In this document: positions 1 through 64,000 of the stretch, piece by piece
How positions within the stretch are numbered: position 1 is the first letter of the stretch
Layout: each line of letters begins with the position of its first letter
Source: a virus
Lineage: Duplodnaviria > Caudoviricetes
IMG/VR virus record: IMGVR_UViG_3300020037_003306
Location: 1 to 64,000 of that record
Direction: 5' to 3' (one strand)
Length of the DNA: 64,000 nucleotides
Notes under the pieces: model-generated
Told to the model about the DNA's origin: nothing
Seen by the model: the letters and a program-made list of their open reading frames with translations, nothing else
The model's database searches: none
Made by a program: the position numbers and the translations under genes

Positions 1-2379
1 ACTTATGTAAGTTCTTCTAAAGCTTATTTAAAAGCAATTGGTGGAGCTTCTACTAATTTTAACGCTAATGATAAAGTTTGGATATTTGGTGCTGGTACTT
101 GGGGTTCATTTGAACATAGTATTAAAAGAGATTTTGAAGAATATTATATTCCTACAATTAATTCAGCTATTAACAATGGAGTTACTACTTTTAATGTTGG
201 AACTGCTTCTGGGATTGATTCTAAAGTAACAGAGTATCTTAAATCTAAAGGATTTACTGTAAAATCTAAAGGAGAGTGGAATGAAATTAGTAAAGGTTCT
301 ACAGAAACTATTACTACAAACGATACTAATCCTGAAATTGAAGCTCTTCGTGACCAACTTAAGATTCTCGAAATGTACAAAAAATATAAAAAATCTGGTG
401 AAGCGTATCAAGATATTATGAAAGCTCTTAAAATGGATACGCTTGGTGCTGGACCTAGTCTTAGTACTACTGATAGTTTAAATCATTATATTGACCATGC
501 AGCTAATTATACTGTATTTGAAAAGTATGAAGATACAAAAGAGTTTAAAGATGCTACTAAAGAACAGAAAGAGAATTTACGTAAAGCTATGCCTAAATAT
601 GTTAAAACACAAAAAGGCGCAAGAATTTTTATAAATGTAAATGGAAAAGATATTCCTGCTGTTCATGCAATTCTACCTGAAATGCACGGTCTAAGTCATG
701 AATCTTCTTACAGTGTTCTTCAAGCTTACAAAAAGTATGCTAATGATTTATCTTATGAGATTCTTAATAAAGAGTTCATTCAATACAGTCCCGCATTTAA
801 ACGATTTGAAAGTAAAGTATTAACTGGTTTAGGTGTACTTAGAAACGAAAATGTTTCCGAAGCGTTACATAAATTTTTGAATACTATTATTTACTCTAAA
901 AATAGTTTCCTTGCGCAGACTGAAAGTGAACAAGTTTTAGGAATTGAAAACAAAGTTCAATCTAAAGCTAAAGATTGGAAAGATATGTCTGCTGCTAATA
1001 AACTTGCATTCATCCAAGCTAAGTACAAAGATGTTCTTGCAAATGATAGTCATATTTTAAATTATCTACAAGCGAAAACTACCGCTAAAGATTTCACTCG
1101 TAATGGTTTCCAAAGTATTGATTTTATTAATACAAAAACTGATAATTTAACTGATGGTCGTTTAGAGGATTCATTTGTTGAATTGTGGAATGGAAAACTT
1201 GGTAACATTACAGATAAACGATTTAAAGATTTAGCAAAAGATTTACTTCGTTATAATTTTATAACTAGCGGTTTCCATATGCAAAAGAATAGTTTTAGTA
1301 AGATTATTCCTACTGAAATTATGGTTAAAATTGGAATGAGAGATTATCTAAATAATCTTAAACTTCAAATGGAAAATCCTAACTACTTTGATGCTACTTA
1401 TCCAGGACTTGTTGATAGCTTTATGCAAAGTAATTGGTATAATCGTGAGCTTGTACCTAAAGTTTATACTAAACTAGATAAAAATGGTGAGATTGGAGAA
1501 AAAGATATTAATTGGCAACCGAATGCAAATAATGGTTTAATTACTGTTTCAAATGCACTTCTCGATAATGCCGATTATAATATCCAAAAAGCAACTTATG
1601 TTCTTGTACCGTTTTTCAAAACTGTTAAAGATGAAAATAACAGAAACCGTAGAGAGCTTGTAAAAGAAGTTCTTTATAAAAAACATTCAAGTAATAGTAT
1701 GAGTACATTTTATTACCCTGTTAATAAGAAAGGAAATAGAGGATTTAATGAGTTCACTGATACTTCTTTAATAGCTGATAATAATGTACCATTTGCACCT
1801 AGAGATTATCAACTTTCTATTGAAACTGGTTTAGATTATACTGGGAAAGATACTAACAAACATCATGTTGCGTATTCACGTGTAAATATGGGAGAAGAAG
1901 TTAAACAGTTATATAAAAAGGCTGATGCTGTAATTATTGAATCTCCTACCGAGCAATTTAAAATGAAAAAGTTAGCTGAATCATTCAAAGAAGATACTAA
2001 CCGAGTAGTTTATAATGCTAATGAATTAGTGTTTGTTACTGGAGAGATTAAAGACCCTGGTAATAATTATGTTGATTTAAAAGCAATAATGACTAAAGGT
2101 AATACTTTTCTTGGTAAATATGCACAAGTTTTCGACGCTCTCCGTGCTGGAAGTACAATTGGAGTAAGAGTAACTAAAGAACGTGAGATGGATTTTATTG
2201 GTGATAGAATTGTCAATGAAGTACTTGAGCATTATGTTCAAAAAGGAGCTTTACAAAAGACTGTACAAGATGGAATTAATTACTATGTAAAAGAAACTAA
2301 GGATTTAAAAACTGCTACTGAGAACTATAATGGTTTGAATGATAGTGAAAGTGAAACTGTTGATAATAATTGTATTTAA
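1..2379 (+). CDS. 5'-truncated giant virion protein, probably the C-terminal part of the crAss-like virion RNA polymerase; carries SLOG-like segments
   Basis: Frame 1 is open from base 1 (TYVSSSKAYL...), so the 373 start in the ORF track is internal. DLLRYNFITSGF..NSFSKIIP resembles the C-terminal region of crAss-like vRNAP proteins as I recall them. It lies next to another giant protein. No catalytic DxDxD motif is inside the window. Confidence 0.6.
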   Translation, partial: TYVSSSKAYLKAIGGASTNFNANDKVWIFGAGTWGSFEHSIKRDFEEYYIPTINSAINNGVTTFNVGTASGIDSKVTEYLKSKGFTVKSKGEWNEISKGSTETITTNDTNPEIEALRDQLKILEMYKKYKKSGEAYQDIMKALKMDTLGAGPSLSTTDSLNHYIDHAANYTVFEKYEDTKEFKDATKEQKENLRKAMPKYVKTQKGARIFINVNGKDIPAVHAILPEMHGLSHESSYSVLQAYKKYANDLSYEILNKEFIQYSPAFKRFESKVLTGLGVLRNENVSEALHKFLNTIIYSKNSFLAQTESEQVLGIENKVQSKAKDWKDMSAANKLAFIQAKYKDVLANDSHILNYLQAKTTAKDFTRNGFQSIDFINTKTDNLTDGRLEDSFVELWNGKLGNITDKRFKDLAKDLLRYNFITSGFHMQKNSFSKIIPTEIMVKIGMRDYLNNLKLQMENPNYFDATYPGLVDSFMQSNWYNRELVPKVYTKLDKNGEIGEKDINWQPNANNGLITVSNALLDNADYNIQKATYVLVPFFKTVKDENNRNRRELVKEVLYKKHSSNSMSTFYYPVNKKGNRGFNEFTDTSLIADNNVPFAPRDYQLSIETGLDYTGKDTNKHHVAYSRVNMGEEVKQLYKKADAVIIESPTEQFKMKKLAESFKEDTNRVVYNANELVFVTGEIKDPGNNYVDLKAIMTKGNTFLGKYAQVFDALRAGSTIGVRVTKEREMDFIGDRIVNEVLEHYVQKGALQKTVQDGINYYVKETKDLKTATENYNGLNDSESETVDNNCI

Positions 2380-2389
2380 TATCTTAACC

Positions 2390-2421
2390 ATACGCCTGTA
2401 ACAACTTTGTTACGGGCGTAT
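2390..2421 (+). terminator. Intergenic stem-loop (terminator, attenuator or processing site)
   Basis: ATACGCCTGTAACA-ACTT-TGTTACGGGCGTAT: 14-bp stem with one G.U pair on the + strand and a weak U-tract. Confidence 0.55.
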
Positions 2422-2435
2422 TAACAATTGAACAA

Positions 2436-5400
2436 ATGAGCTGTAAATTTAATGCACCTAACGGTAGTTTATCAAATCTTTTTGATAAAGTGTATAACGG
2501 TTGGGGTAAACCAAATGCTGTTAAGGTTTGGTCTGCTGTACAATCTAAAGAATTTAAAGATTGGTATGCTAAAGGAGCTACTGATGTAAATGGAGAACCT
2601 GTATTAACTGAACTTAATGAGTTCGTTAATGAAGCAGGAGAATCTCTTCATATTGCAGATGTTACTCAAGAATCTTTAGACCCTATTAGTCTTGAAGATT
2701 ATAGTTCTCAAATTGAAGAACTAACTAAAATGTTTGAAGACCAAGGTTTAGATATTACTGTAACTTTAGACAGTGATTCTGATAGCATTGGTAGTGTTAT
2801 TACAATTGATGGTAAAACAGAAGTAAAATTTAATCCTCGTAAGATTAAAACGGATAGTGTATTCCATGAGTTTGGACATATTCTTATTGATATGCTTGGA
2901 GTTGACCATCCTGTTGTTCAACGTGGTATTGAGCATTTAAAAGGTACTCCTCTTTGGAATCAAATTGAACAACTTTACCCTGAATTAAAAGGTGAGCGTT
3001 TAGCTAAAGAAATACTTACTACTGCTGTTGGTATGGAAGCTGCAACTTATCATCAAGAGAAGATTCGTCTTAGAGAACTACGTAATGGTTCTGTATTACA
3101 AAATATTAAAGGCTGGAAAACATGGGCAAAACATTTTTTCAATATAATTGCTGATAAGTTAGGTATCGGTCAAACTGCCGCTCAAAAACTTGCATATCAA
3201 TTAACAGGTAAGAATCTTCGTTACGCTTTAACTCATAAACCTGCTAGTTATGTTCAAAAACAAAAGGTTAAACCTAGTGTTGATAAGTTGAAAGCTGAAT
3301 CTGAGCGTCTTACCATTACTGACGATGAGCAGGGTTATATGATAGATAAAGACCCTGATAGAGTGATGAATCGTGTTACTACTGCTATTGATGATTTGAG
3401 AGGAGAATTTCAAAGAGATGAGGCTATAAAAAGAAGTATTAAATCTAAAAAAGGAATTTATGCTGATTTACATACCAAAGATGATATTGGTCGAAATTGG
3501 GCAGATAAAAGAGAAGAAGGTACAGCTCTGCATTTAATTAATGAACTTTATATTAAACAGCGCAATGAAGGTAAATCTCGTGAAGAAGCTATTAAATATG
3601 TAATGGCTAATTTACATAAACCTAAACCTGGTTTTGATAAAGAAGGTATTCGTTTTTATAGCGGTGCGCAAAAGAAATACGTTGAAACTTATATTGATGA
3701 CATTGCAGATTTTCTTGATAGTCTTATGGATAAGGGTTATAAACTTCATCCTGAGGTTAAAGTATTTGATGAAGAATTAGGTGTCGCTGGAACAATAGAT
3801 TTACTTATTGAAAAGCCTGATGGTACTTATATGATTTATGACTTCAAGACTAAAGAAGATGGTAAATTTGATTCATTTTATACTATTGATAAATATGAGA
3901 ATTTCCAAGGTATTGCTTCTGGACTTGCAAGAACTAAAGCTAATGAGTATGCTCTTCAACTTTCTACTTATAAACTAATTCTTGAACGGAAAGGTTTTAA
4001 AGTTACAGACATGGCTATTATTCCTTTTGAAGGTCAAATGGTTGAAGAAAATGGTGAATTTCATTATGTTAATGTACGTTTATTTTCAGATACTAATACT
4101 GTCAATAATAAAGACGGTGTTTTACCTGTAAAAGATTTGTCTGATGTTATGCTAGAATTTTATACTATTAAAGATGATAGTGAACAAATTCTTGAGAATG
4201 CGATGGAAGGTGAACAGACGTTGGATGAATTACTTGATTCTGCAAGTGAGCTTGGTAAAACAAAAGTATGGATTGAAGAGCTTGTAGTTAATATTAAAAA
4301 ATCCATTGCACGTTATAGAGCGACTGCAACTGTTACTGACGCCACTAAATATGAAAATGAGATTAAAAAACTTGTTGATAAATTAATGGTTGAAGATGAA
4401 ATGGGTGCAATTACTGCTTATACTGAATATATTACTAGAGGCCTTGCAGGTCTTCATAATAAATTCTTTGATAAATTCCCTTTGGTTAAAGATTCACAAG
4501 GTAAAGAGTATCGCACTCATGAAAAAGGATATGATAGTTATACTTGGCAAGATATTAAAAATCTTGAGCTAACTGACCCTGCTGCGTATATGGAGTTTCT
4601 TGCATTCTTAATTAATGCAGATGCGTTTTTAAATCAAGTTGTTGCTATTGAAAAATTATCTTATACAGATGCTCGTACAACCAATCTTGTTCTTAGAACT
4701 TTAAAATCTAACGAAGGTCATGTTTCTAATTTACGTAACAAGATTAAACGTCTTAATCGTGAATTAGATAAACGTTATGTTGAACTAAGTTCTAATCCTT
4801 TATATGGCGGTAGAGGTGTTCTTGAGAATACTGAATTGTTCTTTAGAGCGCAAGCTGATGAAACTTTCATGCAACACCATACTGACGCACTTGCAGATAC
4901 ACATAATAGTTATATGGCTAATGTTATGCGTTATTATGATTATAAAATGCGTTACATGAATGATGAAATTCTTAAAGTAACAAATGAATGGGAAGCTAAG
5001 ATTAAAGCATTTGAAGATGATGGTGGAGATATTAGTAGATTTATAGACCCTGATACAGCTCGTATAATTCCTAAGACTGACTATGAAAGATATTATCAAG
5101 CTCGTTCTGATATGTTTAAACGTGTTGATAAAACCTTTAATGGTGTTCGTGATTGGAAATGGAGGAATAGTGTTAATGCTTGGTTTAAAGCTAATACTAT
5201 TAAATTAACTCCAGAGCAAACTACAGCTCTTAATAAGAAGATGAAAGCTGAGCTTGGTGCTGAAGGTTTTAAAGAATGGAAAGCTCAACAAACTTATGCT
5301 GACGGTAAGAAAACAAAATTTACTTCTGCTTATTATCTACCTAATCCTAAAATTTACGCTAATAATACTTACAAAACTTATAATGCTAAAGAGCAAGAAT

Positions 5401-7547
5401 TTTATGATTTCCTTACATCAACACTTGCGTACTTAACAGAGCATACAAAATCATCTATTGTTAAAGAAGGCTATATTCCTGCTATTCCAAAAGATACATC
5501 TAGTGTTCTCGACCAGTTAAAACATAAAGCGGGTTGGAGGGATTCTAATGGTTATAATCCTGAAAGTGGTGTTATTACTAATGAATTGAATGAAATAGTG
5601 CAATTTGTACCTTTTAATTATAATAATCTTTTAGCAAAAGGTAATTATATAAAAGTTGCTCCAGATGCTACTCCTGCGGAGAAACGAGATGCCGCTCAAA
5701 AAAATGCTATTGAAAAACAACGAGTAATTGCTGCTCACGCTGCTTCTACTAATCAAGATTTAAAAGCTACAATGCCTATCTATATTAGAGAGGCTTTGAA
5801 GAATAAATATAAAAAATCTATGGAGTTTGAAGTTCAACGTGTTCGTAAATCTTTTATTGATAATCATAAAGTCACCTTTACAAAAGGAGGAGAAACTGTC
5901 AAAGATAAAGTCAAAGTTCAATTAGGACTTGAAAATAATCTTGTGGAGAAAGCGACTATTGATTCTAAAATCCTTAGTCATTACGAAAAGTGGTTAAAGA
6001 TGGTCTTCTATGAAGATTTTGAAAATGATGAAGGTACACTGCAAAAAGTTGCTCGTGTAATGCAAAATTACACTTCTTATAAAGGTATGGCATTTAACTT
6101 CCTTAGTGCTATGAATAACCAAACTTATGCAACTTTAATGAGTAATATTGAATCTGCTGCTGGTACTCATTTCTCTGGTGAAGATTGGAGAGCTGCTTCT
6201 TTGGAGTATATTAAAGGTACTAAATCTTTTCTATATGATGAAGATAATGCACCTACTACAAAGCAAAGTGCTTTTATTGCTAATTTCAATATCCTTATGG
6301 ATTTCAAAGAAGCTGCTCTTGGTAATGAAGAAGTAACTATGGCTAATCGTGCTTTACAAAAAGCTAGTTGGCTACTTAGTAAAGGTTATGCTTTGGAACA
6401 TATATCTGAACATAATCTTCAAAATAGAGTTCTATTTGCAATGGCAATGAGTCATAGAATTGTAGATGGTAAAGCTATGACTTTTGATGAATTTAAACGT
6501 AACAAACTTAGTAAAATAACACTTAAACTCCGTAATAAAGATGGAATGTCCAAAGCCGAAGCCGTTGATACAATTGCCAAAAACAAAGAAAAAGAGAAAG
6601 GACTTAGAGAAGAATTTAACAAATATCAATCACTCTACGAATCCACTACTTTTGAGAATGGTAAACTTAATTTCAGCGATAATCTTACCGTAGAAGAGAT
6701 TGCTGAATTTGAACGTAAAGTTCTTGGAGTTAATCAATATCTTCATGGTATCTATAATAAAGATGATGCTGGTACTATGCAAGCTTATGCAATTGGTCGT
6801 CTTGCTGTTCAATTCCGTAAATGGATGCGTCCTGGTTGGAATAAACGTTTTGGTAATAGATTCGGCGAGAAGTATTGGAATGAAAGACGTTCAGGTGTAG
6901 AAGAAGGTATTTATGTTACTACTGCTAGATTCTTTGCAACTCCTATTATAGATAATTGGAGTGAATATGTGGATAAACAAGGTACTGACCAAGCTATTGG
7001 ACTTGCAAAATTTATGACTAATCTTATTGGAGATTACGGTAGATTTTTAGTTAATATTAGAGTTCATTGGCATACTATGAATGATGGAGAAAAAGCTAAT
7101 GTAGTTAGAACTCTACTTGAATATGCTGCTTTCTGTACTGCTATTGGACTTTTATATGTAGCTAAAGAACTTAAAGGAGATGACGATGACCCTCCAGCTG
7201 CATTAATGCTTACTATCTATCAATTAGATAGACTTGCTACGGAGTTAACAACTTATGTTCCTTTAGCAATTGCACCTGGATTTGTTGGTGGCGGTTGGTT
7301 AAATGAAAGTAAAAAACTTCTTAAAGCTCCTACTGCTACATTTAGTACTATGGAAGCGTTGATAAAAACAGGTAAACATTTAATTAGTTATCCTTTTGCT
7401 ACTGAAGAAGAAGCTACTTACCAAAGTGGTGTTTATGCAGGTGAGAGTAAACTTCAAGTTAATGCTGAAAAATTAGTTCCTATTTGGAATCAACTTGAAA
7501 GATTAGCATATTTGCCACAAAATTACAAATATTACAAGCTATTTTAA
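2436..7547 (+). CDS. Large virion ejection/cargo protein (1703 aa) with a zincin-like HExxH motif and a PD-(D/E)xK nuclease domain
   Basis: VFHEFGH metallopeptidase-like motif. PEVKVFD..VAGTIDLL..YDFKTK..YALQLSTY nuclease motifs. The C-terminal QFRKWMRPGWNKRF..YWNE segment resembles crAss cargo proteins. Confidence 0.75.
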   Translation: MSCKFNAPNGSLSNLFDKVYNGWGKPNAVKVWSAVQSKEFKDWYAKGATDVNGEPVLTELNEFVNEAGESLHIADVTQESLDPISLEDYSSQIEELTKMFEDQGLDITVTLDSDSDSIGSVITIDGKTEVKFNPRKIKTDSVFHEFGHILIDMLGVDHPVVQRGIEHLKGTPLWNQIEQLYPELKGERLAKEILTTAVGMEAATYHQEKIRLRELRNGSVLQNIKGWKTWAKHFFNIIADKLGIGQTAAQKLAYQLTGKNLRYALTHKPASYVQKQKVKPSVDKLKAESERLTITDDEQGYMIDKDPDRVMNRVTTAIDDLRGEFQRDEAIKRSIKSKKGIYADLHTKDDIGRNWADKREEGTALHLINELYIKQRNEGKSREEAIKYVMANLHKPKPGFDKEGIRFYSGAQKKYVETYIDDIADFLDSLMDKGYKLHPEVKVFDEELGVAGTIDLLIEKPDGTYMIYDFKTKEDGKFDSFYTIDKYENFQGIASGLARTKANEYALQLSTYKLILERKGFKVTDMAIIPFEGQMVEENGEFHYVNVRLFSDTNTVNNKDGVLPVKDLSDVMLEFYTIKDDSEQILENAMEGEQTLDELLDSASELGKTKVWIEELVVNIKKSIARYRATATVTDATKYENEIKKLVDKLMVEDEMGAITAYTEYITRGLAGLHNKFFDKFPLVKDSQGKEYRTHEKGYDSYTWQDIKNLELTDPAAYMEFLAFLINADAFLNQVVAIEKLSYTDARTTNLVLRTLKSNEGHVSNLRNKIKRLNRELDKRYVELSSNPLYGGRGVLENTELFFRAQADETFMQHHTDALADTHNSYMANVMRYYDYKMRYMNDEILKVTNEWEAKIKAFEDDGGDISRFIDPDTARIIPKTDYERYYQARSDMFKRVDKTFNGVRDWKWRNSVNAWFKANTIKLTPEQTTALNKKMKAELGAEGFKEWKAQQTYADGKKTKFTSAYYLPNPKIYANNTYKTYNAKEQEFYDFLTSTLAYLTEHTKSSIVKEGYIPAIPKDTSSVLDQLKHKAGWRDSNGYNPESGVITNELNEIVQFVPFNYNNLLAKGNYIKVAPDATPAEKRDAAQKNAIEKQRVIAAHAASTNQDLKATMPIYIREALKNKYKKSMEFEVQRVRKSFIDNHKVTFTKGGETVKDKVKVQLGLENNLVEKATIDSKILSHYEKWLKMVFYEDFENDEGTLQKVARVMQNYTSYKGMAFNFLSAMNNQTYATLMSNIESAAGTHFSGEDWRAASLEYIKGTKSFLYDEDNAPTTKQSAFIANFNILMDFKEAALGNEEVTMANRALQKASWLLSKGYALEHISEHNLQNRVLFAMAMSHRIVDGKAMTFDEFKRNKLSKITLKLRNKDGMSKAEAVDTIAKNKEKEKGLREEFNKYQSLYESTTFENGKLNFSDNLTVEEIAEFERKVLGVNQYLHGIYNKDDAGTMQAYAIGRLAVQFRKWMRPGWNKRFGNRFGEKYWNERRSGVEEGIYVTTARFFATPIIDNWSEYVDKQGTDQAIGLAKFMTNLIGDYGRFLVNIRVHWHTMNDGEKANVVRTLLEYAAFCTAIGLLYVAKELKGDDDDPPAALMLTIYQLDRLATELTTYVPLAIAPGFVGGGWLNESKKLLKAPTATFSTMEALIKTGKHLISYPFATEEEATYQSGVYAGESKLQVNAEKLVPIWNQLERLAYLPQNYKYYKLF

Positions 7548-7571
7548 GCGGCAAATTGCCGATTAAAAATT

Positions 7572-7602
7572 AAGCCCTTACACTAAAGTAGTGTAAGGGC
7601 TT
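7572..7602. terminator. Bidirectional intrinsic terminator at the convergence of the + and - gene blocks
   Basis: AAGCCCTTACACTA-AAG-TAGTGTAAGGGCTT is a perfect 14-bp stem, with an A-run to the left and a T-run to the right. Confidence 0.85.
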
Positions 7603-7604
7603 TT

Positions 7605-7985
7605 TAATGGCAGCATGGGCAAATGAGCGCAGCAATACGGGGTATAAATCAACTTCAAAAAATTCCCCCAAAGTTAGCACCGTAACCAACCCAAAAATCA
7701 CGGTTTAACAAGAGCAGGCGCAATATAAATACGAGTAATGCCCGCAAGTACACCATTAAAGCAAGGTTTATAAATGCTTAGTCTTCGACCTCATTAAACT
7801 TGCAATTTTCACTAAAAGACTTACCAATTTGAGCATTATCAAGAAGCTTAGTAAGTGTATTAACTTAGCCGTGCGGAAGATTACTAGCGGAAGCACTCCA
7901 AACCTAATAACCCAGCACGGCTTTTTATCATTATACAAGGCGTTCAAATCGAGCCTTGCAATACTCAAATATAAGCTAAATAATT
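7605..7985 (-). ncRNA. Candidate structured non-coding RNA or long 3' UTR
   Basis: About 380 nt with no convincing ORF and higher GC than the flanks. Several complementary segment pairs are present (see findings). Confidence 0.3.
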
Positions 7986-9106
7986 TAATACTGAAAGAAA
8001 CTACAATAATTTTTTATAATTTCTTTGCATGGCTTTTCAATATCAGCACTATTCAAATTTTCTCTTAAAAGTTTACGAGCTTCATCTTCATTTTCAGCAT
8101 AAGCGAACATAATTCCATTTCCATAATTAGGATTAAATAGAACATCTTCCCAAACAAATAATCGTAGAACAGGGTTTTGGACTCTACTACAACTTAATTC
8201 TTTAAGTGTATCAGTAACAGATTTAGGAAAAATTTGAACATCTTTCTCTGTAGTATTATCAATAGAGTCAGTAGTTGCAACAAATTTTTTATTACCGAGA
8301 GTTCCAGTAACAGAACTAATAGGAACATAAGCAGTATTATCAATGTCAGAACCAAATTCATCAAATACGCTTTGAAGATAAGAAATAAGTTCAGTATGTT
8401 CAGCTTTACTTGAAAATACAAGTGAGATATTTTCTTGAACTTCTTTAATACCTCTAAAATAACTAAGCCAAAAAACTTTTTCACCTAATTTATAACCTAC
8501 TCTAGTATTATTAAAAGAATCTGTAAATTTAACAATAATTAAATCCTTTTCAGCAATACCAGACCGTTCAATAAAACCTTTTTTGAAATTAGAAACAAAA
8601 GTTTTGAATTGACGTTGTTTAAGGACTTCAGGAGTAACGACATGAGAAGCATTATTAAAATTTTTAATTTGTTCTTTATGTTTTTCTTCAGTAACACCTG
8701 TAATTCTTTGATATTGTTGTTCTAATAAAACAGTAGTTTTATCTCTTTCAGCAGTTTGAATAAGCGAAAGAAATTTAATAGAATAAACCACTTCTTCAAT
8801 CAAATCAATTGTAACTTCACGACGTAAATCAAAAATCTCTTCAATAGTATTAATATCAAAGTAATTATCGAAAAAGCGATTAAACTCTTTATGTCTAAAA
8901 AGATAAAGTTCTTCTTCAAGGTCTTTAATTAAACCAATTACTTCACTAATTCGCTGAACATCAAATTTATGCGCAATATAACCTTTTACAGCATCACTAA
9001 AATTACCATAATAAAGATTGTGTATTATGTGCAAGAATGGTGATATAAATGGTAGGTTTGGATTATCTTTTTCAATTATCATTTTCAATAAGATTAAGTT
9101 GGTCAA
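7985..9106 (-). CDS. Hypothetical protein (373 aa; start may be ~9082)
   Basis: Long ORF co-oriented with the replication block; no family recognised. Confidence 0.75.
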   Translation of the reverse strand: MTNLILLKMIIEKDNPNLPFISPFLHIIHNLYYGNFSDAVKGYIAHKFDVQRISEVIGLIKDLEEELYLFRHKEFNRFFDNYFDINTIEEIFDLRREVTIDLIEEVVYSIKFLSLIQTAERDKTTVLLEQQYQRITGVTEEKHKEQIKNFNNASHVVTPEVLKQRQFKTFVSNFKKGFIERSGIAEKDLIIVKFTDSFNNTRVGYKLGEKVFWLSYFRGIKEVQENISLVFSSKAEHTELISYLQSVFDEFGSDIDNTAYVPISSVTGTLGNKKFVATTDSIDNTTEKDVQIFPKSVTDTLKELSCSRVQNPVLRLFVWEDVLFNPNYGNGIMFAYAENEDEARKLLRENLNSADIEKPCKEIIKNYCSFFQY

Positions 9107-9941
9107 GAAATATTATTTCACGGTTAACAACAAAGAAACCACGTTTAGTAGTTTTAAAATCGAAATGTACTTCACTCTTACCGTAAGTAGGAGTTTCTCC
9201 AGTAACGACAGCTCGCCATTCAATATTGTGTTTTGTATAATCGGCAATAGAATCATGTACATTTAAGAAAGTATAATGAACATTATTCTTGATACAGTAA
9301 TGAGTAGGTTTGAAAGTACGTTGTTTGTATCTATCGTAAAGGATATTATTAACTTCAAGAATATCCTGTAAATTCCAATCATGGAAATTATTTCTATCAG
9401 CTAGAATTTTACAATTTAAACTCATAACGTGAATGTCGACAATTTTACCTTCTTCAATAACAGGTTGCACAAAAAATTCTTGATAAAATAAACTATAAAA
9501 ATCAGCTTCAATAGCATTCACAAGATTCTCTTTCAAACTATCATAAATAGTAGTAGCTTTAAATTCAACAAATACCTTACCAAAATCATAGACAGTATTC
9601 TCCGTAGTAAAATCTCCAGCGAGCATCTTAGCCATGAAATCTTTGATAACATGAACTTCCTCTGTTTTGAGTTTACTAAACATAGGAATAATTTGCTCCA
9701 TATTTTCAAGCCCTTGGATAAGTTCAACAGTTTCACAATCAGGTATATCTTTGCTATTAAAGATACGCCAAAACTCGCCTGTACGAAATTGCCAAAAGTT
9801 GATAAAGTTTCTAGCAGCAGCTTTAACTTGATGTTTAATAACACCTTTTTCAATTGTTAGCTCAAGATTCTCAACTGCAATTTGAATTGCAAGGAAGAAT
9901 GTAACAATGCAATTTATATCGTTTTCTTTTATTTTAGGCAT
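9072..9941 (-). CDS. Hypothetical protein (289 aa)
   Basis: Long ORF in the - strand operon. Confidence 0.8.
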   Translation of the reverse strand: MPKIKENDINCIVTFFLAIQIAVENLELTIEKGVIKHQVKAAARNFINFWQFRTGEFWRIFNSKDIPDCETVELIQGLENMEQIIPMFSKLKTEEVHVIKDFMAKMLAGDFTTENTVYDFGKVFVEFKATTIYDSLKENLVNAIEADFYSLFYQEFFVQPVIEEGKIVDIHVMSLNCKILADRNNFHDWNLQDILEVNNILYDRYKQRTFKPTHYCIKNNVHYTFLNVHDSIADYTKHNIEWRAVVTGETPTYGKSEVHFDFKTTKRGFFVVNREIIFLDQLNLIENDN

Positions 9942-9960
9942 AATAGATTTAGCGATTTAA

Positions 9961-9994
9961 AAAGGCGCACTACTAATAAAAGTAGTACGCCTTT
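9961..9994 (-). terminator. Intrinsic terminator-like hairpin after the MazG-like gene
   Basis: AAAGGCGCACTACT-AATAAA-AGTAGTACGCCTTT. The single C/A mismatch becomes a G.U pair on the - strand, and the A-run gives the U-tract. Confidence 0.7.
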
Positions 9995-9998
9995 AATG

Positions 9999-10781
9999 TT
10001 AAAAGAGAGTTTTTAGATTAACAGATTTAAACCCAAAGGGTTTAAGAATTTTACCATTAGCCCAACGACCTTTAGGGTCATAAAGACATTTCAAAACGAA
10101 CACTTCTTTGTCTTTATAAAGAATAGGTATAACTTCAACTTCCACTTCTTCATCTTCTTTATAACGAAGAGCATGAACAAGAGCGTCTTTATGCTGTATA
10201 AATATCTTATTCATATTGTTTCTATGAACAAGATTAAACGCAGCTTTAAATCGAGTATCAAGTCCAAAAGCAACAGCAGCCCCGTCAAGCACATAACGCA
10301 AATCACATAAAGCGTCAAGTACTTCAACAGGATTGGCAGAAGCTTCTTTCGATTCAAGCTTTTTAGCAAGTTCAAATTTAAGACCTGGAAAGATTCTATC
10401 AGCAATAAATTGACGTAAGTAATAATCATGAGCAAATCCAGCAGCCTCAATCAATTCAAATACTTCTTCAAGAACAAGTTTCAAACGAAGAAATACATCG
10501 TCTTTGTTAGTAAAGTCAGGTTCATTTTTCAATGTATAACCATTCATAATGACGCAAAATTTCTTAACATCTTCGAGAGTAGAATCGTTATTTAATCGGT
10601 CATTTTCAACAGTAATATCTAAATCAGAATCAGCGACAGCGTAAACTTCATCAAGCAATCTTCCATTCAATTGCATAATAAGTAAAGCATTTTCATCAGT
10701 AGCTTTTTCAATACCTTCTGGAGCAAAATATTCAGTAAGAACTTTACCAATTACTTCTGCTAATTTAACTTCTAAGTCCAT
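9999..10781 (-). CDS. MazG-like (DR2231/PRA-PH-type) nucleoside triphosphate pyrophosphohydrolase
   Basis: RLKLVLEEVFELIEA, EVLDALCDLRYV, AFNLVHRNNMNK and NGKILKP match the all-alpha NTP-PPase pattern. Confidence 0.85.
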   Translation of the reverse strand: MDLEVKLAEVIGKVLTEYFAPEGIEKATDENALLIMQLNGRLLDEVYAVADSDLDITVENDRLNNDSTLEDVKKFCVIMNGYTLKNEPDFTNKDDVFLRLKLVLEEVFELIEAAGFAHDYYLRQFIADRIFPGLKFELAKKLESKEASANPVEVLDALCDLRYVLDGAAVAFGLDTRFKAAFNLVHRNNMNKIFIQHKDALVHALRYKEDEEVEVEVIPILYKDKEVFVLKCLYDPKGRWANGKILKPFGFKSVNLKTLF

Positions 10782-10796
10782 AATGTAATTAGATTT

Positions 10797-11366
10797 TTAA
10801 GTGGTAAAACGAATAGTTGGAGTAGATGTTTTAATAGGAGCTTTTACTTCCAATTGTTCTCCATCAGCTACAACTTTTAATACGGGGATTTTAGCAATTG
10901 TAAACATCTCTGTTCCATCTTTAGGTATTTTACTAAGACGCTCTTGAATTTGTTTTTTACGAGCAGTAAGCCCTTTTATCAAATCATCAATAGCGTCAAG
11001 TTCAGGATGTCCACATTGAGAGTAATCAATTTGACTACTTGTACTTCTACCAATAGAAACACCAAGAACTTTCTTGTGTTTCAATTGACTATATAAAGCA
11101 TCAAATCTACTCTCAAGTAGAGCTTTTACTTCTTTATCTCCAGATAGATTTTTAACAATCTTTTCAGCCTTTTTAAGAAAGGCAAAGACAGTTAAAACAT
11201 CAATCTCTTCGGAAAGAATACGCTCTTTAAGAACACTAGTAATCTCCTTGCTAGAGAGATTATTAGGTTCAATTGAAAGTCCTTTTACATCAGCAATATC
11301 AGTCGGAGTAAGGACAACCTCTTGACGGATAGTTTTACGAATTTTATTTTCTTTTTCTATTTTCAT
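10797..11366 (-). CDS. Hypothetical phage protein (189 aa)
   Basis: ORF in operon; the IDYSQCGHPEL-coiled-coil pattern resembles Bacteroidota phage hypotheticals. Confidence 0.8.
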   Translation of the reverse strand: MKIEKENKIRKTIRQEVVLTPTDIADVKGLSIEPNNLSSKEITSVLKERILSEEIDVLTVFAFLKKAEKIVKNLSGDKEVKALLESRFDALYSQLKHKKVLGVSIGRSTSSQIDYSQCGHPELDAIDDLIKGLTARKKQIQERLSKIPKDGTEMFTIAKIPVLKVVADGEQLEVKAPIKTSTPTIRFTT

Positions 11367-11367
11367 T

Positions 11368-11604
11368 TTAAGGTTCGTAAGAATAATACATGGTTATAAA
11401 AAGAGTATCAGTAGTATCACAATATAACTTTGTTACACCGTGAATAGTAGGAGCTTGCGAGCCTGCAACGGTAACATTGAATAACGAATCAATTGCAGTA
11501 TCTAATGTAACAGCAGCTACAGTACTAAAAGAAGTTATCTTTGTACTTGTAAATTGCAACCGTTGAATAGCAGTAAGCCTTTTACCAATTTGAATATCAG
11601 ACAT
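11368..11604 (-). CDS. Hypothetical protein (78 aa)
   Basis: Fills the gap exactly, 3 nt after the ligase stop and 1 nt before the next start. Confidence 0.7.
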   Translation of the reverse strand: MSDIQIGKRLTAIQRLQFTSTKITSFSTVAAVTLDTAIDSLFNVTVAGSQAPTIHGVTKLYCDTTDTLFITMYYSYEP

Positions 11605-11607
11605 TTG

Positions 11608-12948
11608 TTATAAATCGTTTTCACTACGAATAGCTTTTGCTCCATTTTCTCCCTTAGCAATTCTAGGAAGATGGTGTGAAGTAAAACCACGGTGTGTAAT
11701 GGTGAGAAGATTACCGATATATTCGGCTTTATTAGCAAGAAGTTCCGCTTTGAGTTCTTTAGTAAATCCATGACCAGGGTCTACATAAAACTCATTTGGA
11801 TTAAGAAGAAAGTTTTCACTTGCATCTTGATATACACAAACAAACTTACCAAGATTAGGTTCATTCTCATAAGGTACAATATCAGTAATCATAACTTCCA
11901 TACTATCCATACGGACAAGTTTCAAAGCATCAGGAGAACGATATTCATCACCACGATACATACCGTTAATCGAACGGACAATAAGCCCTTCATAACCTTC
12001 AAAAAGCATCTGCTCTTCAAACTCAAGAAGTTCTTGAAGAGTATTAACCCATTTATAAGGAACAACTTTAAGAACAGAATCAAGTCCTAATTTCTCAATT
12101 TGTATATCAATACTCTCAAGTCTATCTAAACGTGTATGATACGGTTCAGTTTCACAAAAAACATCAAAAATATGAAATTCTAATTTTTTGCTAATATGAT
12201 GATGAACTGTACAAGCGTCTTTAATAATTTGTAAAGAGTAATTATGAAGATAAACTTCTCCATTCAAAGGAAGTGGATAATTAAGCTGTTTTAAAGCTTT
12301 AACAATTTGAGGACAAATATCTCCCCATTTTTTACCACCTGCGACAAGGCAATCTTTACCACCTCTTGTGCCAATTCCATCTCGACCAGGTTCAAAGATA
12401 CCATTAATACCGTCAAGCTTAGGAGAAGCAAGCAAAGGAAAATTCAAAGGTTTACTATCTTTATACTCCTTAGAATCTTTAGCATATTCAGGAAGTCTAA
12501 ACTTAGCATATTTCATTGGAATACGACGAGATTTTAGAGCAGCAGGGAGATTTTCAAGTTGATAAGTTACAGCTTTAATAAAAGTAGGCATTATTTTATG
12601 CTCTTTAGAATCAAGAACGATTGTAATTTTTTCACCTTCATTATCGTTTGAAATAAAAACATTAAGTTCATGAGCTGTGTAATAACCGCCATCTTTCTGT
12701 TTTTTATCAAGGTTTAAAGCATCTTGACACGCTTGCTCCCAAGGAGTAGTAGCATTAGCTTTCCCTAAGTTTTTACCTTTTGTTACGAATCTATCTTTAG
12801 AAGTATGAACTCCTAGTAATAAACCGTGAGTAATTCTAATTTGAATAAGATTAGATTTTACTTCAGTAACAAGAATTTGCCAACATCTAAGTTGACCTTT
12901 ACTATCCTTAGAATAACGAATAGGAAAAGCAGAATTTTTATTTGTCAT
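11608..12948 (-). CDS. ATP-dependent DNA ligase
   Basis: KxDG motif (SPKLDG), LNGEVY, FHIFD, GYEGLIVR and LKLVR, plus the phage-type N-terminal domain GKNLGKANATTPWEQA. Confidence 0.92.
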   Translation of the reverse strand: MTNKNSAFPIRYSKDSKGQLRCWQILVTEVKSNLIQIRITHGLLLGVHTSKDRFVTKGKNLGKANATTPWEQACQDALNLDKKQKDGGYYTAHELNVFISNDNEGEKITIVLDSKEHKIMPTFIKAVTYQLENLPAALKSRRIPMKYAKFRLPEYAKDSKEYKDSKPLNFPLLASPKLDGINGIFEPGRDGIGTRGGKDCLVAGGKKWGDICPQIVKALKQLNYPLPLNGEVYLHNYSLQIIKDACTVHHHISKKLEFHIFDVFCETEPYHTRLDRLESIDIQIEKLGLDSVLKVVPYKWVNTLQELLEFEEQMLFEGYEGLIVRSINGMYRGDEYRSPDALKLVRMDSMEVMITDIVPYENEPNLGKFVCVYQDASENFLLNPNEFYVDPGHGFTKELKAELLANKAEYIGNLLTITHRGFTSHHLPRIAKGENGAKAIRSENDL

Positions 12949-12987
12949 ATGATTAGTTGATGTAGTAGCAATTTAGTACGGGCGAGT

Positions 12988-13470
12988 TTACTTAACTCCG
13001 TATATAATTGCATACTTAGGATTATGTAATACTTTTTTAATAGTTTCCCACATAAGATGGCTTTCTTCAATACCAACAAAGTAGTACTCATAGTACTCAT
13101 TATTGTAGTCATAAAAGAAACGACCTTGACGAGGCAGACAGAAGCGGTCAATATCAGGAGTATATTCAGCAGTTTCTCCAAACAATTGAATGTTTTCAAC
13201 TTCAATAACTTCTCCTTTTATACGAAACCAATCTTTAGATTCGCAATCAAAAGGTTCAAGGTCTTCTCCATAAACAGATTTAATTTCAAGAGTTGTTTTA
13301 GCGTGAACTAAACCTTTTTTAGAAAGTAAAGTTACTATTGCATCAGCAACATCATCTTCATCAAATCCAATGATTTTAAAACCTTTTCTTAGTTCCATAG
13401 CGCCAAGTACTCGTCGTTGAGGAGGAGCATAAGCAACTTTTCTAGTTGATTTACCATAAGTATTTTCCAT
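12988..13470 (-). CDS. Hypothetical protein (160 aa)
   Basis: ORF starting 3 nt after the primase stop. Confidence 0.75.
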   Translation of the reverse strand: MENTYGKSTRKVAYAPPQRRVLGAMELRKGFKIIGFDEDDVADAIVTLLSKKGLVHAKTTLEIKSVYGEDLEPFDCESKDWFRIKGEVIEVENIQLFGETAEYTPDIDRFCLPRQGRFFYDYNNEYYEYYFVGIEESHLMWETIKKVLHNPKYAIIYGVK

Positions 13471-13473
13471 ACT

Positions 13474-14568
13474 TTAATAATGTTTTAGTTGTGTTATAAT
13501 TTGTGCAAATTCATCAGTAAATTCAAAGTTATTTTCAAATGCAGCATTAAACAATAATTGAGATTGTTTTTTACCGTATTTATGTCGATAATCACTAGCA
13601 TCTTTCACACCAAAATCATAGGTATTAAAGTCGCCATTAGTAAGAAATATACTAGGTATATTAAACTCTTTACGAAGGTGTCTAGCCATCGCTCTACCAG
13701 TTCTATCAAAATCCATGAAACTAAAAACATTAGTCCATTTACTTTTAATATAGTTAATTTGAGTAGGAGTAAAAAATACACTTTCAGCAGGTGGCGCAAT
13801 CGCCTGTACTAAATTGCTTTTGAACACAAGGACATCTTTCATGGCTTTAGTAATGATACCGAAATCAGCACTTTTAATTTGCCTAATACCTTGCACAAAA
13901 CTTCCGTTACTATGAAACCTATTACCCTTTTTACGAAGAGGGTAATAAACTTTCCAGTAATCTATGTAATCCCTTTTACCTAAATAATAAGCATAAGCAG
14001 GGTCATATTCGTCATATTCATAAACAACATTACCATTAAAATAAAGGTACAAAACAGGTACAACTTCATGTTCGGTAAGTATTGCTCTAGTGACTCCATA
14101 TCTATTAAACCAGTAATTAGCATCTTGAGTATTCCACCCTCTAGCTCTCACTTGAATATTCAATACAGGTTTCTCTTTAATTTCAATTTCCTTACGAATA
14201 TAAGAAAATGTAGAAGCAGTATTTTGGTATTTATTAAGTCTAAACGTTTTAATAATGTGTTCCATTATTTTACCAAAATCAGATTTGATATTAGCATTTA
14301 GACCGAGTACAAAACCAACACAATCGAAACAATCGCCCCAAAAATAACCACCAAAATCTCTGCCAATAAGTTTACCATTAGAGCGATATATAAATCCAAA
14401 ACTAGGGTCTTTATCACTACGGTAAGGAGCGGAGATTTTTTTATTGGTATTTACAATAGCGGAAATATGGGAAGCAGGAATATTAAAATAAACGCTGAAA
14501 ATATCTTCTTGATTAATATTATCAAGAATGTATTTAGATGTTAGTTTAATTATAGGAGGTCTAGCCAT
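13474..14568 (-). CDS. DnaG-family DNA primase (crAss type)
   Basis: N-terminal degenerate Zn-finger region (ISAPYRSDKDPSF..DFGG..GDCFD) and TOPRIM motifs IITKAMKDV and FMDFDRTG. Confidence 0.88.
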   Translation of the reverse strand: MARPPIIKLTSKYILDNINQEDIFSVYFNIPASHISAIVNTNKKISAPYRSDKDPSFGFIYRSNGKLIGRDFGGYFWGDCFDCVGFVLGLNANIKSDFGKIMEHIIKTFRLNKYQNTASTFSYIRKEIEIKEKPVLNIQVRARGWNTQDANYWFNRYGVTRAILTEHEVVPVLYLYFNGNVVYEYDEYDPAYAYYLGKRDYIDYWKVYYPLRKKGNRFHSNGSFVQGIRQIKSADFGIITKAMKDVLVFKSNLVQAIAPPAESVFFTPTQINYIKSKWTNVFSFMDFDRTGRAMARHLRKEFNIPSIFLTNGDFNTYDFGVKDASDYRHKYGKKQSQLLFNAAFENNFEFTDEFAQIITQLKHY

Positions 14569-14577
14569 ATAAAAAAG

Positions 14578-14608
14578 AAAGGGTAGTAAATAAAATTTAC
14601 CACCCTTT
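14578..14608 (-). terminator. Terminator-like hairpin after the SSB gene
   Basis: AAAGGGTAGTAAAT-AAA-ATTTACCACCCTTT. The mismatch is G.U on the - strand; A-run at 14571-14576. Confidence 0.7.
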
Positions 14609-14637
14609 TGTATTTGAAGATTAGAGAAATGAACGGT

Positions 14638-15450
14638 TTAGAAACCAGCAGGCAAATCGTCAGTCGCAGGATTAGATGCGGGATTTGCAGTTGGGTTTGC
14701 AGCATATTGGCTGTAATTCGCAGCAGGAGCTTTAGTAATACGGTCTTTCTTTCCAAGTTGAAGAAGCGTAGGCTTACCGGCAACCCAAAGTTCAAGGAAA
14801 TTACCAAACTTAGGAAGTTGGTAATAATCACCTTTATTATCAAGCACTAATTTGATACGAACAACAACAGGAACAGCTTTACCATCTTTAGTAGTTTGAT
14901 AGATTGGTTTACCTGCACGACCAGTGTTAAATTGGTCAGCAACACGGTAAAAGAAAGCATACCAATCAACTCTAGCAGCGAGGTCTTCTTCGTCTTCAGT
15001 TTCATTGATTTCTTCGGGAATCTCAATAGCGTTGAAATAATCATCAGTCATTGCACCTAATTGTGCTTTAGCGTGAGAACCAACTCCCATGAACGTATCC
15101 CAAATATGAGCAATAAAATCATTCTGCCAAGTAATTTGCTCTGCAACAGTGAATTTATCACTATCTTTAAGCAAACACCATTCAGTATGATAATGTTGAC
15201 GTTCTTTTGCGCCATCAGCAAAGTGGAAAACAAGAACAGGTTTTGCACCATCATTCTCTGTTTTACGGAAACTAGCACTAACAGATACTAATTGACCAAT
15301 AGGGAACTTTTCAGTTTCCGTAGGTTGCAAAGGAACAACACTTGTTGATTTGGCTTCTGTAATAGCACCTCTTGTACTTTTACGTGTAGTAGGCTTTACA
15401 GCTTCTTTTTCTTCTCCTTCTTTTTCAGGAAGATTATCTTTTTTTGCCAT
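14638..15450 (-). CDS. Putative single-stranded DNA-binding protein
   Basis: Sits next to the primase, has a beta-rich core, and ends in the SSB-like acidic tail ...TDDLPAGF. Confidence 0.6.
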   Translation of the reverse strand: MAKKDNLPEKEGEEKEAVKPTTRKSTRGAITEAKSTSVVPLQPTETEKFPIGQLVSVSASFRKTENDGAKPVLVFHFADGAKERQHYHTEWCLLKDSDKFTVAEQITWQNDFIAHIWDTFMGVGSHAKAQLGAMTDDYFNAIEIPEEINETEDEEDLAARVDWYAFFYRVADQFNTGRAGKPIYQTTKDGKAVPVVVRIKLVLDNKGDYYQLPKFGNFLELWVAGKPTLLQLGKKDRITKAPAANYSQYAANPTANPASNPATDDLPAGF

Positions 15451-15483
15451 GTTATTTTTAACAGTTTAAATTTTAAACAAATA

Positions 15484-15513
15484 AAAGCCTAGCATACAAG
15501 TACGCTAGGCTTT
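15484..15513 (-). terminator. Intrinsic terminator
   Basis: AAAGCCTAGCATAC-AA-GTACGCTAGGCTTT; G.U pair on the - strand. Confidence 0.75.
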
Positions 15514-15537
15514 ATTTAATCGAGCAAGAATTTCAAA

Positions 15538-16218
15538 TTACGCTTCTACGTCGTCAGCTTTTACGTCGTCAGCTTTTTTGTTTTTACCTTTACCTTTTCC
15601 TTTTGTAGGAACTTCTTCTTCAGACTCTTCATCGTCAGAAGCATCACCAGCATCACCTTTTGCACGAACTTTACGTTCAGGTTTTGGTTCAGTACTGATA
15701 AATTCCATGATAAACCAAACAACAGCTTTTTCTCCAGCAACTTCGCCTTCTTCTTCGTTGTCATTAACAAAGCATCCGTCTTCGTCAAGGTAGCCACTTT
15801 CAATAGCGGCTTCGTAAGAAACAAAATTACCGTCCTCATCATGAGTTACAACGTTTTTCTCTGCTTCAATGAGATAGTTAGTATTAGTTTCAGTAGTACC
15901 ACCAATCTCACTCCAGATGTTTGCGTTATTAAACTGGAGAGTACCAGCTTTTTTCAAACTAGGTTGAGCAAGTTTAGAACCTTCGCCTTCAACAGTGCAA
16001 AGAGAAATACCGTAGATATGTTTGCCATTTTCGCCAACACCAATAGCAGCAATTTCGCATCTTTGACCAGCCCCTGAAAGGACTTGATTATAGTTAGCGC
16101 CAATCATTTCAACGGCAATAGCATTAATACGAACAGTTCCTTCAGTAGGAGTTGTGGTAATAAGTGCATCAGATGTTTTAAGTTTTCTAACACCTGCTAA
16201 TTTTTTTACTAGTTTCAT
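15538..16218 (-). CDS. Conserved crAss-like replication-module protein with an acidic/lysine-rich tail
   Basis: 226-aa ORF with a low-complexity C-terminus (DDEESEEE..KGKGKGKNKK); its position between the annealase and SSB is typical. Confidence 0.75.
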   Translation of the reverse strand: MKLVKKLAGVRKLKTSDALITTTPTEGTVRINAIAVEMIGANYNQVLSGAGQRCEIAAIGVGENGKHIYGISLCTVEGEGSKLAQPSLKKAGTLQFNNANIWSEIGGTTETNTNYLIEAEKNVVTHDEDGNFVSYEAAIESGYLDEDGCFVNDNEEEGEVAGEKAVVWFIMEFISTEPKPERKVRAKGDAGDASDDEESEEEVPTKGKGKGKNKKADDVKADDVEA

Positions 16219-16302
16219 AAATATTAAAATTGTAAGATTAAAAAAATAAATTTGTTCAGAAATAATAATAACAGTTTTTCAAGGTTTAGTTTCAAGGTTG
16301 TT

Positions 16303-17121
16303 TTACTCTTCATCCATAACTTCAGCATCAACCTCTTCTGCATCAGTCTTTTTAACCATTTTTCCTTTGTTAGTTTTAATAGTAATCTTACCGTCAGCAT
16401 CAGCTTCATAAGGTATATCATACGTATCGCAAAGGATACTCGTTTCACCCATACCAAGAAGAATGTCATCACCGATTTTATGTGCGCCATCTGTAAATGC
16501 ACGAGTATAAACCATAGCTCTTAGGAACTTTCCCCAAGTATCAGGTTTACTAGCAATCAGACCAGCAGTCATAGCTTCAGTAACTGCAAATCGACCAGTA
16601 GCTTTCATTTTAACAAATTCACCATTAGGTTGTTTAACCCAACGAGTAAAAATGATAACTGTTCTACGGTCAATTTCCTTTTGACGAATGACATTCAATT
16701 TAGTAGGATGATAATCGGCAGGTTCAGTTTTTAATCCAATTAAATGATACTCATCACGATTATTAACAAATTCATCGTGAGTAATATTAATGCCACCTTT
16801 TGCAGCATATTCATAAACAGGAGCAAAATCTTCTGTAACCTCATAAGTAACTCCTGCTTTAAGCAATTGAGCAGCAATCAAATGTACTCCAGCACTAGCC
16901 CGACCTTGTATCGGATGTATATTTGCAAGAGCAAAAGTGATTGGAATTTTGAAATCTTTAGCAGCTTGAAGTACAATAAGAACATCGCCAGCTTGTTTGA
17001 ATGGAACTAACTTAGAATCCATTTTAACAAGTTTAGTAGCAAGACTCATCATAGAATCAAAACCGCCTAAATTCTCATAACTCTTTTCCTCATTAAGCAA
17101 GGCTATCTCTTTTTTATCCAT
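16303..17121 (-). CDS. RecT/Bet-like single-strand annealing recombinase
   Basis: ALANIHPIQGRASAG and WGKFLRAMVYTRA..DDILLGM match the SSAP motif pattern; acidic tail. Confidence 0.7.
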   Translation of the reverse strand: MDKKEIALLNEEKSYENLGGFDSMMSLATKLVKMDSKLVPFKQAGDVLIVLQAAKDFKIPITFALANIHPIQGRASAGVHLIAAQLLKAGVTYEVTEDFAPVYEYAAKGGINITHDEFVNNRDEYHLIGLKTEPADYHPTKLNVIRQKEIDRRTVIIFTRWVKQPNGEFVKMKATGRFAVTEAMTAGLIASKPDTWGKFLRAMVYTRAFTDGAHKIGDDILLGMGETSILCDTYDIPYEADADGKITIKTNKGKMVKKTDAEEVDAEVMDEE

Positions 17122-17180
17122 GATATAAAGATAGTAAACTTTGTTTTAAAATTCTAACAAACTAACAATTATTTTCAGGA

Positions 17181-18359
17181 TTATTTTATTATAAATTGTT
17201 GCTGTGTTGCTTGGTGTATTCTACCGTGAGCAAAATCCTCACGAAGAAAAATATCACCGGTAACACCATCACGATTTTTAATAATTGCACCATGAATAAG
17301 ATTATCAGTTCTTAGCTTATTCGGACCGTACTCTTTAATACCAAGAACAATAGGACGATGTGCAGCAATAACTGTATCACAAGCCCACCAAATCTGAGCA
17401 CCAAGATGGATGTCTTTTTTAGTAGGATAATGACCAGATTTACTATTGATACGGTCATCAGCTTCAATATTCTGATTCATCTGATTAACAAGAATTACAA
17501 GTGCATTCAAACGTTGCTTTAATTCAATAGCCATAAGTGCAATAGCTTTCTGCAATGATGCTTCATCACGCTCTTTCAAATAAAGAGATAAAAGCGTATG
17601 GTCAAGACTAATACCAATTTTGCACGTAGGATTATCAGCAGCTATCTTATAGCAAGTTGCTTTCATTTGTTCAACATTACCAGATACAGGAACATAATAT
17701 TCCTTACGACCTGCAAACGCATTAAGAACACTTTTTACTTCAGCAAACTCACTTTCATTTAGCCTACGATAATCATTGATTTTTGCATCGTATTCAGAAC
17801 TCATAAGAAAACCATAACTAGTACCCATAACATTAGCAGCACTTCGGATAAGTTCAGACTCACCGTCCATCTCAAATCCAAAGTGAATCCAAACAACATC
17901 ATGGATACAATTGCGGTTTAATCCTTGCCAAATAGTTTGACCATCATTATTGACAATAAGACCACTTTCAATGTATAACTGTCCAGCACTCTCATAATCG
18001 GTCTTAGTGGGTAAACGATAAATACCATCAATTAATTCAAGGTCAATTACTTGATTACCATGATAGAAATTAGTTCTACCAAAATTTACATTTTGATGAG
18101 AAAGAAAATCATTTCGCAGCATATTAATAAGATAAGATTTACCACTACCTGACATACCAAAGAGCATAACAACTTTACCAAATCGGAAATACTTAAGCAT
18201 AGCACGATTGAGATTAGAAAACCTCGAAAGTACGCCAAATTGTTCAGTAGTTCTTTCATCAGATAGACGCTCAATAGCGCTAGTAATAAGGTCTTTAGTT
18301 TTAACATACCTAAGACCATCATAATCAGTTTTCTTAAAACTCATGGATATCCCTAGCAT
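17181..18359 (-). CDS. DnaB-like (SF4) replicative helicase (start may be 18344)
   Basis: Walker A GMSGSGKS, HFGFEM, SLDHTLL, LVNQMNQ and IIKNRDG. Confidence 0.88.
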   Translation of the reverse strand: MLGISMSFKKTDYDGLRYVKTKDLITSAIERLSDERTTEQFGVLSRFSNLNRAMLKYFRFGKVVMLFGMSGSGKSYLINMLRNDFLSHQNVNFGRTNFYHGNQVIDLELIDGIYRLPTKTDYESAGQLYIESGLIVNNDGQTIWQGLNRNCIHDVVWIHFGFEMDGESELIRSAANVMGTSYGFLMSSEYDAKINDYRRLNESEFAEVKSVLNAFAGRKEYYVPVSGNVEQMKATCYKIAADNPTCKIGISLDHTLLSLYLKERDEASLQKAIALMAIELKQRLNALVILVNQMNQNIEADDRINSKSGHYPTKKDIHLGAQIWWACDTVIAAHRPIVLGIKEYGPNKLRTDNLIHGAIIKNRDGVTGDIFLREDFAHGRIHQATQQQFIIK

Positions 18360-18912
18360 TTGTTACAGGCGTATGAGAAGTCGCAGTCTTATCTCCAAGT
18401 CTAATAGGACGGATTTTAGACCAAAACTCACTACGAACATAATCAACAATTTTAATACTAATCATATTGTTGTCAATACCAAATTTAGTATCAAGAATCA
18501 CTTCTTCATGTTCGCTTTTCAATCCACCAATAATGTTAAAATATTGTCCTCTAAGTCCAGCTTTATCAGCTTTCATAAGCGGAGCATTTTTTCCATCAAT
18601 CTTAACAAAAGCAGGGTACAAATCCCATAGTTCATTCCCGCAAGTATATTCATCAACATAGAAGTTGAGAAACTTAGGAGTAAGGAAATAAGCATCGTGT
18701 TCAACAGAGTCATCTTTTTTCATATAACCCAATTCAATAACACGTTGCCTTTGTACATTCGTAAGTACGCCTTTTTCTTCTCTACGAAAAGTGTTCTTAT
18801 ACAATCGCATAAGACCTTTCTCATTGAGATACTTAAGGTGTAGTATTAAAAACTCATCGGCTGTCAACTGCATCTTTACCAGATGCGGTATCAACCTCTT
18901 TACATCAATCAT
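18334..18912 (-). CDS. Hypothetical protein, possible helicase loader or replication initiator
   Basis: Directly upstream of and overlapping the DnaB-like gene; ELWDLYP motif. The function is inferred from position. Confidence 0.6.
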   Translation of the reverse strand: MIDVKRLIPHLVKMQLTADEFLILHLKYLNEKGLMRLYKNTFRREEKGVLTNVQRQRVIELGYMKKDDSVEHDAYFLTPKFLNFYVDEYTCGNELWDLYPAFVKIDGKNAPLMKADKAGLRGQYFNIIGGLKSEHEEVILDTKFGIDNNMISIKIVDYVRSEFWSKIRPIRLGDKTATSHTPVTNARDIHEF

Positions 18913-18925
18913 AAGCAGTTATTTT

Positions 18926-20389
18926 TTAAATGTCATCAAAACTTTCTTCATTCCTCGGATTAAATTCTATTTTATCAACAGAATCTATCCAATGTATTTT
19001 ATTACTACTCTTAGATTGAGCTTCACGAAGAGTGTCATAATCACTTGTACCTTTAACAAAAACGTTTACAATTAGCATTGTGCTATTAGGACGACTAGGA
19101 ATAACCCTTTTGACACGTCCAGTACGTTGTGTTTGTTGATTAAAGTTACGTGTACGACTACTAATAATGCCAACCTCAATATCTTCGCAGTCAAAACCTT
19201 CATCAAGGGCTTTTGCGGTACTAAGTACTTTAACTAGTGAATTAATAAACTTTTCAGTAAAAACTTTCTTAAGAGTTTTCAAACCGAATAACTTACGTTG
19301 TCCTGCTTTTGCAGAAGTTTTACCATAAGTCATCCAATTACCATTTTTATCTTTAAGTGGTTGTTTACTAATCTTGCTATGATAAACCACACAAGAATCT
19401 TCTTTCTCTTTATTAAGAGTATTAAAGACTTTATCAGCAAACGTAATACTTTCACTAAAAGACATAATTTTATAGCCTTCAAATTTTCTAATCACAGCTA
19501 AAACTGCATTGAACTTACTATCACAAGTAGCAAGGAATTGATTTTTAGCATTAACACCTTTTAAAGCATTTTTAGCGTATCCCATTACTACATTAGGATT
19601 CCACATACTATTAATTTCAAGTTGCTTATCTGTAAGAGTAGTCTTAGAGTAGGGGTCAACCCAACCATTTTGAATAGCCCACATTTTAGCAAATTGAAAA
19701 GCAGTAAAATGAGAATCACCACTTATGCATTTTTTGGCAGCATCGTAGCCATGTTTACCAAACATAGAAAGATTGGTATCCGTAAATTCACATAGTTCAT
19801 TATACCGTTTAATTTCTTTATCAGTAAGTTCAACACAAAGATTGTATTCAACGTATTTACTAATCCAGCCATTAGCGGTAGCATCTTGTTCTGTAATAAT
19901 ATCAACAGGCGGCGCAAAAGCTTGTAATTTCTCATGACGACCTTGAGGGTCAAGGAAAGTAGCTGTTAAACAAAGAAGATATTTACGAAGTATTTTAGTT
20001 CCATCAACATATTGAAACCAATCATCTCCATAGAATTTATGAACTTCATCAACAACTAATAATCCGCAAGTAGGTACAATCTTATTGTCCAAATAGTATT
20101 GAACAGTTTGAATGGTAATTTGTCCATGATGTCTAGCGTCAACAAATTGTTCAACTCGGTCTTTCCATTGCTTACGAAGTTCATCTCGATGTACAAGAAT
20201 AATTACAGTTTCATGTATGTTCTTATCAAGATAAGGTGTAACAGCAAAATTGAGAGTTGAATAAGTTTTACCCATAGCAGTAATCCACCAAAGAGTACCA
20301 ATGCCATTGGCGGCACCATATTTAGAGCCATAACGCCAATGATTAATACCGATTCGTTGTCTATCTTCCTTTTTAACATCTACTTGCAT
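18926..20389 (-). CDS. Superfamily 2 (DExH) helicase
   Basis: TAMGKT, VVDEVH, CLTAT, ALDEGFD and QRTGRVKR. Confidence 0.9.
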   Translation of the reverse strand: MQVDVKKEDRQRIGINHWRYGSKYGAANGIGTLWWITAMGKTYSTLNFAVTPYLDKNIHETVIILVHRDELRKQWKDRVEQFVDARHHGQITIQTVQYYLDNKIVPTCGLLVVDEVHKFYGDDWFQYVDGTKILRKYLLCLTATFLDPQGRHEKLQAFAPPVDIITEQDATANGWISKYVEYNLCVELTDKEIKRYNELCEFTDTNLSMFGKHGYDAAKKCISGDSHFTAFQFAKMWAIQNGWVDPYSKTTLTDKQLEINSMWNPNVVMGYAKNALKGVNAKNQFLATCDSKFNAVLAVIRKFEGYKIMSFSESITFADKVFNTLNKEKEDSCVVYHSKISKQPLKDKNGNWMTYGKTSAKAGQRKLFGLKTLKKVFTEKFINSLVKVLSTAKALDEGFDCEDIEVGIISSRTRNFNQQTQRTGRVKRVIPSRPNSTMLIVNVFVKGTSDYDTLREAQSKSSNKIHWIDSVDKIEFNPRNEESFDDI

Positions 20390-20390
20390 T

Positions 20391-20732
20391 TTACTTTGGT
20401 TTTGAGAATTGTGAAGCTATTTCCCATTTACGAGGAGGGTCGCCTTCAAAGTGGTACATAAGCGTTTTCTCACAAGCAGTTCCAAGATTGACAACTTTTG
20501 TATCATCAATTACTAAAGCTTTCTTTTCAGGATTAAGAGGTAAAGTCCAGTAATCTTTTGAATTAGGAGTTACAGTTAATCCAATTATCGTAATAGGAAG
20601 AACAGCCTCAGCAATAGATTTCTTAGTGACATCTTTTGTAGGAGTAACAATTAAAACATTAGGAAGATTATCAACTATTGCTTTAATGGCTTTAGGCATT
20701 GGAGAATCTCCAGTAATAATAACTTTTTTCAT
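20391..20732 (-). CDS. Hypothetical protein (113 aa)
   Basis: Tightly packed between the polymerase and SF2 helicase genes. Confidence 0.75.
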   Translation of the reverse strand: MKKVIITGDSPMPKAIKAIVDNLPNVLIVTPTKDVTKKSIAEAVLPITIIGLTVTPNSKDYWTLPLNPEKKALVIDDTKVVNLGTACEKTLMYHFEGDPPRKWEIASQFSKPK

Positions 20733-20738
20733 AACATT

Positions 20739-23456
20739 TTATTTAGTCCATGTATCTCCAACATGAAAATCAGCTTTCATTTCAAACTTAGTAAGAAAGC
20801 GATTAGCACATTGAATCATAGACAGTTTAGCAAAATAACTAAATGAGCAGTCAACAGCAATAACGTTACCAGCTTTATCACAATGTACTTCAGTACAATG
20901 CAATTCATCATGATATTTATCATTGTAATCCGCTTTACTACGAGGTTTATCAAATTTAAAAAGACAAACTTTCCTTTTTTCACTGTTCCATTCATCACTA
21001 ATTCCGTCCATATATTTAGGAACACGATAAACAAGTTCGTCATGTATCTGTGCTAAAAGCACGCAATCCCATTTATTAGCACGAATAGCTTTAGCAATTT
21101 CAACCATCGCCTCTTTAAGGCAATCGGCTTGAGTACCGCTAATAGGAACATTACGGAGTTGTCCTTCATAATCTCTTTTAAACCTAAAATCAATATCATA
21201 TGATTCTCCTGTATTTTGAGCAGTCCATCCATAAAAACCATTATAAGTAACAACATCAGGTTGTAAGCCCTGTTTAATTGCATCTTCATTAATAGATTTT
21301 CTAAGACGAATAATTTCAGGAAGCCAAATACGACTAAAACTTCTTTGGTTAAGAACGATAAAACCAGCAAGCATACCTTTTTTAACATTAGCTTCTACCA
21401 TAGCATACGTTTTAGGAATAGCTTTTCTTTGTGCAAATAGAATAACTTTACCTTCTTCTTGTGTAACATTAACAGGTTCATAAGGTTCACCAGTCTTAGC
21501 TAATTCAGAATCAGTATTGTTAAAAGTTTCTTGAGCTTTTTTATCCTTCATACCATACACACCGCCAAAAGTACCATTCTTACCTGCAACACGAAACGGA
21601 GCATTAATTTTTTTTGTAACGATAAAAGTTTCAGATAAATCAAACCATTTTTTAACAGTTTTATTAGTAGATTCTTTAATCGCTTTCAAACAAGCACTAC
21701 TTTTGTGCCTATTTTTAAAAGACATAAAATCGCTCCATTGTTTAGCTGCAAGTCCAGCACGGAATAGGTAAATATGACGCCAAACATTCTGAGTCATAGG
21801 GCTATGACTATCGTCATTAACAACAGCCCATTGAAACAATTTATCATCTTGCGCCATATCACACATAAAGGTAACTTCAGCACCAGTCAAATCCCCAGTA
21901 AATATAGAATAATCTTTTCCGCCATGAAAACATTCTCTAAACTTTTTATCACGAGGGATATTTTGACTGTTATAACGCATAGCAATTTCAGGAGTTTTAT
22001 TACCACCGCCAGACTGTAATCTTCCATTAACAGCTTCTACAAGTCTATAAATAGTATGCAAACGATTTGTTTTAGGATTAACTTTATCAAGGTAGTTTTG
22101 ACCGAAGTTAGTAAGTTCAGTAGTAATTTTACTCAATTTAACAAGTAGTTCAACGAAACTTCTTATAGGCGAAGCAGGAAAATCAACAAGATACTTTTGC
22201 CATGCTTTTTGTCCAACAGTCCAACCTTCATTTTGAAGATTATATTTAGGTACATATTCAATAGTATTAGTACTAGGATTGATTCCTACATCTTTTCGCA
22301 CTTTACCTTTTTTGCTAAGAACAGGAATAAGATATTGAAATTTAGTATAAGCTTCTCCTTGAAGCGGAGCGGGAAGTTTTAATGCAGCAAGAACAGTTAA
22401 AACAGTATCAGACGAAGCCCAATTGATATTGGCTTTTATGTCTTTACTATTATAACCTTTTGCTTTCATAAAGTCTTCTTTATTCATAGCTCCAAAGAGT
22501 CCTTCATACTTAATCTCTTCTTTAATGTTTCTAGGTCTATCCCAAATACCACCAAGTAGCAAATGCTCCTCGCCCGTACTAAATTGCTTTCGGAGTTTAC
22601 GGAACTCAATATCAACAAGACAAGCAGCCTCATGTTGAAGCTTCTTATTAACGTTAATATTATCAAGCCATTTAGCTTGATTAAAATCAAACCCCGTAAT
22701 CTCACATTCAGCAATAACACTAATCAATGGCATTTCAACATTATGAAGCCACCAATCAAGATTGTATCGTTTAGCAAGTATCATTTGCGCATTATAAATA
22801 TCTTCAAGATACCTAACATCTCCCGCTGCATACAAAATATGTTTGTTGTTATAAACAGCATACTTAGGATGTTTAACAGTAGGGAAGTATTCTCGAATAC
22901 CTTTATCACTCGCAGGCGGAATAAAACCAAGATGTCTTTGCATTAAAGCAATAAGACCATAAAGAAAACCTTGAGGGTTCTCCTTACTCCTAACATTATT
23001 TTGGTAAAGCTTTCTATCAATCGTTTCAGTACAAATAAGATTAGTAGGAAAAGATTTAAAATGATACATACTAAAACCAACATCAAATTTGATTTTATGT
23101 CCTATATACGTTAAATCATCATAATCTTTAAGCCAATCCATACTTACAGTATAACAATCAACAACATACTGCATTTCAGCATCTCCAAGAATAAGAAGAA
23201 GCGGAGTATTAAGAATACAACATAAACCATTAGTTTCATAATCATAACCTACAACCCTTTTACTTCTTCTTTTTTCTTTAAGAAATGCGTGTAGTTTTTG
23301 CATACCAACAGCTTCGGTATAAATCAACCCAGCTGTAAACTCATGCTTATTGGAGTTTGTTATCAGGATTACCATCAATTCTACGGTTGTAAACTTTATT
23401 AAACTTTTTGAGATAGGGAAGCGTACTTTCTTTATGAACTTGGTTGATACTTCCAT
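20739..23456 (-). CDS. polA: Family A DNA polymerase with 3'-5' exonuclease (probable start 23375)
   Basis: Exonuclease motifs DYET, KFD and YAAGD. Polymerase motifs NSQNIP, DLTGAE (A), RVAGKNGTFGGVYG (B), NVPISGTQAD and QIHDEL (C). Confidence 0.93.
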   Translation of the reverse strand: MEVSTKFIKKVRFPISKSLIKFTTVELMVILITNSNKHEFTAGLIYTEAVGMQKLHAFLKEKRRSKRVVGYDYETNGLCCILNTPLLLILGDAEMQYVVDCYTVSMDWLKDYDDLTYIGHKIKFDVGFSMYHFKSFPTNLICTETIDRKLYQNNVRSKENPQGFLYGLIALMQRHLGFIPPASDKGIREYFPTVKHPKYAVYNNKHILYAAGDVRYLEDIYNAQMILAKRYNLDWWLHNVEMPLISVIAECEITGFDFNQAKWLDNINVNKKLQHEAACLVDIEFRKLRKQFSTGEEHLLLGGIWDRPRNIKEEIKYEGLFGAMNKEDFMKAKGYNSKDIKANINWASSDTVLTVLAALKLPAPLQGEAYTKFQYLIPVLSKKGKVRKDVGINPSTNTIEYVPKYNLQNEGWTVGQKAWQKYLVDFPASPIRSFVELLVKLSKITTELTNFGQNYLDKVNPKTNRLHTIYRLVEAVNGRLQSGGGNKTPEIAMRYNSQNIPRDKKFRECFHGGKDYSIFTGDLTGAEVTFMCDMAQDDKLFQWAVVNDDSHSPMTQNVWRHIYLFRAGLAAKQWSDFMSFKNRHKSSACLKAIKESTNKTVKKWFDLSETFIVTKKINAPFRVAGKNGTFGGVYGMKDKKAQETFNNTDSELAKTGEPYEPVNVTQEEGKVILFAQRKAIPKTYAMVEANVKKGMLAGFIVLNQRSFSRIWLPEIIRLRKSINEDAIKQGLQPDVVTYNGFYGWTAQNTGESYDIDFRFKRDYEGQLRNVPISGTQADCLKEAMVEIAKAIRANKWDCVLLAQIHDELVYRVPKYMDGISDEWNSEKRKVCLFKFDKPRSKADYNDKYHDELHCTEVHCDKAGNVIAVDCSFSYFAKLSMIQCANRFLTKFEMKADFHVGDTWTK

Positions 23457-23934
23457 TATGCATTCTAGCTAATTCTTGAAGAGTAGGTACACGCCCAAAC
23501 TTCTTTTTAAAGTTATAAGCGTGAATGCCACTAACAGCCCAAAATACATGGTAAGCTTTGTCAGCATCAAACATCTCTTCATACTCGTATTGTAATGCTT
23601 GAGTAAGAGGAGTGTCAAAGTAACAATGATGCATACCAAATATCCCAATCGCTCTACCGCCATCGCCAACAATCTTTCCAACTTCTTTTCCTCGTTTAAT
23701 AGTGCTATAAGCACCACATTCAAGTTCAATAATAGTTTTCATAAATTGAGAATCGGCAGTATCACGGTAAACAACTTGAATAACAGTGTCAGTACGAGTT
23801 TCAACTTTAGTAGTAAATCCGCTAGTCGCAGTCTTATAGCCAAGAGCAAAAGTATATCCAATGATAAACCACATGAAAAGGAATACCAAGAGGAAAAATA
23901 CTGTTTCTAAGAAATCTTTTATTAGTTGTTTCAT
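23347..23934 (-). CDS. Lysozyme-like (i-type/destabilase-like) peptidoglycan hydrolase with an N-terminal membrane anchor
   Basis: Likely start MKQLIKD at 23934. Hydrophobic segment VFFLLVFLFMWFIIGYTFAL; motifs IIELE, VGDGGRAIGIFGMH..YF and LARMHNG. Confidence 0.7.
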   Translation of the reverse strand: MKQLIKDFLETVFFLLVFLFMWFIIGYTFALGYKTATSGFTTKVETRTDTVIQVVYRDTADSQFMKTIIELECGAYSTIKRGKEVGKIVGDGGRAIGIFGMHHCYFDTPLTQALQYEYEEMFDADKAYHVFWAVSGIHAYNFKKKFGRVPTLQELARMHNGSINQVHKESTLPYLKKFNKVYNRRIDGNPDNKLQ

Positions 23935-23935
23935 A

Positions 23936-24370
23936 TTATGGAAGTTCAAAAGTAACACGGGTTTCCTCAATATTGAGATACTTATTAGCATTAACGAATT
24001 GCTCGATAGCAATACATTTTTCGCTTTTATTAAAAACAAACTCAAAGCGTCCCCATTTGTTTTTCAAATTGATAATAGTATTAGTACCATCACCAAAAAT
24101 CCCATCAAGAGAAAGCAAACCATCTTTTTCACCGTCAATAGAAAGACTAAAAAGATTAGTAATATTTTGAACTCGTTTGAACACGTAAGTAATATTAGGT
24201 CGTTTCGGAGTATCAAAATGAATTTTAATCTCTTTTTGACCAGCAAGAAAAAGTGCGTAATCAGTATTAGGACATTTAATTGACGTATTAACATCGTCAT
24301 TAAAATAACCAATACAAATGATAGCAAGAATACCGATAACAATAGATAATCCAATTTTAAGATTTTCCAT
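23936..24370 (-). CDS. Hypothetical membrane-anchored or exported protein
   Basis: N-terminal hydrophobic segment IGLSIVIGILAIICIGYF. Confidence 0.75.
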   Translation of the reverse strand: MENLKIGLSIVIGILAIICIGYFNDDVNTSIKCPNTDYALFLAGQKEIKIHFDTPKRPNITYVFKRVQNITNLFSLSIDGEKDGLLSLDGIFGDGTNTIINLKNKWGRFEFVFNKSEKCIAIEQFVNANKYLNIEETRVTFELP

Positions 24371-24400
24371 AATTTTATAAGTTTTTAAAAGATGAACAAA

Positions 24401-24784
24401 TTAATTTAAACTGTAAAGAGAAGGCATACTATAAAAAGCTACACGGTGCTTTTCATGTGCAGGCAAATCCTCAGCAAATTGTCGAGGGTCATAATCTCTA
24501 CGATGCTTTTTAAGAAATTTCTTACCAATCTTTTGCTCAAGTTCTAAAAATTCTGTCAATGTATCGCCATCAGCAGCGAAAACATTAAATAGAATTGGAA
24601 ATAGACAAAGAGGTTTAGTAAAAGTAACTCCATAAGGGTTCACATCAGTAACATGGTCTTTGCTACTAGTAAGGTGCAAAATATGAATACAAGTATGTCC
24701 AGCAACACTCGCATTAAATTCAGGAGCGAAGTATTGAGGAGCAGGCATAGCCGCAGGGATACCAAATAATCTTTTAGAAGCCAT
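24401..24784 (-). CDS. Hypothetical protein (start MASKRL at 24784)
   Basis: This ATG is 8 nt after the Dda stop; the longer track start overlaps Dda. Confidence 0.7.
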   Translation of the reverse strand: MASKRLFGIPAAMPAPQYFAPEFNASVAGHTCIHILHLTSSKDHVTDVNPYGVTFTKPLCLFPILFNVFAADGDTLTEFLELEQKIGKKFLKKHRRDYDPRQFAEDLPAHEKHRVAFYSMPSLYSLN

Positions 24785-24792
24785 TTTATCAA

Positions 24793-26394
24793 TTAAATAT
24801 GAATCATTGCAAAATTGCGAGCACGAGAGATAGCAACATACATAAGACGAAGACAATACTTACGTAAAGTATCAATCTCTTTAGCATTTGCTTCTCTGTG
24901 CATTTTAATAAGAATTGCGTGTTTACTAACACCAAAAGCACCGCCAATGTTTTTACCATCGACAAATACTTTATTATAAGTACTACCTTGAGATTTATGA
25001 ACAGTAGAGCCAAAGATATAACTCAAATCTTTAGAAGGAAGAGTATCATCTTTGTACTTCTTATTCAAATCTTCAAGAAGAAGATGATTGTTTTTAAACT
25101 TGTAATAAGCAGGCCATTTCTTATTATGTTTACCTTCATTATGAAAAGGACGGTGCTTATAAACAAAGTTAGCTGTATCTTTAATGTCAACAATCATTAC
25201 ATCTACTTCTCTACCAGAGACGAGAGCTTTAAGTGTAACACTATAACCATTAATATCTTCTTCAGACATTGTTTTTGTAACTGCGATAACTTCATAATCC
25301 TCACTATTAATAAGAATAGGATTCAAATCAGGATAAGTAAGAATATGTTTGTAAGAAGTCATTAAATCGCCAACAACAATACATTCTCTAGTTTTGAATA
25401 ATTCATTACGAATAACAAACGCATAATCATTGACTGTTACGTTATTATACGCAATAATTTTTGAATGTTGTTTATCTTCGATAAATTCAGTATCAAGAAA
25501 AGACATTGCAGCGTGCTTTTGCAAATCAAGAGCGGAATCAGTGCAAACATAACCTTTACCGTCAATAATAAATTCAGGCGCAAGCGTACGTAACCAAAGA
25601 AAAGTACATTCTTTAGAAGCAGCTTTATACAACTCAAGGTCAATGTCAATATCTCTAAATTCTGCATCTTTAAATTGATAAAGAGCGTCTTTAAGAATAT
25701 CGTAATTAAGCTGAGTTGGTTGAATATCATAACGGAGAGCTAGAAGAAGCAATGATAAAGGATTATCAGTAGCTTGACGAACGGGAGTAAGTAATTCACT
25801 CATTCCATTCAAATTCTCTTTGAGAAGAGCAGGAGATACATCTTCTCCAACAGGAGGTAATTGGAGAGCATCTCCAACAAAAAGAATTTTAACTTTGTAT
25901 CTACGAGCTTGGTCTTTAAGGTAAGTAAGCAAGTCGCTGTTAAGCATACTAGCTTCATCAATAATAACAAGACTAAATTTCTGAATAAGAGGTTTACTCT
26001 TATAATCAAAAACAATCTTATTAATATTGAAGTTCTCAACTTCCAAGTCAGGTTTCAAACCAAGCAATCTTTGAACAGTTTCACTATTCAATCCAGTAGC
26101 ACGGCTAATAACTTCTTTAGCTTTATGAGTAGGTGCAGAAACACAAACGCCATATTTTTGCTTAATGACATTTAACACCTCTTTCATAACAGTAGTTTTA
26201 CCAGTTCCAGCAGAACCAGTTAAACCCCAAAAGAGTTCATCAGGTCTATAAGACCAAGCAGCAATATCACTAAGAGCCATAGTTTGACAGCTACTCCAAT
26301 TGAAATCATCACTTAAATCCCCTTCAATTACAGGGAAGTTTTTATTCTCTTCTGAATCAAGAAAATCATAAAAACTATCATCATTTAGTCCCAT
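24793..26394 (-). CDS. Dda/RecD-like superfamily 1B helicase
   Basis: GSAGTGKT, SAPTHKA, IIDEASM, VGDALQLPPV, STVHKSQGST and YVAISRA. Confidence 0.92.
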   Translation of the reverse strand: MGLNDDSFYDFLDSEENKNFPVIEGDLSDDFNWSSCQTMALSDIAAWSYRPDELFWGLTGSAGTGKTTVMKEVLNVIKQKYGVCVSAPTHKAKEVISRATGLNSETVQRLLGLKPDLEVENFNINKIVFDYKSKPLIQKFSLVIIDEASMLNSDLLTYLKDQARRYKVKILFVGDALQLPPVGEDVSPALLKENLNGMSELLTPVRQATDNPLSLLLLALRYDIQPTQLNYDILKDALYQFKDAEFRDIDIDLELYKAASKECTFLWLRTLAPEFIIDGKGYVCTDSALDLQKHAAMSFLDTEFIEDKQHSKIIAYNNVTVNDYAFVIRNELFKTRECIVVGDLMTSYKHILTYPDLNPILINSEDYEVIAVTKTMSEEDINGYSVTLKALVSGREVDVMIVDIKDTANFVYKHRPFHNEGKHNKKWPAYYKFKNNHLLLEDLNKKYKDDTLPSKDLSYIFGSTVHKSQGSTYNKVFVDGKNIGGAFGVSKHAILIKMHREANAKEIDTLRKYCLRLMYVAISRARNFAMIHI

Positions 26395-26400
26395 CTGTTT

Positions 26401-26808
26401 CTATTTAAGACTATTAATTAATCCCATTGCATCGGCAATGGCTTTTACAGTAAAATATTCAAAGCGAAGTTCATCGCTTGTATTGTATGCTTTATCAGGA
26501 GTTTTATCCCAACAACGTCGCCAGTAATAATCAACATCACTTTTACTTTCCCAAAGAAAATCAGCTGCTTTATCAGCTTCATCTATTCTATTACTATCAA
26601 GAGCATATACATCGTATCCGTTTGGGCGTACTAATATACCTATATTATAGTGTAAGAAAAAACCTTCAAAAATGCCTTTTTGGGCTAGTGTGGAAGCCGT
26701 GAGGAACGTATTTATTAGTGGGTAAGGTTTTTGTACTAATCCGTTATAATACGCTGAAAATCGGGCATTTGAATGCTTTGTTTTAGCGAGTGCATCAATT
26801 ATTCTCAT
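26401..26808 (-). CDS. Hypothetical protein
   Basis: Probable start MRIIDAL at 26808; TAG stop. Confidence 0.7.
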   Translation of the reverse strand: MRIIDALAKTKHSNARFSAYYNGLVQKPYPLINTFLTASTLAQKGIFEGFFLHYNIGILVRPNGYDVYALDSNRIDEADKAADFLWESKSDVDYYWRRCWDKTPDKAYNTSDELRFEYFTVKAIADAMGLINSLK

Positions 26809-27007
26809 CAGTAACAGCATTATCAGGATTAGCAATAGCATCTTTTAAGTCTTTTTCTCGACATAGAAGCTTTTGATAGTCGGCAGTATCTTCATTAGTA
26901 GTAATAACAACATGAAGCCCCCGAAGAGGAGTATGTTTCTTTCTCCATTTTGTCAATTGGTACTTTACCAACATTAATTGGAATCTATACTTTAGCTTTT
27001 TTCCCAT
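26795..27007 (-). CDS. Hypothetical protein (70 aa)
   Basis: Short ORF overlapping its neighbours in operon fashion. Confidence 0.6.
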   Translation of the reverse strand: MGKKLKYRFQLMLVKYQLTKWRKKHTPLRGLHVVITTNEDTADYQKLLCREKDLKDAIANPDNAVTDENN

Positions 27008-27230
27008 TGTCTTTAGTATTTAGTTCTGAAAGTTGTTCTTCAAGTTTACTTAATCGTTCTTTATACTCTTCAACTATTACTTCATAATAACGTTGAGTTT
27101 TAGCGTTACCAGGAGTAGGATTTTGTGCATGGTTATTTTCAGCTTTAGTTAGTTGAACACTGTATGCAGTAATATTTGATTTCGTTTGCTTAATTCTATA
27201 AGCAAGAATAGATGCAGAAATGAGTCCCAT
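26985..27230 (-). CDS. Hypothetical coiled-coil protein (probable start MGLISA at 27230)
   Basis: A-rich leader AAACTAAATAAAACTATT precedes this ATG. Confidence 0.6.
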   Translation of the reverse strand: MGLISASILAYRIKQTKSNITAYSVQLTKAENNHAQNPTPGNAKTQRYYEVIVEEYKERLSKLEEQLSELNTKDNGKKAKV

Positions 27231-27356
27231 AATAGTTTTATTTAGTTTATAATTAAAAGAATGAGATACCTTAACAACATTAACAGTTTTGGATTTAACT
27301 TCACTGTCACTATTTCTAGCTGTTGCCCAAGCCACTCCATTAGGAGCAGCGGTTTG

Positions 27357-27728
27357 TTAATAAAATTTGATAGGCGTGATTATACGCTCTTTAACAAGAG
27401 TATCGTAAAGTTTCTTTGTAAGAAATTTCATAATCTCTATTTTAATATCAGCATTAGTAGTGTGAATTGTAATAACTTTTGTAATTCTTTTTAATTCATT
27501 TTCTTTAAAAGAAATTACAAGATTATCAAGAAAAGAAATACCATTAGGTAGTTTAACTTTTACCCACGCTTCTAGAACTGTAAGATTTAAAGTTTCTTCT
27601 TCAATATTTACACAAAAATTTATGTAACTTTGAATAGCATCAATTTTTAATTCAGTTTCTATATGTTTAAGAACTGTTACACAATCTACAATTTTAAGAA
27701 CATTGATTTTAATTCCAAGAGTTGCCAT
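27357..27728 (-). CDS. Hypothetical protein (123 aa)
   Basis: ORF track. Confidence 0.7.
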   Translation of the reverse strand: MATLGIKINVLKIVDCVTVLKHIETELKIDAIQSYINFCVNIEEETLNLTVLEAWVKVKLPNGISFLDNLVISFKENELKRITKVITIHTTNADIKIEIMKFLTKKLYDTLVKERIITPIKFY

Positions 27729-27893
27729 TTAATTTTTACGTTTACTTTCAACAGGTTTAACTAATTGTTTTACTTTAGTAATTTGCAGTCTAGTGAGATA
27801 AGCACGTGTAGTATCAGTATAACCTTTATCAGCAGGAAAATGCTCTTTAGCTTTCTCTTTAAGCCATTCGATAGATTTATTAATGATACCCAT
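27729..27893 (-). CDS. Small hypothetical protein (54 aa, MGIINKSIEWLKEKAKEHF...), absent from the ORF track
   Basis: Translated by hand; starts 3 nt after the 27897 stop and ends flush with the next ATG. Confidence 0.7.
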   Translation of the reverse strand: MGIINKSIEWLKEKAKEHFPADKGYTDTTRAYLTRLQITKVKQLVKPVESKRKN

Positions 27894-27896
27894 ATA

Positions 27897-28373
27897 CTAA
27901 AGAGGTTTAAGTTTTTCAACTTTTCTACGCTCATCACTAGAGCAATAAAACCAATAATCAGTAGAAACATTACGAGCTTCTTTGATTCCTTTCTCGAATT
28001 GTTTTTCAAGAGCTTTTGCAGCGGCAGCAGGCATACCAATTGTATTAATTGATTTACCGTTTTTGACATAAACATTATCAGCTACTCTTTTAACAGGAGT
28101 TGCAGCAGGCGCAGAGAAACCAAAGTAATCAGCTTTATGTCCATAACGACGTTTAAAGCTAACATCTTCAATCCAACCGCTCTTTTCACGGTCAACAAGC
28201 AATTTACCATCACGGTATTGATAATTACCGCTTTTGTCTTTCTTGAAGTGCCATACCCATTTAAAAGGACGGATAATATCAGCACAATTTAATCCATTTT
28301 TAGAAGTTACAGGATTTTTAACTTTACCAGAAACAGGAGTTTTGGTAATACGAGGTTTTTGTGATGTAGGCAT
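27897..28373 (-). CDS. Basic hypothetical protein (158 aa)
   Basis: K/R-rich ORF. Confidence 0.75.
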   Translation of the reverse strand: MPTSQKPRITKTPVSGKVKNPVTSKNGLNCADIIRPFKWVWHFKKDKSGNYQYRDGKLLVDREKSGWIEDVSFKRRYGHKADYFGFSAPAATPVKRVADNVYVKNGKSINTIGMPAAAAKALEKQFEKGIKEARNVSTDYWFYCSSDERRKVEKLKPL

Positions 28374-28382
28374 ACGATTAAT

Positions 28383-28715
28383 TTAATAAGTGTAAGTAAT
28401 ATTGTTAATTCCAAGTAAAAGTTCAATCCATTCAATAATTCCTAAATCATCAGCATCTAAAAGCATTCGATTAAGAGTAATATTCTCGGAACAAGTTAGT
28501 AATTTATTTTCAGGATTAACATCAGTTTTAAATCTAATAATTTTATTATCGTTTTCAAAAACATGATTATCGAGCATCGCTAGATTCTTTGTTTCAATTA
28601 AAAATTGTTGAACATCTTTGTATTTAGTATCTTTACTAAGAGGGTCAAAACATTCTTTTATAGTAAGAAAACGAGAAACAAGTTTACCGTTAAAATAAAT
28701 ATTGTTTAGAAACAT
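28383..28715 (-). CDS. Hypothetical protein (110 aa)
   Basis: ORF track; 3-nt spacing from the upstream gene. Confidence 0.7.
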   Translation of the reverse strand: MFLNNIYFNGKLVSRFLTIKECFDPLSKDTKYKDVQQFLIETKNLAMLDNHVFENDNKIIRFKTDVNPENKLLTCSENITLNRMLLDADDLGIIEWIELLLGINNITYTY

Positions 28716-28718
28716 AGT

Positions 28719-29291
28719 TTAAAGGATTAAAAAATTTGTTTCAATAAATTCAATAGCAGCAGCTTCATCAACAAAGCCACCATAACTATCTCCAACTTCT
28801 TCTTTTGTATGATTACAATGAGGACAAGTTTCAAGATTGATAATTTCGACACGATACATTTCTCCGTTGGAGTATGCAGCCATAACTTTACAAGCTCTAG
28901 CAGCAGCGAAACCAGCATTGACTGTATTTTGTGTTTCATTATCACTATCAAAACTAGCTAAATTAACAAGACCGTAACCGTGTATTTCATCAAAATTAGT
29001 AGCGTGTCTTATCTCAATTGTATCGCTACCTTTTACACTAAGAGGAAAAATGAAATACTTATCAAGATAAAAAGTGTGATATATTTCATGAGTTTCTTTA
29101 TCAGCAGTTAAAGTAGCGTTATGATTGCGAATATCTTGAAGGTTAAAATCAGGATGCTCAATTGCTCTATTCCCTCTTTTATAAATAATGATAATCTCAT
29201 CATTTATATCATTTGGATTAGTAGGATGTTCATCAAGATACACACGAGCAATTTGTGTAAGTGAGATTTGAATTTGTTTTGTATGTTTCAT
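28719..29291 (-). CDS. Hypothetical early protein (190 aa)
   Basis: RVYLDEHPTNP...NGEMYRVEI..CPHC..DSYGGF resembles a widespread uncharacterised phage family. Confidence 0.75.
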   Translation of the reverse strand: MKHTKQIQISLTQIARVYLDEHPTNPNDINDEIIIIYKRGNRAIEHPDFNLQDIRNHNATLTADKETHEIYHTFYLDKYFIFPLSVKGSDTIEIRHATNFDEIHGYGLVNLASFDSDNETQNTVNAGFAAARACKVMAAYSNGEMYRVEIINLETCPHCNHTKEEVGDSYGGFVDEAAAIEFIETNFLIL

Positions 29292-29333
29292 GTTATCTTC
29301 GCCTGTATTAAAGTTGTTGTGAGAAATTGATAA

Positions 29334-29747
29334 TTAGTTATCTTTATAAGCAGCTTTAAAAATTGGATTAATTTCAAAATCAAAATAATTGATTAAATCT
29401 TGAAGAATACTTTTACCTTTAGGACTAATCCAACTACCTCTAAAAGTTATTCCGCAATCAAGACAACCATTATTATTTAATTGTGAAAGTAAAATATCAG
29501 TTAAAGGTTGACCGAAATGTTTAATTAAAGATTCATAATTACCTTCATTAAAATTAATTTGAATAGCGAGAAGGAAATTAGCGTAAGTTCCTATTGTTTC
29601 ATTAGAAACATTACTATCAAGTTGAAGAATACCTTCTTTAAGGAAACTCTGTTCATCGTTCCAATGAAGACCTTGCGCATCAATATAAACAGAGTCATAA
29701 TCTTCATCAGTATTTTCAAATTGTTCAATATAAGATTCAGTGTTCAT
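29334..29747 (-). CDS. Hypothetical early protein (137 aa)
   Basis: C-terminal GCLDCG..RGSWISPKGK winged-helix-like pattern seen in phage hypotheticals. Confidence 0.75.
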   Translation of the reverse strand: MNTESYIEQFENTDEDYDSVYIDAQGLHWNDEQSFLKEGILQLDSNVSNETIGTYANFLLAIQINFNEGNYESLIKHFGQPLTDILLSQLNNNGCLDCGITFRGSWISPKGKSILQDLINYFDFEINPIFKAAYKDN

Positions 29748-29750
29748 AGT

Positions 29751-29900
29751 TTATTTGAGTTTGTCCGTAAAGTTAGTATTAAAATCTTTCTTGTATTGTT
29801 CAACAGCTAGTTCAACATATTTTTGAGTAAGTTTTGTATCAAGATAATCAATTAATTCTTCAAAAGAATTAAGAATTGTAATATTAGCTTTTTGTTCCAT
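29751..29900 (-). CDS. Small hypothetical protein (49 aa, MEQKANITILNSFEEL...), absent from the ORF track
   Basis: Translated by hand; shares the leader CTCAA(A)TAAACTATG with the next gene. Confidence 0.65.
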   Translation of the reverse strand: MEQKANITILNSFEELIDYLDTKLTQKYVELAVEQYKKDFNTNFTDKLK

Positions 29901-29932
29901 AGTTTATTGAGCTAGATTAAAATGTGTGAGAA

Positions 29933-30139
29933 TTATTTAATTTTATTGTAACAATAGTCTTTAAGATTATCTCCAAAACTAATAAGACCGACACCTATAA
30001 ATCCATTTAATTCAATGACAATATCAATTAATTGTTGAAGGTCTAAATTACCGTTAAGAACAAGTTGTTTAATTAACTCGTTATCTTTGACATTAGGTGT
30101 AGTTTTATGCGTTTTACTTTTTATTTTAATTTTCTCCAT
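29933..30139 (-). CDS. Hypothetical protein (68 aa)
   Basis: ORF track; 3-nt spacing. Confidence 0.65.
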   Translation of the reverse strand: MEKIKIKSKTHKTTPNVKDNELIKQLVLNGNLDLQQLIDIVIELNGFIGVGLISFGDNLKDYCYNKIK

Positions 30140-30142
30140 TGG

Positions 30143-30607
30143 TTATTTACCTAGATACCACCGTTCACCTTTATAAGCAACAGCAGGGTTAATGAAATAG
30201 ATTTGATTACTTGCAGTACGAGCTAAAACGTTATGCTCAATTAAGGCTGCAATTCCTTTATAAATTGGACTAGCTGTATTGTATTCAGTATGACTTAATA
30301 CTTCGTCTATAATAATAACTACTTGGTCATTACCATATCTAATTCCATGTTTACAAATAAATACAAATACAACTATTCCAGCACGGTCAACATGAAGCAG
30401 AAAGTCAAACTCGAATAGTTTGATAAAAGGAGTACGGTCAATATTATGCTCTTTAGCGTATACAACCTTACCCTTATTATTACCTTGAGAATCCGTTATA
30501 TGAAAGTCTGTATCTTGAATCTTGACTATTTTAGTCGATTCTTGAATAAACATACCTACAAGAAAGGGATTAGTTTTGTGTATAGGGTAATCTTTAATTG
30601 CTTTCAT
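30143..30607 (-). CDS. RepL-like winged-helix DNA-binding protein
   Basis: IYKGIAALIEHNVLART..IYFINPAVAYKGER resembles the RepL-type C-terminal motif. Confidence 0.6.
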   Translation of the reverse strand: MKAIKDYPIHKTNPFLVGMFIQESTKIVKIQDTDFHITDSQGNNKGKVVYAKEHNIDRTPFIKLFEFDFLLHVDRAGIVVFVFICKHGIRYGNDQVVIIIDEVLSHTEYNTASPIYKGIAALIEHNVLARTASNQIYFINPAVAYKGERWYLGK

Positions 30608-30610
30608 ATC

Positions 30611-31324
30611 TTAGTATTTTGGTAGTTCCATATTAACGTAATAAGGAGGCTGTCTATTTTGTTCATAAAGAGTATAACTATAAGGTTTGACAAAGTTTCT
30701 ACGAAAGTCAATCCAAATGTCTTTGTAAAGTTGAATGCCAGTAATATCAACAAGATGTTCAATGATTGTATATTCAACGATGAATTGAACAAATTGGGCA
30801 AAGGTAAATGTGTATTGGTACTTAAAAGTATTATGAAGGAAACGATTAAAGCCAACATTAAAGAAAATGAAATTTTGCGTATTATAACGCATACGGTAAT
30901 TATCATCTTCAGTAATATTAAAATTTAGAGTTTCATAACGATATTGACGTTGAAATAATTTTAAATAGTGTTGAGTAACTATTTGTAAATCATTATTAAT
31001 TTTGAAAGTGTTATCAATTTGATAATCAAATTTAACTTCAATTTCAGCAGCTATATTAATATGAGTATTTATACTTATATTAAGTGATAGTTTACCAAAT
31101 TCAAAATTAAAAATGTTAATTAATTCGTCAACAGGTTCATCTTTAAATTCTCCAAGTCTTAATCCTTCGATTGTAATACATTCACTAAGTACAAGTACTA
31201 AGTCAATATTTTTATCAAATGAACCATTAGGTATTTCAGCAAATATACCTAATAAACTACTAGCAACAAGGGCTTCTTTATTGTTTAAATTGCTAAGGGC
31301 TATTTGTTTAATTTTGTTAAGCAT
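30611..31324 (-). CDS. Hypothetical early protein (237 aa)
   Basis: ORF track. Confidence 0.75.
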   Translation of the reverse strand: MLNKIKQIALSNLNNKEALVASSLLGIFAEIPNGSFDKNIDLVLVLSECITIEGLRLGEFKDEPVDELINIFNFEFGKLSLNISINTHINIAAEIEVKFDYQIDNTFKINNDLQIVTQHYLKLFQRQYRYETLNFNITEDDNYRMRYNTQNFIFFNVGFNRFLHNTFKYQYTFTFAQFVQFIVEYTIIEHLVDITGIQLYKDIWIDFRRNFVKPYSYTLYEQNRQPPYYVNMELPKY

Positions 31325-31354
31325 AGTAATATTAGGATTAAAAACTCATTATTG

Positions 31355-31386
31355 CAAATTTATGGCTGTTTTTGTTCAATTTGCAA
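31355..31386 (-). promoter_or_regulatory. Bacteroidota sigma70-type promoter
   Basis: The - strand reads TTG-N21-TAAATTTG, matching the established -33/-7 (TAnnTTTG) consensus, ~30 nt upstream of the 31324 ATG. Confidence 0.6.
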
Positions 31387-31504
31387 GCTGGGTTCTCTAA
31401 ATGAAAAAATACAGGTATTGATTATCAATGAGTTATGAAGGTTTTATGACTATATCTTATGTAATGGTCAGAAGCAATTTAGTACAGGCGAAAATACCGT
31501 AATA

Positions 31505-31936
31505 TTAAGCCTCAAACTTTTGTGTAAGACTACTTTTATACGTTTTATCAAATAAAACTTGATTGAAAGTACTAATAATTTGATACTTACGAATACCATT
31601 AGCTTTCATTTCAATAGAAATTGTAGTATATAGAGTACTTTTAAGTGTACCATATAAAGCACTTTTAAATACAATTGTAATTCCTTTTGAACTTTGAGTA
31701 TAAGATTCAAGTTGTTCAATTTCATCACGCAAACTATTATCCATACCTTCCAATACTCCTTCGATAATAGAAAGATTAGTAGAATGTATTTGACTACCAT
31801 AATCATAAATATCAGATTTACGAGTAAGCCTTTTTCGCAGACTTTCACTAATAGGTAATTTATACCATTTAGCTTTAGGCACAGGAATGCCTTTTTTCCT
31901 AGGTGTTTTTGCACCAATGATTTTAGTTATTTTCAT
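31505..31936 (-). CDS. Hypothetical early protein (143 aa)
   Basis: ORF track. Confidence 0.75.
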   Translation of the reverse strand: MKITKIIGAKTPRKKGIPVPKAKWYKLPISESLRKRLTRKSDIYDYGSQIHSTNLSIIEGVLEGMDNSLRDEIEQLESYTQSSKGITIVFKSALYGTLKSTLYTTISIEMKANGIRKYQIISTFNQVLFDKTYKSSLTQKFEA

Positions 31937-31939
31937 TTG

Positions 31940-32284
31940 TCAATGAGTTTTACCAGTTAATTTAAAGATTTTATATGTAGAAGGATTGCTAATAATAAAT
32001 TCATAAACAAATGTAATAATATCAAATTTAGAAATAAATTTATTATGATTAAAACCTATTCTAAGTTCTTGAATTTCAAGGGTTTTATTTATTTCTAAAA
32101 TGATTTTATGTTTATTAGCTTTAGTAATTTTTATATCAGAAAATACATCTATATATGTAAATGAATGTAATACTTCATTAATAGTTTCGTCAGAAAGTAA
32201 AATACCAAATTTACTTTGAATGTGATTAGAAACTTTAGTTAGTATTATATCAGCAATTTCAGGTAAACAGTTACGGTTTTTCAT
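31940..32284 (-). CDS. Hypothetical early protein, tandem paralog A
   Basis: MKNRNCLPEIA...DIITFVYEFIISNPSTYKIFKLTGKTH. Confidence 0.8.
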   Translation of the reverse strand: MKNRNCLPEIADIILTKVSNHIQSKFGILLSDETINEVLHSFTYIDVFSDIKITKANKHKIILEINKTLEIQELRIGFNHNKFISKFDIITFVYEFIISNPSTYKIFKLTGKTH

Positions 32285-32287
32285 TTG

Positions 32288-32620
32288 TCAATGAGTTTTA
32301 AGAGTGAGTTTATAAATTTCATAAACAGAAGGATTTGCAATGATATAATCATAAATAGTTTTAATAATATCAATATTAGAAGTATATTCTCCATTAGTAA
32401 TGGTAGAAGGTAATTCTTTTATTTTATTAAGATTATTTACTTGAGTTAATACTTTAGCTTTTAAATGAAGAATATCAGTTTCGTCCATGTAAATAAAAGA
32501 TGCTAAAATACTTACTATTGTATCATTAAAAATAACTAAATTATGATGTTCACGGATTGATAAATCAATTTCAGTAATTACAATTCCAGCGATTTCTTTT
32601 AAACAATTTTGATTTTTCAT
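32288..32620 (-). CDS. Hypothetical early protein, tandem paralog B (start 32620)
   Basis: MKNQNCLKEIA...DIIKTIYDYIIANPSVYEIYKLTLKTH; homology to paralog A fixes the start. Confidence 0.8.
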   Translation of the reverse strand: MKNQNCLKEIAGIVITEIDLSIREHHNLVIFNDTIVSILASFIYMDETDILHLKAKVLTQVNNLNKIKELPSTITNGEYTSNIDIIKTIYDYIIANPSVYEIYKLTLKTH

Positions 32621-32630
32621 TTGATTTAGA

Positions 32631-33029
32631 TTAGTAAGGATACCAAATAATATATTCAGCTCCATTTGTAATACCTTTGTCAAGGTCGGTTGGAAGAAAT
32701 ATTATTTGAGTGTTGAGAAATTTGAAAATAGATTCGTTAGGTTGCATTTCACGAAGATAGAAACCAAAGCCTTTAATTGAATAAATTTGAGGATTATCAA
32801 CTTTAGTTTTAAAGTTATTGATATGCCAAATTTTACCGTAATCATTGAGAGCAACAGGTCCGACTCCTTTAAGAGGTTGTTGCATTCTGTGAAGGTAATC
32901 AAGTTCTGCGAATGTATTTTGATTAGTTGTGATACATTCAAGAATTTCTACAATTTCACTAAAATTAATTTTAGTTTCTGTATTTAATTGTTGCATGATA
33001 TTTTGACTAAGATGATTTATTGTTGTCAT
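32631..33029 (-). CDS. Hypothetical early protein (132 aa)
   Basis: ORF track. Confidence 0.7.
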   Translation of the reverse strand: MTTINHLSQNIMQQLNTETKINFSEIVEILECITTNQNTFAELDYLHRMQQPLKGVGPVALNDYGKIWHINNFKTKVDNPQIYSIKGFGFYLREMQPNESIFKFLNTQIIFLPTDLDKGITNGAEYIIWYPY

Positions 33030-33041
33030 GGTTGTATTTGC

Positions 33042-33569
33042 TTATGTAGTGATTTCAATAGGTTGGATAAATTCTTGTTCAACAAGGAAATTGTAAAGTT
33101 TGATTATTAATCGACTGTGAAAGAAAGCTGCACTGTATTGACCAAGATTTTTATTATTTATATCGTCAATAGTAGTTTGCATTTCAGCTTTTGTTAATTG
33201 AACTGTAATAGTTGTATAAGAAGGTTCAATCAAGGTTATTTCGAGAGGGTCATTAGTTTCAACTTTAATTTGTAATTGTTCAAGTGTAACCCACATTTTA
33301 CAATTATCACGATGAGGAGATTTAAAAGTAAAATGAAGATTATCGTTAGTTTGAGGTTCAAATGTATGTGAAAGGATATACTCTTTCATTTTCATTGAAG
33401 CGATTTGAAGACTAGGTTGATTGTGTTGAATAGTTGTTTGTAATTGTTTGAGTGTATCGGGATTATTTGTTAGGTAATCGAGTGTACCTTTAACAATTTT
33501 AGTATCTCTATCCTCAATAAAACCGTGTTCGCTAATTATATTGTTAGTAATTGTTTCCTTTATTGTCAT
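33042..33569 (-). CDS. Hypothetical early protein (175 aa)
   Basis: ORF track. Confidence 0.75.
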   Translation of the reverse strand: MTIKETITNNIISEHGFIEDRDTKIVKGTLDYLTNNPDTLKQLQTTIQHNQPSLQIASMKMKEYILSHTFEPQTNDNLHFTFKSPHRDNCKMWVTLEQLQIKVETNDPLEITLIEPSYTTITVQLTKAEMQTTIDDINNKNLGQYSAAFFHSRLIIKLYNFLVEQEFIQPIEITT

Positions 33570-33593
33570 GGCTTGTTGTATGTTTTGAAATTG

Positions 33594-34094
33594 TTAAAAA
33601 GAAGCTTGCATTATAATATTACTAAGTTTATGTAAACTGTAATCAGGAGGTTTAATGCGAAAATCATGCTTAGTCTTTTTGTGAAGTTTGCTATAAAGAG
33701 CGAGGATAAATTGAGTAGTAATGAAATCTTTAAGGAAATTTACTATGTTCAATTGATTAAGATTTACTCGATTAACTTCACAAAACTTGTCAAGATATTC
33801 TATAAATGGAACACGATAATTATCGTTATTTGTTTCAATGAAATGAACTACACTGATTTGAAAATGTAAATCTTTTAGTTCATCAATATCCATTATATAA
33901 TCGCTATTAAGACCGTTAATAAGAATAACATAATGTAAATGTTTGTTGTTATTAAGGAATTGACTAAGGCGTTTATTTTGTTTATAAGGATATGGACATG
34001 GATTGATGTAACGATTATCACGTCCAAATGGATTGATTTTAATATCGTTAGGATATTCTATTTTGTGATTATTATGCTCGGCTTTTAGATACAT
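33594..34094 (-). CDS. Hypothetical early protein (166 aa)
   Basis: ORF track; first gene downstream of the G-less leader. Confidence 0.75.
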   Translation of the reverse strand: MYLKAEHNNHKIEYPNDIKINPFGRDNRYINPCPYPYKQNKRLSQFLNNNKHLHYVILINGLNSDYIMDIDELKDLHFQISVVHFIETNNDNYRVPFIEYLDKFCEVNRVNLNQLNIVNFLKDFITTQFILALYSKLHKKTKHDFRIKPPDYSLHKLSNIIMQASF

Positions 34095-34291
34095 GGTTGT
34101 ATGTTTTGAATTGGTTTGTAAGATTGTGTTGTATGTTTAAGGTGTATAAGGTGTATATTGATGGGTAATTTTAGACCTTTAGGAGTAGTAGGAGAAATGG
34201 GAACAAGGTGGATAAAAGGGAAAAGGTTTATATTTATGGGGAAGTTGATGTGTAAGATTGTATATGAGGATTAGGAGGAAGTGGGTATAGT
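34095..34291 (-). other. Compositionally extreme tract (only 3 G in ~197 nt on the - strand)
   Basis: Counted directly: 3 C on the + strand across this interval. Confidence 0.9.
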
Positions 34292-34311
34292 CAACGCCAT
34301 ACACTCCCACC

Positions 34312-34629
34312 TCAAACACCATATTCTTTCACAATATCAACTTTCATAATATTAACATCTTCTTTCCTAATCAAACCTTTCAAATCAAGTATGGTAACTT
34401 CACACTCTATTGTAAAAGGTCTAAAATCGACAGCAAGCACTTCAATTTTATTCTTAACAAGCATCTTCAAAAGTTGTTCAACAGTCCAACCACTATTACC
34501 GTACCTTTTAACCATTTCTTTAATGAACCTTTCACCATCACGAACAGCAGAACCATAAGTTTTAAATAATTCAGCTCTAACAATAGTAACATAATCAGCT
34601 TGTGTAACATTACAATATAGATTTAGCAT
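34312..34629 (-). CDS. Hypothetical protein (105 aa)
   Basis: ORF track. Confidence 0.7.
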   Translation of the reverse strand: MLNLYCNVTQADYVTIVRAELFKTYGSAVRDGERFIKEMVKRYGNSGWTVEQLLKMLVKNKIEVLAVDFRPFTIECEVTILDLKGLIRKEDVNIMKVDIVKEYGV

Positions 34630-34981
34630 AACATTAGTTTTAGTTTTTGATTTAATATTGTTTCAAATTTCAAATTTCGATTGTTCTTTAGTATAATTGT
34701 CCTTTAGGCTTTGATTATACATAGTATTACCGTTATTAGCAAGGTATTACGTTACAAAGATAATAAATATTATGGACATTGCGAACATGACGACTGTTAA
34801 ATGTTTATAAAATGTTAGTAGTATTATATTTGTTGCTATCATTGCGAGCATGACGAACATTACAGACATTTATCAACATTATTATTACTATAATCATCAA
34901 CGGTTGTAGCTGCCTAGCATAATTGACAACAAGCGGAGCATTTATTGCTTGCAATATTTCAGTTGCTAGTTTGACCGTAGG

Positions 34982-35001
34982 TCAAACCTTAGCAGGTGGT
35001 T
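34982..35001 (-). promoter_or_regulatory. 20-bp motif, copy 1 (candidate phage early promoter)
   Basis: TCAAACCTTAGCAGGTGGTT on +; one mismatch to copy 3. Confidence 0.6.
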
Positions 35002-35021
35002 CAAGTTTATGGTATTTTGTA

Positions 35022-35075
35022 GCTTAATTACCAAAGGTATATTGCCTTTCAGCAATATACCTTTGGTAATTAAGC
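35022..35075. repeat. Perfect 24-bp inverted repeat with a 6-nt loop
   Basis: GCTTAATTACCAAAGGTATATTGC-CTTTCA-GCAATATACCTTTGGTAATTAAGC. Confidence 0.95.
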
Positions 35076-35263
35076 GGTATATTAAGAACTCGGTTAATGT
35101 AGCATTTATGGTTAAGATTAAAGGGGCAATTATGGTTATACGCAACGCCTGCAACAAACACACCAAGTTGTCCTATTGTATCCAATTGGGCAGTAATTTT
35201 ATTATGTAGTTGGGCAGACAATTACTTGGGTTTATCATCAAGAGTTTCAGTAAGCCGATTACC

Positions 35264-35295
35264 AAAAATCCCGCACCGCTCCTAAGAGCGGCACG
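35264..35295 (-). terminator. Intrinsic terminator after the 188-aa gene
   Basis: - strand CGUGCCGCUC-UUAG-GAGCGGUGCG (two G.U pairs) followed by GGAUUUUU. Confidence 0.75.
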
Positions 35296-35313
35296 AAATT
35301 CACGATATATATC

Positions 35314-35880
35314 TTACTCAAGGTCTTCATCTTCAGTTGTATCAACAACAACTTTTGGAGTTTCAACTTTTGGAGAAGGAGAGCCTTTTCTACGACCTTT
35401 TCTCGCTTCAGCAAGTTCACGTAAACCTTGCTCACGGTTTAAATCCGCAACATAAGCTTTAGCGTCTTCGCCAAGTACAAGTTCAAAAGATAAAGTATCA
35501 GTTCTCCAATGAGCGGTAGTATGATACATTAAACCGTCATCGCTAGAAGGGTCTTCAACTTGCTCTCCTGTTTTGAAATCAATAACAGGTGCGCCTTCTT
35601 CAACCCAAACTGCATTTACGCTCAATTTGCTATCATCAAATGAAGCACTAATTGCGTCCGCAAGAATATTGACATTGGTAGCACGCAAGTTTTGAGCAAA
35701 ATTGTTAAGATGGTCTTCATTGAATTGAAATACACCTTTAGGATTGCACTCGACACCTTCTTCGCATTTTACAGTAAGTTTGCCATTTTTATTGATACGA
35801 GTATCAATAGATTTGACAACAAAAGTAAAAGTAGTAGGTTTTTTAGCAACTGGTTTAGTTTTTTTAGCTGGATTAGCCAT
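35314..35880 (-). CDS. Hypothetical protein (188 aa) with a basic N-terminus and an acidic C-terminal tail
   Basis: MANPAKKTKPVAKK...DTTEDEDLE; flanked by its own motif copy and terminator. Confidence 0.85.
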   Translation of the reverse strand: MANPAKKTKPVAKKPTTFTFVVKSIDTRINKNGKLTVKCEEGVECNPKGVFQFNEDHLNNFAQNLRATNVNILADAISASFDDSKLSVNAVWVEEGAPVIDFKTGEQVEDPSSDDGLMYHTTAHWRTDTLSFELVLGEDAKAYVADLNREQGLRELAEARKGRRKGSPSPKVETPKVVVDTTEDEDLE

Positions 35881-35921
35881 AATGTTTGAAAATTTAAAAA
35901 TTTAAAAATATTGTTTATTAA

Positions 35922-35941
35922 TCAAAACTTCGCAGGTGGTT
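35922..35941 (-). promoter_or_regulatory. 20-bp motif, copy 2
   Basis: TCAAAACTTCGCAGGTGGTT on +; 41 nt upstream of the 35880 ATG. Confidence 0.65.
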
Positions 35942-35977
35942 AATTGTTTATGGTTAAAAGTATCAGTAAGGAAATAT

Positions 35978-36011
35978 AAACTCTTGCTGTCAATGAAGAC
36001 AACAAGAGTTT
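35978..36011 (-). terminator. Terminator-like hairpin
   Basis: AAACTCTTGCTGTC-AATGAA-GACAACAAGAGTTT; the mismatch is G.U on the - strand. Confidence 0.7.
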
Positions 36012-36015
36012 AATA

Positions 36016-36633
36016 TTAAAATGCAACAGACTCTTCATAGTTATGAAGTTGTACAGCAGTTGCTACATTTGCAGTAATATTTTCTGCGTGTACAATATCT
36101 TCAATATGTACAGTTTCAAGTTCTATTGTACGAGTTTTATAGTTTCGTACTTTAAAACTGACATTAATGCCATTATCAACGTAATTAACAGTACCTACAA
36201 CTATTTTATTTAAGTAGTGTAAAGATACATAATCAGCTTGTTCAAGTTGACCCCAAATTTTATCTCCGTCAATGAAAGTATCTTGTTCAGCAGGAAATGG
36301 AACATGATTATCCTTTTTTCGTAAGTCAATAGTATCCAAAGGAGTTTCAATTTTAACCCAACCATTGATAGTACTATACAAATCGCCAAGAGCTTGAGCA
36401 TTGTCTTGAATTGGGTCAATGATAGTTTCAACAAGTTTAACAAAATAATCAGTATTAATATTGTTAGATAGCGTAAAACTATTACCAAGTAATATCTGTT
36501 TAATACATTCATCAACACTGCGAATCCCTGTAACTTCTTTACTTTCAAATGGAGTAAGAAACAATTTGAGAAGTGCTTTTACAACAACATCAACACTCAA
36601 TTGATAAGTAAACGTTTTATTATAATTTTTCAT
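36016..36633 (-). CDS. Hypothetical protein (205 aa)
   Basis: ORF track. Confidence 0.8.
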   Translation of the reverse strand: MKNYNKTFTYQLSVDVVVKALLKLFLTPFESKEVTGIRSVDECIKQILLGNSFTLSNNINTDYFVKLVETIIDPIQDNAQALGDLYSTINGWVKIETPLDTIDLRKKDNHVPFPAEQDTFIDGDKIWGQLEQADYVSLHYLNKIVVGTVNYVDNGINVSFKVRNYKTRTIELETVHIEDIVHAENITANVATAVQLHNYEESVAF

Positions 36634-36720
36634 AACAACTAGATTTTATAAATGAATAATAAGATTAGTAAGAATATCCTCTCTAGTACATCTACGGTGT
36701 ACATTATCGAGAGGATTATA

Positions 36721-37143
36721 TTATTGAAGAATAGTAATATGTTTTGGAGCATATATAATATACTCCGTTTGAACAGTTGCTTCTTGATTATCAACAATAA
36801 TAGTTTTTACAGTTGGCGTATCAAGATGTACATTGCGAAATGCACTATCAAATGTAACAATTGTTGAAAGTGTAGAATTGCTCTCAAGTACAGAAATAAT
36901 TCTATTAGATTTATTATGAGTTACTGTAACAGTACACTCGATGATAATTCTATTAGATTTAGTTTCAACAACTTCAACTCTTCCTTTCAATGAATGAGAA
37001 AGAGTTTCAACATTGTCAAGATTATAAGTTTTGGCGAATGTAGTTGTAGATTGAGCTTTCAAAAACATAGGTATCGAAGTAAACACCATTACAATTATCA
37101 TAATGATAATCAATTTTAAATTAGAAGGTTTTGTAACTAGCAT
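36721..37143 (-). CDS. Putative exported protein with a signal peptide (probable start 37143)
   Basis: MLVTKPSNLKLIIIMIIVMVFTSIPMFLKAQ- has a Sec-type signal ending KA|Q, followed by a beta-rich mature part. Confidence 0.65.
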   Translation of the reverse strand: MLVTKPSNLKLIIIMIIVMVFTSIPMFLKAQSTTTFAKTYNLDNVETLSHSLKGRVEVVETKSNRIIIECTVTVTHNKSNRIISVLESNSTLSTIVTFDSAFRNVHLDTPTVKTIIVDNQEATVQTEYIIYAPKHITILQ

Positions 37144-37177
37144 GATTATAAGTATTAAGAATAAGAGAATTTGTATA

Positions 37178-37197
37178 TCAAAACTTAGCAGGTGGTT
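37178..37197 (-). promoter_or_regulatory. 20-bp motif, copy 3
   Basis: TCAAAACTTAGCAGGTGGTT on +; 34 nt upstream of the 37143 ATG. Confidence 0.65.
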
Positions 37198-37399
37198 AAT
37201 GATTGTGTTCATTGTGGAATGTAATGGAACAATGAATACAATCAATATGTTTATGGTCTTCGTTCCTATTGAGTCCTACATCAACTGTATAATATAGATT
37301 GTCATTTCGATTATGTGTAGTTCTATATCCTAGTTTGTCGTTTCAATTCTATATAATTGTACTGTTATGTTTGGATATGTTATGCACATTAAGCGTATA

Positions 37400-37590
37400 A
37401 CTATCAAGCAGCACATCACTCCTCAAAGTAATACCATTATCTTTATGAAAGTTTAAAAGTTTATAAGCTTGAGCAATGGAAAATAATTATTTTTAATTAT
37501 TTTCTTGCGAAAGATTATATACTTTTAAACTTTCATAAAGATACCCGGGGTATTCAATTTACTTTGAGGAGGGAGGGGGTGATTGATAGT
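37400..37590. repeat. Long imperfect inverted repeat (~190 nt hairpin) at the transcriptional divergence
   Basis: Paired arms 37438-37460/37521-37543 (23 bp perfect), 37419-37430/37560-37571 and 37400-37407/37583-37590; central GAAAATAATTA-TTTT-TAATTATTTTC. Confidence 0.9.
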
Positions 37591-37788
37591 ATCACACCCA
37601 CGTACCCACACTTTCTACAACTTCAACATCTTCACATTTACACACGCTAACAACTCCTATCTTATACAAATACACATTCATACCTTCTACTTCTCAATCA
37701 TTTCCACCTTCACCATCATATACACCTTAACCTTCACAACCTTCCTCAACACCTTCAACATACCTCAAATTCCATACCTTATATATAT
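37591..37788 (+). other. Compositionally extreme tract (only 2 G in ~198 nt on the + strand)
   Basis: Counted directly. Confidence 0.9.
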
Positions 37789-37929
37789 GGTATAGCGTGG
37801 CGGAATTGCCTACCCAGTTAAACGCTATCACATTCAAATCATTCAAACAACCAAACATACGCTAAACGCTACGATACAGCCAATGCCCATTTAAACAACA
37901 CATTTAAACCTTAATAGTAAACTTAATCC

Positions 37930-38057
37930 TAACTTTGAGTATAAAGTATAGAAACCAACAAATAAGACTTATTTAAAGAAAATTACAAGCCAATGAAACT
38001 ATTTTATAAAATAAACACTTATAAATTTGTAAGTGTAGTTAAGATGTTATATACTTG
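37930..38057 (+). promoter_or_regulatory. Candidate host-type promoters for the rightward block
   Basis: TAACTTTG (37930-37937) and TAAATTTG (38022-38029) match TAnnTTTG; TTG-N20-TATACTTG ends at 38057. Confidence 0.45.
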
Positions 38058-38091
38058 TATAGTAATTGAACAACAACTAAAACAATTCAAA

Positions 38092-38508
38092 ATGACTATT
38101 GAAGACAAAGCTGCTCTTGAAGTTGAACTTCTTAAAGCTACACTTAGTAATACAATTATATCTTGGAATGAGAAATGCGCTAAGTTATCTTATGTTGCTA
38201 GATTTGGATATGCTATTGATTTTGAAGATAGTGCTTCTCGTAAATCAGATGATGCTCCTGGAATTATCACTGGTATAATTGATGTTACTTCTTTCGTACA
38301 AACTGCGGTACTAACTATATTTAGTCAAGGCGTTGGTTCTCAAAAACAAAAAGTTCTATTTAGTTATCGTCATAGTTTTAGTCCTTCTGATGTTATGGAA
38401 GGTTTTACAGATTACGATTTCAATAAAGCTATACTTCTTCTTTTGAAAGAAGTTTTCATTGAAGCATTTGGAACATTTCTTATCACGATTGATAAACTTG
38501 TTAAATAG
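38092..38508 (+). CDS. Hypothetical protein (probable start MTIEDK at 38092)
   Basis: A-rich leader CAACTAAAACAATTCAAA before this ATG. Confidence 0.75.
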   Translation: MTIEDKAALEVELLKATLSNTIISWNEKCAKLSYVARFGYAIDFEDSASRKSDDAPGIITGIIDVTSFVQTAVLTIFSQGVGSQKQKVLFSYRHSFSPSDVMEGFTDYDFNKAILLLLKEVFIEAFGTFLITIDKLVK

Positions 38509-38730
38509 ATGCTTATAGATAATACAATTAAAACGGTTCTTGAAAAGATTCAATCTCAAGTTAAGAAAGAATTTGATGTTGACCTTACACAAGAAGAATT
38601 ACTTGAAATAGTGGATAGCCAATTTAAAGTTATCCCTGATGCAATTGAAAATAAAGATACAGTTAAACTTGATAAACTTGGTAAGTTCCTCATTAAAGAA
38701 ATGAGAACTAAAGTTTTAAAAGATAAATAA
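38509..38730 (+). CDS. HU/IHF-like DNA-binding protein
   Basis: IVDSQFKVIPDAIENKDTVKLDKLGKFLIK fits the HU/IHF helix-strand pattern, which is common in crAss-like phages. Confidence 0.7.
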   Translation: MLIDNTIKTVLEKIQSQVKKEFDVDLTQEELLEIVDSQFKVIPDAIENKDTVKLDKLGKFLIKEMRTKVLKDK

Positions 38731-39003
38731 GGTAGTGTTCCTTAATTAAGAACGGCAAGTATTACACATCTAGTTAATAACGGGGATTGTGTTTAATATC
38801 TTAACCGAACAAAAATATAACTTAATGGGGATTGTGTTAATCAATTTATTCACCACACAAAACATTCTAATGATGTTTATAAAACCTTTAAGCTTTATGA
38901 TGGCGATTGTGGTAAACAACAATCCTTCATTAATTAAGATAACGCCTAGTTGCTTGCTTGCCTAGTTGTTGCCCGTCATGAATAGGTTCGTGGCGGGCTT
39001 TTT
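38731..39003 (+). ncRNA. Candidate small RNA with a triple repeat, ending in a terminator
   Basis: About 270 nt without a convincing ORF; three copies of GG(G/C)GATTGTG(T/G)T; strong terminator at the end. Confidence 0.3.
38971..39003 (+). terminator. Intrinsic terminator
   Basis: GCCCGUCAUGAA-UAGG-UUCGUGGCGGGC (two G.U pairs) followed by UUUUU. Confidence 0.8.
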
Positions 39004-39018
39004 AATTCTCATACTATT

Positions 39019-39342
39019 ATGGCTACTAAAAAAGGAAGAACTCTAAAGATTATCTTTAAAACTTTCGACCGTGAAGGTATTACTGAAAAACATAACGGTT
39101 TACTTAAACTTAAAATTAAAGCTGTTTATATTTACAATAATATTGCAAAGACTAAAGGTGCTGTTAAATTAACTGCTCCTGAAATCGCTAGTATCATTTA
39201 TAATATACTAGGTGTTAATTGTAATCTTGAATTAATTTCAATTAGACGTATGAGAATATGTGGAGGTGGAGAAGAAGGAGAGCTTAGAGAACTCTCTCAA
39301 TATTTAACTGAGAAAGAAAAAACTATCATTCGCCTGTACTAA
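39019..39342 (+). CDS. Hypothetical protein (107 aa)
   Basis: ORF track. Confidence 0.7.
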   Translation: MATKKGRTLKIIFKTFDREGITEKHNGLLKLKIKAVYIYNNIAKTKGAVKLTAPEIASIIYNILGVNCNLELISIRRMRICGGGEEGELRELSQYLTEKEKTIIRLY

Positions 39343-39348
39343 ATTGCT

Positions 39349-40050
39349 ATGGAACAACAAACCACTAATGAATATTCTGAGATTTTAAAAGTTATTAACA
39401 TTGTTAATGGGCTTGCTCAATTCGATAGAAAAGAACTTGAAGCTTATCCAGAGTTCAATAAAATACTTTCTCGTGTACATCCTTCTAAAGGAGATGCTGA
39501 TGGTAGAAAGAAATACCTAAATAATAAAGAACTTCTTTATATTAAATTCATGTCTAATTTTGCTGGACAACATCGTGGATTTCACGGTGATGCAAAACAT
39601 GAGAAAGCTAAAATGGATGCACAGCTTCCTGATGAATGGAAACCTGATGACCATGTTCAAGCTGCAATTGCCAAGGCGATTGAAATACAAATCTATTATA
39701 CTCCTACCGTCCGTCTTCTTAATGCAATTGAAAAAGGTATGATGCTTTCTGCGGAAGCTGCCGAGAGTCAACTTGACCAAGTATATACTGCAATTAAAAC
39801 AGGTAAGCGATTAACTGATGAATTGAAAGATACTAAAGATTTAAGTGAAGCTCAAAAAACTATTGATGCCATGTTGAACGTAAGCGATTTGTTACAGGCG
39901 AGGGTTAATGGTTTCATGAAGAGTGCTGGTGAAGTTCCTAAAGTTCTTAAACAATTGAAAGAACTTCAAAGTCAAGTTATTCAAGAACAAAATGGCGAAC
40001 GTTCTTTACGTGGTGGTCATAAAAAAGGTAATCGTGAAGACCCAAGATAA
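39349..40050 (+). CDS. Conserved crAss-like late protein (possible terminase small subunit)
   Basis: KELLYIKFM..KHEKAKMDAQLPDEWKPD..LRGG pattern, helical, upstream of the packaging genes. The TerS role is inference. Confidence 0.55.
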   Translation: MEQQTTNEYSEILKVINIVNGLAQFDRKELEAYPEFNKILSRVHPSKGDADGRKKYLNNKELLYIKFMSNFAGQHRGFHGDAKHEKAKMDAQLPDEWKPDDHVQAAIAKAIEIQIYYTPTVRLLNAIEKGMMLSAEAAESQLDQVYTAIKTGKRLTDELKDTKDLSEAQKTIDAMLNVSDLLQARVNGFMKSAGEVPKVLKQLKELQSQVIQEQNGERSLRGGHKKGNREDPR

Positions 40051-40051
40051 T

Positions 40052-40222
40052 ATGAAAAAGAAAATTAAAGTTAAAATTGATACTACTATTGCAATTAAAG
40101 ATGCTACACGTTGTTTTAGTTTAGTATGGAATCCTGATGTTGAGGTTAAAATTAAACCTACTACTAAAGGTGGAATAGTAGAACAAGATGAACCTAATTT
40201 ATATGACCATTTAATTGAATAG
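40052..40222 (+). CDS. Hypothetical protein (start 40052)
   Basis: ATG 1 nt after the previous stop. Confidence 0.65.
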   Translation: MKKKIKVKIDTTIAIKDATRCFSLVWNPDVEVKIKPTTKGGIVEQDEPNLYDHLIE

Positions 40223-40225
40223 AAT

Positions 40226-40414
40226 ATGCCTATTGGAAATACAAATAAAGTTGATAAAGAATCTTGGTATTCTGTTAATGCTACTGCTGTTGGAGAAGCT
40301 CTGCATTTACAAATGCAAAACGCTGTTATGAACGGCAGTCCTTTAACTAATGATAAAATAAATGCTAGTGGTATATACGATTGTATAATTATTAATGTAA
40401 AAGAACTTGATTAA
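40226..40414 (+). CDS. Hypothetical protein (62 aa)
   Basis: 3-nt spacing on both sides. Confidence 0.7.
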   Translation: MPIGNTNKVDKESWYSVNATAVGEALHLQMQNAVMNGSPLTNDKINASGIYDCIIINVKELD

Positions 40415-40417
40415 ATT

Positions 40418-40972
40418 ATGGAAAATTATTATGTTTCTGGTCTTCTTAAAGACCCTAAAGCTAGAAAATACATTGATGCTATTCCTAAATATTATATTCC
40501 ATCTATTGAGGAGTTTCATGTTGGATTTGAATGTGAAGAAATGGGATTTGGTACTATTTATGCAAATAAAATTATTAATGAGAATGATAACTTGCAAACT
40601 CTCCGTGCTTTAGGTTCTCGTATTAGAGTAAAACATCTTGACCGTAAAGATATTGAATCTTTTGGATTTATTTGGGATAATGATGCTTATGAAGCAGAAG
40701 ATATTCATTATAGTAATTTTGATATTGAAGATGAGCAACACGTTATAATTCGTGATTTTTATAGATTTCCTTTTAAAAAGAAAGATAGAACTAGGGAGAA
40801 TGTAAAAACTAAATGTTATGGTCTTGAGCATCATTATAAAACTAATACTTATACGTTAATTAGTATTGAAAATTATTCTGATACAAAAATAGTTTTTAAA
40901 AACTTTACAATTAAAAATAAATCTGAATTTAAAAGACTGCTTATACAAGGTGGTTTTTATCAAACTAAATAA
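40418..40972 (+). CDS. Hypothetical phage protein (184 aa)
   Basis: KYYIPSIEEFHVGFE..IRVKHLDRKDIESFGF pattern resembles Bacteroidota phage hypotheticals. Confidence 0.8.
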   Translation: MENYYVSGLLKDPKARKYIDAIPKYYIPSIEEFHVGFECEEMGFGTIYANKIINENDNLQTLRALGSRIRVKHLDRKDIESFGFIWDNDAYEAEDIHYSNFDIEDEQHVIIRDFYRFPFKKKDRTRENVKTKCYGLEHHYKTNTYTLISIENYSDTKIVFKNFTIKNKSEFKRLLIQGGFYQTK

Positions 40973-40981
40973 ATTGAAACT

Positions 40982-41206
40982 ATGCAAGCTAAAATGGAAC
41001 AATGGGAAGTAGATTTACGTGCTAAACTTCAAGCTGAATTGCCTGACGGTGCTTACGAGTTTGGAGGCGGAGGAGTTAAAGGTTTCACCGGAAAAGGTGG
41101 ATATATTGAATTTGAAGTTGCTATGCGAAAAGAAGTTAGGGGGTTTACACGTCCTAATCTTGAGGATAATATTGTTAATAAATTACTCAAACTTAAAACT
41201 AAATAA
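40982..41206 (+). CDS. Hypothetical protein (74 aa)
   Basis: ORF track. Confidence 0.7.
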   Translation: MQAKMEQWEVDLRAKLQAELPDGAYEFGGGGVKGFTGKGGYIEFEVAMRKEVRGFTRPNLEDNIVNKLLKLKTK

Positions 41207-41467
41207 ATGAGATTCCTTATTCATATTCTTATTATTAATCCTATATTTTGGATTCTTAGTATCTTTACTATGGGAATGATTTATACTCCTACTGATTATA
41301 GATGGTATAGAAAATGGCATGGCGGTAAGTGGTATAATTATTCTCCCCGTATGTATCCTTATATGAGTTTTTGGACGCAAGATAAAGATAGTCTTGCTGA
41401 GCATGAGATTCTATGTGAAGAAGAAGAATACCCTAATCCTTTTCGTGAGGATATATTAGATAACTAA
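41207..41467 (+). CDS. Small membrane protein
   Basis: N-terminal hydrophobic helix followed by the basic/aromatic segment YRWYRKWHGGKWY. Confidence 0.7.
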   Translation: MRFLIHILIINPIFWILSIFTMGMIYTPTDYRWYRKWHGGKWYNYSPRMYPYMSFWTQDKDSLAEHEILCEEEEYPNPFREDILDN

Positions 41468-41482
41468 TTAAATGCTATTTGT

Positions 41483-41863
41483 ATGACTTTAGAACTTGCC
41501 TTGTATATAGGATTACTATTACATATTCTTGGTGATTATATTACACAAAATAATTGGATGGCGCAAAATAAAACTAAAAATAACTTTGTTGCTATGCTTC
41601 ATGCTATGATATATAGTATTCCTTTTTATTTCCTTTTAGGTGTAACTCCTGTTTCTTCTATGATATTTCATACTCATGCTATTATTGATAGGTTTGATTT
41701 AGCTCAATACTGGATTAAATTAGTTAATAATGGTTGGGGAGAATCTAATTACGGTTATGGAGATAATATGCCTCCTGTTTTAGCTATTACTTTGAAAATA
41801 ATTATTGATAACTTTTTCCATGTTGCAATTAATAGCGTTGTGATTTGGTATCACTTTAGTTAA
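41483..41863 (+). CDS. DUF3307-like multi-pass membrane protein
   Basis: LLHILGDYITQ..WMA..K, LH..IY, H.IID and IDNFFH motifs. Confidence 0.7.
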   Translation: MTLELALYIGLLLHILGDYITQNNWMAQNKTKNNFVAMLHAMIYSIPFYFLLGVTPVSSMIFHTHAIIDRFDLAQYWIKLVNNGWGESNYGYGDNMPPVLAITLKIIIDNFFHVAINSVVIWYHFS

Positions 41864-41876
41864 ACTATTAAATATA

Positions 41877-42512
41877 ATGCCAAAAGTAATTTTCTTAGAT
41901 GCTGGTCATGGAGGTATTAATCCTGCTATTGGTATGTACACTACTGCTCCTAGTAAATTGTTTGACCATGAGAAAGGTAACTTTCATAATGGTAGTACTT
42001 TTTATGAAGGTGTCAAAAACCGTAAAATTTGTAAAATGCTTCAGCGTAAATTGGTTGAAGCTGGAGTAACTGTTATTCCTGTTTACCATGATTATCTTGA
42101 TACATCTTTGCAAGCTAGAGTTGATATTGCTAATGCTTATCATAAGAATATCCAAGAGGGTATTTACATTAGCGAGCATTCAAATGCTACTCCTGAACAT
42201 AAAGCTCGTGGGTTTCAAGTTTGGACCTCGCCTGGTCAGAATAGTGCTGACGGTTATGCGGATACTCTTATTGAAATTCTTACTCGGTCTGAAGTTCGTC
42301 CTGAAGCTAAGATAAAGATTCTTACTGATAAGACTGATGGAGATGGAGATTATGAAGCTCGTTTCTTTGTTCTTATGCAAACTGCTATGCCTGCTGTATT
42401 ACTTGAAAATTTATTCTTTGATAATTACAGTGATGCTACGCTTCTTATGATGGATACGTATATTGAAACTTATACGGATTTACTGGTGATGTGGATTAAA
42501 ATGATTATCTAA
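41877..42512 (+). CDS. N-acetylmuramoyl-L-alanine amidase (Amidase_3), putative endolysin
   Basis: LDAGHGG, YEG..N, SL.AR..IAN, ISEHSNA, FFVL..TAMPAVLLENLFFDN. Confidence 0.92.
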   Translation: MPKVIFLDAGHGGINPAIGMYTTAPSKLFDHEKGNFHNGSTFYEGVKNRKICKMLQRKLVEAGVTVIPVYHDYLDTSLQARVDIANAYHKNIQEGIYISEHSNATPEHKARGFQVWTSPGQNSADGYADTLIEILTRSEVRPEAKIKILTDKTDGDGDYEARFFVLMQTAMPAVLLENLFFDNYSDATLLMMDTYIETYTDLLVMWIKMII

Positions 42513-42540
42513 TTTTTATAACCTTGTTAAAATTTTTCTT

Positions 42541-43170
42541 ATGAAAAAATTAATTGCACTTACTCTAGCTGTTAGACAGTTGGAAAATAGTATGAATGTT
42601 TGTGTGGCTTTTAAACAACCTTGTGAAGCTGATATTGTAAATGTAGTACCTTTCAAAAGTGCTGTGCTTACTGTTGCTTATAATAAATTGCGTGAGGCTA
42701 GAATGCTATGTGGTGATTTGCTTCGTCTTGTTGGTGTGGAAAATCCCTACAACAATGCTTATACGGGCGAATTGAAAGATGAGAATCCTGCTTATCTTGA
42801 GAATGGCGAATTGAAGAATGTTGATTGGAAAGCTGTTTGTTCTCCTTCTATTACTCCTGATGCTTTTGAGCAAGATGAAGATGGGAAATTTAACGGTTCT
42901 TCTGCTATGAAAAAAGAATTTTCAGAAGAAAGTATTTGTATTGGCTATTTGAAAACTCAACTTGGTAGTATTGATAAAGGTCTTTTTTATGAACTTGCAA
43001 GTATGAAAGAAGAAATTTATAATGCTATTGTAGCTAAGTATTCTTCTGAAAATAAACTTATGCCAACTTCAATTGATGTTGAAATGAGTGTTTACTTTCT
43101 TGGTGCTGCTACTGCTCTTAAACTTGCAAATTGCAATTTAGGTTTGCGGTTTGGGGAACTTGTGAAGTAA
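42541..43170 (+). CDS. Hypothetical alpha-helical protein (209 aa) with an internally repeated helical hairpin
   Basis: VAYNKLREARMLCGDLL and AATALKLANCNLGLRFGEL segments. Confidence 0.75.
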   Translation: MKKLIALTLAVRQLENSMNVCVAFKQPCEADIVNVVPFKSAVLTVAYNKLREARMLCGDLLRLVGVENPYNNAYTGELKDENPAYLENGELKNVDWKAVCSPSITPDAFEQDEDGKFNGSSAMKKEFSEESICIGYLKTQLGSIDKGLFYELASMKEEIYNAIVAKYSSENKLMPTSIDVEMSVYFLGAATALKLANCNLGLRFGELVK

Positions 43171-43199
43171 TAAAGAAATTTTACCGTATAACATCAAAT

Positions 43200-43230
43200 A
43201 GGCGTTAATTATCTTGCATAATTAACGCCT
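43200..43230 (+). terminator. Terminator-like hairpin
   Basis: AGGCGTTAATTAT-CTTGC-ATAATTAACGCCT, a perfect 13-bp stem followed by TATTT. Confidence 0.7.
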
Positions 43231-43264
43231 TATTTATATCTTGGCACTATAATACTATATTGAC

Positions 43265-44239
43265 ATGAAACAGGTAAAAATAACGTTTAACGAGGAATTG
43301 CATAAATATACTGATGAGGAAGGTAGTGTGTACACTAGTGTTACCCAACTTATAGGTAAAGTAACTCCTGAATATCCAGCTAAGTTTTGGGCTATGTATA
43401 GAGCTTTAGACCAAACTGGTTATAAGCTTGTTCCTGATATTCCGAATGATACTATTATAGTAGCTGGTGTAAGATATTCAATTACTGAATTGTATGCAGG
43501 GATTGTAAAAACTCTTAAAACTCCTGCGGAAATTAAGGCAGATTGGAAAGCTATAACTGACCGTTCATTAGCTAGAGGTAATAAAACTCATAATTATCTT
43601 GAAGATTGTGTTAATGCCTTTTATAAGAAAGGTAATAATGATTTTCAATTGAGTGATATTAATGAAACAAGTTTTAGGTTTAAAATTGTTAGTGAGGAAC
43701 AACTTCATAATTCTCCTTTGCAATACAGTCATAAGCTTGTTTACGATACCTTAGTTAAAATGATTACAAGTGGTTATACTATCTATGCAGAGAAACGTGT
43801 TTATAGTTATGAACATAAAGTGAGTGGAACTATTGATATACTTGCGGTAAGAGGTAGAGAGTTTTGGATTCTTGATTGGAAGACTAATAAAGATGAATTG
43901 AAATTTCTTCCTGGTTACTATAAAAAAGCTTGGAATGGTGATAGAAGTGATAAAGTTAAAACTGATAAATGGGTTGCCACTGATGAGAGATTTGAATATC
44001 CTCTTCACAATCTTCATCTTAGTAAAGGTATGGGTTATGTATTACAACTTTCTTTGTATGCGTATCTGTGCGAAATGTGGGGATTGCAATGTAAAGGTCT
44101 TATACTTTTTCATTTGAGAGAAGATGATGAGAAAGTTTATCCTCCACGTCCTTATACTCTTGAATATAAAAAACATGAAGTTGGGTTGCTGCTTGAGTGG
44201 CAACTTGCTAAACTTCGTATTCGTGAATCTTATAAATAA
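43265..44239 (+). CDS. PD-(D/E)xK (Cas4/RecB-like) nuclease
   Basis: YTSVTQLI, RGNKTH, AEKRVY..VSGTIDIL..ILDWKTN and YVLQLSLY. Confidence 0.85.
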   Translation: MKQVKITFNEELHKYTDEEGSVYTSVTQLIGKVTPEYPAKFWAMYRALDQTGYKLVPDIPNDTIIVAGVRYSITELYAGIVKTLKTPAEIKADWKAITDRSLARGNKTHNYLEDCVNAFYKKGNNDFQLSDINETSFRFKIVSEEQLHNSPLQYSHKLVYDTLVKMITSGYTIYAEKRVYSYEHKVSGTIDILAVRGREFWILDWKTNKDELKFLPGYYKKAWNGDRSDKVKTDKWVATDERFEYPLHNLHLSKGMGYVLQLSLYAYLCEMWGLQCKGLILFHLREDDEKVYPPRPYTLEYKKHEVGLLLEWQLAKLRIRESYK

Positions 44240-44245
44240 AATGTT

Positions 44246-44551
44246 ATGTTACAAAAATTTAATGATGCTGAAAGTGAGCTTGACAATGTACTTGATAAAA
44301 TGCAAAAGAAAGCTAGACAACATTCTTTTGAATCTGGTACTCAAAATCCAATTGATGCAACAGAAGCAGCTCTTGTCGATTTAAAAGAAATCCTTGCGTA
44401 TTTCCGCAAAAACTTTCTTGATAAAGATGGAAAGTTTGTAAAAATCTCTGTTCTTAAATGGGTATTCGTGAAAAAGTATCGAGATAAGATTGGTGCTGCG
44501 ATTAATTTTCTTGTTGAGAAAATCAAAACTATTGCTTCTCGTTTCAAATAA
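44246..44551 (+). CDS. Hypothetical protein (101 aa)
   Basis: ORF track. Confidence 0.7.
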   Translation: MLQKFNDAESELDNVLDKMQKKARQHSFESGTQNPIDATEAALVDLKEILAYFRKNFLDKDGKFVKISVLKWVFVKKYRDKIGAAINFLVEKIKTIASRFK

Positions 44552-44577
44552 GTTTAAGGTTGTAAAATTGTTAATCA

Positions 44578-44610
44578 AAGGTGTAGTTTAAATACTACAC
44601 CTTATTTTTT
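44578..44610 (+). terminator. Terminator or attenuator just upstream of the terminase gene
   Basis: AAGGTGTAGT-TTAAAT-ACTACACCTT followed by ATTTTTTT. Confidence 0.65.
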
Positions 44611-44615
44611 TGTTT

Positions 44616-46916
44616 ATGAAACTATACGGAAAGATTACTAATCCCGATAATGCCGCTTTATTAAATGAAACTTTTGAATACGAAAAGAAATTTAATCAAC
44701 CTCACGTTGCTTTTGAATGGGTAGCTGAAAGATATCGTAAAAATAAAGAGCTTTATGGTAAATATCTTTATGAAGCGGAAACTATTAATTTTATTGATAC
44801 AGATGTGTTTAGACAATCAGCTCTTGCCTATCTTGATACAGGCGAGTATTGTCCTTATGATTCTGAGTATAGTTCTCGTCTTTATAATTTATGGTGGGAT
44901 AGAGAAGAATATCGTTGTAAATATGGTATGACTGCTTATTGTCGTATTGATGCTGATGGTAATTATGGTTTAGTACATTGCCCTGCTAGGCTTTACGGGT
45001 TTATGAATTATGCTATTATGTTTCTTCTGAAAGATGTTGATAAAGATGACCCTGATGGAGATGAAGAAATAGATTATGAATTAGTAGAAACTGTAAGTAA
45101 AGCTAATAGTAAAAAATTGAAAGATATATTACAAGGTCTTTCTACTGTTAGAACAGGAGAAAAAGTAATAGGTCTTCCGAAATTCTTTGATGGACAATAT
45201 CATATAGCGGTTGCTAAAGAATTTGCTCGTTTAATTGGTAAGAATTTTTTTTATGGTAAAGCACGTAGAAAAGGACAAAGTTATTGGAACGCTTGGTGTG
45301 CTTTTCATAATTATAACTTTTATCCTGAAACTAATACTATTCAAGCGGCTTACGATAAAGCCTTTCTTATTAAAGGTAAAGGGTTGTTTAAAATGGTTAA
45401 ACTTTATGCTGACCATATTAATAAATCTACTGATTGGAATAAGTCCCGACTTAAAGATACAGCTGAAGAGATTTATTCAGGTTATGTTCTTGAAGGTTCT
45501 ACAATTCAATATGGATATAAATCTGGAGTTATAGCTGTATCTGCACAGCATAATGAAGATGTTACAATCGGTAAAGATTGTCTTGAAGTACAATATGAGG
45601 AGCTCGGTAAGTTTCAGAATTTTAAAGCATCGTTTGGTGTAACTACATCTACTGCTGAAGCTGGAGATTTTAAAACTGGTCAATTGACAGGTTGGGGTAC
45701 TGCTGGTACTAAGGAAGCGAATTGGGAATCATTTGCTGATGTATGTTATCATCCTGAAAATTATGATTCTTTAGTTTGTAATAATGTTTGGGACGTTGGT
45801 GCAGAAGGTACTGGTTGCTGTTATTTTTATCCTCATGTGCAATCTCTTGAGGGTCATATGGATGAATATGGTAATACAAATTATGATACTGCTTGGGCTG
45901 CGTTTCTTGAAAAGAAAGAAGAAAAACGTAAGACTATAACTGACCAGAAAGAATTTGGTACTTGGTGTGGTCAACGTGCTAATTCTCCTGAAGAAGCATT
46001 TGCTAGAAACTCTGATAACATATTTGATAGTGAAGCAATTCAAGCGCAATTGAATTATATTACTAGAAATCCTAAAGTACATCAAGCTGCACGTTATGGT
46101 ATTTTTGTTAAGACTAAAGATGGAGTTAGACTAAAAACTAATGAGGAACTTATACATGAAAAGAAGAAAGCTCATAGTCCTATATTTGATTTTCCTTTAA
46201 ATGCTGGTACAGACTTTAATGGTTGTTGGGTTGAGTGGATGCCTCCATTTAGAGATACGAATGGTAAAGTGCCTAAGGATTTATACATAGCAGTTCAAGA
46301 CCCTTATGCTACTGATAAAGAAGCAAAAGAGATTACTACTCGACATTCACTTGGAGCTACTTATATTTTTGAACGTACTAATAATATAACTCCATTTGGA
46401 GGTGGGATTCCAGTCGCTGCTTATGTAGGACGTCCTCCTAAACTTGATGATTATAATACTCAAGTTATGTACGGTCTTGAATGTTACAATGCTAAAATGT
46501 TATATGAAAATAATATAGGCGATACTTTATCTTTTATGAAGAGAATGAATCGTACTCAATATTTATATGAAGAACCTAGTTTGGATTATGACCGTGATAT
46601 AGCAGGAAAAAGTGGTAGAAGTTATGGTATATATCTTAGTGATGATAAGAAAGCGAAAGCTTCTCTATATCTTAGGGACTTTCTAGCCCAACCTATTGGT
46701 AAAAACCAAGAAACTGGAGAGATTAAAACTGTATTAAACTATATATACGACCCTGCACTTCTAAAAGAATTGCTTAAATGGCGTTTAAAGGGCAATTTTG
46801 ATAGGGTAAGTGCTTGGTTTGTGTTAATGTTTATAATAAAGCAGTTGGATTTTGATGAAGTTAAACCTGGTAAAGCTACAAATACTAATTCTTTTTTTAA
46901 TAGAAATTTACATTAA
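44616..46916 (+). CDS. terL: Terminase large subunit
   Basis: KARRKGQS (crAss-type Walker A region), YEELGKF (Walker B-like), WGTAG, AVQDPY (RNase H-like), MLYENN and NFDRVSA; adjacent to the portal gene. Confidence 0.92.
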   Translation: MKLYGKITNPDNAALLNETFEYEKKFNQPHVAFEWVAERYRKNKELYGKYLYEAETINFIDTDVFRQSALAYLDTGEYCPYDSEYSSRLYNLWWDREEYRCKYGMTAYCRIDADGNYGLVHCPARLYGFMNYAIMFLLKDVDKDDPDGDEEIDYELVETVSKANSKKLKDILQGLSTVRTGEKVIGLPKFFDGQYHIAVAKEFARLIGKNFFYGKARRKGQSYWNAWCAFHNYNFYPETNTIQAAYDKAFLIKGKGLFKMVKLYADHINKSTDWNKSRLKDTAEEIYSGYVLEGSTIQYGYKSGVIAVSAQHNEDVTIGKDCLEVQYEELGKFQNFKASFGVTTSTAEAGDFKTGQLTGWGTAGTKEANWESFADVCYHPENYDSLVCNNVWDVGAEGTGCCYFYPHVQSLEGHMDEYGNTNYDTAWAAFLEKKEEKRKTITDQKEFGTWCGQRANSPEEAFARNSDNIFDSEAIQAQLNYITRNPKVHQAARYGIFVKTKDGVRLKTNEELIHEKKKAHSPIFDFPLNAGTDFNGCWVEWMPPFRDTNGKVPKDLYIAVQDPYATDKEAKEITTRHSLGATYIFERTNNITPFGGGIPVAAYVGRPPKLDDYNTQVMYGLECYNAKMLYENNIGDTLSFMKRMNRTQYLYEEPSLDYDRDIAGKSGRSYGIYLSDDKKAKASLYLRDFLAQPIGKNQETGEIKTVLNYIYDPALLKELLKWRLKGNFDRVSAWFVLMFIIKQLDFDEVKPGKATNTNSFFNRNLH

Positions 46917-46919
46917 GAT

Positions 46920-49307
46920 ATGTCTAATATAGAACCTCAACATAAGCAAAGTAAAGCTGATAAGATTAAAAATAATTTTGCAGAAAATATTGCTATGTAC
47001 TATATTCAGCAAGCTAATATCTTAGGTGCTGATAGAAAAGAATTACAAATGCTTTATGATGCGGCTGATGGATTAGTTGATGAAGCTACTTATGCTTACG
47101 TTTTAAATCCGTATCATACTGAGAATGATAAACTTAAAAAGTTTCCTGCTCGTCTTAGAAATTATGATATTCTTTCGCCTGTACTAAAGTTGTGGATGGG
47201 TGAACAATTGCGTAAACCTAAAGGTGCAACTATTACTGCTTTTCCTGCTGACTCTGAGAATCGTAAAAAACAATTTATTGCTGAAAACGTTAACTCTGCT
47301 TTATTGCAAGACTTTATCAATAACCTTAATCAAATGGGTGTTGAAACTGAAATGGCAACAAAGCAAATTGAAGAATATCAAAAAACAGTTCAAAGAGTTG
47401 AAGCTAGTTTTAATGACATTATGTGTCAAAATGGACAAGAAGCTTTTGATTATCTTTATGCTTCGTTAAATATTGATGATAGAATCCAAGAGATGCTATT
47501 TGATTTTATTGTTGTAGGTAGATATTTTACTTTTAAAAGAGTTTATCTCGATGATGTTGATTATGAAGTTTGTGACCCTCGTGATATATATATTGTAGGT
47601 TGGGGAAAAAGTCCTTATGCTGAAGATGCTGATGCTGCAATTAGAGTAATGAATATGACTGCAAATAACGTTTTGGATAATTTCCAAGATGCAATTTTTG
47701 CACATGATAAAGCTGAAGAGATTGTTCAATGGCTTAGTGATATTAAATCAAACTCTTCTGTTGCTCAAGGTACTGGTAGCTTACTTTTAAATTCTGTAGG
47801 TAATGTTAATGGTTTCAATGTTGACCACGAAGGTAGTAGAAATGCAGAAATTACAAGAGGCTTCGACGCTTCTTTAGTTACTGTTTATCATATTACTTAC
47901 AAAACTTTTACTAAAGTTGGTATTCTTAAATACTATAATCAAATTGGTGAGATTGAAAAAAAAGAAGTTGATGAAGATTATAGACTTAATAAAACTGCTG
48001 GTGATATTTCTATTGAATGGATTTGGATTAATGAGGTTCATGAAGTTTATAGACTTGCTGATAAATACATTATTGGTGCTGGTCCTCTTCCTGTTCAACG
48101 TAATCGGATGAATAATCCTAGCGTTTGTAAACTTCCTTATAATGGTAGAATTATGGGTTATCGTAACGCTGTTGTTATGTCTCCTTATAAGTCTGGTCTT
48201 AATTATCAAGTTCTTTATAATATTTTCCATTATCGTTTTGAACTTCTTCTTGCTAAAAATAAGGATAAGATTCTAACAATGCCTTACGGTCTTATACCTG
48301 ATAGTGAAGATTTTGATACTGATAAATTTTTCTATTGGATGGCTGCTGACGGTATTCTTTTTTATGATGATGCAAAACCTAGAGCTGCTGCTATGATTAG
48401 TGGTATTAAATCTGTGGATATGTCATTGGGAAATTACATGGATAAGATGTGGCAGTTTATGACCCAAATAAAAGAGGAATATTGGGATAGTATTGGTATG
48501 AATCGTCAACGTTATGGCGATAGTTATGCTAGTGATGGTAAAGCTAATACACAACAAGCTATCTTTAGAAGTGGTACAATAACCGCTGATATGTTTCATC
48601 AACTTGATAAGGGTTTAGAAGCGGATTATAATGGTCTTATTGATTATACTAAAGTTGCTTGGTTGAAAGGTAAAAAAGGTATGTATCTTAATTCCGATAA
48701 GAAAAGAGCTTTTCTAAAGCTTACAGCTGAAGATATGCTTCGTTATATGGATACAGAATTTGGTGCATTTGCTAAGAACTCTACTGAGGAATTTGAGAAA
48801 ACAGAAGAAGCTAAAAAATTGCTTTTAACAATGGGGCAAAATGGTTTAGGAGCTGACCACATGATTAGTATTTTAGCTGCTAATAATATTAGTAAAATTG
48901 AAACACTTGCGAAAGAAGGTGTTGCTATTGAACGTGAATTTCAACAATCTCAAAATCAAGCTAATAACGAAGCTATGTTAAAGGCTGAGGAAATGCGTTC
49001 TACTAGAGAAGCTGATAAAAATCAAACTATTATTCAAGTTGCGAATATTAAAGCTGAATCTGATATTGAAGTAGCTTTGATTGGAGCTGATGCAAGTCTT
49101 GTTGATGTGTTAAATAATACTTCTGTTATGGAAGATTCTGTTGCAGCTAATGCTGGTAATAATGCAATGGTTCGAATTGATGAACGTCAAAATGCTAGTA
49201 AACAACAAAGTGAAGTTTTAAAACAAGTTGGCGAACAAGATAAACGTAACCTTTTTCGTGAGAAAATGGTTAATGATTTAAAAATTGCTAGAACAAATAA
49301 AAACTAA
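46920..49307 (+). CDS. Portal protein
   Basis: 795 aa; ARLRNYDILSP, EVHEVYR, KLPYNG and YWDSIGMNRQRYG; follows TerL. Confidence 0.9.
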   Translation: MSNIEPQHKQSKADKIKNNFAENIAMYYIQQANILGADRKELQMLYDAADGLVDEATYAYVLNPYHTENDKLKKFPARLRNYDILSPVLKLWMGEQLRKPKGATITAFPADSENRKKQFIAENVNSALLQDFINNLNQMGVETEMATKQIEEYQKTVQRVEASFNDIMCQNGQEAFDYLYASLNIDDRIQEMLFDFIVVGRYFTFKRVYLDDVDYEVCDPRDIYIVGWGKSPYAEDADAAIRVMNMTANNVLDNFQDAIFAHDKAEEIVQWLSDIKSNSSVAQGTGSLLLNSVGNVNGFNVDHEGSRNAEITRGFDASLVTVYHITYKTFTKVGILKYYNQIGEIEKKEVDEDYRLNKTAGDISIEWIWINEVHEVYRLADKYIIGAGPLPVQRNRMNNPSVCKLPYNGRIMGYRNAVVMSPYKSGLNYQVLYNIFHYRFELLLAKNKDKILTMPYGLIPDSEDFDTDKFFYWMAADGILFYDDAKPRAAAMISGIKSVDMSLGNYMDKMWQFMTQIKEEYWDSIGMNRQRYGDSYASDGKANTQQAIFRSGTITADMFHQLDKGLEADYNGLIDYTKVAWLKGKKGMYLNSDKKRAFLKLTAEDMLRYMDTEFGAFAKNSTEEFEKTEEAKKLLLTMGQNGLGADHMISILAANNISKIETLAKEGVAIEREFQQSQNQANNEAMLKAEEMRSTREADKNQTIIQVANIKAESDIEVALIGADASLVDVLNNTSVMEDSVAANAGNNAMVRIDERQNASKQQSEVLKQVGEQDKRNLFREKMVNDLKIARTNKN

Positions 49308-49343
49308 TTTAATTAAATTTTTCATTTTAATAAACCAAACATT

Positions 49344-50669
49344 ATGGTAGAGAAAAAAGGTGCAGCTGATGTCAAGATTGAGAGAGGCTCTGATATGGAC
49401 AATCTAGTATTCGATGATAATAGTGATACTGGAAGTATGAACAGTGGAACAGATGCTTCTAATTTAGAAGCTACTACTCAAATTCCTGAACAAGGAGTTG
49501 TGAAGAAAGAAGTTGCTAAAGTAGAACCAATTGCTGGTCAAGAACCAAAAGAAGAGAAAAAGGATAATCTTGAAACTCAAACAACAGAAGAACCAAAAGA
49601 AGATGATATTGTCGAAGTTAATGAAGCGGGCGACCTCGTTGATAGTACTGGTAAAGTACTCGCAGCAAAAGGTGAATTTACTGTCAATGAAGATGGAACA
49701 GTTGAACTTCTTCAAAAAGAAAGTGAAGGTATTAAAGCAGTACTCGAACAAGTTAAAAATGATTATGGTATTGAGTTGAAAGACGAACAAGGTAATCCTT
49801 TGAAATTTGAGAATACTGTTGAAGGTACTGCACAATTGATTGGTGTCGCTGCTGAGAAATTGCACGAAAAACATTTGAATGATTTATTTGAGGAATATCC
49901 TCAATTCAAACATTATTTGAATCATGTTGTTGCTGGAGGTAGCGATGAAGAGTTTTTCTCTGCTCCAACTAACTTTAGAAAAGTAAGTATCCCTGCGGAT
50001 ACTGAAACTAATAAAGAAGCGAATCGCAAACTTCGTGAGAATTTGATTATTCAAAAAGAATTTATTGCTAGAGGTGGTGCTAACTTGCAAGGTGAAGCCG
50101 CCGCTAAATTGCAACAAGAAGCTGCTGATTACGCTGCTTATATTCTTGACAAAGGTCAAGAAGGTGAGAAAGCGAAAGACGCTCTTGCTTGGTTACAATC
50201 ATTTGAGAAACAAGAACAAGATGCAAGAAATAAAGCCAATGAGGCTACTATTGCAGCTAATAAAGTTCAAGTTGAACAGTACTGGGAAAATGTGCGAAAT
50301 GCAGTTGTTACGGGCGAGTTGAAAGATGGAAAAGGTAATGCTACAATTGTTATCCCAAAAAATGAACGTGATGCTTTTTACAAATACCTTGCAGCTCCTG
50401 TTGGAAATACAGGTAAATCTCAAGCTCAAATTGATAGAGAAAAACAATCTCATTCAATGGGGCTTACACTTGAATATCTTCGCTATAAAGAATTTGACTT
50501 GAATAAATTTATTGAAGCTAAAGCTCAAACTAAACAGGCTGAGAAACTAGAAGTTATTGCTAATGCTGGTGCTAAAGCAAGTAAAAAAACAACTGGTATG
50601 CGTGTTAAAACTGGGACTACAAATTTTAGTAAACTTAATTTAGGCTTTCTTACTAGTCCTAAGAGTTAA
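49344..50669 (+). CDS. Putative capsid scaffolding protein
   Basis: Very acidic and helical; lies between portal and MCP as in crAss-like capsid modules. Confidence 0.65.
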   Translation: MVEKKGAADVKIERGSDMDNLVFDDNSDTGSMNSGTDASNLEATTQIPEQGVVKKEVAKVEPIAGQEPKEEKKDNLETQTTEEPKEDDIVEVNEAGDLVDSTGKVLAAKGEFTVNEDGTVELLQKESEGIKAVLEQVKNDYGIELKDEQGNPLKFENTVEGTAQLIGVAAEKLHEKHLNDLFEEYPQFKHYLNHVVAGGSDEEFFSAPTNFRKVSIPADTETNKEANRKLRENLIIQKEFIARGGANLQGEAAAKLQQEAADYAAYILDKGQEGEKAKDALAWLQSFEKQEQDARNKANEATIAANKVQVEQYWENVRNAVVTGELKDGKGNATIVIPKNERDAFYKYLAAPVGNTGKSQAQIDREKQSHSMGLTLEYLRYKEFDLNKFIEAKAQTKQAEKLEVIANAGAKASKKTTGMRVKTGTTNFSKLNLGFLTSPKS

Positions 50670-50707
50670 TAAAAATTTTTCTTAATCCTTACTAATTTAA
50701 AAAAAGT

Positions 50708-52183
50708 ATGTCCACTTATTTAGATGATGCTCGAATCGTTTATCATTCCAAATTTGACGGCAATGGTTTTACTAATGAAAACTCTCTTGCTAATCATTTG
50801 CTAACTCGTCCTGATGAAATTGACCCTGTTCTTACACATCTACTTGGACGTGAAGACCAACGGTTTCCTCTTTCTTTCCTTACTGAGGGTCAGTATGGTG
50901 GAAGTGTTGAGGTTTCTGATGTTGAATACTATTGGAATGTTATCAACAAATTGCGTAAAGTTGATTATGTTATTAGCAGCACTTACGGTGTTGGTGATAA
51001 ACCTGGTCTTAACTTTCAACCTTTCTATGTTACTATGAAAAGTAACTGGCTTAAAAAAGACCATCTTGTTGAAAGCGAAGGTGGTGCTAAAGCCCGTGTT
51101 GCTGAAGACCCTGTTAGTAACGGTTTGTATTGGGTTTATACTATGCAAACGATGAGTTCTGATGCTGGTTATTTTGTTGCTCTTTCTGAGGTTGCTGCTG
51201 GTGCCAAATGGGGCATGGTTGGTGGCGCTCCTGTAACTCAATCTCGTTCTAGTGGAAATAGCTCGAATGTAGTCACTCCTGGTAAAATCAAAAATCAACT
51301 ATCTCTGCTTCGTAAATCTTATGCTTTTGGTGGTAATATTGCGAACAGAACTGTTGAGTTTAAATTTAATTTGGGTAATGGTGCTTCTGATTCTCTTTGG
51401 ATGAATTGGGAACAATGGCAACATATGATTCAATGGAAAGAAGCTATTGAAGAACATTGTTGGTATTCTGAGTACAATCGTGATGACCAAGGAGTTGTGC
51501 ATCAAAAAGATTTTGTTAACGGTGAACCTATCTACACTGGTGCAGGTTTGCTTGACCAAATCAGTAACCGTGATACATTTGCCGAGCTTACTACTCGTAA
51601 ATTGAAAAACATTGTACGTGATGTTTTGTTCGGTTCTACTGACGGTAAACAACGTAATATTGTATTGTACACTGGTACTGGCGGTCGTGACGAATTTGAC
51701 CAAGCTATGAAAAAAGAAGCTACTGCTCTTAGCTTTAACCAAGTTGATGGCGATAAATTCATTCGTGGTACTGGTAGTAATTTGATTCTTGGAGGTTATT
51801 TTGCCACGTATGAACACGTGGACGGTCATACTATCACGATTAAACATCTTCCTTTGTTAGATGACGGTGGTCGTGCTTTAGTATCTCGTAAACACCCTAT
51901 CAGCCGTCTTCCTCTTACTTCTCATCATATGTATTTCGTTGACCAAAGTATCTACGATGGTAAACGTAATTTGACTATGGTGCATCAAAAAGGTCGTAGT
52001 ATGGTAACTGGTATTGTTCGTGGTATGACTCCATTGCCTTCTAGTATGTCTTGGGCTGGTAACAATACCAATATCAATTTGGCTACTGATATTGACATGG
52101 CTGAAACTCACTTTATGGCTAGTAAAGGTATTATGCTTAAACGTAATACTCATTGCTTCCGTCTTGAGTGTACTCTTGCCTAA
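50708..52183 (+). CDS. Major capsid protein (crAss type)
   Basis: 491 aa; RFPLSFLTEG, KIKNQLSLLRKS, GAGLLDQI, VLYTGTGG and GHTITIKHLPL; strong hairpin downstream. Confidence 0.92.
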   Translation: MSTYLDDARIVYHSKFDGNGFTNENSLANHLLTRPDEIDPVLTHLLGREDQRFPLSFLTEGQYGGSVEVSDVEYYWNVINKLRKVDYVISSTYGVGDKPGLNFQPFYVTMKSNWLKKDHLVESEGGAKARVAEDPVSNGLYWVYTMQTMSSDAGYFVALSEVAAGAKWGMVGGAPVTQSRSSGNSSNVVTPGKIKNQLSLLRKSYAFGGNIANRTVEFKFNLGNGASDSLWMNWEQWQHMIQWKEAIEEHCWYSEYNRDDQGVVHQKDFVNGEPIYTGAGLLDQISNRDTFAELTTRKLKNIVRDVLFGSTDGKQRNIVLYTGTGGRDEFDQAMKKEATALSFNQVDGDKFIRGTGSNLILGGYFATYEHVDGHTITIKHLPLLDDGGRALVSRKHPISRLPLTSHHMYFVDQSIYDGKRNLTMVHQKGRSMVTGIVRGMTPLPSSMSWAGNNTNINLATDIDMAETHFMASKGIMLKRNTHCFRLECTLA

Positions 52184-52213
52184 TTAACTATTCTTCTTTT
52201 TTATAAAATTACG

Positions 52214-52245
52214 ATAGGGCGTGCAAGTTCTCTTGCACGTCCTAT
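52214..52245 (+). terminator. Stem-loop after the major capsid gene
   Basis: ATAGGGCGTGCAAG-TTCT-CTTGCACGTCCTAT; G.U pair on the + strand. Confidence 0.75.
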
Positions 52246-52261
52246 TATAAAATTAATTACA

Positions 52262-53428
52262 ATGATTTTTGACAATAGAGTTTGTAAAGTGTTTGTTAAG
52301 AAGTCTGCAAATAGAACTGCAAGATTAGGTACAAATGCGACCATGGATATGGTTTATGGTATTAATAGAATTGGCGGAGCGTTACGGAATAACGATGTAC
52401 TTCGTGGTCTGAATTTTGAAGAAGAGAAAATTTTGCTTGCTGATATTATCGGTATTTCTCCTTCAAGTCCTGATTGGAAAGCTGCTACCCGTGAGTATTG
52501 GTTGAATATTACTGTTGAAGTTGATGTTCAAGATACCGAAAATCGTGGCGGTTTAACTTTGGAAACGGGATTCATGTATCCTGATGAAGCGTCTGCTAAA
52601 ATCGGTAGAGCTGAAGAACAAAAAGAACTTGGGTTGTTCAATAGAGCTCTTGATGCGAATAAAGAATACAATATGATTTTTGATAACCGTTTGAAATATG
52701 GTTTTCCTATCAATACTATTGATTTTATTCAATACCGTTTTATTCTTCAACATCCTATTGTTGCAAATCGTGTTGACGACTTGCATAAAAGCCCAAAGAT
52801 TGAATACTATATTCACTCTCAAGATGTTGAAAATAAAATCAAACATGAAAGTCTTTCTTACCGTAGAAAAGCGTACCAAATTTTCAATACGCTTACTGAC
52901 GATAAAGTTAAAACTCGTTATATGTTGCTTTTGCTTCAACGTGATATTGAAAACATTGGTCGTGCTGAGAAGTTTACTTTTGACCTTTCTAATGAAATGG
53001 GACAAGAACTTGCTTTAGAGAAACTTGCAACTAGTGTTCCAGGTCGTTTTATTGCCGTTTATGAAGATGAGAATCTTGTTGAAAAAGCATTTATCGAAGA
53101 GTGTATTAAACATAAATTTTTGAAACGTATTGCTAATACCGATACTATCAAATACGGTGAGAATACTCTATTAGGTTACAGTCTTGACGACGCTATTACT
53201 TATATTCGTGACCCGAGAAATAGTGTTCTCCGTCAAGAACTTGAAGCCAAGGTTACAAATTGGGAACCTCTTCAAAGAATTGTAGATGTTGAAAATGAAG
53301 ACGAAGAAATTGAATTGCCTGTGACAAAAGTTACTGAAACTGAAACGCTTGAAACTGGTTCAAGTGTGGAAGGTACTAAAACCACTTTGACTTCTCCTAA
53401 TAAAGAGAAAGTTGTTACTAAAAAATAA
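52262..53428 (+). CDS. Conserved crAss-like capsid-module protein downstream of MCP
   Basis: WKAATREYWLNITV..LETGF, FPINTIDFIQYRFILQHPIVA; conserved synteny. Confidence 0.7.
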   Translation: MIFDNRVCKVFVKKSANRTARLGTNATMDMVYGINRIGGALRNNDVLRGLNFEEEKILLADIIGISPSSPDWKAATREYWLNITVEVDVQDTENRGGLTLETGFMYPDEASAKIGRAEEQKELGLFNRALDANKEYNMIFDNRLKYGFPINTIDFIQYRFILQHPIVANRVDDLHKSPKIEYYIHSQDVENKIKHESLSYRRKAYQIFNTLTDDKVKTRYMLLLLQRDIENIGRAEKFTFDLSNEMGQELALEKLATSVPGRFIAVYEDENLVEKAFIEECIKHKFLKRIANTDTIKYGENTLLGYSLDDAITYIRDPRNSVLRQELEAKVTNWEPLQRIVDVENEDEEIELPVTKVTETETLETGSSVEGTKTTLTSPNKEKVVTKK

Positions 53429-53440
53429 ATTTAAAGAAGT

Positions 53441-54523
53441 ATGCTAGTACAGGAAATGCACATTGATTTTGATGTTAAAGTACAGAAAGTCAATAGTAAT
53501 AATACTGACACCTTTCTTAAAGAAGAAAAAGATTGGCTTTTGAATTTAAGTCAATATCGACTACTTCGCAAGTTTGGTAGTAGAAAAACAAATCGTCGTA
53601 ATGAAGGGGGTGAAGATTCCTTTACACGTTATGCTGATTTTGAAAAACTTATTACTAGAGCGCAAATACCTATGTATATTAATACAGGTGCAGATTATGT
53701 TACTGGCGTACTTCCTTATAATTTTTTTGATTTTCGTGAAGCTAGAGCTAAAGTTTCGTATAATTGTAATGGTATTACGCCGAATATTAGTACAGTTAAC
53801 CGTAATCATTTTTATGTACCATTTGTCGATAGTGCTAATACTCCTACAAAATTTGTCGGTTATACGATAAAACTTGTGCGTAATTTTTTGACTTTACCTA
53901 CTTATGAAAATATTTTTGTACTTTCTGATTATCAATTAAATTTCAATATACCTATTTCTAGTAATGAACAAAAGTTTATGATTGTTAATCATGTACTGGA
54001 AATTGTTAATAGACGTAGTGATATTGAAGTTAGATGGGAAAATTATGGAAGTATATACAAACCAAATAACTTTATCTTTATTAGTAAAGACGCTACTGTC
54101 GAAGCAATTCGCATAACTTCTGATTCCGCTAATACAGACACTCCTCGAACTATTATCGCCAGTACTACTAATCTTGATGTTGTAAATACAATTCAAAAAA
54201 CAAGTGCTTGTCGTTTAACTGAAAATGAGGCTTTATTTGACCTATTGCAACATTCTTTTGGGCGTAGTATTTATACAAGCCCTATTATAACGTTGTCTAA
54301 TGGACAAATAAATGCTTACAATAGTGCTAAGTTTATAGTATCTAACTTGGAACTTGACTATATACGGAAACCTAGAAAGATTAATTTAAGTTTAAATCAA
54401 TCTTGTGAACTAGCTGAAAGTCGTCATGAACTTGTTGTAGATGGTGCTGTTCAGCTTGCCACTGCTTATACTAATACGGAAACGTATAAAAATATTATTA
54501 ACGAAAACATTTTAAACGAGTAA
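53441..54523 (+). CDS. Tail/neck ring protein
   Basis: EMHIDFDVKVQKVNS..EEKDWLLN and LDYIRKPRKI..CELAESRHELVVD resemble crAss ring proteins. Confidence 0.75.
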   Translation: MLVQEMHIDFDVKVQKVNSNNTDTFLKEEKDWLLNLSQYRLLRKFGSRKTNRRNEGGEDSFTRYADFEKLITRAQIPMYINTGADYVTGVLPYNFFDFREARAKVSYNCNGITPNISTVNRNHFYVPFVDSANTPTKFVGYTIKLVRNFLTLPTYENIFVLSDYQLNFNIPISSNEQKFMIVNHVLEIVNRRSDIEVRWENYGSIYKPNNFIFISKDATVEAIRITSDSANTDTPRTIIASTTNLDVVNTIQKTSACRLTENEALFDLLQHSFGRSIYTSPIITLSNGQINAYNSAKFIVSNLELDYIRKPRKINLSLNQSCELAESRHELVVDGAVQLATAYTNTETYKNIINENILNE

Positions 54524-54527
54524 AATT

Positions 54528-55505
54528 ATGAAAGAAATTGTAATTGCTAAAGCGGTAACTTATTCTGCTAAAGTTGGAGGTGGTACTATATCTGGTTACA
54601 ATGAAGTAAATTTGTTGCTTCCTGGTGCAGTTGCTATTTTCACTGAAGATGAAGTATTGATAACTACTGCTACTTTACCTGCGGCTATCGCAAATGTAAA
54701 ACAATTCTATATTGCTGTTGGGCAAACTGATAAAAACGGTTCTAACCGTTCTTATGTTTCTCAACTTGTAGATAGAAGTGCTTTTCATCGTAGCTTCTGT
54801 GCTTACGTCGCTCCTGTTAATCAAGCTATTTATGTTGGTTATAATGGTTCTGCTGGAACTTTGAATTTACCTGGTACTTTGATTCCTGGTACTATTGCAT
54901 CTATGTCTGTTGGCGTTGAAAAAGAAGGTGTTGAAACTCACGTTATGTGGAGTTCTTATCAACATATGGTTACATCTGTTGATACTGATACTACAATTGT
55001 AACAGACTTGGTTGCACAAATCAATGCTGATACACGTCCTTGGGCTAAATGGACTGCCGCTGTTATCGGCGCATCTCCTAATCTTGGTATCAGTATTACT
55101 TCTACTGAAAATGGTCAAACATTGCTTTCTTCTGTTGATGAATTATTGCAATACGCTACTAGAGGCGTTTTGACTCCTATTGTTTACGGAAAAGGTACAC
55201 CTGCGCAAATTGCCGCTGAAGAACTTGAAACTTCTTCTCAAGACGGTAATACTAACCGTGTATTGTATCCTGCTCAATTTTACAGCAAGCCTAGCCAAGT
55301 TGATACGGCTGCTCAATACGCTACTTACACTTTCGAGTGGGAGCAAGAGCGCAGACAAAATCACAATGCTAAAGCTGGATTTATTAAAAAGCTTACAGTC
55401 GCTGTTCCTGCTGGAACTCAACTTACCGCTTTGACTACAATCTTTACTACTATTCTATTGCAAGCTCCTAATCAGGGTAATGGTGGTAGTAGTTCTCTTG
55501 TTTAA
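54528..55505 (+). CDS. Putative auxiliary capsid (decoration) protein
   Basis: 325 aa, beta-rich and A/T/G-rich, followed by a terminator; inferred from synteny with crAss virion genes. Confidence 0.55.
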   Translation: MKEIVIAKAVTYSAKVGGGTISGYNEVNLLLPGAVAIFTEDEVLITTATLPAAIANVKQFYIAVGQTDKNGSNRSYVSQLVDRSAFHRSFCAYVAPVNQAIYVGYNGSAGTLNLPGTLIPGTIASMSVGVEKEGVETHVMWSSYQHMVTSVDTDTTIVTDLVAQINADTRPWAKWTAAVIGASPNLGISITSTENGQTLLSSVDELLQYATRGVLTPIVYGKGTPAQIAAEELETSSQDGNTNRVLYPAQFYSKPSQVDTAAQYATYTFEWEQERRQNHNAKAGFIKKLTVAVPAGTQLTALTTIFTTILLQAPNQGNGGSSSLV

Positions 55506-55539
55506 GCTGCTGCTAATTTTGTAAATATTTTTCTTGAAC

Positions 55540-55569
55540 AAGGTAAGGCTATTCGTAGCCTTACCTTTT
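55540..55569 (+). terminator. Intrinsic terminator with a UUCG loop
   Basis: AAGGTAAGGCTA-TTCG-TAGCCTTACCTT followed by TT. Confidence 0.8.
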
Positions 55570-55584
55570 AATGTAATTATAAAA

Positions 55585-57480
55585 ATGAAACTAAGATTCA
55601 ATATAAAACAACTAGCTTATAATTACATTGAAGATAATCTTTGTGATGGGACACTATCTAACAATTATACAAATCTTCGTGCTAGTATTTACGTTGACGA
55701 CCAATTAGTTGCAAGTTCAAATAATCTTGCTCTTGGTTTTTTATTTGGAGCATTACCTATTACGACTACTCTTAATGGAATTGTTATTAGTGCTATTGCA
55801 ATAGAAAATTCTATTTATTGTGCTTTTACAATTGACCTTCCTCTTATTCAAGATAAAGCTAAAGTACGTGTTGTATTTGAAAAAACTGGCTTTAATACTC
55901 TTGATAGAACTTTCTTTGTATACGGTTATGATTTAGGTATTAATCCTAATGTTGCTATTACATTAACTAATCCCAAAGTTGAATTTATTCTTTCTCCTAC
56001 TTTAAGAGGTGCTACTTTTGCTACTGGTACTAGAGTTACTGGTATTGGACAATCCTTCACTGTTACTGCCGATAATCTTGGTACAATTGGTAATGCTTTT
56101 GTTATTAACTTTAATGGAGTTGATGATACGCAAACATTGATTAATAATTGGAATGTTGCTAATCCAACAAATACGGTATCCGCTGTTGATACGGGCGGAG
56201 GATTAGCTTTTGTTATTGGAGCAGGTTCATTCACTATTGCAGGTGGAACTGATGAAGTTATTGACGACAAAACTTATGCAAGTTTTCACGGTTGGAGAAT
56301 ACCTTATCGTAATGACCTTTTTCTTTATCATAATAATTCCGCTTTATACACTCGAATTGAATATTCAAATGCTGATGAAATTGTTGCTAGATTTCTCGAT
56401 GCTATTTTATGCTGTAAAGGAGAAGATTTTAAACAGACAGCTGTTATATATGGACATAGCGATTGTGGTTGTGGTTCTACTCAACTGCTTGATACTTGTG
56501 AAACTGATTTTCAAAATTATCCAAGTAAAAGATTTATTCCTAATTTAGATTTTCATGTTTCTTGTGATGCAAATTGCTGTACAGATGACTGTGTAATTTT
56601 AGGACAAGATAATGTTATCAAACCTTTAGTTGATTTTAATGTAGTTGATTTAGCTAATATTGACGATGTGTTAGATGTTCCGTTTGAAGAAATGGAAATG
56701 ATTGCTGAAATATTTAATTGTGAAGGTACGTTAATTGATACTCAAGCAGTAACTATTCCTATTGCAATTCCTGTTGATGTAACTGCAATTGAATTATCTT
56801 TTACTCCTCCTGCTCAAGGGGATTACCTAGTAAAAGTAACTTATCTTGTTGAAGGAGCTTTTCAATGTACTTACACTAAAGTAGTTAAAGTTTGTAATCC
56901 TTATACAATTAAAAAGCTTGATTGTGGTAAGTATCAAGCTTGTATTTACAAGATTGCAGAAACTCCTACAAGTGAAGTACTATATATTCAAAAGCTGAAT
57001 GATGATAAAATATTCGTTCCTTTTGTTGATTATGAAATTGATTATTGTACTTGTAAAGAGATTGTACTAACTGAAGATGGTATTTATAATTTCCAATTTC
57101 AGAATGGCGAAGAGAATAGTAATATGATTGTGATTGTAGATTGTAATTGGAAAGCTTGTATGCTTGAATATATTAAGAAATTCGCCTGTACTAAAGTTGC
57201 TGCATGTTCTTGCGGAGGAAATTGTACGAATAATTGTACATCTGTTCCTCACGATATGTACGACTTTAATGCTTTTAGTGTACTTAGTTGGGCTTACGGT
57301 TCTCTTATTAATACTGAATATCTAAATAATTATATTTATGCAGTACTAGAGCCTAATAAACTTGATGAGCTTTTTGTACTTAGTACATTTTTAAATCGTG
57401 CAAAAGAGTATTGCGCTAAATGTGCAACTGCTACTACTGGTTCATCTTCATCATCAGGCTGCGGCTGTAAAAAAGTATAA
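55585..57480 (+). CDS. Cys-rich tail hub/structural protein (probable start 55585)
   Basis: Ig-like segments, many Cys clusters, C-terminal ...SSSGCGC as in crAss hub proteins. Confidence 0.6.
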   Translation: MKLRFNIKQLAYNYIEDNLCDGTLSNNYTNLRASIYVDDQLVASSNNLALGFLFGALPITTTLNGIVISAIAIENSIYCAFTIDLPLIQDKAKVRVVFEKTGFNTLDRTFFVYGYDLGINPNVAITLTNPKVEFILSPTLRGATFATGTRVTGIGQSFTVTADNLGTIGNAFVINFNGVDDTQTLINNWNVANPTNTVSAVDTGGGLAFVIGAGSFTIAGGTDEVIDDKTYASFHGWRIPYRNDLFLYHNNSALYTRIEYSNADEIVARFLDAILCCKGEDFKQTAVIYGHSDCGCGSTQLLDTCETDFQNYPSKRFIPNLDFHVSCDANCCTDDCVILGQDNVIKPLVDFNVVDLANIDDVLDVPFEEMEMIAEIFNCEGTLIDTQAVTIPIAIPVDVTAIELSFTPPAQGDYLVKVTYLVEGAFQCTYTKVVKVCNPYTIKKLDCGKYQACIYKIAETPTSEVLYIQKLNDDKIFVPFVDYEIDYCTCKEIVLTEDGIYNFQFQNGEENSNMIVIVDCNWKACMLEYIKKFACTKVAACSCGGNCTNNCTSVPHDMYDFNAFSVLSWAYGSLINTEYLNNYIYAVLEPNKLDELFVLSTFLNRAKEYCAKCATATTGSSSSSGCGCKKV

Positions 57481-57482
57481 TA

Positions 57483-57986
57483 ATGTTAGTAATAACTTGT
57501 AATCCAAATGTTACTCCTCTTGTTAAAGTGTATGATGCAATGTTTCTTTATTATAGAGATACTATTGTTTCTTATGCTTTGAAGCAATGGAAAGAAGAGG
57601 ATATTAAAGGTGAAAGTTGTTTACAGCTTCATCAATTAAAACATTTTCTCGCTTTTGCTTATGTTCTTCTTTTATCTGTTGAAGAACAAGAAGGTTTATT
57701 AACAGATAACGCTTTGATTGAGAAATATGATATTGAGCATATTAAAAAATGTTTTGCTTGTTCTGAAATAAGTATTGAGAAACTTTTTGAAATAGCTGAG
57801 ATTAATTTAGTAGCTAGTACTAATTGTCCTGGTATCAATACTCATGGAGTTGAACATAATTGGGGAATTGGACAAATGCTTTGTTTGGAAAATCCTGAAG
57901 TCCCTACACTTCCCGCTTATACTATAATTCAAAATCTTCTTGCGGAAAATAATGTAAAAACTATTCTTGTACCTGCTAATTGTTAA
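57483..57986 (+). CDS. Tail hub-associated protein
   Basis: HIKKCFACSEI motif; directly follows the Cys-rich hub gene. Confidence 0.55.
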   Translation: MLVITCNPNVTPLVKVYDAMFLYYRDTIVSYALKQWKEEDIKGESCLQLHQLKHFLAFAYVLLLSVEEQEGLLTDNALIEKYDIEHIKKCFACSEISIEKLFEIAEINLVASTNCPGINTHGVEHNWGIGQMLCLENPEVPTLPAYTIIQNLLAENNVKTILVPANC

Positions 57987-57992
57987 AATAAT

Positions 57993-59090
57993 ATGCCACT
58001 TAATGCTGAATATAAAGAGTTCTTCGTTCGCCAAAATACAGTTGTTACAGGCGGAGTGCCAGACCAAGAAGCATCTTTTCCTACTAAAGAACTTGTCCTC
58101 AAACCTGATGGTACAACTTCATTAGAGTATAATCGTTTTCTTAAAGGTCATTTTCCTAGTGAAAAAGTTTATAAAAAATTTATGAACTCTATTACTTTTA
58201 AATTGAATCATGAAGATACTGCTTCTCGTGATGTACAAGGACTTGTAAGAATTGCAATTGGAAAGAATATTGTCGATGGTGTCGATTTTGATAGAGATAT
58301 TATCAATGGATTTAATCGTGATTTTACTACTGTTGTTGTACCTAGTACATTACCAATTGTAAGTGCTGGGGCTAATGTTACGGTTACAGCTCGTATTCGC
58401 AAAGTAAGTGATGATAGTATTGTTCTTACAATTCTCGCTGGAGATAGAGAATTGTATTATCTTGATTACGAAGTTGCTGCAAATTCCGGTAGTAATCTAG
58501 TTGAACCTTTCAGAATTAAATTAGTAAAAGGTGATACCCTTGCTGTTGATGCTAATGATGCAAGTATGTTAGTTATTGGTTCGCATCTTATTCCAGCTAA
58601 TACGCTTGTGGATGAAAATGATAGTCTTGCGTATGAACTTATTTGGAGCAATTCAAGTGCTGTTGTAAACAGTAAACAACTTGTAGTGTATTTAGGTAAT
58701 AGTAATAATATTACAAATTGTGAGAAAATTATTGATTATAATGTACAAGCTGCTGAATTAGACGCTTCTCAGCATATTATTAGTGTAGATTTATCTATTA
58801 CTAAAAATACTAATCTCGGGTGTTTTCTTATCGCTAAGTTTAGAGCTTATTTAGATAATCTAATCGGGTTTGTAACTGATGGTATTAATTCGTTTCAAGC
58901 TGGTTTTATTCATAGTAAAATTGCTGAACCTAGAGCTGATACCGCTCAATTAGTTATGGCTAATCTAGCTGCTAGTACAAAATTAGATTGGACATTACCT
59001 GTTTATGTTCACTTTAGATATAAAGCTGTTGCTATAAATGAAGGGGCAGCTAGATTTAATATAATTGGAAAAGCACTTATCATTCAATAA
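57993..59090 (+). CDS. Tail fibre/spike-like structural protein
   Basis: QGLVRIA fibre-type motif, beta-rich C-terminus, tail module context. Confidence 0.5.
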   Translation: MPLNAEYKEFFVRQNTVVTGGVPDQEASFPTKELVLKPDGTTSLEYNRFLKGHFPSEKVYKKFMNSITFKLNHEDTASRDVQGLVRIAIGKNIVDGVDFDRDIINGFNRDFTTVVVPSTLPIVSAGANVTVTARIRKVSDDSIVLTILAGDRELYYLDYEVAANSGSNLVEPFRIKLVKGDTLAVDANDASMLVIGSHLIPANTLVDENDSLAYELIWSNSSAVVNSKQLVVYLGNSNNITNCEKIIDYNVQAAELDASQHIISVDLSITKNTNLGCFLIAKFRAYLDNLIGFVTDGINSFQAGFIHSKIAEPRADTAQLVMANLAASTKLDWTLPVYVHFRYKAVAINEGAARFNIIGKALIIQ

Positions 59091-59102
59091 ACTTATATAA
59101 AA

Positions 59103-59792
59103 ATGTCTGAATTAAATACTGCACTTGTTACTGGGCTATCAGCTCTCGTTATTGCTATCATTGGATTTGTAATAGCTGTTATTAGAAATGAAGGATTAAA
59201 AATTACTATTGTTCAACGTCTTATAATGGGAATTAGAGATAAGAATATTGTTAGTATTTCAGACCTTCATCGTCATGATATTCTTCTTAAAATTAAAGGT
59301 ATTCTCTCAAGCGGAGAACATGAATGTACTAATGTTATTACACAACAAGAAAAGAAATATCTTTTTAAAAGGTATCTTGAAATTATTTGTACTGTATATC
59401 AAGAAAGTATTGAAGCTATGCTTAGTAAAGAATTTGCTTCTTTTGAAGAATCTGATTTGAAAATACTCATTGTCGAACAAACAGGTTGGCGTAGAAAAGA
59501 AATATCTAAAAGACTTGAAGCACTGCTATTAACTATTAATCATGATAGAAATAAAGCTGTCAATATAGTTGATAAATTAGAACAATGGCGTACTCAAGAA
59601 TGTAAGATGATTTACAATAATGTTCTTAATACAATTTCAAGTGGACGTTTTATTTCTGTTGAGTATAAACTTGATATTGTACTTTATCAATACGCTCTTG
59701 GTTTAGATTTTATTCTAAATAATGGTGCAAATTCTTTTGAAAAACTTAATGGTGAATTAAGTGATTTTTTGAATAATAATAAAACTGTATAG
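59103..59792 (+). CDS. Membrane protein with a single N-terminal TM helix (holin-like candidate)
   Basis: ALVTGLSALVIAIIGFVIAVI followed by a soluble helical domain. Confidence 0.5.
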   Translation: MSELNTALVTGLSALVIAIIGFVIAVIRNEGLKITIVQRLIMGIRDKNIVSISDLHRHDILLKIKGILSSGEHECTNVITQQEKKYLFKRYLEIICTVYQESIEAMLSKEFASFEESDLKILIVEQTGWRRKEISKRLEALLLTINHDRNKAVNIVDKLEQWRTQECKMIYNNVLNTISSGRFISVEYKLDIVLYQYALGLDFILNNGANSFEKLNGELSDFLNNNKTV

Positions 59793-59794
59793 TT

Positions 59795-61879
59795 ATGACA
59801 ACTGAAGAAAAACTATTGCAAGAAATTGCAAAAAGACTTGATAAAATAGAAAAAGCTATATCTACAGGTGGAGGAGGATTACCTGTTGGAGCTGCTACTG
59901 AGACTACACTTTCTTCCATTAATACTAAAGTTGCTACTGAAACTACATTACAATCAGTAGCAACGGCTCTTAGTGCTTTGAAAGATGGTGAATTTAGAGT
60001 ATTATCAGACCCTAATGATAATGATAGACTTGTAGGTTTAACTGCAGATATGACAAATCCCGCTGCACCTGTTTATGTTTATCGTTATCTTGATAATAAT
60101 ACTCCTTATACTGGTAATATTAATGATTTAGAAGCAGGTACTGTAGGTTCTACTAATGCACTTACACTTTACAGACCTCCTGTTTATTATCTTGCAATGG
60201 ATGGTATTTTACCTAATTCGCCAACGGTTGATACAAATATTACTGTTGGGTACAACAATGGGTTAAATGGTGTTAGTGTATCTGATGATGGAGGCGCAGT
60301 AGCGAGTTTAGGTACTCTTGCTGATTTTGCTGCATTAATTACTGGCTTAAATAGTTTTCAAACAGCATTTGAATTTTTTGAATTAACTCCTACTCAAATT
60401 GCTAAAACAGGCAAAACTGTAAGTCTAATTGGTATTAGAAGTAGAGATAATTTAATTCCAAATCAATGGGCTGATATTATGGGGCTATCTGTTGATGGTA
60501 TTGGTCTAGCTCCAACACTTTACAGACTATCTGATGAAACAACTACGGCAGATGTTATTCTTGATAGAACTGAAACAATTAAAGAAGCAAGTTTAGCTTC
60601 TACTGGAAGATTAGCTGCACTTGTTGGTTTAGTAACTGCTATTTATACTTTCCTTAATATTACACTAACTGGTTGGTTTAGACCTACGAAAGCTATCATT
60701 GATGGTGCTGGTAGATGGAGAGTAAGTGAACCTGCGACTATTTTTAACAGTAAACTAATTGTTGATGCTGCACCTTTAATATGGGATGACCAATTAGTTA
60801 GTGGTAGCGGTGGGAGTAGTACTCATTTTCCTAATAAAGCTTGTGTTACTTTATCCGTCGGTGCAGCAGCTTGTTCTCGTATTCGTCAAACATTTATGCA
60901 CTTTAATTATCAAAGTGCTAAAAGTCAACTTATTGAAATTACTGGTAAACTATCTACAACAGGAGGTTCTGCTGACATTGAAACAGGTTTTGGATATGGT
61001 AATGAAAAGAATGGTATCTTTGTTAAGCACGTTAATGGTATTACATATTTAGGTTTGCGTACTTTTGTGAGCGGTGTAGCTGTTGAAACTTGGGAAAATT
61101 CTGCAAATTGGAATGAGTTTGCTGGAATAAATATCACTCCTGGATATTTGCAAGTACTTGTTATTGATTTCCAATGGTTAGGCGCAGGTGATGTTAGAGT
61201 TGGTTTTAAAATTGATGATAAGATTGTATATGTACACACTTTTAAAAATACCAATATTAGAGATACTGTATTTATGAGTACGCCAAATCTTCCAATAAGA
61301 TATTGGATTACTAAAACAGCAGGTGTTGCAGTCGATTCTATTGATTGTGTTTGTGCTGCTGTTATTCAAGAAGGTGGTACAGAAGATATTGGAATACTAC
61401 GTTATAGTGAAGCGAATACAACTCCAATTACTTGTGCAGTTGTTGGAACAACTTATATTTTAAAAGCATTTAAACTTAAAACTACTCATTTTAGTATGAG
61501 TGTTAAAATCGTTAATATAAGTATTACTTGTAACAGTAATGATAATTATGAATGGGAACTTGTTCGAGGAGGTACTGTAACAAATGTTGGAGCGGCTGCT
61601 CCTCTTAATTTTATTGGAGAAACTAATGGAGCTATTGAAGTTGCACAAGGTGCAACAGGTGGAGGTGCTGGTAATCATACATTAGCAGGCGATACAAAGT
61701 TAGCAGGCGGAGTTGTTAAAGCATCTGCATCTAGCGGAGATGTTACTTTAGGTATTCCTAATAGTCTATTACTCGGTTCTAATATTGCAGGTACTCCTGA
61801 TGTTTTTTATCTTTGTGTACGTCCACTTACAGCAACTGCTGATTTTCATTGTAGTTTAACACGTAGAGAAATTTTTTAA
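59795..61879 (+). CDS. Fibre-like or structural protein (694 aa)
   Basis: ATETTL repeats, then a beta-rich domain (GRWRVSEP..RQT..FNYQSAKSQL..DFQWLGAGDVRVG) resembling aquatic-phage structural proteins. Confidence 0.6.
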   Translation: MTTEEKLLQEIAKRLDKIEKAISTGGGGLPVGAATETTLSSINTKVATETTLQSVATALSALKDGEFRVLSDPNDNDRLVGLTADMTNPAAPVYVYRYLDNNTPYTGNINDLEAGTVGSTNALTLYRPPVYYLAMDGILPNSPTVDTNITVGYNNGLNGVSVSDDGGAVASLGTLADFAALITGLNSFQTAFEFFELTPTQIAKTGKTVSLIGIRSRDNLIPNQWADIMGLSVDGIGLAPTLYRLSDETTTADVILDRTETIKEASLASTGRLAALVGLVTAIYTFLNITLTGWFRPTKAIIDGAGRWRVSEPATIFNSKLIVDAAPLIWDDQLVSGSGGSSTHFPNKACVTLSVGAAACSRIRQTFMHFNYQSAKSQLIEITGKLSTTGGSADIETGFGYGNEKNGIFVKHVNGITYLGLRTFVSGVAVETWENSANWNEFAGINITPGYLQVLVIDFQWLGAGDVRVGFKIDDKIVYVHTFKNTNIRDTVFMSTPNLPIRYWITKTAGVAVDSIDCVCAAVIQEGGTEDIGILRYSEANTTPITCAVVGTTYILKAFKLKTTHFSMSVKIVNISITCNSNDNYEWELVRGGTVTNVGAAAPLNFIGETNGAIEVAQGATGGGAGNHTLAGDTKLAGGVVKASASSGDVTLGIPNSLLLGSNIAGTPDVFYLCVRPLTATADFHCSLTRREIF

Positions 61880-61880
61880 T

Positions 61881-62513
61881 ATGGCAACCCTTAATCAAAT
61901 TGCTACTGCTTATGGTGATAGTGTTAATCAACACTTTAATATTATTCTTCTTGAAAGAATAAAATTTCACATTAGACATTTAAGAGCAAAATTTATTCGA
62001 CAAGATTTTGAAAAGAACGGAATTAGTCGTAATGTTATAGCGTCTTACGTTGATAAGTTAATCTCTGTTGATAGACTTGATAGTTGTCTAATTGAATTAG
62101 GTTGTACTGTTCTCCGTACTGAAAAAAAAGTTCCTAAAACTGTTCAGCTTAAAGGTGCTACATTTCAGTACGTAGGTGGTCTTGATTATATGGATAATGG
62201 TTGGGGAGAGATTGATACATCTCAAATCGCTACTATTCAATATAGTCATTGGACTGCTAACTGTACAAGGTACTACTATTTAGATGATTATATTTATGTC
62301 ATTACAAAAGGTAAATTTAAATTTATTAGAATTGAAGCTGTGTATGAAGACCCTGAAGCTGTTGCTGCTGTGTGTAATTCTGCAGATTGTCTAACTGATG
62401 ATGATGAATTTCCTATTAGTGCTCACATGATTGATTTAATTTACGATAGACTCCGAGCCATTGGAATACTTGGCAATTCTACTGACGATAAAGAAATTGG
62501 AAATGATGATTGA
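61881..62513 (+). CDS. Tail ring protein
   Basis: FIRIEAVYEDPEAV..DDDEFPISAHMIDLI pattern of crAss ring proteins. Confidence 0.7.
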   Translation: MATLNQIATAYGDSVNQHFNIILLERIKFHIRHLRAKFIRQDFEKNGISRNVIASYVDKLISVDRLDSCLIELGCTVLRTEKKVPKTVQLKGATFQYVGGLDYMDNGWGEIDTSQIATIQYSHWTANCTRYYYLDDYIYVITKGKFKFIRIEAVYEDPEAVAAVCNSADCLTDDDEFPISAHMIDLIYDRLRAIGILGNSTDDKEIGNDD

Positions 62514-63306
62514 CACTAAAGAAATGTTTAAGTGTTACGTTGCAGGTTTGAAAAATAACATTGTAAATAGTAAACAAACAATTGAAAATTGCGAATTGAA
62601 TGTTAAAAACTCTACTAAGAAATTAGTAGAGTTAAAACATTTTATTGAAAAGGAACTAGAAATTAGTTTCGATGTTATTTTAAGTAATACTTCAAAGATT
62701 GCTTTAAGTAATACTTTAAAATCTAAGAAACGTGCAATGCGTTTTGCTTTTAACCAAAAGGTTGATTATGTTAAACTACATAGTAACATTATTGCTGAAA
62801 ATAATTATATTATTAAACAATTAAAAGAAAGTGCTGCTGATAGTAAAAAAAGTGTGATTAAGTTTAAACTTTATAAATTTATTGTTAACCTTTTTAATGA
62901 ATCAATTTGTGATTATATTATTAAAGAAGGTTATACTTTACGAATGGGACATAATCTTGGTAATATTTATATTGCTAGAAAACTTCGTTCCCAACAACGT
63001 CCTATTGATTGGGGCGCATCTAATAAAATTAAAGCGTCAATTATAGCTGACGGAAAAGTTCCTTATAATAAAGAAACTGCTCCCGAAGGTGAGAAATATA
63101 TTGTTTACCATGATAGTAAATACGCTAATTATTGGTTTTGGACTAAATTTGCGTGTGCTGTTAAAAATCGAGATTTCTTTTCTTTTAATCCTACAAAAGG
63201 AGATTTCGGTAATGTTAAAAAATTGCATAAATATGCTAATAATAATCCTTCCGTTAATGTTAAATATAAATTGAAACATCATGTCAAAATATCAAATGAT
63301 TTCTAG
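62503..63306 (+). CDS. Conserved crAss-like tail-module protein with an HU-like segment (start ~62503)
   Basis: ICDYIIKEG..RMGHNLGNIYI..IDWGAS..YWFWTK..FSFNPT. Confidence 0.65.
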   Translation: MMIDTKEMFKCYVAGLKNNIVNSKQTIENCELNVKNSTKKLVELKHFIEKELEISFDVILSNTSKIALSNTLKSKKRAMRFAFNQKVDYVKLHSNIIAENNYIIKQLKESAADSKKSVIKFKLYKFIVNLFNESICDYIIKEGYTLRMGHNLGNIYIARKLRSQQRPIDWGASNKIKASIIADGKVPYNKETAPEGEKYIVYHDSKYANYWFWTKFACAVKNRDFFSFNPTKGDFGNVKKLHKYANNNPSVNVKYKLKHHVKISNDF

Positions 63307-64000
63307 TGGATTTATTGTTGCTAAAATTAATAGAGACCTTAAACCTGTTTATAAAGGCTGGCAAGTAGATGTTATTGATTGGATTGGAGAAGCTCTCGCT
63401 ATGATGAAGATTGGTATTGCTTTAGAGAAAACTAATTGTAAAGCACAAGTTAATAATTTTAAGATTAAAATACCATGTCCTGTTGAAGCCTTGTTTGGTA
63501 TTACTTTTGAAGGCTGTCCTCTTACTTGGATTAATGGTCATATACTGCCTGGAAAAGTTAGAGAACTTGTCGGCGCTTCTAAAATTACTTCTATTCATCA
63601 TTATCAAATTAATGCTAACTTTATTCATTTCTCTTTTGAGAAAGGTGAAGTTGAATTATTTTATAATAAACTTCCAACCGATGAAAGAGGTTTTCCTACA
63701 ATTCCTAAAGAGCAGTATGTTATTGAAGCTATTACATGGTATTGTTATCGTCAACTTCTACTTGGTGGTATGCCCCATCCTGTTATCAATTTTCAAATGG
63801 CTGATATGAAATGGGAAGAGTATTCTGCTCGTGGTACAAATCGTATGAAACAAATGACTGTTCAAGAGAGAGAAGCTTTTGCTAAAAATTGGATTTCTAT
63901 TATACCTTCTCTTGATAGAGGTGATGATTTCTACACTGACGTTTATAAAATGATTGATGTTCCTCAAAACGGTAATATCAATGAATTTCTTGGAACTACA
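63281..64000 (+). CDS. Tail ring protein, 3'-truncated (absent from the ORF track)
   Basis: Translated by hand and open to the window end: MSKYQMISSGFIVAKINRDL..DVIDWIGEAL..FSFEKGEVELFYNKLPTDERGFPTIP..EAITWY. Confidence 0.8.
   Translation, partial: MSKYQMISSGFIVAKINRDLKPVYKGWQVDVIDWIGEALAMMKIGIALEKTNCKAQVNNFKIKIPCPVEALFGITFEGCPLTWINGHILPGKVRELVGASKITSIHHYQINANFIHFSFEKGEVELFYNKLPTDERGFPTIPKEQYVIEAITWYCYRQLLLGGMPHPVINFQMADMKWEEYSARGTNRMKQMTVQEREAFAKNWISIIPSLDRGDDFYTDVYKMIDVPQNGNINEFLGTT

Follow-up and report, generated by a model that had tools for sequence, protein, structure and literature searches.

In phages lambda and T4, Rho-dependent terminators act between the early gene cluster and later genes. 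The omega leader of tobamoviruses is a G-less, CAA-rich 5′ UTR that enhances translation, ColE1 RNA II, T4 oriF/oriG and mitochondrial CSB exemplify transcription-primed or R-loop origins and GC-skew elements, and the ends of T7 DNA bear strand-biased short repeats. Published criteria for rut sites call for a C>G bubble on the non-template strand that spans some 80 nt or more, for weak folding and for YC dimers (PMC6144790). We found no published description in the literature of tracts like those analysed here, an element that is defined by composition only, recurs in crAss-like phages including the prototype gut crAssphage and thereby marks what is apparently an undescribed control point. The tracts stand at the heads of the replication and structural operons and flank an early-gene island.

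The window analysed is a 64,000-nt stretch of a complete 78,689-bp Caudoviricetes genome (IMGVR_UViG_3300020037_003306). A first-pass annotation had described two mirror-image tracts with just 3 C and 2 G, and our recount matched it exactly. Tract 1 (34080..34296) is a G-free, C-rich 5′ leader on the minus strand that ends at the ATG of a 166-aa gene (33594..34094, minus strand), and tract 2 (37580..37796) is G-free and C-rich on the plus strand (C 36%, G 1%) and heads the rightward, structural array. Plus-strand counts were 3 C, A59 G65 T70 at 34095-34291 and 2 G, A65 C71 T60 at 37591-37788, compared with medians of 29 C and 33 G (1st percentile, 16 and 18) in 197-nt windows. Both tracts were unique: across the complete genome, 197-nt windows with ≤5 C fell only at 34080-34296 and those with ≤5 G only at 37580-37796. 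Runs of at least 60 nt wholly lacking one of these bases occurred at four sites genome-wide, with C absent at 34093-34175 and 34205-34291 and G absent at 37647-37788, within tract 2, and at 34297-34388, a newly noticed segment of opposite polarity directly adjoining tract 1. The GC content of the tracts is 35–37%, against a genome mean of 32%.

The tracts had been placed at the divergence point of the genome and noted for their near-equal lengths and a common 12-mer. The placement stands for tract 2; the strands diverge at 37144-37993, and tract 1 is set 3 kb into the leftward array, between two co-directional genes. Neither the lengths nor the 12-mer shows the two to be homologous copies. The 12-mer does occur in both tracts but is not significant for three-letter sequences, local alignment of the two detected no similarity beyond composition-based expectation (P = 0.12), and no k-mers common to tracts of different lineages rose above chance. 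Only an upstream G-rich box is common to both, with two copies genome-wide at ≤1 mismatch, each just upstream of the first G-free base. Box 1 (TTTGAGGTGGGAG, 34304..34316, minus strand) includes the stop codon of a 105-aa gene, could base-pair with the opening nucleotides of tract 1 and is among the most G-dense 20-mers of the minus strand; box 2 (TTTGAGGAGGGAG, 37563..37575, plus strand) runs on into five G and is the most G-dense 20-mer of the plus strand. Upstream of tract 1, a segment whose sense RNA is C-free (34297..34411, minus strand; plus strand G-free) forms the other half of a bipartite element and overlaps the last ~25–30 codons of the 105-aa gene. Tract 2 is without a long C-free partner.

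Comparable tracts in relatives, on which the first-pass annotation had made its case depend, are present both in syntenic phages and in gut Crassvirales. Syntenic IMG/VR relatives carry tracts of 190–270 nt in the same places, an 83-kb relative has a complete mirror-image pair flanking a small leftward island, and positional equivalents of tract 2 occur in G003/L055, L059, L061 and L069. The adjacent C-free half is also found in L059, L061, L066 and gut crAss phages, with a C-free-then-G-poor element in the early operon of four GenBank gut Crassvirales that include the prototype crAssphage. No such tracts were found in phi14:2 or crAss001. Across relatives the sequences could not be aligned, and composition alone was retained; in the lowest-GC relatives it is G depletion rather than C enrichment that is kept (C 19–24%). 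A comparison of seven crAssphage strains showed 22–37% of the element's sites to be variable, yet alleles introducing C or G were excluded (P = 0.003 and 1e-5), so the composition is under purifying selection. That selection extends to the C-free half, which is non-coding in crAssphage and has one recurring G-rich heptamer; in the genome under study and in L059 the same half constrains codon choice in the preceding gene. The earlier proposal of a purpose-built, undescribed control module with outward-facing tracts is strengthened by these relatives and by selection on composition.

The relatives bear as well on whether the tracts are genome-end or packaging signals (compare T7, whose terminal repeat is bordered by C-rich repeat arrays) or an artefact of coding or assembly. 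A position close to the divergence point would suit genome ends. However, no repeats occur at the ends of the contig, whose break falls within the polymerase gene and away from the tracts. In eight independent assemblies, isolate genomes included, the bipartite element sits 2–3 kb into the early operon, which argues against termini. The same assemblies rule out an assembly artefact. Packaging varies in crAss phages, with short terminal repeats in crAss001 and a headful, pac-type mode in crAss002 (PMC8042965). As for coding, one open frame spans tract 2 (67/68 codons), with a TTG just past box 2, and tract 2 and several other tracts have significant period-3 composition. Yet open frames in the tracts were no longer than in shuffles (P = 0.08–0.8), a G-free frame has a coding capacity of only 11 amino acids, and stop codons abound on the C-free strand. 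We regard explanations of this class as extremely improbable.

The features that the first-pass annotation had listed between the tracts, namely three copies of a 20-nt motif, a perfect hairpin with 24-bp arms and a ~190-nt hairpin, are all real. The motif occurs nowhere else in the genome, and its copies lie on the minus strand. Copy 1 (37178..37197) precedes the first leftward gene (36721..37143, 140 aa, with a hydrophobic N-terminus) by 34 nt, copy 2 (35922..35941) precedes an SSB-like gene by 42 nt, and copy 3 (34982-35001) falls in a non-coding stretch (34630..35313) that also contains direct repeats and the perfect hairpin (35022-35075). Copy 2 is a candidate island promoter whose 3′ end, on our reading, resembles the Bacteroidetes −7 promoter element. 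Also on the minus strand are a 205-aa gene (36016..36633), followed by a terminator-like hairpin (36012-35977), and the 105-aa gene (34312..34629), which is without a family match. The 188-aa product of the SSB-like gene (35314..35880) is probably a crAss-type single-stranded DNA-binding protein, its Atlas model having viral Ssb clusters as nearest neighbours (TM 0.48–0.49, a lead only); crAssphage has its annotated SSB, gp02, upstream of the corresponding element. None of the island proteins matched an initiator.

At the strand switch, a ~190-nt nested hairpin (37400..37590) combines inverted repeats I1 and I2 and holds box 2 in its 3′ arm. Folded together with tract 2 (37390-37860), it has an MFE of −105.9 kcal/mol (z = −10.5). 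Short repeats flank it at 37260-37350, as they do at its equivalents in relatives. A small hairpin (37793..37835, plus strand; 7-bp stem, 23-nt loop) directly follows tract 2, and G001–G003 have hairpins at the same relative place. The first rightward gene (37993..38508, plus strand, 171 aa) is followed by an HU/IHF-like gene (38509-38730, plus strand).

Such surroundings invite a DNA-level reading, in which the tracts would be a composition-defined replication origin or a helicase/SSB loading zone. Each strand of the element is 5′ G-rich and C-free, then 3′ C-rich and G-free, and once melted neither would form G–C hairpins; the strand tracked outward by a 5′-to-3′ hexameric helicase would be the G-free one on both sides, and a transcribed G-rich half could leave a stable RNA–DNA hybrid that primes synthesis. 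Compositional dyad symmetry without sequence complementarity was seen in the genome under study, L059, L061, L066, crAssphage, cr127, cr11 and Rudgehvirus, and it speaks for an origin, as do the selection on the C-free half and the direct repeats and large hairpins around tract 2. Genes with RepL and SSB annotations come before the element in crAssphage, and the SSB-like gene does so here; the detrended cumulative GC skew reaches its minimum at 38164 (9618 in G001), at the divergence point near tract 2 or its equivalent; this evidence from skew and replication genes is confounded, however, as minima track transcription direction in phages with divergent operons. Rather than forming an AT-rich unwinding element, the tracts exceed the genome mean in GC, and no k-mer enrichment across them pointed to a conserved iteron family. 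The switch from G-rich to C-rich along each strand has the reverse polarity of that at known origins, whose leading strand is rich in G, and both the missing long C-free partner of tract 2 and the lack of an initiator match count against an origin. We consider it unlikely on balance, but dyad symmetry and the position of tract 2 at the skew minimum keep it a live rival.

At the RNA level, the claim that the G-free strand faces outward into the gene blocks was upheld, as in 8/8 units examined it was the strand that carries the next gene in sense orientation. Two of these units lie within co-directional arrays, so sense transcription is required there if the array is one operon. The leftward tracts of the genome under study and L066 reach the start codon, that of L059 comes to within ~40 nt of it, its G-free stretch resuming ~35 nt before the ATG and the remainder holding no G, and the G-poor half of crAssphage extends to the gp05 ATG. 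Predicted MFEs of the sense RNA were 0.0 kcal/mol for tract 2 and −3.1 kcal/mol for tract 1, against −34.5 ± 8.3 kcal/mol in 200 background windows (weakest, −15.9). G-free halves elsewhere gave −0.004 to −0.022 kcal/mol/nt, and the less strictly G-poor crAssphage half −0.119. Tract 1 has no ATG or GTG and one TTG; tract 2 has none of the three.

Initiation regions in this genome share something of this character. A Shine-Dalgarno (SD)-like 4-mer at −20 to −4 was present in 0/71 genes (background, 11%), and positions −15 to −11, −8, −6 to −5 and −3 show a deficit of G and an excess of A. The same G-depleted, A-enriched pattern has been described for Flavobacterium (PMC6847099). We infer a Bacteroidota-like, SD-independent host. 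Since initiation regions are SD-free and G-poor, the tracts look like an extreme extension of their normal composition. The tracts might then serve translation or stability only, as long 5′ UTRs free of start codons and structure, with no part in termination, that recruit SD-blind Bacteroidota ribosomes in the manner of a prokaryotic omega or escape G-preferring endoribonucleases. The genome-wide initiation regions, the absence of ATG and GTG from both tracts, their lack of predicted structure and the ending of leftward tracts at or near start codons are all in keeping with this. Nevertheless, a length of 200–500 nt goes far beyond the needs of a ribosome, tract 2 and its equivalents end 125–300 nt before the next gene, and the C-free upstream half and G-rich box are unaccounted for, which makes a role confined to translation or stability distinctly unlikely.

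Both tracts show the sequence properties listed above for rut sites. On the sense strand, tract 2 has C 71 and G 2 over 198 nt and tract 1 C 65 and G 3 over 197 nt, forming C>G bubbles, and both have little predicted structure. There are 38–40 YC dimers per tract (38 in tract 2), and at a spacing of 9–13 nt the longest chain, for which at least 4 are expected, is 8 in tract 2 and 4 in tract 1. Retention of composition without sequence fits rut sites, which are known to be composition-defined. We therefore lean, with somewhat less than even confidence, towards tracts that act as transcribed leaders, devoid of structure and start codons, and provide a Rho-type checkpoint and a ribosome landing site in an SD-free Bacteroidota host.

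Under this proposal, each tract would be the transcribed, untranslated head of one large transcription unit, tract 1 heading a ~26-kb leftward replication array that begins with the 166-aa gene and tract 2 a ~48-kb rightward structural array, while the genes between them would be an early island with three promoters of its own. G would be kept out because it enables RNA folding (through G–C and G–U pairs), is in every start codon (AUG, GUG, UUG) and makes SD-like words. The outcome would be 200 nt of naked, C-rich, ribosome-free RNA, the defining substrate of Rho. By default, transcription into the big operons would abort at the tracts, through Rho or a Rho-like loader, until termination was blocked, either by a factor encoded in the island or by some change in the host. 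The G-rich box and hairpin upstream may serve as the promoter or as the site that this factor recognises. The tract 1 leader would also be a landing site for ribosomes of an SD-independent, Bacteroidota-type host, because the first AUG past the leader is the start of the next gene; tract 2 ends 205 nt before the next ATG, which restricts this argument to the leftward units.

Several observations sit poorly with the Rho-type checkpoint. The selected C-free, G-rich half is unaccounted for by a simple rut or leader model and would, by composition alone, pair with and mask the G-free half. Nor is the period-3 composition of tract 2 and several other tracts explained, and G depletion without C enrichment makes the low-GC relatives less ideal for Rho. 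Rho itself is divergent in Bacteroidota, with a large N-terminal insertion that may alter RNA specificity (PMC6144790), a further point against the checkpoint together with the phages that lack tracts. Early genes are possibly transcribed by a virion RNA polymerase, a caveat to any reading through Rho.

That polymerase could also be the reason for the element, with hairpin, G-run and tract as its entry site or promoter and the strand-biased tract keeping the template open after transient melting. In phi14:2, gp66 transcribes single-stranded or denatured DNA and not double-stranded DNA, and early promoters lack a consensus sequence (bioRxiv 10.1101/2020.03.07.982082). Both the genome under study and G001–G003 have, ahead of the tract, a hairpin that leads into a run of G, and composition conserved without sequence would suit a motif-free promoter. 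The hairpins are not conserved in form, however, and phi14:2 itself is without such tracts; we think an entry site very unlikely. Of the four functions put forward in the first-pass annotation, Rho-gated or unstructured leaders thus fit best, because the G-free strand is the sense strand, leftward tracts reach or approach start codons and predicted structure is close to zero; an origin or helicase-loading site comes behind them, and genome ends and virion polymerase entry have no positive support.

Among known systems, the promoters of the N4 virion polymerase resemble the element in that the phage injects an RNA polymerase and has hairpins heading units near one control region, but they are small, conserved hairpins (5–7-bp stem, 3-nt loop), whereas ours vary from 6 bp to 190 nt without conservation, and what is conserved is a 200-nt composition. 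R-loop origins share the extreme local GC skew beside a promoter-like region and replication genes, and the G-rich half would give a stable hybrid if transcribed; in those origins, though, G-rich RNA downstream of the start defines the primer, while here the long downstream tract is G-free and would form the weakest hybrids. Like omega, tract 1 and the leftward tract of L066 (and nearly that of L059) would be viral, G-free 5′ leaders, predicted to be structure-free, directly before a start codon. Omega is nonetheless a 68-nt, eukaryotic, monopartite leader, and the phage tracts are 3–7 times longer, in some cases do not abut a gene and have a G-rich partner.

Closer to home, phi14:2 produces abundant early non-coding RNAs from its g004–g006 intergenic regions (bioRxiv 10.1101/2020.03.07.982082). 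These are long, non-coding, sense-transcribed gaps that come a few genes after the start of the early operon, positioned as are tract 1 and the crAssphage gap at 1714-2373, but unlike the tracts they exclude neither G nor C. Rut sites and Rho attenuators such as lambda tR1 with nutR resemble the tracts in their C-rich, G-poor sense RNA, which in the tracts is predicted to be unstructured and may be untranslated, and in being defined by composition. The conserved G-rich box can pair with the first tract bases. No boxA-like word is conserved across the units, and no equivalents of the boxA and boxB of lambda nut could be shown. The box and hairpin do precede the tracts as nut precedes tR1, and where lambda tR1/nutR lies between immediate-early and delayed-early genes, the tracts likewise lie between the early cluster and later genes, on both arms of the divergent region. 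Known rut sites are ~80 nt long and merely G-poor, whereas these tracts extend over 190–500 nt with near-total exclusion of G and a C-free upstream partner.

The window holds two tracts from which one base is almost wholly excluded. The base counts of the first-pass annotation, 3 C in 34095-34291 and 2 G in 37591-37788, are exact. Windows of 197 nt contain a median of 29 C and 33 G (first percentile 16 C and 18 G), and within the window those with five or fewer C or G occur only at 34080-34296 (tract 1, G-free on the minus strand) and 37580-37796 (tract 2, G-free on the plus strand). Both are also unique across the whole 78,689-bp genome, which the source record gives as a single-contig virus rated complete. 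Runs of at least 60 nt lacking one base were found in four places only: two in tract 1, one in tract 2, and a zero-G run on the plus strand at 34297-34388, which adjoins tract 1 with the opposite polarity and is an addition to the first-pass annotation. A perfect 13-nt inverted repeat has one arm in tract 1 (34168-34180) and the other inside a 105-aa gene (34415-34427). The tract 1 arm holds 2 of the tract's 3 C (G in the sense strand), and the few bases that break the exclusion may have a role in pairing.

The phage is a divergent crAss-like virus: its terminase, portal and major head protein match crAss PHROG families, with the terminase ~29% identical to that of gut Crassvirales. Leftward genes extend from 37143 to 7985: first those of the island that separates the tracts, then helicases, DNA polymerase and ligase. 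Rightward genes begin at 37993 and comprise an HU-like protein, nuclease, terminase, portal, head, tail and a giant polymerase gene that wraps round the contig ends. Given these limits, tract 2 lies in the divergent gap; tract 1 is not at the divergence point, lying 3 kb inside the leftward array between the 105-aa gene and a 166-aa gene, whose ATG the G-free sequence reaches. There was little or no positive support for the tracts being genome ends or an entry site for a single-strand-dependent virion polymerase.

The island comprises four genes and a 680-nt non-coding stretch (34630-35313). It contains all three genomic copies of a 20-nt motif, as had been reported, each positioned like the promoter of a leftward unit. 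The non-coding stretch carries a promoter-like copy of this motif, two ~20-nt direct repeats and a perfect hairpin with 24-bp arms (35022-35075); it may be a small RNA locus comparable to the early non-coding RNAs of phi14:2. The 188-aa island protein (35314-35880, minus strand) is probably a crAss-type SSB, a lead only, as the Atlas structure prediction most resembles viral Ssb clusters (TM 0.48-0.49); it has an acidic C-terminal tail. Pfam and PHROG gave no match for it, and an 87%-identical relative is found on a 3.4-kb contig. No DNA-modification genes that might cause base exclusion were detected by Pfam in the replication module, no tRNAs were found, and searches for known RNA families returned only sub-threshold microRNA-hairpin noise.

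Each tract, in its G-free orientation, is preceded by a G-rich 13-nt box, TTTGAGGWGGGAG (34304-34316 on the minus strand and 37563-37575 on the plus strand). The genome has no further copy of the box, and the two sites rank with its most G-dense 20-mers. Pairing is possible between the box and the opening bases of its tract, and the tract 2 copy forms part of the 3' arm of a ~190-nt hairpin (37400-37590). Homology between the tracts was not detectable by local alignment (P = 0.12 versus composition-matched shuffles), and their shared k-mers did not exceed such shuffles. Because of this, the shared 12-mer that the first-pass annotation noted in both tracts is no evidence of duplication, and it is unremarkable for three-letter sequence. 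No motif was common to tracts across lineages beyond chance, and by-eye likenesses to the 16S rRNA 3' tail, rrn boxA and T7 end repeats were dropped for that reason. We found no convincing canonical sigma-70 or Bacteroidetes promoters or intrinsic terminators at the boxes, and searching IMG/VR for exact matches to the box and the 20-nt motif turned up only chance hits in unrelated phages.

A DNA similarity search of GenBank phages gave no match, and the small flanking proteins yielded no relatives. Terminase scans gave two short contigs in the metagenome collection and, by alignment, nothing in the genome collection. Terminase alignment identified three syntenic relatives (~50% identical in terminase), including one complete genome of 80.5 kb. 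Comparable tracts, expected in relatives if the feature is genuine, were present in syntenic relatives at the tract 2 position. In all three, a hairpin upstream of the HU-like gene leads into a G-run, after which come a C-poor stretch, a G-poor tract and a second hairpin, and in one the tract (210-233 nt, 6-9 G) is unique in its contig. We also compared the divergent regions of these relatives (L043 ~9500-10250, L048/L049 and L051) in late-gene orientation. In 3/3, a conserved hairpin whose GC-rich stem measures 8 bp lies ~200-300 nt upstream of the first late gene, and short palindromic repeats lie to the left of the G-run. The G-poor tract is closed by a 6-bp hairpin and then an A-run (T-run on the opposite strand), which could act as a weak leftward terminator.

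Alignment of a conserved 233-aa protein led to 21 IMG/VR loci, three of them informative. The family (220-250 aa, with an invariant GDADGRKK motif) is encoded a few genes into the rightward array, at 39349-40050 (plus strand) in the window, L043:8105-8767, L048:18510-19172 and L051:1996-2655; it had no match among GenBank phages and is a good clade marker. An 83-kb contig, L059, repeats the whole two-tract arrangement. Ahead of a leftward gene's ATG lies a 211-nt tract that is G-free on the leftward strand, with no G in the ~35 nt directly preceding that ATG and with an adjoining segment of opposite polarity; then come a small island of two leftward genes and a repeat-bearing non-coding stretch, a G-rich box and a 266-nt rightward tract (102 C, 6 G). 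The repeat-bearing gap in L059 (4333-4572) is similar to window 34630-35313. L061 (and L069) combines a back-to-back pair with an island made up of four small leftward genes and with a rightward tract of 243 nt, and L066 has the back-to-back pair alone, its leftward member stopping at a start codon. Tract lengths cluster at 190-270 nt, and in 8/8 units the next gene has the G-free strand as its sense strand. That the tracts are an artefact had little or no positive support.

Because the thresholds applied to low-GC genomes pick up background windows, tracts were counted only if one base was depleted and its complement enriched, or if synteny supported them. We surveyed five GenBank Crassvirales reference genomes, and four of the five carried strong versions of the element. 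In prototype crAssphage (BK010471), the 660-nt gp04-gp05 gap in the early operon, downstream of the annotated RepL and SSB genes, has a 230-nt C-free, G-rich half (83 G, 8 C) and then a C-rich, G-poor half extending to the gp05 ATG. In cr127, 307 nt of C-free sequence precede 512 nt of G-free sequence ahead of a rightward gene, and the same C-free-then-G-free arrangement is found in the leftward early arrays of cr11 and of the isolate phage OQ198719 (at 81965-82658), a culturable carrier with Bacteroides cellulosilyticus as host. No strong tract was seen in phi14:2 or crAss001. Along each strand of this bipartite element, 5' to 3', G-rich sequence without C gives way to C-rich sequence without G; the element is a dyad in composition but not in sequence. 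We rejected a long hairpin joining the two halves, since they are not true inverted repeats (P 0.07-0.58), and once joined they show no gain, or only a slight one, in folding over within-half shuffles (z +1.1 to -3.0). At the junction of the halves, cr11 (MT774383, ~8626) and OQ198719 (~82405) share an identical 12-nt word, ACCGCCTATCAC, and tract 2 of the window begins with a similar TATCAC word; the junction word may mark a functional centre or reflect the mere close kinship of cr11 and the Rudgehvirus isolate.

Seven crAssphage strains were compared over BK010471 1400-2700. Sites differed at 22% of positions in the C-free half and 37% in the G-poor half, where indels were also many. C accounted for 2/51 minority alleles in the C-free half and G for 14/183 in the G-poor half, against corresponding shares of 18-19% in the neighbouring gene (P = 0.003 and 1e-5), and the first half (217-229 nt) has 7-9 C in every strain. 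This avoidance of C and G by strain alleles indicates that composition is maintained while sequence drifts, a pattern that agrees with the cross-lineage picture. The gap and gp04 together, with 22-37% variable sites and indels up to 50 nt (6% variable sites in gp05-gp06), form a possible strain-typing locus.

The predicted minimum free energy of the sense RNA is 0.0 kcal/mol for tract 2 and -3.1 kcal/mol for tract 1, compared with -34.5 ± 8.3 (weakest -15.9) for 200 random 198-nt genome windows. Per nt, the values are -0.004 to -0.022 kcal/mol for strictly G-free halves in the other phages and -0.119 for the crAssphage half, from which G is less strictly excluded. ATG and GTG are absent from both tracts. 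Coding sequence had little or no positive support as an explanation: open frames are no longer than in shuffles, translations are low-complexity, and the C-free strand is full of stop codons. Composition has a three-base periodicity (P 5e-4 to 8e-13) in 37591-37796, L059, BK010471 1981-2373, MT774383 8351-8626 and MT774393 3191-3682, and open frames in these tracts are not significantly long.

At -20 to -4, Shine-Dalgarno-like 4-mers precede 0 of the 71 long genes that lie on the expected strands (background 11%), and initiation regions are enriched in A at -15 to -11 (65% at -13), -8, -6/-5 and -3 and depleted in G. Such A-peaked, G-poor regions are a pattern described for Bacteroidetes (PMC6847099). 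Because Shine-Dalgarno words are lacking and the A peaks are of Bacteroidetes type, the host is most likely a member of the Bacteroidota with Shine-Dalgarno-independent initiation. The tracts look like an extreme extension of the host's normal initiation-region composition; that they are purely translation or stability leaders had little or no positive support.

The best-supported reading, which we hold tentatively as somewhat short of probable, is that the tracts are transcribed leaders, free of structure and start codons, that head large operons and include a checkpoint. In lambda and T4, Rho-dependent barriers stand between early and later genes, and the tracts occupy the position where those phages put them. 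The tract RNA has every sequence-level property of a Rho loading site (PMC6144790). It is this match, together with the lambda- and T4-like position, that leads us to propose the checkpoint. Its default state would be closed, and a factor encoded in the island would open it at the box and hairpin; the leftward tract would also offer ribosomes a place to land. If the Rho reading is true, it would reveal how leaders and checkpoints are built by phages whose hosts lack Shine-Dalgarno sequences. Rho-gated leaders leave unexplained the C-free half, which is under selection, the period-3 composition of tract 2 and several other tracts, and the gap from tract 2 to the next gene.

The main rival, which we consider unlikely, is a DNA-level element defined by composition, that is, a replication origin, helicase-loading site or bidirectional boundary. 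The dyad symmetry of composition, the cumulative GC-skew minimum beside tract 2 and the nearby RepL and SSB genes argue for it; however, the tracts are not AT-rich and there are no conserved iterons. Orientation fails to separate it from transcribed leaders, because a 5'-to-3' helicase would track the very strand that is read outward as sense. In its full and similarly doubtful form, Crassvirales would possess a cis-element read as composition, its strands C-free then G-free over 100-500 nt, serving at the immediate-early island edge as a bidirectional origin, helicase-loading site or two-way boundary, the last halting machines from either direction. If true, a class of origin or insulator without any sequence motif would have been overlooked so far in the commonest human gut phage.

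Sequence comparison identifies a conserved element at early-island boundaries, recognisable from sequence alone, in both a divergent environmental clade and prototype crAssphage. Its sequence evolves fast, yet near-absolute base exclusion is kept under selection. Composition alone may be what conserves it across a viral order, which would be a first for a regulatory or origin element. It offers an experimental handle in culturable carriers such as the OQ198719 phage and a landmark by which annotators could place the early/late boundary. CrAss-like phages rank with the most abundant viruses in the human gut and in many environments. The element is apparently new, as a literature search covering G-less phage tracts, crAss non-coding regions and crAss transcription start sites found no description of it. 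The only transcription study of a crAss-like phage detected no motif at early promoters and gave no explanation for two abundant early non-coding RNAs (bioRxiv 10.1101/2020.03.07.982082). In phi14:2, a phage without the skew, the early non-coding RNAs lie in intergenic gaps at the same relative position as the element.
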